Below are positions 1-64,000 of a stretch of DNA of 64,000 bases, piece after piece; position 1 is the first letter of the stretch, and every line of letters begins with the position of its first letter. The stretch is from Marsupella aquatica (taxonomy: Eukaryota; Plantae; Marchantiophyta). The notes under the pieces are model-generated. The model made no database searches and had not been told where the DNA came from. It saw only the letters and a program-made list of their open reading frames with translations. The position numbers and the translations under genes are program-made. The stretch is from assembly GCA_973895155.1 (NCBI GenBank), contig OZ316898.1, positions 19,169,292 through 19,233,291 of the forward strand. The letters are read 5' to 3'.

Positions 1-769
1 TTGTGTATATAGACTCCATTGTCCAGGGAAACTACAATTGAGGAACCAGCTCGATTACTCAAGCTTGAACAGTCTGTGGAGAATTTAACCAAGCTTGAGT
101 TCAAAGTGGACAATTTGACATCTATGATGACCTCTTTCATTGCACAAAATTAACAGAATCAGTTTCATATGCAATTATCAAATGCAATTGCTACTCAGGT
201 GGTGGTTGAGCCTAAAGGTAGTAGCAGGAAACGTTCTCTTACTTTCTCAGGTGATGGTGATGGTAAGAACATACAAATTTATACTCTAAACATATTACAT
301 ATGCAATAGTTTATTTTTAAATTTAGAATGAAGTTTTCTAAGCATTCATTGTTTGGTTTTGTGGTAGCTTCTTCAGGGGAGAATCCTGTATCACAGCAAG
401 AGAAATCAGATACTTTAACAAGGCAGAAGCCAAAGCCAAGTATGGGAGAAGAAAATTTGGGAGCACTGTAGGAACCTTGCGTTGTACAAAGCAGCATTGG
501 TAATGGTGAAAGTGATGAGATTGCTGTCATAGATGAACAGATAGTGTCAAATGCAATTTAGGAACAAGAGGCTACGCCACCTAGGCCTTCAAAGAGATTC
601 AAGAAATCAACCCCTATTACTATCTCACCTAGTGAACGAGGACCAGTTCTCTCCCCAAATCCAGCAGCAAAGGTGAATTTGTTTTCAGTTGGCTTATGTT
701 CTTAAATTGATGATATGCCCAAATCAGTACTACAAAACAGTATTTTATCCTAACAATTTTGTGTGGCAG

Positions 770-1033
770 TTTTCAAAAGGAGATGCTGTAGAAGTACGAA
801 GCATTGTGGATCGCTCTACAGTTGTTGCTAGAGGTGAAGTGACAGGGTTACCAGGAGAGGACAAATTTCATTGTGTCATGATTGAGAGTGCTTGGGTGCG
901 AGTATCAATTAAGGCAGTGTATTGTGGTGATGCAGCATTGCCAATGCCCAACAAAGAAGAGAAACAACTCTGCTTACGGAATGTGTTAGGAATGAATACA
1001 TTGTGGAATGCTAGGTTTCTTCGGAAGTGTTGA
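770..1033 (+). pseudogene. Last exon of a TnpA/Tnp1-like CACTA accessory gene
   Basis: After a ...ggcag acceptor the frame reads FSKGDAVEVRSIVDRSTVVARGEV...WVRVSIKAVYCGDAALPMPN...LWNARFL, resembling the Tnp1/En-Spm C-terminal domain. Upstream exon-like sequence (1-670) has in-frame stops. Confidence 0.6.
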
Positions 1034-1375
1034 ACATTTTCTCTGATCATGTAGAATAGAGAATTTTTGAATATTTTGGTTACCATTGTTTCACTCATGC
1101 GAGTGAAAAATGTGTACTTTCTATCCCTTTATCATAAAGACTTATGTTTTTTCAATTGTTCTATACTAGAGCTTGTGAATGTTGGAATGTGAATTTCTGA
1201 ATACAATGATGACTTCTGTTTTTTCAATTATTCTATATTAGAGCTTGTGAATGTTGGAGTGTGAATTTTTGAATACAATGATGATGCGCAAAGTGATGTC
1301 TTTGTTTAGAGTTTAAGTGGATTCATTGTATGTGATTTTGAATATAGCTATGAGCTCTTCTTAGATACATCCCAA

Positions 1376-1745
1376 ATGACATTACTTAAAAGCACCTTGT
1401 ATGACACCCTCAATGACATCCTCAATGACACCATGTATGACATCCTTAATGACACCCTGTATGACACCCTCAATGACACCATGTATGACATCCTCAATGA
1501 CACCATGTATGACACCCTCAATGACACCCTCAATGACACCTTGTATGACACCCTCAATGACACCCTCAATGACACCCTATATGACACCCTATATGACACC
1601 CTCAATGACACCTTGTATGACACCTTGTATGATATTTTTAATGACACCATGTACGACACCTTCAATGACACACTAAATGACACCTTAAATGATTTATTAT
1701 TGTATCATTTATGACATGTCTGAAATGACATATAATGACAACCGT
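1376..1745. repeat. 12-bp tandem subterminal repeat (ATGACACCCTCA/ATGACACCATGT variants)
   Basis: About 25 adjacent copies are directly visible. They generate the spurious ORFs at 1348-1714. Confidence 0.95.
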
Positions 1746-2019
1746 GCGTAGTTGTCACATGTTGTAATATGATTTGTTTAAATATGTGTCATTAAAGACA
1801 TGCCTAAATTTCAGTCATTCAGGACAACATGTCATTTCAGAAATATTGTGTCATTTAGGACTACCATAAATGACTGGTGAGAGTTTTAGTTATTTGTCTT
1901 AATTGACTGTCCTAAAAGACGAGGCAGGTATGACAGAAAAGCTCTAGTCATATATTGGTACATATGACTCGTTTGTCAGTCCTCGTTCTAGTCATTAAGG
2001 ACACTATTTTCCACTAGTG

Positions 2020-5000
2020 GGATGTCAGAGGATTTTCAGGTGGAATAGGAGACAGTGGTGCACTCACAGAAGGGCTTGCAGGTGGATTAGGAGACAATGG
2101 TGCACTCACAAAAGTAGACTCAATATATGGATGATTGAGAGTGGGTTCATCTATTTAAGTTGTCAAGACCAAAGGGTACTAAATCAGGAGAGACATGTTC
2201 AACTGTAGGGTTGGGACTATAATCATATATTAAGAATAGTAGAGATGGATGGTGGTTGGGTTGGAAGAATCACCAATGATTATGCAGGTGGGGAGGATGA
2301 TTGTAGAAACTGGGTGTTTGAGGTTGAAATCAAACATCCTCAACTCATAAAACATAACATCTCTAGTACTGATGTAAATTTTTCTCTTGATGGGACCGTA
2401 GTATTTATAGGCCTTGGATTTTTCATCATAGCCTACTAACAAGGTACGAATGGACTTCAGTTGGTTGACAGTTTGTGTCTCAACTCATTGGGAACATGGA
2501 CGTAGGCTAGGCACCCAATAATACGAAGGCGAGATAAATCAGGCTTGACATTGTATAATTGCTGGAATAGTGTAGAAAAGACTAGAGATGAAGTTTCACA
2601 CCTGTTGAGCACATAGTTGGTTGTCTGGATGAGAACTTTCTCGTATAAGTTTGTCCCACAAAAAAGTAGGAGCTCCACTTCCAATCTGCATGCTCTGTGC
2701 TGCTTCCGACAATGTATGCTTTTTTTTGTTCGGCAACTCCGTTTTGTTGAGGAGTCCTGGCTGCTGTGAGTTGATGCTTAATGCAGAATTCATTTGACAA
2801 ATATTCCCCTCCTTGATCTGATTGAACACATAGAATTTTGTTGTTGTATTCATTTTCAATTATAGGTTTGAAGTTTTTGACCTTCAAGAAAGTTTCACTT
2901 TTGGCCTTCAAGAAATATACCCAGGTGAAGCAAGAGAAATCACTATCTAGAGCAAAATACTCTTGCTAGATAGTGATGAAACAATAATGGTCCACAAAGA
3001 TCTGTGTGTGTATTAGTTGCAATGGCTTGCTTGACCAGTTGGTGGATTTCTAGCTTTGGGATGCGCTCCCTTTGCTACTTCCGCATGATGCACGTATCAC
3101 ATACATGCTCCTCAAATGGGAGATTAGGCAGACCTTTAGCCAATCCCTTGGATAACATGTGTATTCGGTGCGGGATTCGGTGGAAGTTAACATGAGTGAG
3201 CCTGCGGTGCCACGTACAGTACCAGTGGAGAAATGATACTTTGTGTTTCATCGTCAATGTTGCTTGTAGATAGGCTGCTTGGAGAGCCATGCTGAGTACT
3301 AATAACTTGCTTGTCAGCACTATCAACCAATGTGAAATGTACTTTCAAGCATAGTTTGGCATTGCCCTGGAGAGATGTGTCAAAGATGATACTTGTAAAC
3401 TATTGTGCTTATCCCTGGTTGCCCTCAAAAAAATCTTGTTGGGGTCTTCTTTATTCAGAACATAGCAATGTCAAGAATTAAATAGCACATTATGGCCTTC
3501 ATCAGTCAGCTGGCCAACTGATAATAGATTGCGACTCATACTAGGCACATACAAAACTTTGTTAACCACTTTATTTCCACTCAATTTTGTGGTGTCTCTG
3601 CCAGCAATGGGAATGCGTGCACCAGAGGCTGTAGTTACATTGGAGGGTGAAGCATATGGCACTATACAGCTATTTAAGAGTACTCCTATTGCCAATCACA
3701 TGTGTACTGGTACCTGAGTCAACTAGCCAATCATGACTAGCTTTGAATTTTGTGAGGTTTTATTACCTCTAAAGTACGATTGTCAGGATCATCGTCAGAC
3801 TCACACTCTTCAGGCTCTAGAGTTTCCACTACGTTTGCATGGTGCATACCCTTCTTGATGTCAGCATGCTTCATTTGTAGACCCTTGATCTGGCTCTCGA
3901 TCTCCTTCAGGCATTCTCCTTCCTAATGACCAGAGAACCCACAAAAGTTGCATGCTTCTTGCTGTTTGAGACTAGAGGAAGGTGTGCTCCTTCCCCGTCC
4001 ACGAAAGCTATTCCTGCCTTTGCCATCATGTCCACAGAATGGGCTGCCATGATTGCTACTATGGCTTGTCATCAACGCTTCTTCATTGTCCTTGCTCTGC
4101 AGAGTACTTCCATTTCTTCTGCCTCAAGGTGACCAATAAGATAAGAGAAAGACAGAGTTGGGAAATGATGCAGCAAAGTGCCGAAGGAAATAATAAATGG
4201 TTTCCAGCTCTTTGGCAATCCCTTGAGAGTAGTGCGGATGAGCTCTTTGTCCTAGATGACAAAATTAATGTTGGCAAGCTGCATCACCAGGTTGTCAATC
4301 TCCCAAATATATTCCTCTACACTGCGTCCTTCAGACATTTACATCCTCGACAGCTTGTCCTTGAGAATAAGTTGTTTGCCCAGGGCTGCAGATTTGAATT
4401 GGGCTTTCAACTGCAACCATATCTTGGCAGGATTGTTGATGTATTTCTTTATGATGTGAAAAATGTGATCCTTGTCTGTTTGCAAAAAAATATAGATTGC
4501 CCTCTCGTTCTCTTCGATTTGCTCTGGTGTGAGCTGCAATGGCTTGGTCGGGTTAGGGCTGACCAGCTCAAACCGAACCTTGTCCTTGTGGAACTGGCAG
4601 GCCACTTTGAACGCCCACCCAATGAAGCTCTTGCTGCCATCGAACTTATCCTTGCCTGAGTAGACGAGGCCTTTGTCAATGTAGTAGTGGACATTCTGTG
4701 GTACAGGAGGTCCACTGCTCTGCAATGTCTGCTGTGAGCTATTGCTTGGCGATGCCGTGTGACATTCGCTGTGGGCCGCCAACCATCCTGCTCAATACCT
4801 GAGTGGAAATGGGAGATTCTCACCAACAATATGCATTGGCAGGCCGGCTCTGATACCATGAAATTTGATAAGCTTACTTGGTGAATAAATAATGTACAGA
4901 AGGGAGAGCCCTTAAGAGTAAGCTAAGGATGGAACAACCGCACAGCCATAAGCATGGGAATAATCTGACAGTAACAATGAATCAGTCCTAAATCTAATGA

Positions 5001-5138
5001 TAATAACAAATATACAAGCCTGTCCAAGTAATGCCGGGCAGAAGGGGATATGGCCCGAGAACAGGGAAGCCTAAGGAGCATGGATGGAATGTCGAAACTC
5101 AATAGCAAGTAATATTAAAATCACAGGAGCTCACAACG
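2020..5138 (-). mobile_element. Degenerate Ty1/copia LTR retrotransposon (5' LTR, gag, protease region, integrase), interrupted by the CACTA element
   Basis: PBS TGGTATCAGAGC at 4847-4858 directly follows an LTR ending in CA (4859-4860). Fragments: VLYVPSMSRNLLSVGQL, WHRRLTH, SDQGGEY, TPQQNGVAE, LVGYDEKSKAYK. Many stops and frameshifts. The outer LTR boundary (~5138) is uncertain. Confidence 0.85.
4847..4858 (-). promoter_or_regulatory. Primer-binding site (tRNA-iMet) of copia element 1
   Basis: TGGTATCAGAGC on the minus strand. Confidence 0.9.
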
Positions 5139-5673
5139 AGTGATAATCAAATGACAGTATGTTTGGGACCGCAAGATTCTGCATTGGCATGTGTTGAGTT
5201 TGGTCTGCTGGCCCTGCCTTGGATTGTTCATTTTTCTTGTTTCTAGTGCTGGGCTTCTGGACCTGACGGTAGTTGAGAGATTCTCAAAGGGTGTCCATTT
5301 TTCTTGTTTCTAATGCTGGGCTTCTAGACCTGATGGTAGTTGAGAGATTCTCAAAGGGCAGCAGATGGAGGTTGTTCCTTCTCGGCTGAAGTAGCTCTAC
5401 TTGAATCATTGATTTGTGTGCCTTCCAAACTAGAAGTCTGGTGCGATCGCCCTCGGATTGGAGTCTCTATTCTAATTTTGACCAATTCCGATGAGCTTGC
5501 CGAACGCTTACTGTTCCCAATTCTGGGATTGGACTAACAACGATTTCTATAAATTGGGTCATGAAAGGTTATTCCAGGTGAAGGCTCTTTGCAACACCAG
5601 ACGTTTGTTAACATGAGAGTTCTAAGCAACTGGTTCTGTGGCTTTTGCTCTATGTTTTGTCGAATGTTCTAAG

Positions 5674-6014
5674 TGTTGGAAATCTGAGACTTGCGTTGTC
5701 TCAGGATCCTCCCACCATCATGCCAACTGCCTCAACCATTTAGTAGAGCCGTCACCACACTGTAATTAATTTGCTTATGGTTAGTCATTTAGTATTAGTC
5801 CAGTTACCTAATTACTGTTGGCCATTAGTCGCTTGGGACAAAACCCACTTAGGATACTCTACCTCCGCTGCCGCTCATGGCCTCTGTTCGTCACTTCTGG
5901 TGGATCTTAATCCACGGCTCTTACTCTTTCTGGCTCTCAACGGTCTGACGTTAATACTGTATATAATCCACCTCGCTTCCGAGGACTAATTAAGCATTCT
6001 CAGAAATTCCTTCA
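5674..6014 (+). repeat. 5' LTR (341 bp)
   Basis: Six differences from the 3' LTR by manual comparison. Confidence 0.97.
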
Positions 6015-6865
6015 CATGTGGTATTAGAGCTACCAAATTCCTGAGACGCTTCCTATCAAGGATCCCATGATGTCGTCGTCTGATGCCACCAAGATCTCTT
6101 TCTCCGATAGCGACAAGTTAGTTGGTGCCTTGAATTACATTATCTGGGCCTTTCACATTGAGCAGATCCTGAGGGAGAAAGGGCTCTGGTACATCGTCGA
6201 CCCCCAAGCACAGCCTGTCGATGATGGATCAAAAGCACTCTCTCCCACCTCGGAACCTACTGCATCAGGAGACAGCACCACTGGAGCCACCAGCAGCGCA
6301 GCTGCTACCGGACTCACGACTACCTCAGTTCAATCGAATGTCCAGCGGGACAAGGAGAGGGTAATTATAATATTTACCAAGACCTCCACTGCTCCTATAT
6401 TTCCTATTATTAGCAGACTACGCAGTGACCCAGCCAAGCTTTGGGTTACACTAAAGCAGAAGTACAAGTCCTCTACGCTTCAACATAAGCTAGACCTTAA
6501 GTCTTTGCTTATAGAGCTACGTATGCATGAAGGTGCATCCATTGAGGACTACCTCAAGAAAGTTGACCATCACGTCATGGAGCTCGCGTCCATCGGTGAA
6601 GAGATTCCTGAGAAGGAACCCATACAGATAGTTCTTCGTAATCTTCCCGAGAGCTGGACGTCTTTTAAGTCTGTTTATGGAGTCATGTACTCGAAAGACA
6701 AAGCTGCTACGTTTGCAGATCTTGAAGAGTACTTGCAGGCTGAAGAGTTTCGTTGGAAGCCCCGTTTTGAAGGTGGAGAACACTCTCTACTAGCGGCCTC
6801 CAATGATCATCGATGTTACAACAAATCTCAGTCTCGGGGGTTTCACTTCCACAAAAATGGCACAT

Positions 6866-7096
6866 CACGTGCGACAAAGGATAGGGTCGTTTTATTGGTT
6901 TAAAGGGAAGACTTAAGAATTTTTGTAGAAGAACAATAGGGTCTTTTAAATTCAATTTTGAGACTTATAAGAATATTAGGGTCTTTCTAACCAAATTTTT
7001 GGAATATTCCAAGAATATTCCAACTTTATAGGGGTTGAAAAATAATATTTTTTTCTTATATTTTAGGGGGTCCGAGGCCTAAAAACGTCGCAGGGG
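6866..7096. mobile_element. ~230-bp AT-rich MITE (CACG... termini, AT duplication) inserted in copia gag
   Basis: Imperfect TIR CACGTGCGAC / GTCGCAGGGG, flanked by AT on both sides. Removing the element plus one AT restores the gag frame (NGT-WGGIH). A homologous copy lies at 48005-48229. Confidence 0.75.
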
Positions 7097-8033
7097 ATGG
7101 GGAGGCATCCATATAGTGAGACCCCCGAGATCTCAGTAGCCATATCACAATGAGCAGCGTCATGACTACAACCAAGGTGGATGTGGTCGTGGCCGTGGCA
7201 GATCCAATCGGTGGGCACCCAGGCATGCTGCACCGAGGGCGTTCTATGACAAGCGAGATACAACATGCAACTACTGCAGGAAGAAGGGACACTGGGAACC
7301 CGACTGCTTTGAGAAGCAAGCCCATGACAAAATGAAGTCGATGTCCCCCACCCAGATGCGGGAGCTGACCCAGAGTATCAAGGACATCAAAGGTCTCGGA
7401 CCTAAGGCTTACCTTGCTACTCATGGCAACCGTGGAGACAACGACATTCAGAAGAACTGTGCCCCTGGTGAACATCAGTCTGCACTCATTGTCGAGGCAA
7501 TGTTGAGTGAGTTTGATAGCGGTCGTCCCGAAAGTAACACTTGGATTCTGGATAGTGGAGCCTCCACTCACATTAGCCGCGACAAGAGTAACTTCACTAC
7601 ACTTAGTGATAGCCCGTCTACTTCCAATGTGCTGAGCGCCAACGGATCTAAGATGCCAATCTCTGGGTCCGGATGTATCCCAATTTCAAGCAATAAAGCT
7701 ATTTCTGATGTTTTGTACGTGCCGAGTATTACCCGAAACCTTCTCTCAATTGGTAAACTCACTGACCAAGGCCATTCTGTCATCTTCAACTCCTCAAATT
7801 GCTACGTTCTAGACAGACTATGCTCGCATAAAATTAGGCTAAAGGGGACTCGCGATCCCTACAGCAAGTTGTATAAAGTTCAACTCCCGTCTGCCACGAC
7901 CAATCCGGGGACCAATCACAATGTCCTACACACTGTCGCTGAGCAACGCCAAATGATTCTTCATCCTAAGGTAGCAACTCAATGCCACCTCACCGAATCT
8001 CGACTCTCTGACCAACAGCTTTGGCATCAGCGT

Positions 8034-9130
8034 TGTCGTGATTTTCTCTTAAGTTATAAAAAATTGTTTGTTTTAATATGCTATAGATTATATAAGTAAT
8101 TTAGTAGTTAGATTATTAAATTTAGACTTTATTAAACTTCTTTAGCTATATTAACGGACTATAGTAGTTCCACCAACTACAATAATATTCACCAACGCAT
8201 AGTAGGTCCACCAATGCATAGTAGGTCCACCAATGCATAATAGGTCCACCAACACATAATAGTTCCACCAACGCATGGTAGTTCCACCTACTAAAAGTAG
8301 TTTCACCAACTATGAACAGTACTAGCACACTCTTAGGTATTAGATGTTTGACACTTGGCCTTCATCCAAGTGCTTGGGCTTGATCAATGCCCTCTTGGTG
8401 TGCACTATAAATAAAGTGGTGAGGGGCACTCTCCCCTCATTCCGCAGTGTTTATCATTCAAGGTTGTGAAGCTCTTTTGTGCCTTGAACATAGTAGTGGG
8501 CGTCCTTTGGCCCGGATAGCAAAGGAATGAGTGGTAGTCTTATAGATGGGACCTTAGGGAATAAGGTTTCTTTGGGAATATAGGGGTGGGGCATCCTTTG
8601 GCCCGGATAGCAAAGGAATAGGAGAGCCATCATGAATCTAGGAGAGAGAGTTATCCTTGATCTTCCCCTTCGTAATATGTTTTTGATTAGAGTCCATCTT
8701 TTAGACAAACCATCTATGAGGCAACATCTAACCTATCATTTTGGAGCTCAGTTTGCAACTGCTGTTATGGTTTCTAACGATCCAATAATATACCCAGTGG
8801 TGTCGTACCGAGAGGAGTGGGAGTGCATAATCTTTGTTCTTTATTGAAGTCATGGATCTGAATTAGAGTCCGGATGATATCCCTGTTTCATTTTTTCTTG
8901 GAGATATTAGGATCATATGTCGTAAGAAAACTAATTTTCATGATGTGTTGGTCCGCAAGTATGATGAAGTAGGGTTTAACAGTATTTTAGTTTCACCTGA
9001 ACCTTTCTTAATACCCACTACCCTTGTTACTAGAATTATCATTTTGATTTTAGTGTAGAACTTATAAGCATGCAAGGTTAACTTCAAAAGAGCCAACATG
9101 CTCTTGCCAGAAAACACGGTCACCCGGACA
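8034..9130. mobile_element. Solo LTR (~1.1 kb) of another LTR retrotransposon nested in the copia
   Basis: TGTC...GACA termini and GCGT duplication (8030-8033 and 9131-9134). It splits WHQR|LGH and contains a TATA-like CTATAAATA and 21-bp internal tandem repeats. Confidence 0.8.
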
Positions 9131-9932
9131 GCGTCTAGGACACTCTAGTTCCTAGCGGCTGGCTCATATGACACGGCACAATCTTATCACTGGGGCACCT
9201 ATTCTTAAGTCAGACACATGTGTGTGTGAAACCTGTATGAAGGGCAAACAGACTCGTCACAAGATCCCCAAGGCAGCTGTCTCTCGATCAAAATGACCAC
9301 TGGAGTTGATCCACACCGACTTGTGCGGACCTCTCCCAGTACCCTCACTGTCCGGTGCAAGGTACATCATTACATTCACTGACGACTACTCAAGGTACAC
9401 ATGGGTCTATTCTCTTAAATTCAAGAGTCAAGCTCTCGATGTATTCAAAATCTTTAAACAACAAGCAGAAGTAACCTTTAACTCAAAGGTTGCTTGTCTA
9501 CGCAGTGATAGAGGAGGTGAGTACACCTCTGAATTATTTCGGTCCTTCTGCCAGGCACACGGTATATCTCGACAGCTAATTGTAGCTAGGACTCCCCATC
9601 AGAATGGAGTTGCGGAAAGGAAAAATCGCACCCTGCTAGACATTGTAAGATCACTAGCATTTGGATCCAATGCCCCTGCATTCCTTTGGGAGGAGCTCCT
9701 ACGCACTGCAAACTACATTAATAATCGCTGCAGCACACGTGCTCTCAACCTGTCTACACCGTTTGAATGCCTGAGGACCACTAAACCTGACGTGAGTCAC
9801 TTCAGAATCATTGGCAGCACCGCCCACGTTCACATTCCTAAGGAATTATGTCACAAGCTTGATGTCAAGTTAATTAAATGTGTTCTTGTTGGCTATGATG
9901 ATCAAAGCAAGGCCTATCGCTGCTTTGATCCT

Positions 9933-10220
9933 ATCAGTGATTTCACTAACTCTAGACATTCTTTTGTCCAATTTTTGATCATGAAATTCCAACACCAATT
10001 ATTCTTTTCCCTATAACTTGAGTTCTAGAATACATTGTATGTTATGCATAGATTTATTAGGAGTAGCTTGTTAAGCTTCATATATCTTGATCAAAAAATT
10101 TCAAATATGATATTGATAAGTCTCATATTTATCTAAAATTTAGTTGATTTAAATTTCCAAAAAGTTGTTATGAAATTTCCAAATCGTTAATAATATTCCA
10201 GAATTAGTGAAACTATTGAT
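9933..10220. mobile_element. 288-bp MITE with ~21-bp imperfect TIRs and a 4-bp TSD
   Basis: ATCAGTGATTTCACTAACTCT ... AGAATTAGTGAAACTATTGAT, with TCCT duplicated (9929-9932 and 10221-10224). Removal restores YRCFDP-ATHKILISRDV. Confidence 0.85.
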
Positions 10221-12323
10221 TCCTGCCACCCACAAAATTCTCATTTCCCGTGATGTTATTGTGGACGAAACTATCCCAGGGAATTTCTCACCGTCCTCAT
10301 CCTTTGACAAGGAAAGCTTGTTTGATCTATTCTCTTCTGATGACGACGAGTCCCGGCCAGACCCATCTCCAACTCTGACTGTGCCGGCCAACTCTGAAGA
10401 TCTTGCTCTACCGGAGGATCCACCCGACTCCAATGACCAGGCTCCTGAATCATCTCCCGACTCCTTACCCCCAGAGCTTCCACCTGTTGCCATTTGTCGG
10501 GCTCGTCACCGACCTCCTGAACGTACCCGGCCTCCATCTGGTCGTATCACCAGACTCCCGGCCAAGTACGATGATTTCCATGTCTCACTATCTGCTGAGA
10601 TAATTGCTCTTTGTCTGTCTCTCATTGCCGAATCCACCAATGACATACAGCTTAGTGCTGCCCTGAATGACCCTCGCTGGGTCCAAGCCATGCAAATGGA
10701 ACTTCAAGCCCACAAAAAAAATGGCACATGGGACCTCGTCAATCTTCCCCGGGGGAGAAGGCACTATCTGCAAGATGGGTTCTCAGAGTTAAGATTTATC
10801 ACATTGGCAACTCTAAATTCAAAGCTTGGGTGGTGGCAAGGGGCAACGAGCAAAGAGAGGGGCTGGACTATGAAGAAACATTTGCTCCTATGGTCAGATG
10901 GTCTACTGTCTGTCTAATTGTAGCTCTCGCTGCTGCAATCGACTGGCCTCTCCTACACATGGACGTGGTAACGGCCTTTCTCAATAGCACCTTAAAGGAA
11001 ACTATATTCATGAAACAACCACCTGGGTTTCTTATTCCCGGTCGAGAAGAACTTGTTTGCAGATTACGGAGGTCAATTTACGGTCTCAAGCAAAGCCCTA
11101 GAGCGTGATATGAAGAGATGGATGCTTTTCTCAGGTCAGTTGGGTGCACAAGGAGCTCTCTGGATCCCAATCTATACTTTCAAGAGCGGATGGCAAGACA
11201 ACAATTATTCTACTTTTCGTAGATGACTTGCTTATCACGGGGAGCGGAGATCAGTTGATTGCTGAACTCAAGCAACAACTTCAGTTAAAATACGAGATGA
11301 AGGACCTTGGAACCGCCAAGCGTTATCTTGGAGTGGACTTCCATCGCTCAACTAAAGGTATACTTTTACACCAACAGTTCTATGCTAATCAATTAGTACT
11401 CAACTACGGCATGGAGTGTTGTCAGCCTACTACGCTTCTACCAGAAGGTCTAGAGTTGTCGGCCGATACCAACACTCCCGACATGGACATCACAACCTAC
11501 TGTCAGTTAGTAGGCAAACTAATATATCTTACTAATACCAGACCAGACATTTCATTTTCCGTTGGGTTAGTGAGTAGGTTCATGAGTCAACCACAGCAGG
11601 CTCACTTCGATGCGGCCATGCACATTGTTCCTTATATTAAAGGAACCACTGGCCACGGTGTGTTCTATGAGAAGGGGGGCCCGCTCGAGATTGAAGGATA
11701 CACTGATGCAGACTGGGGGAACTCCTGCCCCGACACATGAAGGTCTACCGGGGGGTATGTTTACAAAATTGCTGCTGGTCCAATTGCCTGGAGCAGCAAA
11801 CGCCAGCCCACTGTGTCACGTTCCACCACTGAAGCGGAATATAGGGCCCTATCTGATGGAGCTCAGGAGGGCGTCTACCTGAAAAGACTGATCGAGGAGC
11901 TACGGCAGAACAAAATTGCACCAGGCAATTTAAGGCACAAGAATTCTGACATCTCAATGGACCTTGAGAGGTCTTCTGCCCCGACAGTCCAGGACTTGCA
12001 TTTGCACTGTGACAACATGAGTGCAATCAAGTTGGCCAAGAATCCAGTCTTTCATGCTCGAACCAAACATCTTGAGATACATCATCACTTCATCCGAGAA
12101 AGAGTGCTAGAAGGAGAGATCTCAGTTCAACATGTGAAATCTGAAGAACAAGTTGCTGACATCTTTACGAAGGCACTCTCAAAATTACAGTTCAACAGAA
12201 ATAGAGGCCAACTAGGAATGAAATCTCTTGATTGATTTGAGTCCACTGCTCCGCCGGGATGCTTCAGTCTGATCGTCCTTTTTGGTGTCTATATGCAGTC
12301 AGCAAGATGTGGTCAAGAGGGGG

Positions 12324-12664
12324 TGTTGGAAATCTGAGACTTGCGCTGTCTCAGGATCCTCCCACCATCATGCCAACTGCCTCAACCATTTAGTAGAGCC
12401 GTCGCCACACTGTAATTAATTTGCTTACGGTTAGTCATTTAGTATTAGTCCAGTTACCTAATTAGTGTTGGCCATTAGTCGCTTGGGACAAAACCCACTT
12501 AGGATACTCTACCTCCGCTGCCGCTCATGGCCTCTGTTTGTCACTTCTGGTGGATCTTAATCCACGGCTCTTACTCTTTCTGGCTCTCAACGGTCTGACG
12601 TTAATACTGTATATAATTCACCTCGCTTCCGAGGACTAATTAAGCATTCTCAGAAATTCCTTCA
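12324..12664 (+). repeat. 3' LTR (341 bp)
   Basis: Follows the PPT and is followed by the TSD CTAAG. Confidence 0.97.
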
Positions 12665-12800
12665 CTAAGCAACTGGTTTTGTGGCTTTTGCTCTATGTTT
12701 TGTAGAATGTTCTAAGCAACTGGTTCTGTGGCTTTTGCACTATGTTTTGTCAAAGGTTCTAAGCAACTGGTTCTGTGGCTTTTGCACCGAGTTTTGTCTA
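12665..12800. repeat. 47-bp tandem repeat split by the copia insertion (first unit at 5620-5673)
   Basis: Unit TTCTAAGCAACTGGTTCTGTGGCTTTTGCTCTATGTTTTGTCGAATG occurs on both sides of the element. Confidence 0.9.
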
Positions 12801-12949
12801 CTTGTCCAGTGAAGCGAGAATGCTCTCAAAATCATATTGGACAGCTTGCATGTACCATTTGATGTCTCCTACGGTTGATGTTCACTCTCGCACACTGGGA
12901 GGTGCAGCTCAGTGGGTAGAAGAATCACGTCTGTTTATTGTCTCGCAAT

Positions 12950-14720
12950 ATTGACACAGATTAGAAAGTTAGGCTCGAAATTCTCCTCGTTGATTACTGC
13001 GGGCAGGTGACACGAATGCCGATGTTGAAGTAAATTTCTCTGACTCAGATTCCGTCTCATTTCGGAAAGTGAGAACCCTGATGTGGTCTCGGATGTGATC
13101 AACGCTCCCGAAGCATGAACAGATTCGAGCCGAAACGGATACACTACATAAGAATGATTGGGATCACAGGTTTTGCAATAAGATGTATGGAGTTGGAGAT
13201 AGACTTGAGAGATTTGTGAAATTAGACGGTGAGCATGCTCTAATTGAGAAATCGCGTTGCTGAGGCCGAAAAAAATCAGGACAATTGGTGCTAGGTTCTA
13301 TTGCAGGTGCTTCCGAGAAAGGCAATGTTGAGGTCGTTTGGCTGCTATCTGGTAATTGCTATAGCTAATGAAGTTGTTGCTGTTTGAGAATAGTTTCCTA
13401 TGGAAGACTAAAGTCCGACGGAACCGGAGAGTGTCTCATTATGCGTTTCGCACGATATTGAATTCGGAAACCTGATGTGATAAGCACCAATAATAAACAA
13501 CTTCGAGCTGGCTCCTACGGAAATGGAATCACTACGAATGATGCACGGCAGGGTGTCGGATTGTCCTCGTTGATCGCCCAACCGTCACTGCCAGTACATC
13601 CCCCTGGAGAGATCGGATCGACTTTATTGTGCTCTTGATTATTTCAACACTATGGTGTGGCGAACCTGACAGCAACTTCGTTCAACTATGGAAACGAGAA
13701 ACGGCAGAATGCATCGCATTTTCAATTTATTCCACAATTTTACTCAGCATGTCATGAACGCGGTTTCTCCAACAGTTAATTGCCACAATTGAGCTGTTTC
13801 TCTCCCTCAGATTACTCAAGCTCTAGATGTAATCAGTTCCGTCGTCATCGAAATGCGACCACTGCGCGTCCTGGGGTGTTCTCGGAATTTCAAGTTCAAT
13901 CCTCACAAGATAGAATTAATCGAGCGTCATTCACAACTTACGATGCCAACCTCACGTTGCAACTCAAGGGCCAACTCGAGTGTCCGGATATTAAAGTTCA
14001 TTTCTGAGCTCCCGGTTCTATCTTGTATTGATCTGGGTGAAGATCTCAGGCTGTGAATCGATCGTAGTTTCATCATTGAGGACCCTGTCCATTTGAGAGG
14101 TAACGATCAATTTTTGCAATTTTGATAGGCGTGCGGCGTGCGACCCGTGAACAGAATGGATAGAATTGCCTCAAATAGAAATGTATGGCAGAGTAATCTG
14201 TTCGAGCAGAGTACCTCCTCAAACTCAAGAACGTCGATCTGGACTGGATTGGATTACTGTGACCACCACACCACAAAGTACTAGGAAGGATCGAAGACCT
14301 TGTCGGCCCACGAATTTGCGATCTGCAGGTCGCATCCCATAGATCTGAAGCCAGAGCTCACCCAGTCAATCTTTCTTACAAGACCTAAACGAGGACCTCT
14401 TCGTTTGATCTCGTCTCTGCGGGAATGAAATTCTGGCTACTAAGCATCCTTTACACCGACTTTCCATCCTTTCGGTCAACTTCAACGATGCGAATCGTAC
14501 TTCGCCTTGGCATCTGATGTACCGGGAATGTAACGCATACCAGTTCTGGCCATGTCATAAACTCCTCTTGTCGATGGATATCATCGACAACCTTAGACCA
14601 GATCAGGCGATTTAGATGAGCTTGAGTGGATCGAGCCTCGAAATTGAGTTTAGTCCGTGATTGGTGTCGACCAAATGCCCCGGATCGAGATTCTTCTCCA
14701 ATGCTGGTCAGCTTAGAGCT
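12950..14720 (+). pseudogene. Possible highly decayed LRR (NLR-like) coding relic
   Basis: Scattered LRR-like peptides in shifting frames: LEILLVDYCGQVTRMP, ISLTQIPSHFGK, MESLRMMHGRVSDCPR, FISELPVLSCIDLG, YLLKLKNVDLDWIGL. No intact ORF. Confidence 0.3.
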
Positions 14721-16090
14721 AAGACACTGTGAGACCGACTAATGTGACGAGTAAGGGAGTACAGTATGACACTCATTACTCTCATACACGTACACACAAT
14801 GTTTGATTTTGTGTGGAGTCAATGAAAACATTATGACACTGAGAACTACAAATAGAGCAATGAAAACATTATGACACTGACACCTACAAAAAGAGCACGA
14901 CTCCTGTGACACTGCCAAAAGAATGATGTTGTGACGCAGGGAAAAATGAAGATTGGAATCTACTCTGTAAACGCAGAATGCTCATTACCAAATTCGCGCC
15001 TGAGAAAACCTTGATGATGAGCTACCCATAGTTGGAATCCCCAGCATTCTTCTCCCTTCTGTTCGGTAATTTCTTTGATAATTGAAGAGCGATGAAGATT
15101 TCTGTTGTACGTCCAATTAGCCGGCAACCCACATACTCTTACACATCGTGAGCTCCCCGAAATTGACAAAATATTTATCATGCTTGCTCATGTCATACAA
15201 GAGAGTTCTGTGTTGAAGTGCAATTGGCTCAACCGCTCCTCTCGGTCGTCTCGTGGTTCTATATGGTGTTCTCTGGACTATGGCTAATCGGAAGTCCAGG
15301 TTCATATGTTATCCATTAAACGAGATTGCCGATCCAAGGTCGTTGCCTTGTTTTGCGGGCAATGTGATTGACTGATTTTCTCTGATCCTGTCAGGATGGA
15401 TCTCAAGGATATGTAATGCGGTGTGAATAGTAAATCCGGAGAGGAGAATGATGACAAATCAACGCAGCCAAAGAGGGCTTGTCCGTAAACACCCCCACTT
15501 TTGCAAAAGATACTCAGTCCTTGGCCAACCGGAGCTGTCAACCGAATTAAGAACTACCTGATGATGGATTGCCTAACTATTTCCCCGACAGCAAAGCTCG
15601 GTGACTTGCTCGATAATGAAAGAGCAACCGGGCCTTGGTGTTGTCAACTGCTGTCACTGAGGACACGATGGAGAGAATTTGACGAGGTGAGAAGTTTAAA
15701 AGTTCACCAAAATACTTGACATTGTAGATCCACTCCAGTAGCTGGCGGGATACACAATTATTTCCAAGCTCCAAGCCGACTCGTCAAGCCGCCTGGAGGG
15801 GGCAGGCGAATGTTACCAACGAAACACCTGTACAACGGGATAGTTGTCCCAAACGAACTGTTACAGTGGAAAGAGAATGGAGCTCTTCGATCTGCATTAC
15901 GTCACATCCCGTCAGCAGGTTATCACTTGGACATCTCATAAGGATACTCCGCTCGTGCATCAAACGGCCAGGCAGATAGAACCACCGAGATAATTTTATT
16001 TCATCTTTCGTGTAAAATCATTTTGCTGGGAAAATATTTCCGAATTCCGAGATGGACGAGCTAGCTAGCTAAAGAACTAAAATCTAAAAC

Positions 16091-16750
16091 CTATGCTGAA
16101 CAGCAGCCAACTTTTTTCAATGCGGTGACATCGTCCTTGTTTCCAACGCTAATAGTTGTACCTGCCCCTACCCCAGCCCCATTAGATGGATCCTCGCCAA
16201 CATCAAGCGCCTTCTTACTCACCACACTGTAAATCTGAGTCAGAATCTGTTTAAAGGCATTTTCCACATTGGTCGCCACGAGAGCAGAGGTTTCCATAAA
16301 GAAAAGGCCCTCTCTCTCTGAGAATGACTGGCCATCCTCTGTAGACACCGCTCTCAAGTGGCGCAAATCTGATTTGTTCCCGACGAGCATGACCACGATG
16401 TTCGCGTCCGTGTGGTCCTTGAGCTCTTTCAGCCATCTTTCAATGTTCTCGAAGGTGCCGTGTCTTGTGATATCATAGACTAACAGCGCGCCCATGGCTC
16501 CACGATAGTACGCACTCGTGATAGCTCTGTACCTTTCCTGGCCTGCCGTGTCCCATATCTGCGCCTTGATGAGCTTGCTTTCCACATTGATGCTCCGGGT
16601 CGCGAACTCCACACCGATGGTGGACTTCGATTCCAAACTAAACTCATTGCGCGTAAACCTTGCGAGAATGTTGGATTTGCCAACACCGGAGTCTCCGATC
16701 AGAACAACCTTGAATAGATAATCGTAATCGTCCTCTGATCTGTACGCCAT
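16091..16750 (-). CDS. RAB11: Rab11/RabA small GTPase (intronless CDS, 219 aa)
   Basis: [48 protein letters not shown] and a C-terminal GCCSA prenylation motif. Confidence 0.97.
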
Positions 16751-17362
16751 CCTTTGCGCCTTCTGTCAGCAAGGTCCTTTCAAGTCGCTGGTATGTTGCC
16801 AACACAGAAACGTCGCGGAGCTGCGATCGATTTGTATCAAATGAATAGATCTCCCAAGATCTAAAACCACCGTGTAGGTGTACGCTCCTGAGAAACAGCA
16901 ACAGAGGACACTAATTTAACAGATCTGAGCATCCGGCCAGTCTGTCTGCCCTCTAGCTCGAGATGTATCCCGTGTTCAGTCCACCTTTCCACGATGGGTC
17001 CGTCCTGATCACAATTGGTAACGATAATCGTGATGTTCCACGAGCCGAAGTATACTTGCTTTCTCAAAGAAGCCTTGGTTGACATCCATATTCGATTGGG
17101 CGAAATTTACCGCAATTGGAGTCGTACACCGCTGCGCAACCAGTCGAGGTCGGTGGCGATGGCGATGGCGGATGCCGCCCCGATCGGAAGCGGATCTAGA
17201 GCTTCCGCGTCGACGAGAGAGGGCGTCGCGATGTCACAACACTCTCGACCTTGCTCGATGAAGAGACGACGTCCGCAAAACAATGTCACAGAAACAGAGC
17301 CGAAGTGTGTGTTTCAAGAGAAGAGAAGCTGAAGCGTGACACCAGAGTAAGGTGCGCCATGA

Positions 17363-18208
17363 CCGTCCGTCAACGGCGATGACTGTACCTATGACGGCCG
17401 TCAGAAGCGCAACATTTCCGCTGGCCCTGAGAAATTGACAATATCGAAGGATTTGCTATGCGAAATTCCATTAAATATGTTAAAGGGGGGCGGGGGGAGG
17501 GGGAGGAGGGGGGGCGGGGGGAAATGATACTCCCTTGTCCGGTAGACAAAAACCATACAATGGGGATAGACTAATTGGAAGTATTCTGTCACATTACTGT
17601 GCCTCTGAGTTGCAAAAATGGGAGCATTTTGACTAACGTAGGGGTCTATCCTGGCTTCATGTTGTAAAGGGGGAGAACACGTTATATTGAAAACTAAATG
17701 TGATGTGAAATGAGAGGGAAGATAAAATCAGAGTGCCAAAATAATCTAAAGTTTAAATTATACAAGTGATGCATCTTGTTAATACATATTAAAATAAGAA
17801 TATATGATAAAAATTAGACAAAACATTGTATATGTCATACAATAGTGTGAAAAGCAAATTGTCATCTTCGTCTATGTTGGTTTTTGCAATATTCATTTAT
17901 TATACTCTTGGGTCCCATTTTGAAGAAAATTCATGTATTCTCTTGGGTCCCACTTTTAGAAGCTGTCTACAAGAGAGTTAGGTATGCTCTCACCATCAAC
18001 GGCAATGACTGAACCTGTGACGGCCGTCAGAAGCGACAACATTTACGCGGGCCCTTAGAGTGCTGAAGGATTTGCTTCGTCATTTAAGGAAAAGCAAATG
18101 TCCCTTTTGTTTGTTCTGCAAAATTCATTTATTACAGTATGTCGGGTTCCATTTTTAGTAAATTTCATTTAGTATAATCTCTTCGGTCCCACTTTTAGAA
18201 GCTGTCCA
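17363..18208. repeat. Diverged tandem duplication upstream of the Rab gene; first copy interrupted by ~390 bp
   Basis: TCAACGGC(G/A)ATGACTG...TGACGGCCGTCAGAAGCG at ~17370 and ~17996; GGTCCCACTTTTAGAAGCTGTC at ~17946 and ~18185. Confidence 0.75.
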
Positions 18209-18720
18209 TGTATGGAGTTCCGTTCAAAACGGCCTCTGTCCCCAAAGTTTTGGAGGACAAAGTACTACACCTTTTTACTCTGTTAATATTTTTTATTAAT
18301 TATGGTAACCAGGATCACTATGTTTTGCTTGGGGATGTGGGGATGACAAACCCTATGCCCGTGCGTTACAGAGCGAAATGAGGGCCGGCCCATAGAGAGT
18401 CGGGCCAGGGGGCGAGAGGCAGGGCGAGAACATCGAGACCGACGGGAGGGCAAGGCAGGGCATCAGGGCAAGGCATCGCGAGCATTGATGCCTATATACG
18501 TATATCGCAAGGGGGGCCCATAATAAGGCACGGGTGTGGGAGGTCTTGCCAGAGAGGGCAAATGCGAATCAAACGGATACGATAATCCTTTGAAATATCT
18601 TACGGCCAGTTTTGATTCCCGCCGATTTTGAATTTCATGACAGGACGAAGGACAAAAAAAGGCGGGATCACTTATTATAGCTGTAGACGAGAATGATATA
18701 CCAAGCAGATCGTGTGGAAT

Positions 18721-18965
18721 TATTTTTTGCCTTGAAACCAAATGCACCCATCCAACACAGGATAGATGATCACCTTAGCAGGATGCACCTGTTTAGGGTA
18801 CCATACTGAGTGATCTGACAAGGACCCAAACCAGGAGGTAAACACGGATAAACCATGGTCACATAATACACTAGCTATGGGCTGAAGAGAAACCAATACT
18901 AGCTCTACACCCCACCCATACAGACACACATAACCTCCACCACCCATGCATGTGGATGGGAGGCT
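18721..18965 (-). mobile_element. Older copy of the SINE found at 50070-50397
   Basis: Collinear similarity, e.g. GATCTGACAAGGACCCAAACCAGGAGG vs GATCCGACAGGGACTCAGACCAGGAGG, and GGGCTGAAGAGAAACCA vs GGGCTGAGGAGAAACCA. Confidence 0.65.
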
Positions 18966-20054
18966 TATTCAATTGATAAGAGAGTTGATTTCCAATTTGT
19001 GTCAAGTATTTGTGTGCTAAAGGCTTTGTATTGTGAACCCCACTATGGAATGGGGTTTCTAAGAGTCATCTACTTTTGAAGCTTAAACCCATAACCTTAG
19101 TTGTCAAAATAAAACCTTTTATTGCTGGGCCATGTTTACAGGGATGATAATTTTATCTAGTCGGACTAGTAACCTCTGCACTTTTTAAATCCAAGAGTAT
19201 GTAATATTGTACTTCCAATTGTAAAATCTTATACCTCATGTTTTCATTTTGTGTGGTTGACAACAATGGGGTCTCAAGCCTCAGGATTTAATGGACCTTA
19301 ACTTAGTAGTTTAAAGCTAAGATAGAAAAAGTTATGAACTATAATACTCATCATCCATAACTTTTTGCCATTAAGATTGGTCAGATGTCATAAGTCACTG
19401 TAGAGAGGATATTGGAAAAAACTTATTTTAAATAACCCTATGAAAAACCATATGGCCAAAAGCTGACTTTGAGACACCCTCATAAACGAATTTCACTCGT
19501 CCAGAACCCCATCTACAGTGGATAGGTGCCCCATGTATAAGTGCATTCCATGGGTACCTGCAGGTGGGTCATGTAGTCCCCTCATAATACAACATTATTC
19601 TTTGTAAATGCACCCAAAAATGCACAATTTGTAATGTGCAGCTCATTTTTGTCTATTAGAGTGCACATGCATTAATCAATTATTGCACCACATATGCTTG
19701 GACAACTACACATGGTAGTTTCATGCACTTATCCAGTTGAATCGTGCAGTACAAGGATTCCAGGTATAAGGAGTCCCATGCAAATGACCTGACAAAACAC
19801 TTGCAGCAGTGCATAAGTGGTTTCACATGCACTTATTGGAAAGTGCAACATGCACATATCATGATGCCCATGTACTTATGGCATCTCAGTGTTACTTGGC
19901 AAATGTACAGAAGCTACAATTGTGATCAAGACTTCTAGAGTGAAACCTCTAGACCGTAACTCTAGGGTCGCACCAAATGTATGTGGATGGAGAGAATGGG
20001 ATGTATCGTATGTCAAGCTGATGATGCATGATTATTTTTGTCACCATCTCTAAT

Positions 20055-20725
20055 GTCATTCAAAGAATGGGCATTGATGCTCATAGTGCATAACGTAGAT
20101 AAGTGCAGGCTTGGGTTGTCTTCCCGGGACCCTGCCCTGCTTATTTTTGTCATCATCTCTACTATAATTCAAAGAATGAGCATTCACGCTCACAGTGCAT
20201 AAAGTGGATAAGTGCAGGCTTGGGTTGTCGTCCTGGGAACTTGCACTTAGACAAGGTAGATTGTACTTAGACAAGGTGCACTTAGACAAGGTAAATTTAG
20301 CTCATAGTGCATAGCATGGATAAGTGCAGGCTTGGGTGGTCTTCCCAGGAACCTGCACTTAGACAAGGTAGACTGTACTTAGACAAGGTAAATTGTAGCT
20401 CATTGTGCATAACATAGATAAGTGCAGGCTTGAGTGGTCTTCCCGGGAACCTGCGCTTAGACAAGGTAGACTGTACTTAGACAAGGTGCACTTAGACAAG
20501 GTAAACTGTAGCTCATGGTGCATAATGTGGATGAGTGCAGGCTTGGGTTCCCTGAATCTGCACTGCTTATTTTTGTCATAATCTCTACTGTCATTCAAAG
20601 AATGGGCATTCACACTCATAGTGCATAAAGTGGATAAGTGCAGGCTTGGGTTGTCTTCCCAGGAACCTGCACTTAGACAAGGTGGACTGTAGTTAGAGGT
20701 GCCCTTAGACAAGGTAGACTGTAGC
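20055..20725. repeat. Composite tandem repeat (CTTAGACAAGGT and GATAAGTGCAGGCTTGGG modules)
   Basis: About 6 long modules and more than 10 short modules are visible. Confidence 0.9.
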
Positions 20726-21386
20726 GTAATGTCAAGAGTTTTTGAAGTTCAGACTTTTATCCTCGTGTTTGGGACTGAGAGAATCTACCTGTGTGAGTAT
20801 TGAGTAGGCCCGGGAGTGGGCTTTGCGGCAAAAGCTGCGTAATTCTCTGCTCACGGGCGTCATGATGCCTCCATGTTTGGTCCACTTCCCGAAAGCCAGA
20901 GGTTCCGGTGGTCGTCTTTCAGTTGCTTTGCTTTACGCTTTGCCTGAAATGCCTGAAATGCCTGAACAGTCATCAAAACGGAAAGTGGGGAAGGAAGGAA
21001 TGGATTGAGCGTTGAATATTTTGAGCTTCGGATCATAGATGCCATCGGTCTGCACTGACCTTTTACAGGTGGAAAGGAGATGCACATGTCTGCAGAAAAT
21101 GGGGAAAGCGGGTCTTCATTGCGAGTGGAACGCAGATGATATCGGTCTTTCGTGTTCTTTTTCAGCTGGAACAGGATTTGTGCATGTGTTCAGCTGGAAC
21201 AGGCTTAGCGATGGCTTCAGGTGATGATTTCTTGTGGTGAAACAGGGAAAGAGTTCCTGAAGTTCTCCACCGACTGTGTGGGGAGGCAGAGAGTGACAGA
21301 GTCAGGGTACATTCCCTTCTGGAGAAGAAACACGGAGATATACGAGATTGGGGTTCGAGGCATTCGAGAGGAAGAGAGAATTGGAG

Positions 21387-24300
21387 ATGGCTGATCACCA
21401 CCAGTATACAGGGCCTCCAGGGGGCCCTATCTCGGTACCTCCCTGGGCTCCTCCTCCTCGTCCTCCTCCTCTGAAAGCCCCTCCACCTTCGCCTGCTCGT
21501 CTTCCTCCTCTTGCTCCTCCTCCTCCGCCGTTGCAGATCCATCAACCGCAACACCTCATGCATCCGCCTCCTCCTTTTCCCCCCTTTCTTCCAGGCCATC
21601 CTGGCAATCCAGGTTTTCATGGCACTCCAGGTTTTGTACATGGATTTGTGCCGCAGCAGCAGCAGCAACATCATTACTACAATGTGGGTCCTCATGCTTT
21701 CCCCTTTCATAGCCCCCCTCCCAACCAAAGCTCGTTTGGATCTCCTCCTCTTCCTTTCCCTCCTCCACCGCCTCAAAGGGCACCACCTCAAATGGGTCCG
21801 GGAATGGTTTCTTCGATTCAAAGTTCGGACTTAGGAGCTGCCCATTTTAGGGGCAGCGATGCTGCTCAATTCGGGCAGTACAACAGAACTTCTCCACTCG
21901 GAATTGCAAGAATCGAGAATTTAGGGTTCAGCAAAGAGGAGGAGGGGGTCGTTGTGATTGAGAAGGCTATAGAGCAAACCCAAAAGGAGAAAACAGTCGA
22001 CGTAACGGAGCTTTTATCTCAGATTCGTGCTCTTGTCGGTCAAGCTGAGGAGGCTGTACAAAAGGTTGGAAAGTTGGGCATGTTGGAGCCCTCAATTGCA
22101 GGACCTCATTTAGTGACATGCCCTCATAACCCCACTCATCGAGTCTCTCCAAAGGTCCTGTTCAAACACTTTCTTTGCTGCCCTTCAAGCCCTAAACCCA
22201 AGTTGGACGCTCAGAAGCTCATCTCCTCTCTCCAATACCCCCACTGGCAAGATCACGACGAAGACACTGGACCTGAGAAGGACGATCACAAACCCGTAGA
22301 ATTGCAATCTATTACCTTAGACGCCGGGAGAGACCCGAAGTCTTCAGTTCCATTCAGTGAAAACTTGACGGAAGGTGAGGTTCAAGTGGACAAAGGAAAT
22401 GTGAAAGATCAGATTCTAGTTTCAGGACCTGGAAAAGGCGAATCAAGGAAAGCTGCTGTTGGCAGTGACGTCGATATATGGGGAGGCGGTTTCTTCTACA
22501 AGGATTCCCCTGCGGTTGTTCAGGCACCATTACCAACACCTTATCCGGCGACAGAAATGTCCGATCAATTGGGTGCAAAATTGGAAAGCAAAAATGCAAC
22601 TTCGGAAGGGATCGGCAGTCTCGTTAAGAGGGGAATGTGTGGAGATGGTTTAGGGCAGCTTCTTCCCTCAAGATTCTGGTTGTTACTGAGAGAGATAGAG
22701 GCGTGGAAAGAATTCCCTACTCGGTGTTCCACTTTGGCTCTCCAGGCAGCAGCAGGAGTAAGGAGGATTCGGAGAAAAGTGGTCTCGGAGTGGGTACTCA
22801 TGCAAGCTCCCGCCCATGGGGTGGTAATTGATTCAGCCATGGCGAGCCACATCCATACTCTGGCCAGAATCTGCTTGAAATCTCTGCAAACGGAAGCATC
22901 CACTCTGATTGACCATCCCTGTTACTTTTCAATTAGTAGAGGTAGTCCCCCATCGCCTGGAAAAGACACCTCCCAAAAGTTTGATCTTGCAGAGAGATGT
23001 GGAACGGACGATGAGTTATCCATTGCGCAGGACGCTAGCGGTCTTATAAAAGTGAAGGAAGAACCAGCTCTAGTCATAGGCGATGTAGGTCGAAGTTTGA
23101 AGGTGTCTCTTCTTGATTGCCCTCATCTATTTCAAAGTGGGCACTGGCTCGCTTCTCAACTGTCCTCCCTGTTTGGCCCTTTACAGAGCAAGGCGTTAGT
23201 TTTGAAGTTGTTTAAGCACTGTCTTGTTATGTGTGGACGAAATTTGGCTTCCTCCTTTATAGGCCCCTTCAGGAAGCAGGCAACTGAAGACCCTGTGCAC
23301 TTGAGTAGATGTCTTCCAAATCAGGATGGGGATGTGAAGCCATCAACGGACTTGCAGATTCACCAAGACGCAAGGCAGATTCATAGTGAGTTTGTGAAAT
23401 CAATGGATGAAGCAGTGGACGGACGTGCTCTTCCATTGTGGGTGGAAACGGCCATTGCTGCTGTACGTGAACGGGCAGTTTTAGAGAGCTACTTGAGAGC
23501 CCTGACATATCCCAGCATAGCGGCAAAATTTCAAATGTGAGTATGAACCAACTGATGTCTATAGTCTAAATTTCAGACATCGAATTGCAGCGCCGGGTAC
23601 TTTGTGTGACTATGAGACCATTACGGGACAGATTATCCTGAGTTTTGGTAGGAAAGAACTCAATGCTAGGAATCAAGAGGATAAATTGTATGGGCTTAAA
23701 CCATCAGACATCAAGATTAGATTTGTGATGCTCTTGCCTCTCTCTTGCATGCTGCGGTTCTTCACAGGATCCAAGAGCATGAAGCCACAGTGACGATGGC
23801 TGCAGCAGAACGACGTAATCGAGAGAACTATAGAGCAGTTGTGGAGCATGATGGCCTGATTTGGCACCGATCTCAATTAGAGGTATGTGATCTTCGTTTC
23901 TCGACATCTGTTGTTAATGATCGGCACGGAAGAAATCTCGCAGTCGCTCCTAATTTCTGCATAACAAGTTGCTGCACAAAATGTTACGTAAAGTTTTTAC
24001 TCCACAGGAGTCCGGATGGCGTTTGGACTTTTTGGACAAATTATAGCTCAAAATTGCGTAAGAGGATTCATGTTGATATTTCGCACAGGAGAAAAACAAG
24101 AACAAATCCAGAGAAGAAATATTGGCTGAGGAGCGAGACTACAAGAGACGGCGCATGTCGTACAGAGGGAAAAGACTGAAACGGAATCCCACGGAGGTAG
24201 GCATCCTTTATGATAGATCCACAGTTAGAACCTCAATGCAAATGGCTGACGGCGGGCAGAACATAGGCTAGGAAACTCTACTTTTGTCGATAACTCCTCA

Positions 24301-25126
24301 CTAGTAGAAGCGGCGCTTACCGGCTTCATGGCAGTACTATTGAATAGGGTTTATAAAGGAAATCTTGAATTTCAGATCCTTTTGGTGGATTAATTTATTA
24401 TTAATTCCTGTTCATATATCTTGCTCCTTTTTATACTATGGTGGATCTGTACCTCCGCTGTTGACATGTTCTTGACTATTTATTTGCTTTGTGCAGGTAC
24501 TCCGTGATTTAATTGGAGGGCACATGGAAGAGATTGTTGAGGCTGGGGGTATTGGTTGTCTCTTGAAGCACACAGGTGGGGTAGCACTGTCAGCTCAGGC
24601 TGGTGGGGACAGCTCCCAACTCCAAAACCCTCTGAACCCACCTGACGCTGAAGCTCCTCCTTCTTCCCTCAGAAGTGATCCAGTGAATGTCAATGCAATG
24701 GACAAGAGAGGCAACTGGAATGGTCCTCCTAGGAGCCGACCGGGCAGTCGAGATCGTCACTCCAGTGAACAGATTAGGTCCAGAACTGCTGAACTATCTG
24801 TCATTGACCCTGGTGCTGGTTCTCAAGACAACAAAGGTTCGGATGATGACAAAGAAAGCAAGTACAGAAGTGATGCTTTACGTGGGAAATTCAACAAACA
24901 CAACTCTCACCACGGTTCTTATGCAAGTAGGGATAACCAGAGTGCTCATTCCAGATCCGAGAGAGATGATGGAAATGACTCCAAAAGTTCTTGGGGGGAT
25001 AGCAGTGCGGACCATAGTACGAAAAACTTTGGAAGGGATCGGAGCCGTAGTCAAAGATATAGTGAGAGTCGGGAAGGTTCAAATGAGGGCGATGGCTATG
25101 AGAGGCGACAAAGTACAGAGTATTAG
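21387..25126 (+). CDS. SNRNP48: U11/U12 small nuclear ribonucleoprotein 48 kDa protein (~1000 aa)
   Basis: Exons 21387-23536, 23768-23882, 24089-24196 and 24497-25126, all GT-AG and phase-consistent (3003 nt). CHHC Zn finger CPHNPTHRVSPKVLFKHFLCC, conserved LAEERDYKRRRMSYRGK and VLRDLI, Pro-rich N-terminus, RS/RD-rich C-terminus. Confidence 0.92.
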
Positions 25127-25627
25127 GGGAAGTCCAGGAGTAGCCACTTAGAACAGCTGCCATCTTAGCAATGTCTCAACTCGCGGGTGGTGTTACATTT
25201 TTCAAAGCTACTTTCACGTATCGTACATTCGCTTGGGAAGGTGATGACAGTGGTAGGAAGGATTTGAACTCATGAAGAAAGTTGGATGGCGTTCATGCAG
25301 TGATCCAACGTTCAGTTAAGGTGGGGTTTCTTTTGAAACTAAGTGAACCCTTTTCCCTAAATATGGAACGAATCTGTTCTCATCTCACCAACTCCTGTCT
25401 ACAATGCTTCCTTTCTTTTCTTGGAAATTACATTTTTCTAAGTAGTCTTGCTTTTGTTTTTCTTTTCTGTTTCGTTGCTGTTGATTACAAGCACCTGTGC
25501 TCAATTCGGCATTAGTGCGGAATCAGTGACTTCCTTATCACTTCTTACCAAATTCTCATTTGTTACCATTCAGTTGGCTGCAGCAGTATTTGCCCTTCTC
25601 TGGAGATTTCCAACAATGCGTTGTTTT

Positions 25628-25647
25628 GTATCCTTGTCCATATCCTT
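25628..25647 (+). promoter_or_regulatory. Tandem U12-type 5' splice-site motifs (USSE-like element) in the SNRNP48 3' UTR
   Basis: GTATCCTT-gtcc-ATATCCTT, two perfect RTATCCTT matches, 54 nt downstream of a polypyrimidine/CAG acceptor (25571-25573). Confidence 0.8.
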
Positions 25648-27205
25648 CCCGCTTTCCTCAAAGAGGAAGATAATGTAGCAGTTTTGACGAAGCACGTTTC
25701 TTTGCTCTTGCTTGCTGCATTTGAACCCCCAATTAGTTATGGAACAATTAGGACGGGTGGAAATTTTGACCACAATTTTGACTTGCATGTGTGATTTATT
25801 TTCCAATGTCTTTATAAATTGTTGTGTTTGAAATCACAGTTTTCTAGGACTAAAGATATATGAGAACTAGAGTACTCTGTGCATGTTCCATCGTCCCAGT
25901 CATTCCCGATCTGCACGTGGGATGATATGGAACCTTTGCCTTCACATTTTGACTCGCATATGATCTAACGATGACCATGACGTCTAGGGAGAAAAACTGT
26001 GGGCTGCAGATGTTTTTTACTTTCGGGCAAAAGTGGAGACGTGTAGTGGATAGCACTAACATTTGCAGGGCTCAATTTCATTCAGAAAACTTGGAGCTAA
26101 CGAGTCAATTTGGGCGACAGTAAGATTGCTGCAGGGTAATGCTATGTGATAGATGTCTTGGAGCTTTGAAGCTGTTGTTGTTTAGCAGTAACATATAACA
26201 AGGAAAAATTGATCCTGTGGCGAAGAACGGAATGTTCTGACATGTTGGGATGTAGCATTCTTTGCGTCCCATTCAGCTTGAATATGTATGGGTTCAGAAT
26301 TCACGGTAACTGTGGGTCCGGCTTTTAAAGTTCACGAGAATGAGTTATTATTTATTTAGAGAATCCATTTTTTCTTGGTTGAATCAACAAGAGAGTTGTT
26401 GATGCAATTGTTAGAGAATTGTTTGTTTTGAACATTTACCTTGTATAATCTCCTGCTTATTCGGGTTAAGTTGACTACAGATATGTTTCCAGGCGGAGGA
26501 AATGTGGGCTAACAAGTGCTCTCGAGCCAATCTGTTCTTCGTTTGTGTTTCTGTTTCCCTGTAAAGTAGCTTTCAATAAACTTTAGCAAGCTCCAATCCT
26601 ATGCTATTTGTGTGTAGTCTGAGCCTTATCCGTTAGAAAATGAAGTTTTGTTACCTTCGAATTGAATTGCAGATGAATCTCGATAGTTGCCTTCGAACAA
26701 GAACTGCAGTTACATATAACAAATCAATGTACATAATCGTCCCCTCAATACATATCTCTGTCAGCGAAATGTACAAAATGACAGCAGGCCCAAGAGTAGT
26801 CTGCGTAGGACTTGTTTAAGTACATAATTATCAGCTTACTGGTACAAATTCTTCTTATGGTCTACAGCAATGAGTTTCTCAAATTTCGGACCTGGAAACT
26901 ATCAACCTATTGCCTGTTCGAGCTGGAAACAAAGACCATGCAGAAATCCAGCATGATTGTTTCCTTGCAGTGCACTCCCTGTTCCAAACTTTGGGGTGCC
27001 CAATTGTTCCGAATCTTGGCAGATTCTACGGTGACAAGCTGGTTTGGCAAAATTATCAAGTAGAAACACACTCAATTCATACATGTTATAGAAGCAATGA
27101 TGTTAGTGAAACTTACACACGAACCACTTGAAACAGCTTCAAAGTCCATGGCCAAATGTCGCCATTGGTACACTAGGGAAGAGAACCGATCAGTAAGTAT
27201 AGTAC

Positions 27206-29487
27206 CTGGAGACGAGCTGTTAAACGCATTAAACCAGTACACCTTCGAAGCTGAGAACGGAAATATGCCACAACGTGCCCCATTTCCCAGGAGCTGAAGG
27301 CCAGAAATACCAAAATCGTGTCCCTCGGAGTACTCTGCAACTCCACGAATTCCAATTTGCCCAACAAAGCGAGCCGGTGGGAACCCCATCCATTTTGCTA
27401 CCACTGAATTTGCCCCATCACAACCCACCAAGACCTGCATACAATGTTCTCAAAGTAGGACATTAATGCTTAAGCCTCATACAACAATTCTTAGTCTACG
27501 TGTACACAGTACGAGCTCTCCTTCCCCAAAAGCCTTGCATTGACAATTCCTTCTTACATCATTCATACTCCGCTTCAGAAAAAAGAGTATTGAGGAAAAT
27601 TTAGGAATGAAAATCAGCCATCCAACTCAGAGTGGTCCCGCTTATTCGTAATATGACCTTAACACAATTTTAGCTAAGGTTTGCCTTCCCAAAGTTACAA
27701 GAGTTGTGCACATGTGATGTACTGCTGAGCCATAATGTTCAAGGAAAGATTGTCAAATAAGACAAGCGTAGCTCTCCCTCTATTACACACCTTGGTGGAT
27801 ATGACGGACCCATCCTCAAGTTCCACCTTCGTCAACCCGTCTCCGGCTTCCTTACTAATGGCACACACTCTTGAATTGAGCTGCAGTGTCCCTGGTGGCA
27901 GGGTTTAGAGAGCTTCCACTAAGGCTTTGCGCTCTACTCCGCGTACCTCATGTGGCCTGCGAGAGAATCGGTGGAATGAGGCAGCGCCATTGAGCTCCAG
28001 TCATACAACCCATTGTTTCTCTTCGAACTGGACGTACTATCTGTTGGTCCCGATTGTCAATCTCAGTCTCACAATACTTGAGTTGGTTCCTTCAGTTAGC
28101 TCTGCTCTGCTCTGAATAACTATCTCCCTTTGCTCATTCCGTAGCACTAACTCAATTGATTCTCATATCCAGGACTAGAATACAGTTTACCACAGCCGTT
28201 TGCTTCACAACCGGAGCGAAAAAGTATCATCAGATGTAGAGGAAGGTTGCAGGTTGTGAAAGTTACCTACCCTCCTGCACACTCCCTGAATTTAAGTTTT
28301 GTTAGCAATTTTTTTCCAGAACGGTCGTACAAGTCCATCCTGCACGCATCCAGTATCCAAGTCTGACAATCAATGGTCAAGACTTACACAACAGTCAAAG
28401 AGGTTCTAACCCAGATACCCAATTGTCCCAAAAACTCGCAAACCAGCCGCATCTCTCAATCAGCTATAGAAGGTTTGATGCTCACAGTCAGTAGGTCAAA
28501 CAAGAGACAAAACTATAGTCATAGCTCACTCGGTACAAATTCAAGGCGAAGCAGTCTCCCCTGTTCCTAGATTGGATTGAATGAGATGTCTTTAACGTCG
28601 CCTAAGGTAAAATCATGCCCGAATTGAAAGGAACTCAGACGGCACAGGTCCTCAAACTAGGGAAGAATTGGGTCTCTTACTCATCAACTTGTACGTGGGT
28701 TTCTCGGAGGACATCGGCAACCCCCAAATAGTCTAGAGCCCGCCAAGCATTCCCCCAGAGAAACAGAGAGGCACCTGAGGCTCTGATGGATGGAGCTCGT
28801 TCCAGCACAAGAACCTTGACCCCAACCCTGCGCTCAAATCATCAACGAAACACAGGTGACACAATTTCCAGGTGAACAAATTCCACATCGGCCTTGACAC
28901 GATCTGTACCAATGCACGCAATATGCCAGATTATTCCTCTCCAGTAACGGCGAGTTTCCTCGCTAATTTGAATTGAGTTCACAATTCAAGGATCCCCTGT
29001 GGTCCAAGACTGTGTTCTACGACATTCAATTCAACAGAATTAACCCAAGTGTGCAGAAATCGTCCAATTTCTATTAATTGTTCCCCTGCCTCAGTGGAAA
29101 TGGAGCTTCTAGCCAGTATGGCCGCAGAATCAGTACCGACCTGTGAAGAGCAACGGCAGCAGAAAGACCTGCAATGCCACCACCCACGACGACAACCGTG
29201 TGAACCAAATTTTCAGCCTCAGCGCTTTCCACTTGAGGAGCTTCCACATCAGAAACTGTCTGGCTCCTCGCCACCGCGACTCCATGCCTCCGTCTCCTGA
29301 CCATTCTGCGTGAGAATCCTTCCTGAGCCTGAGTCACCGCATGTGCACTCGACGAAAGACTTCCTATTGCACTAAGCATATTGAATGTCGCGTGCACTGG
29401 TGATCCGCTTACATTCCGATCGTGTGGCACAGCCAGATCACAATGCAAGACTGCCGACGCCAGGGACGTCGTCGTCAGGGCGGCCAT
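27206..29487 (-). CDS. FAD-dependent monooxygenase (CTF2/monooxygenase-2-like, probable plastid transit peptide), apparently 3'-truncated
   Basis: Exons 29487-29141, 28827-28681, 28339-28271, 27956-27791 and 27434-27206 are phase-consistent. Motifs VVVGGGIAGL, WGNAWRAL, EVRGVERKAL and VGCDGANS (DG motif). No downstream exon with the GD(A)xHP motif was found. Confidence 0.85.
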
Positions 29488-30519
29488 GGTGGACACGACT
29501 ATCCAGAGGCGACAACAACAACGTTGTGCAATGTAACAGAGCTTATTGTAAGAAGATTTGCCTGAGCTGACCCTGAAATGATGCCAACCAGTGCTGTCCA
29601 AAGCTAAATGTACACCGTAAAAACTGCGTACTACAGTTTTTGTGAATTTCTCAGTAGATGAGCAGGGTCACCTGTCAGCTCCAATTGTTCCAGAACTGCT
29701 AAGCTTGAAGCAAGACTTTTCGTGACCACACTGGGTATATCTATAATTGAGTGAGTTGGTACTTTTATGCAATTTTGGTACAAGCCCTCTAGATCTCCCG
29801 AAGCCAACGGTAAATTGAAGTGAGCTGGTAAGCTTTTGGATACGTGTTGATTTCGAGCTCTGAAACATGGTAATGGGGATGTGTTTCATCGCTTCACATT
29901 GGCCATTGAAATAATGGACCCCGTGAGGTTCCCTTCGCCGGATCAGCCGTGAATACAACAGTACTCTTCTCTCTTCTCTGGTCATTTTTCTCGTTTTGGA
30001 TTTGTAGAGGAAAGAAACCCTCTGTTGAAAGCTCTGTTCAGGTCGCAGTGTCTTCTTCAAAACAAATTCTCATCATCTACAGTGCACCAGCAATCGGGAT
30101 GGACGCAAACAGGCTTCAAATTCTCTATCCAGAATGACTGGTGCTGTTTGTTGTGATGGCTGTGGCCCATTTCACGTGCATAGCACAGGCATGGCGTGCT
30201 GATTCATTCTATTGGAGACGTATTCCCCACTCATGATCACAGATCTTTCTGGTACAAGCGTCGTGTACATCTCAAGCTTCGTCATTCAGACAGTGTCGTT
30301 TGCGAAAGGGAAATGTTGCCAACTAAGAGGAGCATAATCCTTCATGACAGATTTTTCTGGTGAAGTTGTCATTTGCATCTCCAGCTTCGCACAACGAATC
30401 ATTCAGGTAGTGTCATTTTTGGAAGGAAATTAGTGGTGCCAAGGGGCGCGAATCCGGTTGAAATTACCATGACTCACCACTGTTTCCTACGAGGCATGCA
30501 ATGCGCAGGCAGCATATGA

Positions 30520-31032
30520 AGAAGTTCTTTGCCTTCATGCTTTTGACGCATCGCAACATCCCTGTCACTTTGAAGAACTCACAATCTTACTAATTACTAA
30601 TAAAGTGCAAAGCAACGTACTTTTTGAGGGCTATTACTAATAAAGTGCAAATGCAACTTATTTTGGAGGGCTAGTGTGTATAGTGAAGACTCTAGACAAT
30701 AACTCTCAAGTATTCTTTATTATCATTTAGGACTAACCTCAAGAGAAGCTCTTTGCCTTCATGCTTTTGACACATCTCAACATCTTTTGACGCATGGCAA
30801 CATCCCAGTCACTTCGAAGAACTCACAATCTTACTATTACTAATAAAGTGCAAAGCAACGTACTTTTGAGGGCTATTACTAATAAAGTGCAAAGCAACGT
30901 ACTTTTGAGGGCTATTACTAATAAAGTGCAATGCAACTTATTTTTGAGGGTTACCGGTAGTGTGTAGAGTGAAGACTCTAGAGAATAACTCTCAAAAGTA
31001 TTCTTTATTATCATTTAGGACGAACCTCAAGA
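30520..31032. repeat. Tandem duplication (~250 bp) with internal 42-bp repeats
   Basis: CTTTGCCTTCATGCTTTTGAC... occurs twice and ATTACTAATAAAGTGCAA five times. Confidence 0.9.
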
Positions 31033-33587
31033 TCCATGCTAATCAGCATTGATTAGCCCTGTACTTGCTACCCAATTTCCTGACGTTCGGTATCATCTAC
31101 CTATCTACCCGGCCCCACCGTGAATCTATCTGGACACCAGCTATCCTCAGGCTGGATGGTAGAGGAGCTCAATGGGATGAGGTGGATGGTATAGGAGCTC
31201 AATGGGATGAGGGGGGGGGGGGTGTTCACCATAAAATCCTTGTAGTGATAAATTCTTTTGTCATTCACCCCACCCAAAAGTGGGGATCAGTTACCTCTAG
31301 TCACACTTAGAAAAAGTGTGAATAATGGAAAAACAATGGGGCAGCAGGTGGCAAAAGTGAAGAGTATGACAAGCTCATTATGAACCTCGAAGTTGTCTTG
31401 AGTTTACAATCGGGGTGTCTATTTACGTTCAATGACTTGGGGGAGACTAATCACTCTCAATATAAAGGACAAAACAAGATTGTCTCTATTTATGTTCAAT
31501 GACTGAGAGGGCAATGATCAAATAGGGGAGAGGGCAATGATCAAATAGGGGTAGGGGTGAAAATGGGAATGGGGGTGGAGGAGTGCCGGGAGTTCAGCAT
31601 TTGAAAGAAGGGCCGCCAGTGAGAAGAGTCGGTAGAGTAGGGTCCGCATGTGAAGAGAGTCAATGGATTATGGAGGCAGTTTGTGACAAGGTCAGTTGTG
31701 TCATTGAGGTAGAGGGCTATGGTGAAGCGGCCAACTCTTCTTCATTTAGTTGAAGAAGCTTTGGTCAGCTGCTGTCATTGAGGGTTGACACTTTTTTACC
31801 CTCATCTCTATTCACATTCAAAGTATGGATAGTCAGGGTAGTCTCTTAAACCACCAATGGTATACATATTTAGTGTCCAAGACCTCCCCCTTTTCACACA
31901 TTCCATTCACTTCTCTCAATCTCTTAATCCACTTTTGGCCATATATATAAGGGGGAAGTGTCCAAGCTCTCCCCCTTGTTCCACATTCCAACACTTTTTC
32001 CCTCTACTATGCCACTTTGAATCACTATTTCAGGAAAAAGATTCTTTTAATTAATGGTAGCTAGGGTAACCTGTAGCTTTCAAAGGGGACAGGTGTGGTT
32101 TGCAGGGGCGCAAATCCGGTTGAAACTCCATCATCAATTTTTAAAAATGGACATTCTGAGCAGAGGAGGTGGAGTGGCTGGCCATGTAGCAGGGCATTCA
32201 CTTGTTGCAGCGTAGCAAATTATACGTGTCTATGTTCGGACCTGCTAGCCTTCATCATCAAACACTAGTATGATAAGTTATCCTGCCCTAGAGTTCTAAG
32301 CAGTCTGTTTAAAAACTTGAAAAATTAGGGAACACCACAACATGGTCAATGTATTTCATGGTTTTTGATACCTGTGGATTGAATCAAAATGTGCCCAAGG
32401 AACATACTTGCCTTTACAATAAGTAGCACAAGGTACTCACAACAACTAATTTATTGACTACAGCTAATATAGTACTTGACATTATAGTACTTTACATGGA
32501 ATTTTTTTGCTATTTACTTTTTGAACCATTGGTTTAAAGTTTTCTTCCATTTCTTCTCTTTGTAAATCATGTTGAAGGGAAGAAAATGGTGGGGAGAGGA
32601 GGCAGTTGGGTGCAAGGGATCAAGAGTAAAAAGAGATGAAGGGAGGGCGCGAGGAAAGGAGAAAGGAAGAAGGGAAAAAGGAAAAAAAAAAACCTCTCCC
32701 TCAGTATAGCACATAGCAATCATGTCCGGACCACATGCATTTCTTTGTCTTGCTTAATTCCCTTTCCTCACTTGCATTTCTAGATTTAGTGTACATTTTC
32801 TTGCTTTGTCTTAACATCTTTGCCACGCCTTGACATCTTTATCTTACCCCAATTTCTTCTTTGCAATGCTAGTTACTTGAAAAGCTCTGTACATAGGATC
32901 CATAGCAGCAACAATAGTCAAATCATTCTTATGACAAAAAATAAAACTTTCTTCAACCACACCTGCCATATAAAAGCCTCATTCTCTCCTTTATCACTTC
33001 ACATTCCTATCCTGTGGTGAAGAGTGTCTCACTATAAAAAGCCGAGCACTTGCCAATAAAAGATTATGCACTCATCACCTTGTGAAATTCAATTCCATTC
33101 CTGAAACTCTAAACTTTATAATGAGAGCTCCAGGTAAACTGTAACAGCTCTCTATAGATGCACGGGTGGTCTCAATATAATGAATATATGATTCTCCACA
33201 AGGATGCTACAAATTTGTCACTGTAATTATTATAAAATTTTAGATGGAATTTCCAGTAATTAATTATTTTCCCAAACTAACCTCCGCGAAATTGAACCTC
33301 CCTACGGTGCAGTCAGGATATCGACACCGATGGAACGGTGCATGGATGCACAGTCAGTGTCCATAACCACCGTCGAGTCCTTTCTTGTGAGTTAACCCTC
33401 TCCATGGTTTATGAATAGGGTTTACAGCAGAGCACAGAGAGAGAGAAACAGAGAGCGAGAGAGCTTCTTCCTTTTCTCGAAAGCCGGGGCTATGGTGGTG
33501 CGGAGCTCCTCGACTTCAAGCTCCGCAATCTGAAATCCTGCTCAGTTCATTGCAACTCAACTCAATGAGAAAGAATCGCATGTCATC

Positions 33588-35576
33588 ATGCCGATGATGC
33601 TGTCCGCGCGGAGTCTGAGTCCCGGATGCGCGACTTTGATAGATATGGCGACCATTCCGTATCGCCCTCCTCCTACGCCCCAATCCGGAGCGATTCGGAG
33701 GCCGAATCCGTCTGGCTCGCGATGTATGCAGCAAATTCCAAGTCCTTGGGGGCTCTCCGTGGGGCTGTCGACGAATTTCCCCCACCCGTCTCGATTTTTG
33801 GTGTCGGATTTGATGGGAGAGTCGCTTGATGGGCGAATTGGGGGTTTGAATGTTCTGAGGGTGCTGCGGATGGGCAGAGCTGAGGATGCGAATGGGAAGG
33901 GTGGAGCTGGGCAGGCAAGGGCAGCAGAAGGGGCGAGGAGAGAGAGCTCCGGGGCCGGACGGGAGCGTGGGCCTGGCGGACGCAGGATCAGGAGGACAGC
34001 AGAGGCGAAGAAGTATTACTTTTCCACAGAAACGGAGAATGAGAAGACGCCATCACGGTTCGGAGCTGAGTTTTTGCCTGGAGTTGTGGGAGTGGGAGCG
34101 GTTCTTGGAGCGGCGTTTGTTCTGTATAATATAATTAGGAAGCAAGGGGGGTCAGTGTCGTCGCTCAGCAGTGGTCTCCCGAGTTCTTTACCAGGAATTG
34201 GGGGCGACAGGAAGTTCCGTCGGGAGTCTACTGCCCGGCTAAATGAATTTGCACGAGAGCTACGGACTTTTCAGAAGGTGGATATGTCTGGGCGAAATTT
34301 TGGGGATGAGGGATTTTCGTTTTTGGCAGAAGGATTAGCGTTCAACATGTCTGCGGAGGAGGTGGACTTTTCAGCTAATAGTATCACAGCGATGGGCATT
34401 AAAGCTCTTACTCAGGTTTTACCAACTAACAGCTTCTTGAAGACTTTGAATCTCTCAGGGAACAACATAGGGGATGAAGGAGCCAAGGATATTGCTGCAA
34501 TGTTGGAGACAAACCAAGGCATAAAAAAATTAATGCTGAACAGTAACAACATTGGGGACGATGGTGCAAAAGCACTGGCTGAGTTGCTCAAGAAGAACAC
34601 AGTTATTACCGCCTTGGAGCTGAACAACAATGTCGTAGACTACTCTGGATTTGCTGCAATCTCAGAAGCTTTGAAAGTTAACAAGACTCTAAATTCTTTG
34701 CATCTGAATGGAAATTACGGTGGAGCTCTTGGAGCATCTGCTCTGGCCAAGGGGTTGGAAGGAAACAAGTCTGTTAGGGAATTGCATCTTCATGGCAATG
34801 AAATGGGAAATGAGGGTGTGCGCACTTTGATAGAAGGACTGATGGCTCACAAAGGTAAATTGGTCTCATTAGATCTCGGAAACAATAGCATTGGAGCCAA
34901 AGGAGCGTTTCATGTTGCAGAGTACATCAAGAAGAGCAAGAGCTTGCAATGGCTGAACCTTTACATGAATGACATAGGAGATCAGGGCGCAGAAAAGATT
35001 GCTGAAGCATTGAAACGGACTAAAACTTTGTCCACTCTAGACCTCGGAGGGAATAATATTGGTTCAATTGGAACTGGCCACATTGCAAATGCTCTGAAGG
35101 AGAATGTTTCCCTCACCACTTTGGAGTACAGCTACAACCCTATTCGGCCAGAAGGTGCCAAAGCGATCGCTGATAATATCAAATTTCATGGAAACATAGA
35201 AACCCTCAAGTTAGGCTGGTGCCAGATCGGTGTGAAAGGTGCGGAATATCTTGCCGAAGCTTTGCAATATAACTCTACTATCTCCACTCTGGACTTGAGA
35301 GCAAACGGTTTCGGTGACGACGGTGCAGTAGCATTTGCATCCAGCTTGAAAGTAGTGAATGAAACTCTGACATCACTTGATCTAGGTTTTAATGAGATCA
35401 GGGACAAGGGAGCGTTTGCCTTGGCACAGGCTCTGAAAGCAAATGGCGAGGCTGCTGTCAAGACCCTTAATTTGACAAGTAACTTCTTCACCAAATACGG
35501 GCAGGTAGCTTTGACAGAGGCGAAGGACCACATGAGTGAGATGAATGACGGCAAGGAGGTCAATATTTACTTCTAG
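33588..35576 (+). CDS. RNI-like leucine-rich-repeat protein (NLRC3-like LRRs; Arabidopsis EMB2004/At1g10510-like), predicted transit peptide and one TM helix, intronless
   Basis: 662-aa ORF with 28-residue RI-type LRRs (LxxLxLxxNxIGDxGAxxLAxAL), hydrophobic VVGVGAVLGAAFVLY and ELRTFQKVDMSGRNFGDEG. A GA-repeat promoter lies at ~33430-33465. Confidence 0.9.
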   Translation: MPMMLSARSLSPGCATLIDMATIPYRPPPTPQSGAIRRPNPSGSRCMQQIPSPWGLSVGLSTNFPHPSRFLVSDLMGESLDGRIGGLNVLRVLRMGRAEDANGKGGAGQARAAEGARRESSGAGRERGPGGRRIRRTAEAKKYYFSTETENEKTPSRFGAEFLPGVVGVGAVLGAAFVLYNIIRKQGGSVSSLSSGLPSSLPGIGGDRKFRRESTARLNEFARELRTFQKVDMSGRNFGDEGFSFLAEGLAFNMSAEEVDFSANSITAMGIKALTQVLPTNSFLKTLNLSGNNIGDEGAKDIAAMLETNQGIKKLMLNSNNIGDDGAKALAELLKKNTVITALELNNNVVDYSGFAAISEALKVNKTLNSLHLNGNYGGALGASALAKGLEGNKSVRELHLHGNEMGNEGVRTLIEGLMAHKGKLVSLDLGNNSIGAKGAFHVAEYIKKSKSLQWLNLYMNDIGDQGAEKIAEALKRTKTLSTLDLGGNNIGSIGTGHIANALKENVSLTTLEYSYNPIRPEGAKAIADNIKFHGNIETLKLGWCQIGVKGAEYLAEALQYNSTISTLDLRANGFGDDGAVAFASSLKVVNETLTSLDLGFNEIRDKGAFALAQALKANGEAAVKTLNLTSNFFTKYGQVALTEAKDHMSEMNDGKEVNIYF

Positions 35577-38500
35577 AATGTATTTTTACCAGTAAGCACG
35601 TTTCTCTTTTTCCCACTGACTTCAGGGAACAAGATTGCCATTTATGTCGAGTGATCTCTCTTATGTGATAAGCCAGTGATATCAGGTCGGCTCGTCATGT
35701 TGTAGACTTGTCTTCTGCCTTCTATGTAGTCAGCTGCCATTGGTGTGTGCCAACTTTGATGTAATCTGTAACGGCAATCTGCGGCAGACCTAGCAAAGGT
35801 GCACACCGCCCAAAGCCACTCATTGCAGGCGTGCCAGACCTTAAGAAAAGCCTAAACCCTAACCCCGAACCCCCCTCCCGCACCCCCACCTTCCCCCGGC
35901 CGCTGCCATACAAGATAGAACGAGCTGAAAGTTAATTTTGAGAGCTAGACCTGTGGGGCAAATGGACTAGTCGTCCAACTCCAATGATCTTTGCGAGCCA
36001 AATTCAATCCATTCTCAGCCCCTCATGTTTCCAGTGCTAGTGGCAGAGCATCTGAGAAGTTGAACCTAAGTCTCTTTTCGGAATTGTGGGCTTCGTCTAT
36101 GCCATCATTTGCATCAGGGGAGGCGGGCGGCTCCGATCCTGGTAGTGCGATGCTTTTACTTTGACGGCTTCTCTAGCATCGTCACTATTTTCTGAGACAT
36201 TCATTTTGGGGAGAACTGGACCAAATGCGAGAGATGAGATAGAGGTTGAGCTTCTTTGTCAGGTGTATATAGTACAAACCATTTCAACGAAGTTGTTGAC
36301 GCGATGGAGTGACTTTGACCTTGAGAGCCGGGGATGGAATCCGGGTTCTGTCAATTTGCTGTTCGCATGTACTGTGCTTCATAGGTTCGTTTGTCATCTG
36401 AAGAAGTTTACCTTTAGATAAGAGTTGTAAGCTGATGAAAGATTTTATTGTCATTTTAGAGTTCAGAAAGCTTTGGTGTTTGTTCCAAGTGATTAGTTGT
36501 GTTATTAAAGCAAATATACAGTTGGAACCCTAGTAGGCCGCATCGGTATCTTTTGCCACTAAAAGCCTATCAAATTCATTAACGATTTTCCTAAGCTATA
36601 AGGATAAGCCTTAGTACTGTAACCTGCATTTTGACTTTGAGAAAAATCCGGAATACAAGTCGAGAATCCTTCCACGAGTACATCAAGGTTCTCACTCAAC
36701 CCAAGTCTGGAAATATTTTTGTTTGAACCCAATAGATTTCTTCTTATTTCTTTCCGTGTGCAGGGTTGGTGTCAAGGTCTTTCCTGGTTTTTATTGTAGC
36801 TTCCCGGACGCGGTTGCTCCACAGAAAATTCTAGTTTGCTCTAGAGTACTAAGAGAGTCAAACTTCAACTTTGCTTAATCCAACAATTTTGCTCAAAATC
36901 ATCGCAAAAGAATTAAGAGCTGGATACCAGTGAGGAAGGTCGTACATATGTTTGGCTGGAGCAGGCGGGCCCTTGGTGTAAAGTAGCATAGTGCGGTTGT
37001 CAACTGCAAATATTGCAGTAACTTTCAACGAAGACAGTATAGCTGAAAGCTTTCAACCGGATGGAGACAGTGAGACACTTTGATGCATACTCTTGATGGA
37101 TGACGTATTCAACTACTGTAGAAGCTGGCAAGGTTCGTCTTGTAATACTCAATGTCGGCATGCCCACTGTAGGCTTTCAGAATTTTCATCTAGACAGTAT
37201 TGTAACATTTCTAATATACCCGTGGAATGTCTTGACGGTTGTGAAGATCAGGCACTGTTTAGTAAACCAAAGAAGCTACCAGAAGGGTCCCTCGATGCTG
37301 AATATTCACATGCTGTCTTCAATGAAGTGTTCAATATTCATACTTATAGGTAATAAGTAACATTGAAAGCATATACTGTGTGAATTAGAAGCGTTCAATA
37401 TCCATAGTTATTGGTAATAAATAACACTGAAAGCAAATACTGTATGAATTACACACTGCGATACGGGGCTGACGCATGCGGCATGGGAAGGTAATGTCAA
37501 AAGTCAAGAAAAGGTACACCCTCCACTACAACACGCAACACCAGCACATCCTGGCTGAAATTTCTTGGGGTATCAGATCTGTGAGGTCTATCCATGCTGC
37601 ATTACCTTGGGACCTATCGAGATGCATGTCAAAGTAAAACAAGATGTTCTTTATTTATCACAGCGACAATGTCAATACAGCCAATTGCTGTCTGAGAAAG
37701 TCTCTTGCGTTTTACTTGAGGATGAGTTCCTCAAGCCAGAGGGTTGCGGGTCAAGCCTGGTCAGCCATTAATTAGAACTGGATGATTACGGACTACGAAG
37801 GTTCTGAATGATACACATTTGTACCACATTGGAATTGTGCAATGCTCAAAATGGATAATTTTCAAATCCTCCTCCAGAGCCTCTTCTCCTCACACATTCG
37901 AGCAGCCCAATTCGGCACAGATGTTGCACTTACGTCCAGCCAAACAGAAATCGGGATGGACTTGGGCTCCACTGCAAGAGTCCTTAAACAGCCGCCGCAC
38001 CTGGTCACTTGGGATGGCATACTGGCTCCAGGAATTGATGTTCACTATCAAATCTGTTCCCGGAAAACCTGGCAGAAGCCAGTCCGATGGAGCCCATACA
38101 TACGACTAACTTAGTGTAAGGAGGAGCTTTCAGGTGCGGAACCGTTCATAGACTTGGCGACCATCAATCCTGAAAAGCTACGCTGATTCAATAAATAAGC
38201 AAAGAGGATCCTTTTGATTTTACTTTTGGTCACGTTGAACTCTTTGCCGGCGTGCAAAAAGTTGAAGTCTAGTTTCTTGTAATCGTGTTCTTCTAAAATC
38301 ACACTGCTTCGGACTAACAATAATCCTAAAACGTAATTGTAATAAATAAATCTTAGCTCCAGTAATCCTGGAGGATCTAGCGGTTTGGATTCGATACTGC
38401 ATTATCAAAGCAGCTACTGTCGCTGTTAACCAATTTGATGACAGGCTCCAAGGGATAACAATTCGAAGTGAGCATCCTGGAAAATGAAATTTTAAATATT

Positions 38501-39172
38501 CCTGTAGTGGAAAGTTTGGTGAGAATCGTTGATGCTTCACATTACGTAAGATTCCACTAAGTCAGCTCATGCCATGAAAGTCTCCTTATATCTGCTTGAC
38601 TTCACAGCTTTCGAGGGTTTGCTGAGCTGCCTGTCCCTTTTCACTCGGACATCCCATGCACGATGCCATGTCTTCTGTATTTTTCCGGCCAATGTTGCTT
38701 CTGACAGACGTCACACATCAGTTGAGATAACCGTGGGTGGTTCTCACGTACACATCCATTCACGGTAATCCGATGTTGAGTCTGTTTATTCAACGCTTGC
38801 CTTCAGTGTTTCTCACTTAAAAAGAACCATCTTTGCCAAGATTCGCCATAATTCTCGAAGTTCCTTCTTTGTGGTCAACTAATCATTCGGTTGTCTACAG
38901 TTTATTGAATCGTCAAGTATTGTTACAGGTGAACTGTAATATGCATCACATCGTCATGTCAGTCTCTCGAGTCAACACACTAAGTGAGGTAAGTGGTACC
39001 CTGCCTGGTCCACTTCTATTGTGCCGGCCTGGTGGCTCCGTCCACTTGTCCAACTTCATACAACAGATTGGGTAGGAGAACTATATGAAAGCTGAGAGTT
39101 TCAAGTAGTGGAGTGCCAGTGTCCAGCTGATTGTAGAACTTAAGACATTTCCATTCTGAGTGGCGGGCTGCC

Positions 39173-39289
39173 ATGGCATCTGATTCATTGCCATCACTGA
39201 ACGGCACTGCAGGAGCTGCAAGGAAATCACGGGACAATGGTCTCGAGCCAATCGAGTTTAACCTTGGGAAGGGTCTCCAACTGGACAGG

Positions 39290-39325
<36 letters not shown>

Positions 39326-42305
39326 GCGGCGGCCACAGCCTTCGAGACTCCGGTGGAGACTTATGCTGACCTACCCAAGGTCCCTGACGACTTTGTAATC
39401 AAGGACCCAAGAAAAGTGCCCAATAGGTGCTGGGGCGATGACGATGAGAGCAAGCCAAATTTCGAATTCCCGACTTTTGACATCTCCTCATTGATGAAGC
39501 CAGGAGCCGACCACCAGCAACAATCGGAGGATTCAGAAGCTTCAAAGAGAGTATTGATAGGAGAAATCGGCAGTGCTTGTGAGCAGTGTGGCTTTTTCCA
39601 GGTCCGACCATGTAGTTGTGTAAATTCAATCTAATCATCTGCTTCCCAGCTTCCATCTTATGCGTTGCCGCGAGTTTTGAGAGAATATGTCATTTGTAAC
39701 CACTGACGATGTTTGCAGCCCGCAAACCCAGTTTTCCGTTCACCTTCTTTTTAATCAAACTACTGTAAATCTTGCAGTACACTGTTTAGCGCATATAGTG
39801 TGGTCCACACTTTCATTTGCGACACTAATATGTGAAAAACACACTGGTCAAGCGTAACGAATGACATTAGTAGGAACTGTTAGATGAGAGACAGCAAAGA
39901 GACTACTTACAAAATCAAAGGTATCCTGATTGTGTCGATTTTAATTTCAGTGCTCCAACTAACTCAGGCACCGACACTAAATGCGTTGAACAGGACTGAG
40001 CATCAATTTCAGACAGTTCGAACTCATACTAATGCATTAGTAGACTTCTAGGATTTTTCGGAGAGTCAGTGAATTATTGGACCACTAAGTATTTCCTCCC
40101 CCGATTTCCTCTAGCGAGTGATGAAGGAGAGGTATGAACATCCTTTAACAGTGACAATAGCTATGTAGAGCAGTTAGCTACACTGTCCACCGTGAATAGT
40201 GTGGCACCAAAACTAGATGACTCACACTAAATTGTGTGAAAAACATTTTCTAACCTGAATCACACTAATTAAGTATGTTAAGTCACACTATTTAGTTTGT
40301 ATTGAGAGTCTCGAGTCTCAGTTTCATGCCTTGATTGTCAGTGTGCAGTCTTCAAGGTGAACAAACTCAGTTAGTGAGACTAAAAGTGTGACTTCTTGTG
40401 AACTGTAATTACTATGACACCTGAAATAATGTGTTTTTACACTATTTTATGTGAGATTGTGAACTGTAATTAGTGTGACACCTTTGACACCTGGAATAAT
40501 GTGATTCACACTATTTTATGTGAGATATAAAATTGAAAGGGCTACGCAATTAGTGTGACAGTGTAGCAAGTCGGTTCGACTCAAATTCAGAGGAAGCCAT
40601 TAATAACTTGATCCATGCCTTGTTGCACCATCATGGGGTGAATGCAGGTCGTGAATCATGGAATGCCCCAGATGTTGTTGGATCGTGTTCTTGAGGTGTC
40701 CTATGAATTTTTCCAGCTGCCCCTGGAAGAAAAGCTCGTCTACTCAGTGAGAAATGGGAAGACCGAAGGCTATGGAAGGTTGGATTTCTTGAGCGGTGAT
40801 GTCCGTTTCTGGGACGACGCCTTTCGCCATCATGTCCGACCCAAACGAGCAATCGAGAACGACCGAATGCCAAACAAGCCCGCAGCCTACAGGTACGTAG
40901 TTAAGATCGAGCAATCTACAATCCAAAAAGTACAGAATTTGCTTAGAGTATCTGACATTCATTGGGATGAAAGCCGCAGATCATTGAAGGCAACTTGGCA
41001 GTTCTGTTAACTTCAAATGGCATGTAAAAGAGGTCATGATGCCCAGACTGGCATCTCGTTCTGTCCTCAGATCAGTGATAGACAGAGTTCTTGAAGCTGT
41101 GGGGATTTTATATATTGTCCACAGATCAGTGATAGAGGAGTACACTCAAGGGTTGGAGAGAGTTTTCGAAGCTGTGGGAAGATCCCTGTCGCTGTACCTA
41201 GGTCTCGAACCAGATGCTCTTCAGAAGGCACAGGGGGATGATCTGCATTTGCTCCTTCGACTCAATTATTATCCCAAGTGCGCCGAGCCAGAGAAGGTAT
41301 TGGGAGTAGGCGCCCACAAGGATTTCGGGTCATTGAGCGTATGTTTGCAAGATGAAGTGGGCGGTTTGCAAATACAGCCGCGCGGCACTACTAGATGGCT
41401 GGATGTCAAACCCAAAAAAGGTTCACTGCTAGTCCAAGTCGCTAACCAAGTTGAGGTAATTATCCCTCTCTTCTACCAGCAAATGATTCATACATCAAAT
41501 TTGGAGAATGCCGAGTGAATTTGGTATCTGCGATTATTCCCTCCAAGTCGATTCTTAGAGCTACTCAATTGAGAATTTCCGATCATAATTGCCAAGTACT
41601 GAGCTAGCGCGCCAACAAGATTGGTACAGTAGCCAGCCAAGATCGACTTTGCACAGCGTAAATAAAGATCAATTCTAGGAGGCTGGTACTGGCGAATCCG
41701 ATCTCGGGACTCATCTCCTGAATTGTAGATTCTCTAGACTTGCATTCCTGGACCCATCGATGTAGAGACTGTGACGCAGAGATATAGGATATACAAGAAA
41801 ACTTGTGTCAGTAGTGCCCATCCTTGCTCAGACAAAACATTTCCACAGACTATTAGAACTTGAAACCATCAGCTGTCGCCAATTTAGTACACCCCACTGC
41901 ATGCAGCATACGGCTCGGCTAGAACTTGGAGCTGAATTGACTTAGAGGCTCCAAGCAATATTAAGAGGCCACACAGGATGGATACCTACAATAGCGATTA
42001 GGCTGTCTACATATTAACTGTATGATCTTTTGTTGCAGATCTTAAGCAATGGGAAGCTGCACAGCCCAATGCACAGGGCTTTGGTCAATCGGCACAGCTC
42101 TCGTCTCAGCGTTGCCGCTTTCCTCACCCCAGGCCCGAAGTGCATAATCTCTCCCATACAGGAGCTACTGGAGAAAACCAACCAGGCTCCACGTTACACG
42201 CAGCTTCTGTATGGAGATTACATCCCCAACTTCCAAGAAGATGTCATGGCACGGAGGCATCCCCATGCTCGTTATGAAATCAACCCCAATGATTTGAGTA
42301 GTTGA
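39173..42305 (+). CDS. 2-oxoglutarate/Fe(II)-dependent dioxygenase (DOXC class, ~423 aa)
   Basis: Exons 39173-39601, 40648-40892, 41125-41455 and 42039-42305 are phase-consistent. Motifs ACEQCGFFQVVNHG, RLNYYPKC, HKD, distal H (MHRA) and RLS. Confidence 0.93.
39293..39334 (+). repeat. (GCA)n/(GCG)n microsatellite encoding a poly-Ala tract
   Basis: 14 consecutive Ala codons in exon 1 of the dioxygenase. Confidence 0.95.
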
Positions 42306-42518
42306 TTTGATACCCAAATCTAGCAATTCACCCTGCAGGAGCACGGTGCCCCGAGAAAGTAATTCCCACGGATATATGTTTTATATGGGTCTGTTCTATG
42401 TTCAGTAGTAATTTGAGTTTATCTCCCAGGAAGGTTTTCTATGTTCAGTAGTAATTTGAGTTTATCTCCCAGGAAGGTTTCGCATTCCTGACGAATGATT
42501 TTAGCAAGGGTGCCACGG

Positions 42519-42706
42519 ATAGTTATAACGATAATTATATTATTATATTATAATATGATGGTGATAATAATATATTTTTTCTATGTTTCCACCAAATAAA
42601 TAAAATTTGTTAATAAATACTATCAAATATTATTTAATTTGTTTTTTTGGTGGAAATATAGATAAGTTCATTACTATTATTGTCATTTGATAATTTTATT
42701 GTGAAA
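42519..42706. mobile_element. AT-rich hairpin MITE downstream of the dioxygenase
   Basis: CTATGTTTCCACCAAATAAATAAAATT is inverted relative to AATTTGTTTTTTTGGTGGAAATATAG; CCACG is present at both flanks. Confidence 0.5.
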
Positions 42707-44749
42707 CCACGAATGGGGAATCAAAATAAATAAGTCAATAATTATTTCATGACTCGTGTAGTCCAAGGTCAAATGATTGCTGTAGGAATTGTTAAATTTC
42801 ATTTTCACAACTCCATTAGCACTAAAGCTGAGCATGAATCAGAAATATATCCATCAGAAATGTATCCATCAGAAATGTATGCAGCTATGTCACGGACTAG
42901 TCCCTGAACCTCTTGAATGATGAATATTACTATCCATTAAGAGCTTTCTATTGATGTATCTAGTCTTCCTCAATAATATGGAGAATATATTTGAAGTACA
43001 TGTACCGGTCGACTGCTAGATTCTGGACATTCTCGATACTTGAGTGTATCTAACTAAAGTCTCATGTAGACTATGTTTGTTGTTGTCCCATAGCGAAAAA
43101 TCCGTGCAGCAGACAGATATGCAGGATTAAGAAGCACTTTCGTTTCCCTCGCAAAAGATTTAAACTCTACAGCATTTGCTAGGCAGATGCTTCAATCGGA
43201 CTCTCATCCAGCAGACTTAACTTCAAGGCGAATATCTCGCTAGTACAATTTCGTATTAATTTGGCACTTTCCGAATTCGTTACATTTTCGCTCTGGTAGG
43301 GATTAGCTGTTGAGACTAACGCCTTGATTCTAAGGTATCACGCTAATGGGCGATTTTGCCGCTACTTCATGGTTTACGACATTAAAGTTTATTAACACCG
43401 AGTTTTTCTTAGAGGATGCTCCCAAGTACGTTAAATGAAATTTCACTTCAACAAGCTACACTGCGGTCAGGAAGTCAGAAGTCTAGGGACTGAAGGGTCA
43501 GGAACTCATGCAGAAGTGTTGGGACAGAAATGGAAGTGGGAATTTGAGGCTAGCCGACTGTTGCGGCGACGCAAACTTCTGAAGGTTGAAAAGCCAGGAG
43601 AGACGTTGGAGATAAAACGGCCAAAGTTCTGATGGTTGAAAATGAGAGTCGTTAGAAATGAATCGGGCACAGTCATGCAATTCAAGTATCGCTCGATCGG
43701 TACTGTAGTTTGCAAGCAAGCCTTCCCGTGAAGTGAGGTCAAAAGTCCACTCATGCAGCTCCCACACAACCTCAGCCCTTGAATTTGCTCGCTTACGGGC
43801 ATCATCAGTTGTGCAAAGCGATCCAGCTCTGAGATTCCACAATACCATGGCTCCATCAACAGCAATAAGCCACCCCTTCACACAAGTAACGCCTTAATTG
43901 CTAGCCTTTTAGTCCCAATTCGACACAAAGTGCATGTGGACTGGGAGTCGACGCCAAACAAGCTGTAAGTTGGTCTCAATTTCACGAGTATTGACATTTG
44001 ATCGCGTATGAGTGCGCAATGAAGCGGAAGACACTATCAGGGAGACACTGCGCACTGAAGCGGAAGAGAGCTATCCCTGCGCTCTCTACCTCCAGCTCCT
44101 CTCCCATATCTACTGTAGAAGAAGCTCGCGGCAAGGGGACGACTCCGCCCTGGTGTTCATGTACGACTAGTCCTCCATACTTGACCGACACAAGTAAACC
44201 GAAATTGTGCCGCGGCCTTCTAAAGAGAAGAAAGCCTGGGGGCACTTATGAGCTTATAGGCTTGAAGCATGCAAACTAGAGGGGCCGGCAGGAGCTCATT
44301 GTGGGCAAAGTCCTGCACATAGCAGGACAATAATACACCGCCCAAACCCATCGTTGCCAGTCCAAGGGAAATCGATTTCAGGTCACCCACATTGCAGAAT
44401 GATGAAACAACGGGAGACAAAGCCCGATTGAGAGTGCCAAAAGAGATCGGTTGTTTCCAGAACGAAGTTGTTGAGCCAACAGCGGAGATTCACTTTATCA
44501 GAGAAAAACGACGATCAGGCTCATTTGTTCTCCTCAGAGACAGACTGCCTCCCTCTGTCCCTCCTTTTATGTGTCCCTACTTTTACTTCAGATCATCGAC
44601 GACTCGGCGAATTGAGGATTCTGGAATTATGGACTCCAGACTCGAGACTCACCACAAAAGCACAACAATACTTCTGACTTCTACTTTCAGTGCCACTTTG
44701 GAGACTGGAAAAAGACCTGTCCCTAACTACTTCTTATTATTATACAGAA

Positions 44750-45107
44750 CATGTGCACTGATTGAGGGTGGCTTTACAAAAACGTGGGCCATTGTGGCAC
44801 TTCTTATTTTCCAGCAAATGTGCACTCTCAAGCACCTGGTTGTGGGTGGCTTAACAAGATGGTGGGCCATAGTGGCACTTCTTATTTTCCAGAAAATGTG
44901 CACTCTCCAGCACCTGGTTGTGGGTGGCTTATCAAGGTGGTGGGCCATAGTGGCACTTCTCATTTTCCAGCAAATGTGCACTCTCCAGCACCTGGTTGTG
45001 GGTGGCTTCACAAGATGGTGGGCCATAGTGGCACTTCTTATTTTCCAGCAAATGTGCACTCTCCAGCACCTGGTTGTGGGTGGCTTTACAAGATGGTGGG
45101 CCATAAT
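44750..45107. repeat. 78-bp minisatellite (~4.5 copies)
   Basis: Unit GTGGGCCATAGTGGCACTTCTTATTTTCCAGCAAATGTGCACTCTCCAGCACCTGGTTGTGGGTGGCTTCACAAGATG. Confidence 0.95.
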
Positions 45108-46931
45108 GCCTTCTTTTTTCCGTCTAAAAATGAAATCCGGACGGCACAATGAGGGGGGGAAGGCTAAGTATACAATTGGCTTCAGAGGGATGATAGGGCT
45201 TGTCAAACACCCCTATAACTCAAAAACAGCTCAGGACATCCAATGCTTTTATGGTGAGGACAAAATAGCTATGGGCTACCAAAATAGTAACCCATAAGGG
45301 TGATAGGTCCAAAAAACTTACAGCCATAACACTTTGCTTATGGGAGAACTTAGGCATGCCCTAATGAGCTATGGTGTCCACCAATCCTAGGTGGCGAACA
45401 TGTGCCCCAAGGAGTATTTATTTTTTCTAGAATTTTACCTTTGTAGATCTACTCCAAAGGTTGTAGTAAACATTTACAATTTTTGGCTAATTCATTCAAG
45501 AATTTTGCATTTCTTAAAACGCCTATTAAACTCATTTCAAAAGATCTTTGGTGGTTTGGAGATAGTCAAAGCCCAAACTAAACCTTGATTGAGAACTTTA
45601 CTGTGAATCCCAGATGGACTGGAGCCAAGTACACAGTTTCTCAGATACTCTTGTTTATATAATATTTATTTACTTATTTAAACTCTTGTTTATATTTCTG
45701 TTCGTCCAAAAGGTAACCTGTACATGCTCGATTAGATCACCAGTGACTGCAAGTTTCCATTCATTCTCCAGGTAACTTTGTCCCTCTCAAGTAGATTAAG
45801 CATTTCACCTTTTACTCACAACACCTCAAGTTTGGTCAGGGCTATAAATAAATAAACTCAATTTCACAGAGGGCGGCGCAGTATCCTATGCAATGACTCA
45901 AGATTCTAAAGCATTGATCTTTAAATTGCAAATTGACACTAAAACCTTACCGAGTGTTTGTGGAATCTTGTTTTATAGAGAGAGGTGCTCTTCTTATAAG
46001 GAGCACTCTGAGTAAGCTGCACAACAAGGCCAGCATTGGGCATGAGATGTTATTTTGTGAGCTTGTCCTAGAGTGGGCATGCAGCCAGAGTGTTTCCTTG
46101 CAAACCCTATTAGAATAGCCCTTCCTGCCAGTATGTAAAGGGGGTATAAACATTGTGACAGCAAATAAGTAAAAGTTACTGGTAACAGCAAATGGGTGAT
46201 AATTTTTTTGGAGATTTTTTTTAGATTTTGTTTTTGTAACACCTAACCAGAAAAAAAAACAAGTGTAAAACAAAAACAAAGGACAAATAAAAAGATAAAA
46301 GTGTCAAACACTACATGAGAGCAAACTCAATGACTAGTGTCCACATTGGAATATGTGACAAGAGCTAATGGGTGACATCCAATGTCCTAACCAAATCAGC
46401 AAGTGGGACAGGAATGTACTCAAGGGGGGCTAGCTTCCGTGGGGGCACAGTGGTGCCCACTATGAGGGATCGATGATAAATGGCTCAAGCCTAGGCATGC
46501 TATAAGGCCACTGAAATGCACTGACCAAAGTGTGAGGTCAATATGGATAGTGGAGGTCCAGAGGAACCCATCCGTCCGTGAATATCATGAGCAGCCTGTT
46601 GAAGAAGGCCAATTGATGATGAAGTTGCCCAAAGATCTCAATAGCTAGGGGGAGAAAGGTATAAGATGAAGCTCGAACGACATATTTTGCCTCCTTTGTC
46701 GAGGCCGCCCAGGATGCCGCTACCCCTACTGTTGTCGCCGCTATCTTAATGAGGTCCTGACGCAAAGGGTTTGCCACCATAACATCCGCCAGGCAAAGTA
46801 CGTTGACCATCATGGACCATGGTCAAATCAACCCACAAGGGCTGTGGGGGAGGACCAGGTAGCTCGAGCATCACCTCCCGTCGCACGTGTACCAAAGACT
46901 CACAGAGAACCTGAGTAATCTATAGCATCTC

Positions 46932-47931
46932 GAGATATATGCTTGATGGGCCCCCTGGTGAACTTTTTTTACCTAATGGGCCCCTAGGTAACTTGTTTTA
47001 CCAAGTAGGACCCATCTTAATGACCAGTACACCTGTTCTTGTGTGATGCCTACACCTGTCCTTGTGTGGTGCCTACTATGTATGGTGACTCCAAGCAACT
47101 GCACAGTTGAACCGTGCGGTCAACCTTGCATGGTCGACCGAGAAACCACGGAGATGATTCGAGAGAAACCACGAAAAGCGACTGCCGCTGTCAAAACTGC
47201 GATTTGAAGACAATATGCATTATGTCTTCGGATTCACTGGGTTAATGCCTGAAGACACAATGGATTATGTCTTCGGGTTCAAATTTTTACCGTATCGTGG
47301 GGTAGTTATTAGGTATGTTTTTCACGTTGTGCACATGGGTTTTTCACGATGTTTTCATGCACGACTGTCAGCGTCAGTGTGGGTACCTCCAAATGTCCAC
47401 AAAGAATATTCAAGTTCAATGTTCAGAATTTGCCTACTGCCGCCACAACAAAAATTGGCAAATGATTGACAATTGTGCTAAAAAATGGTAATACTCCCCT
47501 GTGCAATGTATACAAACAATTTCAAAAGAAGACAGACCCAAAGGTGTTGGGGTACACTCTAAACCCTAAACCTTGAAACACGGGAAGACATAATCCATTG
47601 AGTCTTCAGGCATTAACCAATTGAATCCGAAGACATAATGCATATTGTCTTCAAATCATAGTTTTGACAGCGGCAGTTGCTTTTCGCGGTTTCTCCCGAA
47701 TCATCTCCGTGGTTTCTCGGTCGTGCGACCATGCAAGGTTGACCGCACGGTTCAACTGTGCAGTTTGCTTGGAGTCACCATACATAGTAGGCACCACACA
47801 AGGACAGGTGTAGGCACCACACAAGAACAGGTGTACTGGTCATTAAGAGGGTTCCTACTTGGTAAAAAAAGTTACCTAGGGGCCCATCAGGTAAGAAAGG
47901 TTCACCAGGGGGCCCATCAAGCATATATCTC
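46932..47931. mobile_element. Non-autonomous Mutator-like element (MULE), 1000 bp, ~345-bp TIRs
   Basis: GAGATATATGCTTGATGGGCCCC ... GGGGCCCATCAAGCATATATCTC, with a perfect 10-bp TSD ATAGCATCTC (46922-46931 and 47932-47941). Confidence 0.95.
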
Positions 47932-48004
47932 ATAGCATCTCTCATAGCATCATGAACAACTTTGGTTTCGTCTCAGGGGCCTCAATCCAAGGGATGTCCC
48001 ATAT

Positions 48005-48229
48005 CACGCGCAAAGTTTTGAGAGAATAAACACCCTAAAATTTAAGTTAATAAAGTATTTTTACCCCTAACTTAATGGAATATTCCAAGAATATTCTCAA
48101 ATTTTATTTTAAAACCCCTATGATTTTTACAATTCTCAAAATTGGATTAAAGTAACCCTAATGTTCTTCAACAAAAATTTAAAAGTATTTCACTAAACTC
48201 AATAAAAAACCTATACTTATTCGCGCGTG
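48005..48229. mobile_element. MITE of the same family as 6866-7096 (opposite orientation)
   Basis: CACGCGCAAA ... TTCGCGCGTG flanked by AT on both sides. Shares the GGAATATTCCAAGAATATTC core and collinear similarity with 6866-7096. Confidence 0.8.
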
Positions 48230-50069
48230 ATGGGTTGGAAGAAAATAAATGAGGACCCTGAGGGTTTCACCTCCCAAATTGCACCAAAGAAGATGGACCC
48301 CATGGCATCACATGAATTTGCTTTTAGAACAAATTCACAAGTGCCCTGCATCTTGTAAAACATTGCCATGCAGATAGCATTGCTCCTCAATTGTCATAAA
48401 TAGCTTGAATATTTTAGCTTAAAGTTTGCTCAATTCAAGTCTACAGTTTTCTTCATCAGGCCTCAAGATGTTCAAGCAAAAAACATTCTTTCAGGCCAAA
48501 ACAAGATGTCAAGGGAGGGCAAATTTTGAGGCAAAAAAAGATGTTGAGGCAAGAAAAGATGTTGAGGCATAAAAGATTGTCAACACACAAAAAGATGTTG
48601 AGGGAAGGCAAAAATATCAAGAAGCAAGAAAACATAGGCTTTGCAAGGTAGACGTTAACACAAGTTATGTGTCATTGCGGCCATATAGTTGTTGCAGGTC
48701 AGTACTTTTCATGAAAATGTGTGTTTTAAGAAAGGTGGAGATTTACAGAAGATTTGTATTAGCACCTACACACTCTGAATTTAAATTAAAAAACATTGAT
48801 TTCATTTTTATCCTATTTTTGGGGCAAGAGACAGAAAAGGCACAGAAAAGTTTGATTTCATACATAGAATGTTTTTGTTTTCAGTAGTGTTTTCAAGGGA
48901 TCCATTCCTGCTTAAGACTTGCATCCATAAGTTGTATTTGTGAATATTATTTCTTTGCATTTATATATTACGCTCTCTGTTTAATTTTATCCATGTTGTG
49001 TTAGACAACCTCAGAATCATGGGAGAGTGAAAGTGACCCATATAAGTTCATGATTACTGCGATGCCAACTGCACATTTTGGCCCCTAGTTACCCTGCCTG
49101 CTTTACTGTAAACCAGTAAAGCCCACTATACTAGGACCTTGCCCAATAAATTAAGGTAACCAAACCAGGACTTGCCAAACATTTTGGAGGAGATGGGATC
49201 CTGTTTTTTTTAAATGAGTAAAGACTCCCTCACTTCTGTTATAATACTTCTGTTATAATTTAAGTTGACCCAGGTGGGACTGTAGATGTCATGGACCCTA
49301 TCTTCCATTGCTGCAAGTTGCAGTCTTCAATTTGTATTTGAGTTTACTAGCCCACTGACCATGTGTAAACTGCAAATAGATCAGTTGTTGTTGAGGCCCA
49401 GTTGTCATCAGTGCGGCAATATCTGTTTGTTGCACCAAAATATGGATGTGAGGCAAAAACAAATGCATGTGAAGGAAGGAAATGTTGGTGTTCCGATCAT
49501 TCTTTGTTTGGCATTTATTTTTAGGTCTAGAGTATTGTGTAACTGTAACTAGCTTAACTGTAGTCAGGCACTTGGTTAAAGTTAGATGTACCATCATTAT
49601 ACTCACCACTTAGCTAGTGAATGGAACTTAAACTCATTGGTACATAGTCATCTAAAACTAAGATATGAAGAGCTTAGTTTGTGCAGACTTGGCATCATGG
49701 CCAATGGTCTTAAAGTATGATAAAACTCTCTAGTGTGTGACATGACCTCTGGTGAGATTAATCATATATCTCTTGCTCGATTACTTGTGTGTTCGTTAGA
49801 TGTTGTACTGTATATGCACATTATTTGTCTTTGAGTAGCAGTTGTTTGCTTAACAATCTTCTGAACTATGCAAACAATTGTCATAGTTGGGTGGTTATAC
49901 ATTGTTGTTGCAAAAATGTTATTATTTTGGCCCGTATTTTGGTTTATGCTATGTGTGAGTGCAAGATGGGCAACAGAGGCCCGGGCATCCTGTTCTCCCC
50001 TCCCCCCGGCATCCTTTTCTTTTGCCCCACAGATTATTTTTGTTTGCCTCCCATCCTGTTTTTTTCGTC

Positions 50070-50397
50070 CCCCCCCCCCTGAAAGGCCGAAAGCATACTT
50101 AGCCAACAGAGGATAGACTTTCTGTTTTGGAGCTTGCAATTCTAGATAGGATAGCCACAAGGGGACAATACCCATTGATCCGACAGGGACTCAGACCAGG
50201 AGGGAGAGAGGGTTGAACCAGGGCCCCAAAGCGGACCAGCAAGGGCTAGGGGCTGAGGAGAAACCAGGACTCCCACCACAACACCACATCCACATATACA
50301 CAAACATACCCTCCACACCCCTTGCGTGTGGAGGAGGACTGAACCTCGGACCTCTTGGTTCTAAGCTCATCCCCTGACCAACTGACCAAGGCTCCCC
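50070..50397 (-). mobile_element. tRNA-derived SINE
   Basis: Minus-strand head GGGGAGCCTTGGTCAGTTGG (A box) ... GAGGTTCAGTCC (B box-like). A second diverged copy is at 18721-18965. The 3' end is approximate. Confidence 0.7.
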
Positions 50398-50745
50398 TTC
50401 TTTTCATTTTCTTCCACCCCATGGCCCTCGCTTTCCTTAATTGTGCTGCGGCTTCCTGAGGCTCCTTTACTCCCCCCTTTGCTTCCCTCTAACATGATTA
50501 AAAAGAAAAATAAACTAAACTAAAAAATGGACATCTACAGTACTAGGCTGCACAAAGCCAAAAAGCTTTCACACCAATGTACTTCTCATGTACTTGTTGT
50601 ATGCGAGAAAGTACTCAGTCGATGCAGGGGCCTGATAGGCATGATTGTAGTGTACTGTAGCCAGCACATATAACTTGTACTTTCAGATGTACCTGGTTTA
50701 CCACTCTAAAAGTGGGTATGCCCTTTCCGTCAATCCAAAAGTGTC

Positions 50746-51814
50746 CCGACCGAGTTCAACAGGTGATCTCTGATCGCATGCACCGTTCACCCTTTCTAGC
50801 ATGCTTTCCGACGCACCCTCTGACTTGGTTTGAGCGCGTCTTTTATCCGGTTCGGGCGTTGGTTCGGGGGCTTGGTTATCTGCGAGCCCATTGTGGGCCC
50901 CCTTTCGTATGAGTTCTTTTGTCTTCACCACTTCCATGCGCCTCCGTCTTGGTCTTCCCCACCCATGCCTCCTTGGGCAACCCACATGTGTTTGTGGAGC
51001 GCCCTTGGATAGGGGGGGAATCCATATCCTACGATGTGGTCATGGTAGTGAGCGGACGGCGCCACACGATGACATCCGGGATGTGGTAGCCGCCATCGCT
51101 CGTGATTCCGGGTATCATGTTATGATGGAGCAACGACATGTGTTACCACCCCGGGATGGAGTACCGGACAGGCATCGGGCCGATTTGGTTTTCTCTCGCG
51201 CTGGTGTTCGTGCCCTTGGGGATGTGGTTGTTGCTGACCCCACTAGTGGAGCCAATTTGGCATCCGCTGCCCACATCCCAGGTCATGCTGCCACGAGGGC
51301 TGCTCGCCTCAAGGAGGAGGCTTATGCTACGCGTTACCCAGGGGACCTTTTCTACCCGTTTGCCGTGGAGGTCTTTGGAGCGTTGCACCCGACTTTTGAC
51401 CAGTTCTTGCGCTCCTGTGCGGTTCATTATGTCGAGCGGCGGCCTTATCCACCAGTCTCTGTTATCACATCCTTTTTTAGACAGAGGGTGTCCATTGCAC
51501 TTCAGCGTGCACAGGCCTTCACTATCCTTCGTAGAGGCGAGGCGGTTGGAGTCCGGGCATCTAGTCGGATTCCATTGCTTGACCCCCCTATGCAGTTCAC
51601 GACGGAGCTTTATCAGGCCCATTACTTTGCCGTTGGGTAGTCTTTAGGTTTGTGTGTCCTTTGTTCTCCTTGGGCTGGGCTTGTGCCTGGTCTTTTTTGT
51701 GTTTGCTCTTTGGCCTTTTGGCCTTTTTTCTTGTTTTCCCTTGATTGGGTTTTTTGGCCTGTGGGATCCTGTCTCCCGGTCCAGCACCTCCTGCTCTTTG
51801 GCAGTTTGATATAT
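50746..51814 (+). mobile_element. 5'-truncated CRE-like non-LTR retrotransposon (restriction-like endonuclease type)
   Basis: 9-bp TSD AAAAGTGTC (50737-50745 and 51815-51823). Coding: GAWL..P, RLRLGLP, CVC..H...C zinc knuckle, HD, RADL/DV/K..Y/PFAVEVFG RLE motifs. T-rich 3' UTR. Confidence 0.88.
50891..51640 (+). CDS. C-terminal zinc-knuckle and RLE endonuclease portion of a non-LTR retrotransposon ORF (fragment)
   Basis: 249-aa open stretch with CCHC and PD-(D/E)xK-like motifs. The RT is missing because of the 5' truncation. Confidence 0.8.
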   Translation: MWAPFRMSSFVFTTSMRLRLGLPHPCLLGQPTCVCGAPLDRGGIHILRCGHGSERTAPHDDIRDVVAAIARDSGYHVMMEQRHVLPPRDGVPDRHRADLVFSRAGVRALGDVVVADPTSGANLASAAHIPGHAATRAARLKEEAYATRYPGDLFYPFAVEVFGALHPTFDQFLRSCAVHYVERRPYPPVSVITSFFRQRVSIALQRAQAFTILRRGEAVGVRASSRIPLLDPPMQFTTELYQAHYFAVG

Positions 51815-53071
51815 AAAAGTGTCAGAAAATATTGGAAAACATTTGACATGTACCTTGTACCTTACTCTAATAGTGGGCACCGCCTTTCTGTCAATCCAAG
51901 AGAAAATTCCTTGGTGGGGCAGATATTTGATAAACTTCTTGGCGGTTAATGTTGTTTTTGTGAGGTGCTGGTAATGCCTTATAACAAGCACTATCTTGTT
52001 CGATGACTTAAAATCACCACTGGCCATATGAAAGGGGAAGTGTCCAAAACTTCTCCCTTTTTCGAATTACTCTCCTCTAGAGTAATACTTTGCGCCACAA
52101 TTTTAGTAATGTAGTAAATATGGTGAAATCTAGTAGGGAGTCTCAAAGTTGGGTCATTAATGAAAGTTACGGATTGTGTTATATCCCATAACTCAAGTTA
52201 TGCGACCCAGTTATAGAATTTAAAAAATGGGGGGAGGTAACATTGACCCGCCCCATAAGGCAGGAGTTACGGTCTCACCTGTCTCATAACATATATTATT
52301 TTCCCCTCAATTCTTGATTAGTCGCCACCTCAAATGCAGCAGCGATCACCATGTTAGGAGCAAATCCCATGTGTCTTCAGTCGCGGCTTTCCGGAATTCC
52401 TTATTTTTGCCTAATGTTGCAGGAAAGTTACAGGTTAAGTGTTGAGCCCGAGGACTTTCCTTACGGTAGCCGAAGATCTGCTCCCATAATTTTTACGGGA
52501 GTTCCCATAATACTTGAGTTATGGGAGTGCCTTATCTTGTTAAGGCCTCGGTTAAGGCCAAGCTTTGAGATGCCCTAGTGGATCCAAGTTTTTTTCATGG
52601 CTAGTGACACTTTAAAACTTGAACTGGAGAAACTTCGTATATGGCAAAGCCAACGAGTTCCAAGGCCCACAAAACATGAGGAAAAAAACCAGACAGAAGC
52701 TTGAACTTTGCAATCTGCCATAGGGAATCAATGGGTGTCTAGCCTGGCAGCTGACATAGTCAACCCAGGCATCTCCTCTTTCCTTCATTGTTTTGCCCTG
52801 TGTTTCTGCCAGACAACTTACAGACCAAAGGGGGAGGGAGCTCTCCAATGCTTGAGCTATGGCAGTTTGGCTTTGAGCACAACACTTTAGGGCTGTGTTC
52901 CATTTTCCCCCCCTTTCAGGCCTACCCCCATTTACAACCCTCTCCAAGATTGTCAGAGCCAATCACAGCCAATTGCGGTTTTTGGGGGACACCCTCGAAT
53001 TAGTGCTGCAACGGGAAGGCAGCCAGACTCACACAAGCTGTTGCATGGAGAATCTGAGTGCAGCCATTGTG

Positions 53072-53527
53072 GAGAGATATACTTGATGGACCCCTAAATT
53101 GAAATGTCTTATTTGATAGACCCCATGAGCTCGTGGGTACCAGCGTATTTTTAAAGGATTTCACTTTTTAGCCAGAGTGGTGAATGTAAAGTGTGTGAAG
53201 GAGAAGATGCTCAAAAGCTTCTTTATTCAATTATTTTCTAGACCATCCGATCTCCCTAGATTTAAGGCTGACCGTTAGATTCTGGCTACTGGGGCCTGGG
53301 AATAGGTGGAACACTGGCTAAAGAGACAGCAAAATAATAGCAAAGTTTAGCCAAAAGCGGCAAAAGATTTTTGGGGAGGTGGAATCTAGCAAATTTTTGC
53401 CACTAAAAAAAACACTGGTGGGTACATTGATTTGAGATCTATGAACTGTCTGGATCACTCATGGGTCCATCAAGAAACTCTTTGCATTTTGGGGGGCATT
53501 TTGGGGGGTCCATCAAGGACCTCTCTC
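53072..53527. mobile_element. MULE-related MITE (TIR similar to the element at 46932)
   Basis: GAGAGATATACTTGATGGACCCC ... GGGGTCCATCAAGGACCTCTCTC, with inner inverted TTGATAGACCCCATGAG / CTCATGGGTCCATCAA. No TSD recognised. Confidence 0.6.
53141..53417. mobile_element. hAT-type MITE nested in the MULE-like MITE
   Basis: CAGCGTATTTTT ... AAAAAAACACTG termini and a perfect 8-bp TSD GTGGGTAC (53133-53140 and 53418-53425). Confidence 0.88.
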
Positions 53528-56074
53528 TGTTCGGCAAATGTCACTACCTTTTCAGTTTCTCCTCTCATCTTGCCCAAAATTTCTTGACGGTCTCAAATTC
53601 AAGTATAACAGGGTTGAAAGGAGATTTCATATTCACGGAATTCTCAAAAATTGGGGATTGGAATCAGATAGTCTCCTGGAATCCGAATCCCCATTTTAGT
53701 TCGAAGTGGAACTAATCTTCAGCTGTCCAAATTTGGGATGTTGATCCAGCTTTTCTCTCTTGGAATTGACAGTACTTGCATTGGATTTTGAACTGGATTC
53801 AAAATGATAGCCCTGGCTTCAATTGAAAGTCCCCCAGATCCTTCCATTCCGCCTGGGATTTTGACTTCCTGGGTTCTTTGCGATGTGTTTATGGCAGAAT
53901 TTGGACGCTGTTAACGAGTGTCTACCATATTTTGGCTTGTATTCCTGATTGTGTTCTTCATATAATACAGAACCGAATGGAATATTGAACATACGGCAAT
54001 TGCAATTGAAATTGAGCAGACGGCAAGATTGTTGCAAAGCGTTAGATCTACAACCATGATGCTACAGTGGCCTGCTAAATTTCCAGACAACACAAATCAA
54101 ATCAAGAAGCTACTGGTTTGCTTTAGTAAAAGCTGTCCAAATCTCTGCAGAGTCCAGACTACTAGGCAAAGAAGGTGGTCCATGGGAAAGAGGAGAATTT
54201 CCTCTCGATGCTTGACGTATTGCATTGAAATTTGCTTGCCAGATCAATTTCCTGCTGATTCACTAAAAGGTCTGCTAAAAGGACTCTACTAAAAAACTGT
54301 CTTAGGTCCAATTGTTCGACTCCCTCTGATTCCAATATCAGCTTGTGAATGGAGTTGATAAGACTTCTGGTTAGACTCCTTCCGACTCCAACTCTCAGCT
54401 TATGAATGGAAGTTTATAAGGGTGCATTTTTTTCTCCAAGATCTGATCAGATCCATCCATTTGGGAGAAACACTGCTGTTCATTTTACAAAACGTTGGGG
54501 GCACTTTTAACCAACCTGATACCAATCCTACATGAAATGTAGTGGGACCCAAATTTTGCTTATGTGGAGAACTCTTTTATCCTAGATTTTAGACCACCTC
54601 TCTTGGTGGTCTCTTCTTCTGACTGGCCTCTTGGTCCATTTCTATTTTAAGTCATTTGCATTAAAAAGTGACCCACAAGTCCTTCATAAGATCTTCTCTT
54701 CTCACATTTAGAAAGACTTTAGCCAAAGATTAGATGACATTCAGGTGGAGTGGGTACTCAATCTATTTGTCTTTTAGTAAATTAATCTAGCACCATTGGC
54801 TGCACTTGGCTTTACAGGACCTTGGGGGCAATACAAGGATTCAAAAAATGCTTCTAGCCCCGGGACACTATATTTAGTGTGTGCAATGGCCCTCCAGTTT
54901 GCTTTGGTGAAAAAAACTCCCAATTGCCCCTGACGGCTTGTAAAGTCCTCCTAAGACTTGCGCAGTACAGTACGTAACACAGAATTCATTGATATAAATT
55001 ACGGGAATATGTAATTCAATGTAGATGTGACCACAGCTAGGAATTCCGTTGCAAAACAAACCTCCAAGACATTGCTAGGAGAAAAATACTTCATGATACC
55101 TGGATTCAGGAATATCTTCCATATCTTGCACTGAGAAATATGAACCGGTGCACCTACACAACATGTTACATGCTGTGGCTTTTGGGCAGGTTGTTTCATA
55201 GCCTTTGGGTGCCACCTGCTGGTTCAGGTATGTTAGTCAGCCTCGTTAACATAAACTTTTAAATGAAAAAACGAATGATCCGAAACTCCTGACAAGTCGG
55301 CCAACAGACAAGCTTAACTCCTTCCATTTTGACAGGTGATGAAGTTCTGCCGTTAGTGTGGACTGACTCGCTCCACTGGTGCCTCACAACAAGGAATCAT
55401 TTCAAAAACGAAATGGCACCTTCATATTCTCTCACTGTATATGCGGACAACATGGGTTGCTGACTGTTCATCCACTATATCACTGTGCCAAAGTGCAAAA
55501 AGTGCCATACAAGGTGCTTACAAAATTTGAAATAGATTCTCATATAATACAGGATTGCGCCATTGAAGTGGTACTCATTCAAATTTGGAGTGCACAAAAA
55601 ATGAGAAATCCTGTCAGAGAGAAAAGGAATATGCCGAAAAGCTAATTTAGTTTAGTGTGAAAAGTAAAGAGTCACACCATTGTTACAAAGATAAACAAAA
55701 ACAAGTTACTATAGTAACACAATGATACTCATCAATGAGTATCTTCCCTCCATGATGAAAGGAAGTATTCAATAGGGTACTATGCATACTCAATAGGGTG
55801 TACATACTCAATAGAATAATATTGCACATTGCACAGTTTAGTGTAATTGGAGGAGTTAAATTGCAAGTTAAATTGCAGATACTACTTTAGTAAGAAAGGG
55901 GACTACATACACTAATCAAATAAAAAATTATTATTCCAATATTTAGGGTGATTTTTTATATTCAAATTTTGTGTCACTTTCACTGCCAAAAAGAAAAGAA
56001 AACATAAGGCCTAAAGACATAGTAAAGATCATGGCACGAGCCTTGATGAGAAGGTTTCGGGCAAGGGGCACACT

Positions 56075-56487
56075 ATTACTTGATCATATCTTTTTACTTT
56101 ATAGTATCTTTCACATAAAGACCTTTTGGCGCCACAACATCATTTTACTTGATGACATCTTTCACATAACGACATCTTTGTACTTGACTACATCATTTTA
56201 CTTGATGATATCTTTCAGTTTACATCTTTGACAAAATGATTTCTTTTTTCTTAAAGACATCTTTTTATGTGATGACATTTTTCACATAATGACATCTTTG
56301 GTGAGACAATTGTTTTTTCATCGACATTTGTTTTACTTGACAACATTTTTCACAGAACAACATCTTTGGTGAAATGACTTTTTTTCTTAAGTAACAACAT
56401 CTTTTCACTTCACGACATGTTTCACATAACAACATCTTGGGCGTCAGGACATCTTTAATGCAAAGCACGGGCATAGTACTTCTATAA
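56075..56487 (+). mobile_element. Probable decayed Helitron 3' portion with ACATCTTT-type repeats
   Basis: Degenerate ~20-bp repeats end at ATGCAAAGCACGGGCATAG, similar to the Helitron terminal hairpin at 62566-62592. Confidence 0.4.
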
Positions 56488-59165
56488 TATGGAATGCCGC
56501 CAAAAGTTCTTTCGTCAGCTCATAAAATTGGAAATGGAGGTAACCAACCTGAGCATTCAGATTTTGTTAAAGATTTTTGTCTACTCTTGGATTGAATGAT
56601 TGACCAGGAGACACAAAACAATGTTATTCTTATTTTATAGTAGAATACATGAGATGATTCTTATATGACAAGACCTATAATGTGTCTTTTGACATTGGGC
56701 TTGGCAACAACATGGCCGCAATAACCGCATAGCTGCAACATCCTCGTGTCTGGAATGATTGTATCTCCATAACAACAACCTGGTCACAACAACATCTGAG
56801 ATGTCACAACAACTTTCTTGCCTTGCTTATATTTCTTTGCATTGTCTCACGTGAATTTATTTATTTGGCTCATGTGAATCTATTTGTCTTGCCCTCAACA
56901 TTTTTGCCTTGCCTCAAAATCTTTGCTTCACCTCAACATTTTTACCTTGCCTTGACACAGACGATAGTGTAACCCAAAGTATTGGGTTTTCCATATAGCA
57001 TAATAGTACCTACTAATTAAAGAACATGTTGTACTTTGGGAATGTTTGAATAGTAATGGTAACCCATTAGTTCAGAGTCAATCTAGGGCTCAAAACCACA
57101 TCTGAACACTACAATTTATACTCTTTTATCTGTTGATGGGTTGTTTACAAAATGTCATTCTGACAAGAAGTTTCCATACCCATTGGATTATGGTGACATT
57201 TGTTTCTAAGCATGAGATGGATCTAAAAGTGCCACCCCCTTGCCACTCTCATCTAGGCTTGCGCATTCCTTAAAATCCAATTGACTATTTCACTTACTCT
57301 CTAGAATATCCAATTGCTTGGTCACCTCATCATGCTCAATACCATTTACTCTTGCCAATGTTTGCAATTCACGACCTTGGGCTAGTAATACATTTTCCTA
57401 TTTTGTAAGAAATTGCCAACAAAAAAAGTGTTGAGAGTGGAGACTAATATGATGGGAAGCGAGTAGTTTACTGTTCACATAGGCCAAGGAATAGTGGCCG
57501 GTGCAATAGGCGGGGCCCTCTCCTCTTTCGGTCCCTTTTCAGCATACAACTTAGACAAACAATTATACAATTATATCCCAGCATTATACAGACATACAGT
57601 ACATCCGATCCGAGTGAACTTTATGACTCGCTAAATAGGAAATTGCGAGAAAATGGGATTTTTTGTAGGCCGTAGAGTCATCTCTCGACTGGACTGCTGA
57701 ATCACACACAGCAGTGGAAACTAAGCTGACAGCTGAGTCCCCAAAAGCTCGAGGTGGGTCATCCACCATCAGGAGATGGGATGAGCTGCTGCTGAGAAGG
57801 AATCGATCGATCCACAGACCCGCTGTTCGCAGGTAATGTTCCTTTTCCCGAATGAATCTCTCTTTGCATTGCGCATTCCCTGATTGCAGTGTCGATCAGA
57901 GTGGTGCTCGTGAATTTGGCGATTCTGTGTCTTGTTTGTCTACGTGCTCTGTTTTCCGGATTTGCTTGAGGTGTTTTGGTCGAGCTCCAATTTCTTCCTG
58001 ATCGGATGGTCTCTAGTGAGGATGGCCTTCGTTACATCGAGTGAATGATCTTAGCAGCGTCGGTTATTTGCTTTCTAAGTTTACGGTGCCGTTTGAAGTG
58101 TGTGAGTGAAATCGTCATTGTTTTCGTTCAGATCCGAGCCGCTTCTGGTTCCATTGTTCGTCGATGTACAGGACCTTAGGTCACGCACAACATCGTTACT
58201 GAGCTGGGTCTTCGATCTTTCGGGCTTCACGGAGATACGGTCGTGTTGCTCGTGGTGTACGCCTGCTGCAAGGTGGTGATGAATGTGTGGATGCACGGCA
58301 TGTGACTCAGTCGTCTTCTATGTGCAAGCTGATTGATAGGTCTACGAGGTTGTGGATGGCCCTTCAAGGTGATCGACCGTGGCTGTGATTTCATTCAGGT
58401 AAGCTCATGCAAGCAAACAAGCAACTGGCTTAACTTGTTCGCCTCTGGCAATCACGATTTGCTTGAACATGTAAGGACTTAAAGAAATTATGTTTCCTCT
58501 AAGGTGTTCAGCTCCACTTCCGTGTTGGATTTAGTGTTAACTTAGTGTACAGTGTTTAGGTTCAAAGTTCAAGTTCGAGTTAGGGTTCTGGATCTGATGA
58601 ATGCCCGGTGTCACATGGGACGAAAATTGTGATTGAAGGAGATTCAGTACAGCAGCTTAGTTGTTTCATCCTGGGGCTACCGGTGGACATTTGATGATCT
58701 CTTTAGAAAATTAAATGTCGATCTCAAAAGTCCAACTACTATGAGTTTAGCCGAGAAGGATCATGGCAGTCAAGCTTAAGATGTGCATGAAATCTACAAT
58801 CCGGCTTTGATCATTTCCTTTGTTCTGTGTCACGATGTGCTTTACGGTGAGGGAAAGTCGCAATTCGAGATGAAAGTTAGACCTACGTTAGTCCTGTGAG
58901 CTGAGCTGAGCTGAAATGACGATATCCTGTCTTTGCACAGTCTGTAGAGGCAGTTGTTCAAAATTGCGGCTCATGACTTTGGCTACCAGCACAAGATGCC
59001 CAGCCCAAGATTCTTCTTGTTTACATTTTTGCGTTTATGATTCTCGGAAGACACGGAAGACATTTCCTCCTCGCCTAGATATGCAGCAGAATTCATGCAT
59101 GTGTATTCGTCCGGTTGTAACAGAAATGTTCCTCCTGCAGTGGAGCATAGGCTCAGCTAAGCGTT

Positions 59166-60371
59166 ATGGAGCGAAAAGGCGGCACAATCAAGGATGCAAT
59201 ATGGCTAGTGGAGAACATGTCAACTGGAAAGCTAGACCGCTACATTCAGGCACGTCTCAGGAGAGCCAACATCACCGTCCTTTGTCTCGCCGTGGCCATC
59301 ATAAGCTTGAGTGGAGTCGCCAGCTTCAGGCTCTTGACGGGGAATCCTCTGATTCCGAGAGACGAACAACCGGAACGAGATCCCTCTGAGCCATTCCGCC
59401 TGGGGCCTGTGGTCACCGATTGGGATGAGCAGAGAGCAGCCTGGCTGGAGAAGAACCCGCACATGAGGACCACTATCAAGGGTAAGCTGCGCTTGTTCAT
59501 GATCACTGGCTCGCAGACCGAGGAATGTGCCAACCCCATTGGCGATTTCTGGCTGCTGAAGGCCTACAAGAACAAGATGGACTACTGCAGGAGGCACAAC
59601 ATCGAGAGCTACTACAATATGGGAATCATGGATTCTGCCATGGTAGATTTCTGGGTGAAGCTGCCGCTTATCCGGAATGTTATGCTGACCCATCCAGAGG
59701 TGGAGTGGGTTTGGTGGGTGGACAGCGACGCCATGTTCACAGACATGGCGTTTGAGATCCCTCTGGAGAAGTATAAGGACCATAACATGGTAATTCATGG
59801 CTGGCCGAATGAGGTTTTCGAGAAGAAAAACTGGGTTGGGTTAAATGCTGGGATTTTCCTTGTTCGGAACTGTCAGTGGACGCTTGATTTCCTGGATCTC
59901 TGGGGCTCCCTGGGAGAGAACAGAGGAGAGCAGAGGCGCAGTATGGGGAAGATCCTGACGATGAGCCTCCAAGGTAGAATTAAAAACTTCCCGGCCGATG
60001 ACCAATCTTCACTCATCTATCTCCTCAATGACATGAAGGATAAGCTCTACCCTAAAGTCTTCTTGGAGAGTGATTACTATCTCCACGGCTATTGGGTGTA
60101 CCTGACTGATAGGTATGAGGAGTACCTGAGAACCAGCCACCCTGGTTTTGGAGATGATCGCTGGCCTTTCATCACCCATTTCGTGGGATGTAAGCTTTGT
60201 GGCAACAACAATGATTATCCCACATCTAAATGCTTGAAGCATATGAGCAGAGCGTTCAACTTCGCCGACAATCAAGTAGTGGAGGAGTTCGGACTCCAGC
60301 ATGTGTCTCTAGAGAGCTCCATCCTGCGTCGCGTCAAGAACGAATCTTCCACAGCAGAGGGGCTTAGATAG
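59166..60371 (+). CDS. GT34 glycosyltransferase (xyloglucan 6-xylosyltransferase / galactomannan galactosyltransferase family), 401 aa
   Basis: Type II TM segment, WDEQRAAWL, KNKMDYCR, WVKLP, HPEVEWVWWVDSDAMFTDM (DxD), GLNAG, DDQS and WPFITHFVGCK. Confidence 0.95.
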   Translation: MERKGGTIKDAIWLVENMSTGKLDRYIQARLRRANITVLCLAVAIISLSGVASFRLLTGNPLIPRDEQPERDPSEPFRLGPVVTDWDEQRAAWLEKNPHMRTTIKGKLRLFMITGSQTEECANPIGDFWLLKAYKNKMDYCRRHNIESYYNMGIMDSAMVDFWVKLPLIRNVMLTHPEVEWVWWVDSDAMFTDMAFEIPLEKYKDHNMVIHGWPNEVFEKKNWVGLNAGIFLVRNCQWTLDFLDLWGSLGENRGEQRRSMGKILTMSLQGRIKNFPADDQSSLIYLLNDMKDKLYPKVFLESDYYLHGYWVYLTDRYEEYLRTSHPGFGDDRWPFITHFVGCKLCGNNNDYPTSKCLKHMSRAFNFADNQVVEEFGLQHVSLESSILRRVKNESSTAEGLR

Positions 60372-61994
60372 CATTTTCTTATGTGGGCGACGTCCGAGTG
60401 TTCTTGCCACTCGGTGCTTTGCTCTCAAAGCTCGGCGGAATGTCGCTGTGGCGACGCAAGCTTGTCTTTCTGGATTGTATTTCTTTCATAGTCCAGCGCC
60501 TACATGCCTCCCGCATTGGTGACCATGGGCCTGATGGACGAGAAAAATGTGGGTAAATCTGTACAAGCTGTGGATAGATTTTTCGTTGGAGAACGTTGGC
60601 TGGCCAATAGCTGCAGGTAGCTCGATCTCTGCTAGCAAACTTTGAATGATCCCTCGGCCTCCAGTCCTATAGAAATTCCAATACTTTATTCTTTCACTTA
60701 GGAGTAGTCAGAGGAATGGCATGGTAGAGTGGGCTGCGATGCTTCCCGGGCGTTCTTTTCTCCTCCTTCGACTGAGTTTGAAGGGACCATCAAAGGTGAT
60801 GTGAGCTGGATGAACTTAGTCGAGACTACCCGGGGATCTGTGGTTTCGTTGTACAAAGTAGAAATGGAGACGTCGGAACGCTGTTGGTGAGGATGTGGAC
60901 ATGATGTCAGCGGAAATGATGTACAGGACTCGGGTTTTAGTGCCCTGGAATGTTTCCGTATCCCTTTCTCTAAACTAAAATTGAAGACGTACAAGGGTTC
61001 TTCTAATTTTAGTCAACGGCGTCCTGATATAGCCACGGCAGAGCTTTCCACTGACGGACAACGAAACTGCTGATAAAACCATCCACCAGGGGATGGACAG
61101 ACATGTAGGTCTCTTGTCATCTTCTGACGTTCGGTTTGCTGTAGGACACTTAGATGCCTTCGATTCTAGACTATGTCCTGGAGATCATCACTCAGAACTG
61201 TTTCTCGTAGGAGACAATGAGGCATAGAACGTCTTTACTGGTGAAGGTGAATGTGACCAAAGCTTTGTACGATGTAACCTCATGTACCGCGAAACTGCGA
61301 TAACGTGCTCCTGTGAACGGACGGACATGTTGGCCTCGTGCTGTCACCTGATATTATTGTTTTTATGATACTGGTGCATGAATGCATCATGCATGATTCT
61401 AGATTAGCATTGCCGTATATTAGTCCTTATCTCATATACGGAGAGTATCGCCGGACTACCTGCGGAATGTAGCAGTCGCTGGGTTGCCATCACATGTTCA
61501 ATCTAGGGTAGGAGATTATGAAGATAGCAGTGTAATTGGGCTCGGCAGGACGGAATGTAGGCAACAATAGTATTGATCATACACTCATAATCCTCTAAAT
61601 TCAGGAGGATGTCAAGTTGGGGTCGGCCGTAAGCAGTTCCCAATCCTGGCATCTCGGTAAATTAGGATAGCACTCATACATGGAGTTCTTGATACCACGA
61701 GAGCATGCGCTTGCCTTCACAGGAGCAGCCTAAGACACTCCGGAATTATTCTCTGCCTATCCTTCGGCTGGGAAGTTTTGTTTATCTGGAAAACTTGGAA
61801 GTGCCATAGTCCTGTCTCACAGTGGCGGCTAGCAAGAAGTGATGCTTCATGATTGAAGCCCTCGGGTTGAACCTTGCCTGTGGAGGTTTCCAAAACATTT
61901 TTCCTGGTGACTTTGATTTTGAAGTGTGCTTAGATTACGCACTCCAGTGTTTCAATGCATTGGAGGACGAATTGCCGTTTGACCGATCGGTCAA

Positions 61995-62420
61995 ATATCA
62001 GGAATAAGCATCTGCGTCGTTGTCACTACAAGCATGTGAGAAGTCAAGTGAATAGGAAATTTAGAATTTGGCTATTCACCGGACTCATTGAAATTTGAGA
62101 GAGCTTAGATGTAAAATATCAGGAATGACCATCTGCATCATTGTCACTTCAAGCATGTGAGAAGTCAAGTGAGTAGAAAATTTAGAATTTGGCAATTCAC
62201 CGGACTCATTGAAATTTGAGTGGGCCTAGATATGTATCGACGAAGATTGGAATTTAGGCCATTTAAACCCACAGTAACTTGAACCCAATAATAGAGATAG
62301 AAGGTCAAAATTGAGAGCAGGGCAACGAACATCGAATTTATGCCATTTAAACCTACAGGAACTTGAACCCAATAATAGAGATAGAAGGTCAGAATTGAGA
62401 GAAGGGCAACGAACATTGAC
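61995..62420. repeat. Two adjacent tandem duplications (~120 bp x2 and ~81 bp x2)
   Basis: AAGCATGTGAGAAGTCAAGTGA...ATTCACCGGACTCATTGAAATTTGAG occurs twice; AACTTGAACCCAATAATAGAGATAGAAGGTCA occurs twice. Confidence 0.9.
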
Positions 62421-62565
62421 AACGGGATTCGATAGACCAGGATGGAAGAATCCCACATCAAGGACTACCGACCATTTCACGTTGGCCCCCTCCCATGCAC
62501 ATCATTTCCGGTTGAAAAATCATTGACCCGAGAGCCAAGTAGTCAGTGACAGTGGTTATGCTACA

Positions 62566-63210
62566 CTAGCCCCATGCCCGTGCGTTGCACGAAAGATGTT
62601 GAGTGAGATCAAGATGTTGAGGTGAGGGCAAGATTTTGAGTGAGGGCAAAATTTCTAGGTGAGGGCAAGACGTCGAGGTAAGGGCAAGATTCCGAGTGAG
62701 GGCTGGATGTCGAGGTGAATGCAACATTTTGAGGTTAAGGCAAGATGTCAAGGTGAGGACAAGATTTTGAGGTGAGGGCAAGATGTCGAGTGAGGGGAAG
62801 ATGTTGAGGCAAGGGCAAGACGTTGAGGAGAGACAAAGATTTTGAGGAGAGGGTAAGATGTCGAGGAAATGCGAAGATGTCAAGGAGATGCGAAGATGTC
62901 AAGGAGATGCAAAGATGTTCAACAGAAGGCCAGATGTCGAGGAGAGGCAAAGATGTCCAGGCGAGAGCAAGATGTCAATGGGAGAGAAAGATGTCAAGGC
63001 GAGACAAAAAATGTTTGGATGAGGGCAAGATGTCGAGGCAAGGGCCAGATGTCGAAGATGTCAAGGCGAGACAAAAAATGTTTAGATGAGGGCAAGATGT
63101 CGAGGCAAGGGCCAGATGTCGAGGATGTCGAGGAGATGCGAAGATGTTGAGGCAAGGGCAAGATGTCGAGGAGAGGCAAAGATGTCAAGCGAGATCAAAG
63201 CAAGGCAAAA
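62566..63210 (-). mobile_element. Helitron 3' end with a ~19-bp subterminal tandem repeat array (AAGATGTCGAGGCAAGGGC)
   Basis: The minus strand reads CGTGCAACGCACG (hairpin) GGCATGGGG CTAG|T. The repeat array spans 62593-63200. The 5' end was not identified. Confidence 0.75.
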
Positions 63211-64000
63211 GACAAATAATTACAGAGAAATTAAGGCAATGTTCAGAAATAAATTAAAGGAAATAAAAGCAAAAAAACAGACACAAAAGGCAAAGTGGGA
63301 GAAACCCAACATACTGAAAGGGAGTTAGAGGAATAGTGTCCAGAGCTATTAATGGAGTTTTGCAGATCAAGGGCCACAAAAAACTTCTTTTCCATCCAAT
63401 GGTTGAGGTTGAGCCTGGCCCAATCTTGCGACTATAAGCAGATGATCCCATAAATGGATGGGATCCCTTATTGTGTGATAGCCCAATGCCCAAGAATTTG
63501 AGGCGAGGCAAGGATGTTGAAGAGAGTGAAAATGTCAAGGCAGGAGCAAGACAGAAATGTTGAGGCAAGACAACAATGTGGAGGAGGGAAACACTTTTTG
63601 CTTTAATGTTTTATTTTTCAAGATTTTGATAAATAAGTATTTTTATGCACAAAAAACTATAAGTTTCCATCATGGGAAAGCTTTTGGCTGGCAAAAATAT
63701 TATCCCCTCTATCATTTTCTTGCTTTGCAGTTTTTTCCATGTACTCAACTTTATTTTACTTCTTTTTGTCCCTTTATCTTTAGAAACCAACCTCTCCCCT
63801 CTCCCTCCTTGTGGCTTTTCCCTTTTATCTTTGAAAACCAGCCCTCTCCCTTCCTTGTGGCTTCAAGTCTCTAGGGTATTTATATAACTTGGGACAGTAA
63901 TAGATATACTACGACCCCAATTGTCCCTCAGTGACAATTATTGTTTGTAGATGTACCTTATAATCATACTCTATGCAAAATACAAAAAATTTGACATGCC

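Follow-up and report, generated by a model that had tools for sequence, protein, structure and literature searches.

A USSE is a tandem arrangement of U12-type 5' splice sites that remain unspliced and activate an upstream U2-type 3' splice site, and such elements are found in the genes for the 48K and 65K proteins (PMC5473595; PMC3584512; PMC8329584). USSEs have been reported for SNRNP48 and RNPC3 only (PMC6865273). The feedback exerted on 48K through its USSE is described, in a statement of PMC3584512 that cites Verbeeren 2010, as conserved "in plants as well as in animals". For both animal genes, 65K and 48K, nuclear retention of the long isoform requires U11 to be bound to the USSE (PMC5473595). 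In animal RNPC3 (U11/U12-65K), a 3' splice site that precedes the element within the 3'UTR is activated by it, and the long-UTR isoform carrying the USSE is unproductive through this nuclear retention (PMC5473595). The RNPC3 switch of animals is also in competition with two other elements, a proximal poly(A) site and a U1 site that is conserved, and it represents cross-regulation rather than autoregulation. In animal SNRNP48, the element is intronic and is associated with a poison cassette exon, the premature stop of which leads to NMD. In both animals and plants, the USSE is reportedly located 25-50 nt from its target 3' splice site, a distance attributed to Niemela et al. 2015 (RNA Biol).

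Here, we describe a candidate element of this type in a leafy liverwort. It lies within a 64-kb stretch of DNA (hereafter the window), and all coordinates given below are those of the window unless a contig is named. The original prediction for this locus was that the 3'UTR of a U11-48K gene carries a switch of the USSE type, and this reading was strengthened by the identity of the gene, by the strict conservation of the pair with its 12-nt pitch, and by a step in conservation at the acceptor cluster. We consider it probable that the pair in the 3'UTR of SNRNP48 is an element of the USSE type, in which U11-bound splice-site mimics would promote unproductive 3'UTR splicing and thereby provide negative feedback.

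The host gene and its tandem U12-type 5' splice-site motifs

The host gene is encoded on the plus strand by four coding exons, separated by three introns that are all GT-AG. Coding exon 1 (21387..23536), an open reading frame ending at the donor aat/GTGAGT, specifies a proline-rich N-terminus, a CHHC zinc finger (C258-x5-H264-x9-H274-x3-C278) and a conserved central domain; its product is 63% identical to the Calypogeia fissa protein and 33% identical to its nearest named relative, a Marchantia protein for which the NCBI name is U11/U12 snRNP 48 kDa. Coding exon 2 (23768..23882) has the same frame (IQEHEATV...HRSQLE) as in the Calypogeia protein, and its nucleotide identity to Calypogeia is 90%, versus 54-70% for the introns flanking it. 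Coding exon 3 (24089..24196; EKNKNK...RDYKRRRMSYRGKRLKRNPTE) is 94% identical to Calypogeia and was aligned with human SNRNP48 residues ~200-240 in a profile alignment. Coding exon 4 (24497..25126), preceded by the acceptor tgtgcag/GTA, is 75% identical to Calypogeia and ends at the stop codon TAG (25124-26). The motif RDYKRRRMSYRGK...TEV/LRDLIGGHMEE is divided between exons 3 and 4.

The exons were searched one by one against proteins. The Pfam family zf-U11-48K scored E=0.22 on the exons, which falls short of the threshold, and a PDB search with a single sequence returned no match; human SNRNP48 (8r7n_F, from the U11 snRNP cryo-EM structure) was reached only through a profile of liverwort proteins. 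That profile matched it at E=8.9e-12, over the CHHC finger as well as the RDYKRRRxSYR...TEV.RD.I..HMEE motif. No matches were obtained when the last coding exon alone was used as a protein query for fragmentary liverwort transcripts. Synteny with Calypogeia is retained, with a Ras-type GTPase gene upstream and an FAD oxidoreductase gene downstream, both on the minus strand. The CHHC finger, the profile match and the name of the Marchantia ortholog together identify the host gene as the SNRNP48 ortholog of a leafy liverwort related to Calypogeia, in agreement with the U11-48K assignment made originally.

Two tandem U12-type 5' splice-site motifs had been predicted approximately 500 nt past the stop codon, and they are present on the plus strand at 25628..25635 (copy 1, GTATCCTT) and 25640..25647 (copy 2, ATATCCTT). 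The pair begins 502 nt past the SNRNP48 stop, inside the 3'UTR, and is indeed of the mixed GT-/AT-type. Copy 1 reads the same in the window and in ortholog copies; copy 2 is GTATCCTY in other lineages, with an invariant TATCCT core. A weak third site, GCTTTCCT, had also been proposed, but its conservation ends at the closest relative, and it was left out of the site count for that reason. Counted on both strands, the 64 kb contain six copies of the octamer RTATCCTT, a number near the expectation of 3.8, and the only plus-strand copies are those of the tandem pair. A scan of the 64 kb against Rfam gave no hits, and thus no U11 gene.

Conservation of the pair and of the candidate acceptor region upstream

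Orthologous loci or mRNAs were obtained via protein searches, and 10 orthologous sequences with DNA were compared. An alignment of 3'UTRs across bryophytes and vascular plants had been suggested as a check on the prediction, and the tandem RTATCCTT pair proved to be kept in all 10 sequences, where it follows the conserved part of the 48K coding sequence with a pitch of 12 nt from start to start. The pair reads GTATCCTT-GTCC-ATATCCTT in Calypogeia (+507 past the stop), GTATCCTT-GTCT-GTATCCTC in Marchantia (+569), GTATCCTT-GTCC-GTATCCTC in Physcomitrium (+579), GTATCCTT-GTCT-GTATCCTT in Sphagnum (+150), GTATCCTC-CCAT-GTATCCTT in Amborella (+231) and GTATCCTT-GTCA-GTATCCTT in a further plant mRNA set (+194). 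The Riccia pair, GTATCCTT-GTCT-GTATCCTC, is identical to that of Marchantia and is situated inside an annotated CDS, and an ENA plant contig carries GTATCCTT at L033 7248 and GTATCCTC at L033 7260.

When eight species are aligned, invariance is confined to the two RTATCCT cores and one isolated upstream column, and the flanks of the pair cannot be aligned beyond the class level. At position +1, copy 2 carries an A in both the window and Calypogeia and a G in the other orthologs, while TATCCT is fixed. Recognition by U11/48K tolerates both /AT and /GT starts. A toggle between G and A next to a constant TATCCT thus fits selection for U11/48K recognition, and it is at odds with selection for a GT donor of the U1/U2 type.

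The alignment of the window with Calypogeia begins where exon 1 ends and extends past the gene. The proximal 3'UTR (25127..25320, plus strand), located 5' of the candidate donor, is 66% identical and has an exon-like base composition. It is followed by a candidate alternative 3'UTR intron (25321..25573, plus strand) with putative boundaries, beginning at the donor AAG/GTGGGG. The original description of T-rich, intron-like DNA after 25321 holds: 25321-25573 consists of 42% T and 15% G, compared with 30-35% T in the confirmed introns of the gene, and identity to Calypogeia over 25321-25540 is 52%, with indels, resembling the three confirmed introns (54-70%). Four public sequencing runs containing the window locus, compared over 21000-26600, were classed as DNA because their contigs continue through the coding introns; the DNA runs X3/X4, from a related strain or species, have a 13-nt deletion at 25346, inside the candidate intron.

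Conservation rises stepwise at the pyrimidine tract and three-CAG acceptor cluster (25541..25586, plus strand), which is 87% identical to Calypogeia. As had been predicted, the tract closes with a CAG (25571-73) that is followed by alternative CAGs (25581-83 and 25584-86), and the acceptors ending at 25573, 25583 and 25586 stand 54, 44 and 41 nt before copy 1, respectively. Identity is 85-90% over 25560-25640, 78% in the stretch that separates the acceptor cluster from the pair (25587..25627, plus strand) and 90% over 25600-25639, and it reaches 100% in the tandem pair. This step supports the presence of an intron/terminal-exon boundary, with a putative acceptor 41-54 nt upstream of the pair. 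The distal 3'UTR (25648..26190, plus strand), probably the body of the terminal exon, is 68-85% identical. Beyond ~26190, identity drops suddenly to 20-45%, and the transcript end was placed on that basis near 26190-26200, which would be a likely position and is well past the pair.

A comparable footprint is seen between Marchantia and Riccia, where a sole conservation island (62-82% on a background of 30-50%) extends from the acceptor TTTTACAG/G (L002 10448) to the final base of copy 2 and ends there. Analogous Py-CAG sites lie 33 nt upstream of the pair in Marchantia, 31/42 nt upstream in Riccia and 31 nt upstream in Amborella. Four liverworts and Amborella share a Py-tract/CAG acceptor located 31-54 nt before the pair, with conserved sequence in between. 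Of the putative acceptors in the window, those ending at 25583 and 25586 (44 and 41 nt) agree with the reported distance of 25-50 nt, and the one at 25573 (54 nt) is borderline; the sites of Marchantia, Riccia and Amborella agree with it as well, and the moss acceptor described below (191 nt) is outside. The stretch between a target 3' splice site and its USSE is known to be conserved, a published signature of 3' splice-site activation (PMC8329584), and the conservation from acceptor through pair in Marchantia and Riccia matches this remark.

Of the predicted sites, the donor is the least fixed. The sequence AAG/GTGGGG is present, with its GT at 25321-22, ~195 nt past the stop, and homologous donors occur nearby in Marchantia (CCGAG/GTTGGTATCATG) and in Riccia (CTGAAG/GTAGGTCATG), the latter being used in gene model KAL2652873. 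However, Calypogeia reads GA where the window has this GT, and it has a strong AAA/GTAAGT 20 nt downstream of the equivalent position, where the window has CTAAGT. A weaker alternative donor in the window is TAA/GTAGTC at 25442. Because Marchantia and Riccia carry homologous donors there, a donor within this 30-nt neighborhood is likely, and 25321, although not fixed, is plausible as the best candidate in the window.

Moss transcripts and alternative explanations

Nineteen public Physcomitrium RNA-assembly contigs, derived from many independent runs, were mapped to the genome, and the four coding introns are spliced in all of them. Downstream of the coding region, the gene has a 3'UTR intron of 113 nt (GT-AG; L015 8906-9018), located 274 nt after the stop. 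Five contigs lack this intron and two keep it; another 10 end precisely at its donor, the pattern that an assembly bubble would produce. The contigs that reach the pair are all unspliced through it and extend ~440-610 nt beyond. Likewise, other plant mRNAs are unspliced through all four of their GTATCCTT copies. In the moss gene, a 3'UTR intron that precedes an unspliced pair thus undergoes alternative splicing, which is consistent with the USSE model. The acceptor of this intron precedes the pair by 191 nt, and a search for a good acceptor within 70 nt of the Physcomitrium pair found none. The short-distance geometry of exon definition is therefore not universal.

Several other explanations must be weighed against a USSE-type element. 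It is hardly conceivable that the two motifs arose by chance or by neutral duplication and have no function. Single RTATCCTT octamers do arise by chance approximately 4-5 times per window, but the expectation for same-strand pairs no more than 30 nt apart is only ~0.005 per window, and not one of 300 simulations under an order-3 Markov model yielded such a pair. Moreover, the same arrangement recurs from liverworts to an angiosperm amid flanks that cannot be aligned, and this conservation effectively refutes a chance origin. It is unlikely, too, that copy 2 (or both copies) is a genuine donor, so that a short poison cassette exon would extend from the acceptor to copy 2 or the pair would open a real intron, in which case regulation would operate via actual splicing at a U12-like site and not via U11 as an enhancer alone. 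This idea draws on the independent gene models of Marchantia (OAE35042) and Riccia (KAL2652873), which open an intron exactly at /GTATCCTC and have an exon that runs from the conserved acceptor upstream to the last base ahead of copy 2 (Marchantia L002 10449-10545; Riccia L030 7282-7336), and from the Marchantia/Riccia conservation island, which terminates exactly at copy 2. However, the extended reading frames of these two models are not conserved, suggesting that splicing of the UTR was mis-called as coding, and the moss and other plant mRNAs are unspliced through all copies. At the same time, copy 2 has no U12 branch-site consensus downstream in seven species: a TTCCTTAAC branch site within one mismatch was absent downstream at 7 of 7 loci scanned, which makes a true U12 intron starting at the pair unlikely. 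Copy 2 of the window and of Calypogeia starts with AT, for which no matching BPS/AC end turned up. The major spliceosome is unable to use a donor starting with AT, and U2-type use is thereby excluded in these two species; weak U2-type use of /GTATCC might be possible in Marchantiopsida.

If the Marchantia and Riccia models turn out to be supported by RNA, the property of never being spliced would fail in Marchantiopsida. We also consider, as a doubtful option, that copy 2 (/GTATCCTC) of Marchantiopsida is the real 5' splice site of a conserved poison cassette exon of ~55-100 nt, and that a G-to-A change at +1 in the Jungermanniopsida lineage to which the window belongs turned it into a decoy for U11 only. 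Real splice sites and their mimics would then be linked in a natural evolutionary series, with USSEs arising from, or decaying into, real minor or major sites. Quite improbable, in our view, is that the U11-bound pair acts mainly without splicing, by nuclear retention or by interference with cleavage/polyadenylation of an mRNA that is already mature or almost so, and that the upstream 3'UTR intron, constitutive or alternative, is unrelated. The moss data lend some weight to such a mode of action, as the pair sits in abundant processed mRNA, in both 3'UTR-spliced and unspliced forms, with the acceptor 191 nt away. So do the long conserved distal UTR after the pair in the window and the U11-dependent nuclear retention known for animal 65K and for the long isoform of 48K (PMC5473595). 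Nevertheless, the Py/CAG acceptor 31-54 nt upstream and the conserved spacer, found in four liverworts and Amborella, argue against it. The splicing and non-splicing modes are not mutually exclusive.

A proposed feedback switch and its relation to known systems

For the USSE-type element that we favor, the following course of events can be envisaged: the two RTATCCTT copies would bind U11 snRNA/U11-48K, probably as two U11/U12 di-snRNPs, instead of serving as intron starts; abundant U11 snRNP bound at the pair, its 48K protein in contact with the 5' splice-site mimic, would define an exon across to the U2-type acceptors at 25573/25583/25586; and activation of these acceptors would promote removal of a 3'UTR intron starting at 25321 or at a nearby GT, ~195 nt past the stop. 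By an established rule for plants, an exon junction that lies in the 3'UTR >50 nt past the stop marks an mRNA for NMD. The spliced mRNA, with its junction beyond that distance, would be such a substrate, and U11 remaining bound might also retain the 48K mRNA in the nucleus. Higher levels of U11/48K would then yield less productive 48K mRNA, resulting in negative feedback on the minor spliceosome. In this scheme, we infer the binding of U11, the use of these splice sites in this species, the NMD or retention, and the feedback.

Together, the comparative evidence extends a published switch for minor-spliceosome homeostasis to liverworts and mosses, and for moss the transcripts do so as well. The 12-nt pitch and the GTCY spacer, being fixed across land plants, support the idea of two U11/U12 particles positioned side by side. 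As Marchantia and Physcomitrium are genetically tractable and NMD mutants are available, they offer a simple test system for exon-definition cross-talk between the two spliceosomes outside animals. The current understanding of the USSE mechanism is unchanged by the liverwort finding.

Circuits in which a factor binds its own pre-mRNA and gives rise to an unproductive isoform are also formed by U1-70K/U1C and by SR proteins, and the present locus is alike in this respect. The difference is that a protein acts on an enhancer in those cases, whereas the sensor here would be an snRNP pairing with splice-site mimics. The animal RNPC3 element resembles the one in the window in its 3'UTR location and in the activation of a 3' splice site within the UTR, but it belongs to another gene (65K). 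Animal SNRNP48 is the orthologous gene and shares the tandem U12-type 5' splice sites and the logic of negative feedback, but differs in its intronic element and poison exon. As the window pair lies 502 nt past the natural stop, decay would need a 3'UTR junction or a long UTR and not a premature stop. In its layout, the plant 48K element is thus nearer to animal 65K (3'UTR) than to animal 48K (intronic poison exon). The closest known system is the plant U11-48K USSE (Verbeeren et al. 2010 Mol Cell), with which the window shares the gene family, the downstream tandem pair and the upstream U2-type acceptor, and from which it differs as an instance from a leafy liverwort with a mixed GT/AT pair. 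What is added here is the geometry of the pair across bryophytes, the comparative footprint of the acceptor and the transcript support from moss. Most likely, the liverwort element is the bryophyte version of the published USSE switch and not a new kind of switch.

Gene models and transcripts around the tandem U12-type repeats

Two annotated gene models place an exon boundary exactly at the second copy of the tandem U12-type 5' splice site. In the Marchantia model OAE35042, a short exon (positions 10449-10545 of locus L002) has its last base directly before this second repeat, and the same arrangement is seen in the Riccia model KAL2652873 (7282-7336 of locus L030); in both models, the following intron begins at /GTATCCTC. 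The C-terminal extensions that these models predict are non-conserved, and therefore the short-exon forms are probably UTR splice isoforms that have been annotated as coding. Variation is found in the 5' UTR too, as Physcomitrium 48K mRNAs differ at positions 4370-4399 / 4878 of locus L015, with 4399 being joined to 4878 in some contigs (a 5' UTR intron) and the sequence being collinear in others.

In the plant 48K mRNAs L026-L029 (runs SRR326171xx), the 3' UTR elements lie 194-385 nt downstream of the stop codon, and the tandem pair is accompanied by two more single GTATCCTT copies, both within an approximately 80-nt direct repeat (GCATGCC.AACT.C.TTGCTTCTGTATCCTTGAAAA). Thus, one UTR carries four U12 5' splice-site mimics, and the mRNA reads through all four.

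Intron 3 donor and a deletion in the candidate 3' UTR intron

The donor of SNRNP48 intron 3 reads GAG|GTAGGCATCCTT in the window (24197-24212) and in Calypogeia (8938-8950 of locus L001), so that a GT of the U2 type runs into an ATCCTT tail resembling that of U12-type sites. In Marchantia, by contrast, GTATTTCC-ATATCCTT is internal to intron 3 (9140-9155 of locus L002). These U12-like features may reflect either chance or a remnant of a role of the minor spliceosome at this intron.

Within the candidate 3' UTR intron, 13 nt (window 25346-25358) are missing from the DNA sequencing runs X3 and X4, whose source (organism B) is a related strain or species diverged by about 1-3% from the window. 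At this spot the window sequence is longer than those of Calypogeia and Marchantia.

Flanking genes and the distal 3' UTR

SNRNP48 lies between a Ras/Rab-type small GTPase gene upstream (16091-16750, minus strand; Pfam Ras, E=2.5e-63) and a gene downstream with a weak match to an FAD-dependent oxidoreductase (~27070-30060, minus strand), both in identical order and orientation at the Calypogeia locus. Tandem repeats (20032-20510; units of ~98-112 nt, ~2 copies each, 87-93% matches) are present directly upstream of the SNRNP48 promoter region.

Past the tandem pair, the distal 3' UTR (25648-26190) is 68-85% identical to that of Calypogeia, which equals or exceeds the 75% of coding exon 4 and is much higher than in the introns, and identity drops sharply at ~26200. 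This pattern may merely mark the transcript end; alternatively, additional regulatory sequences may lie in the distal 3' UTR, such as the poly(A)/U1-type sites known from the animal 65K gene.
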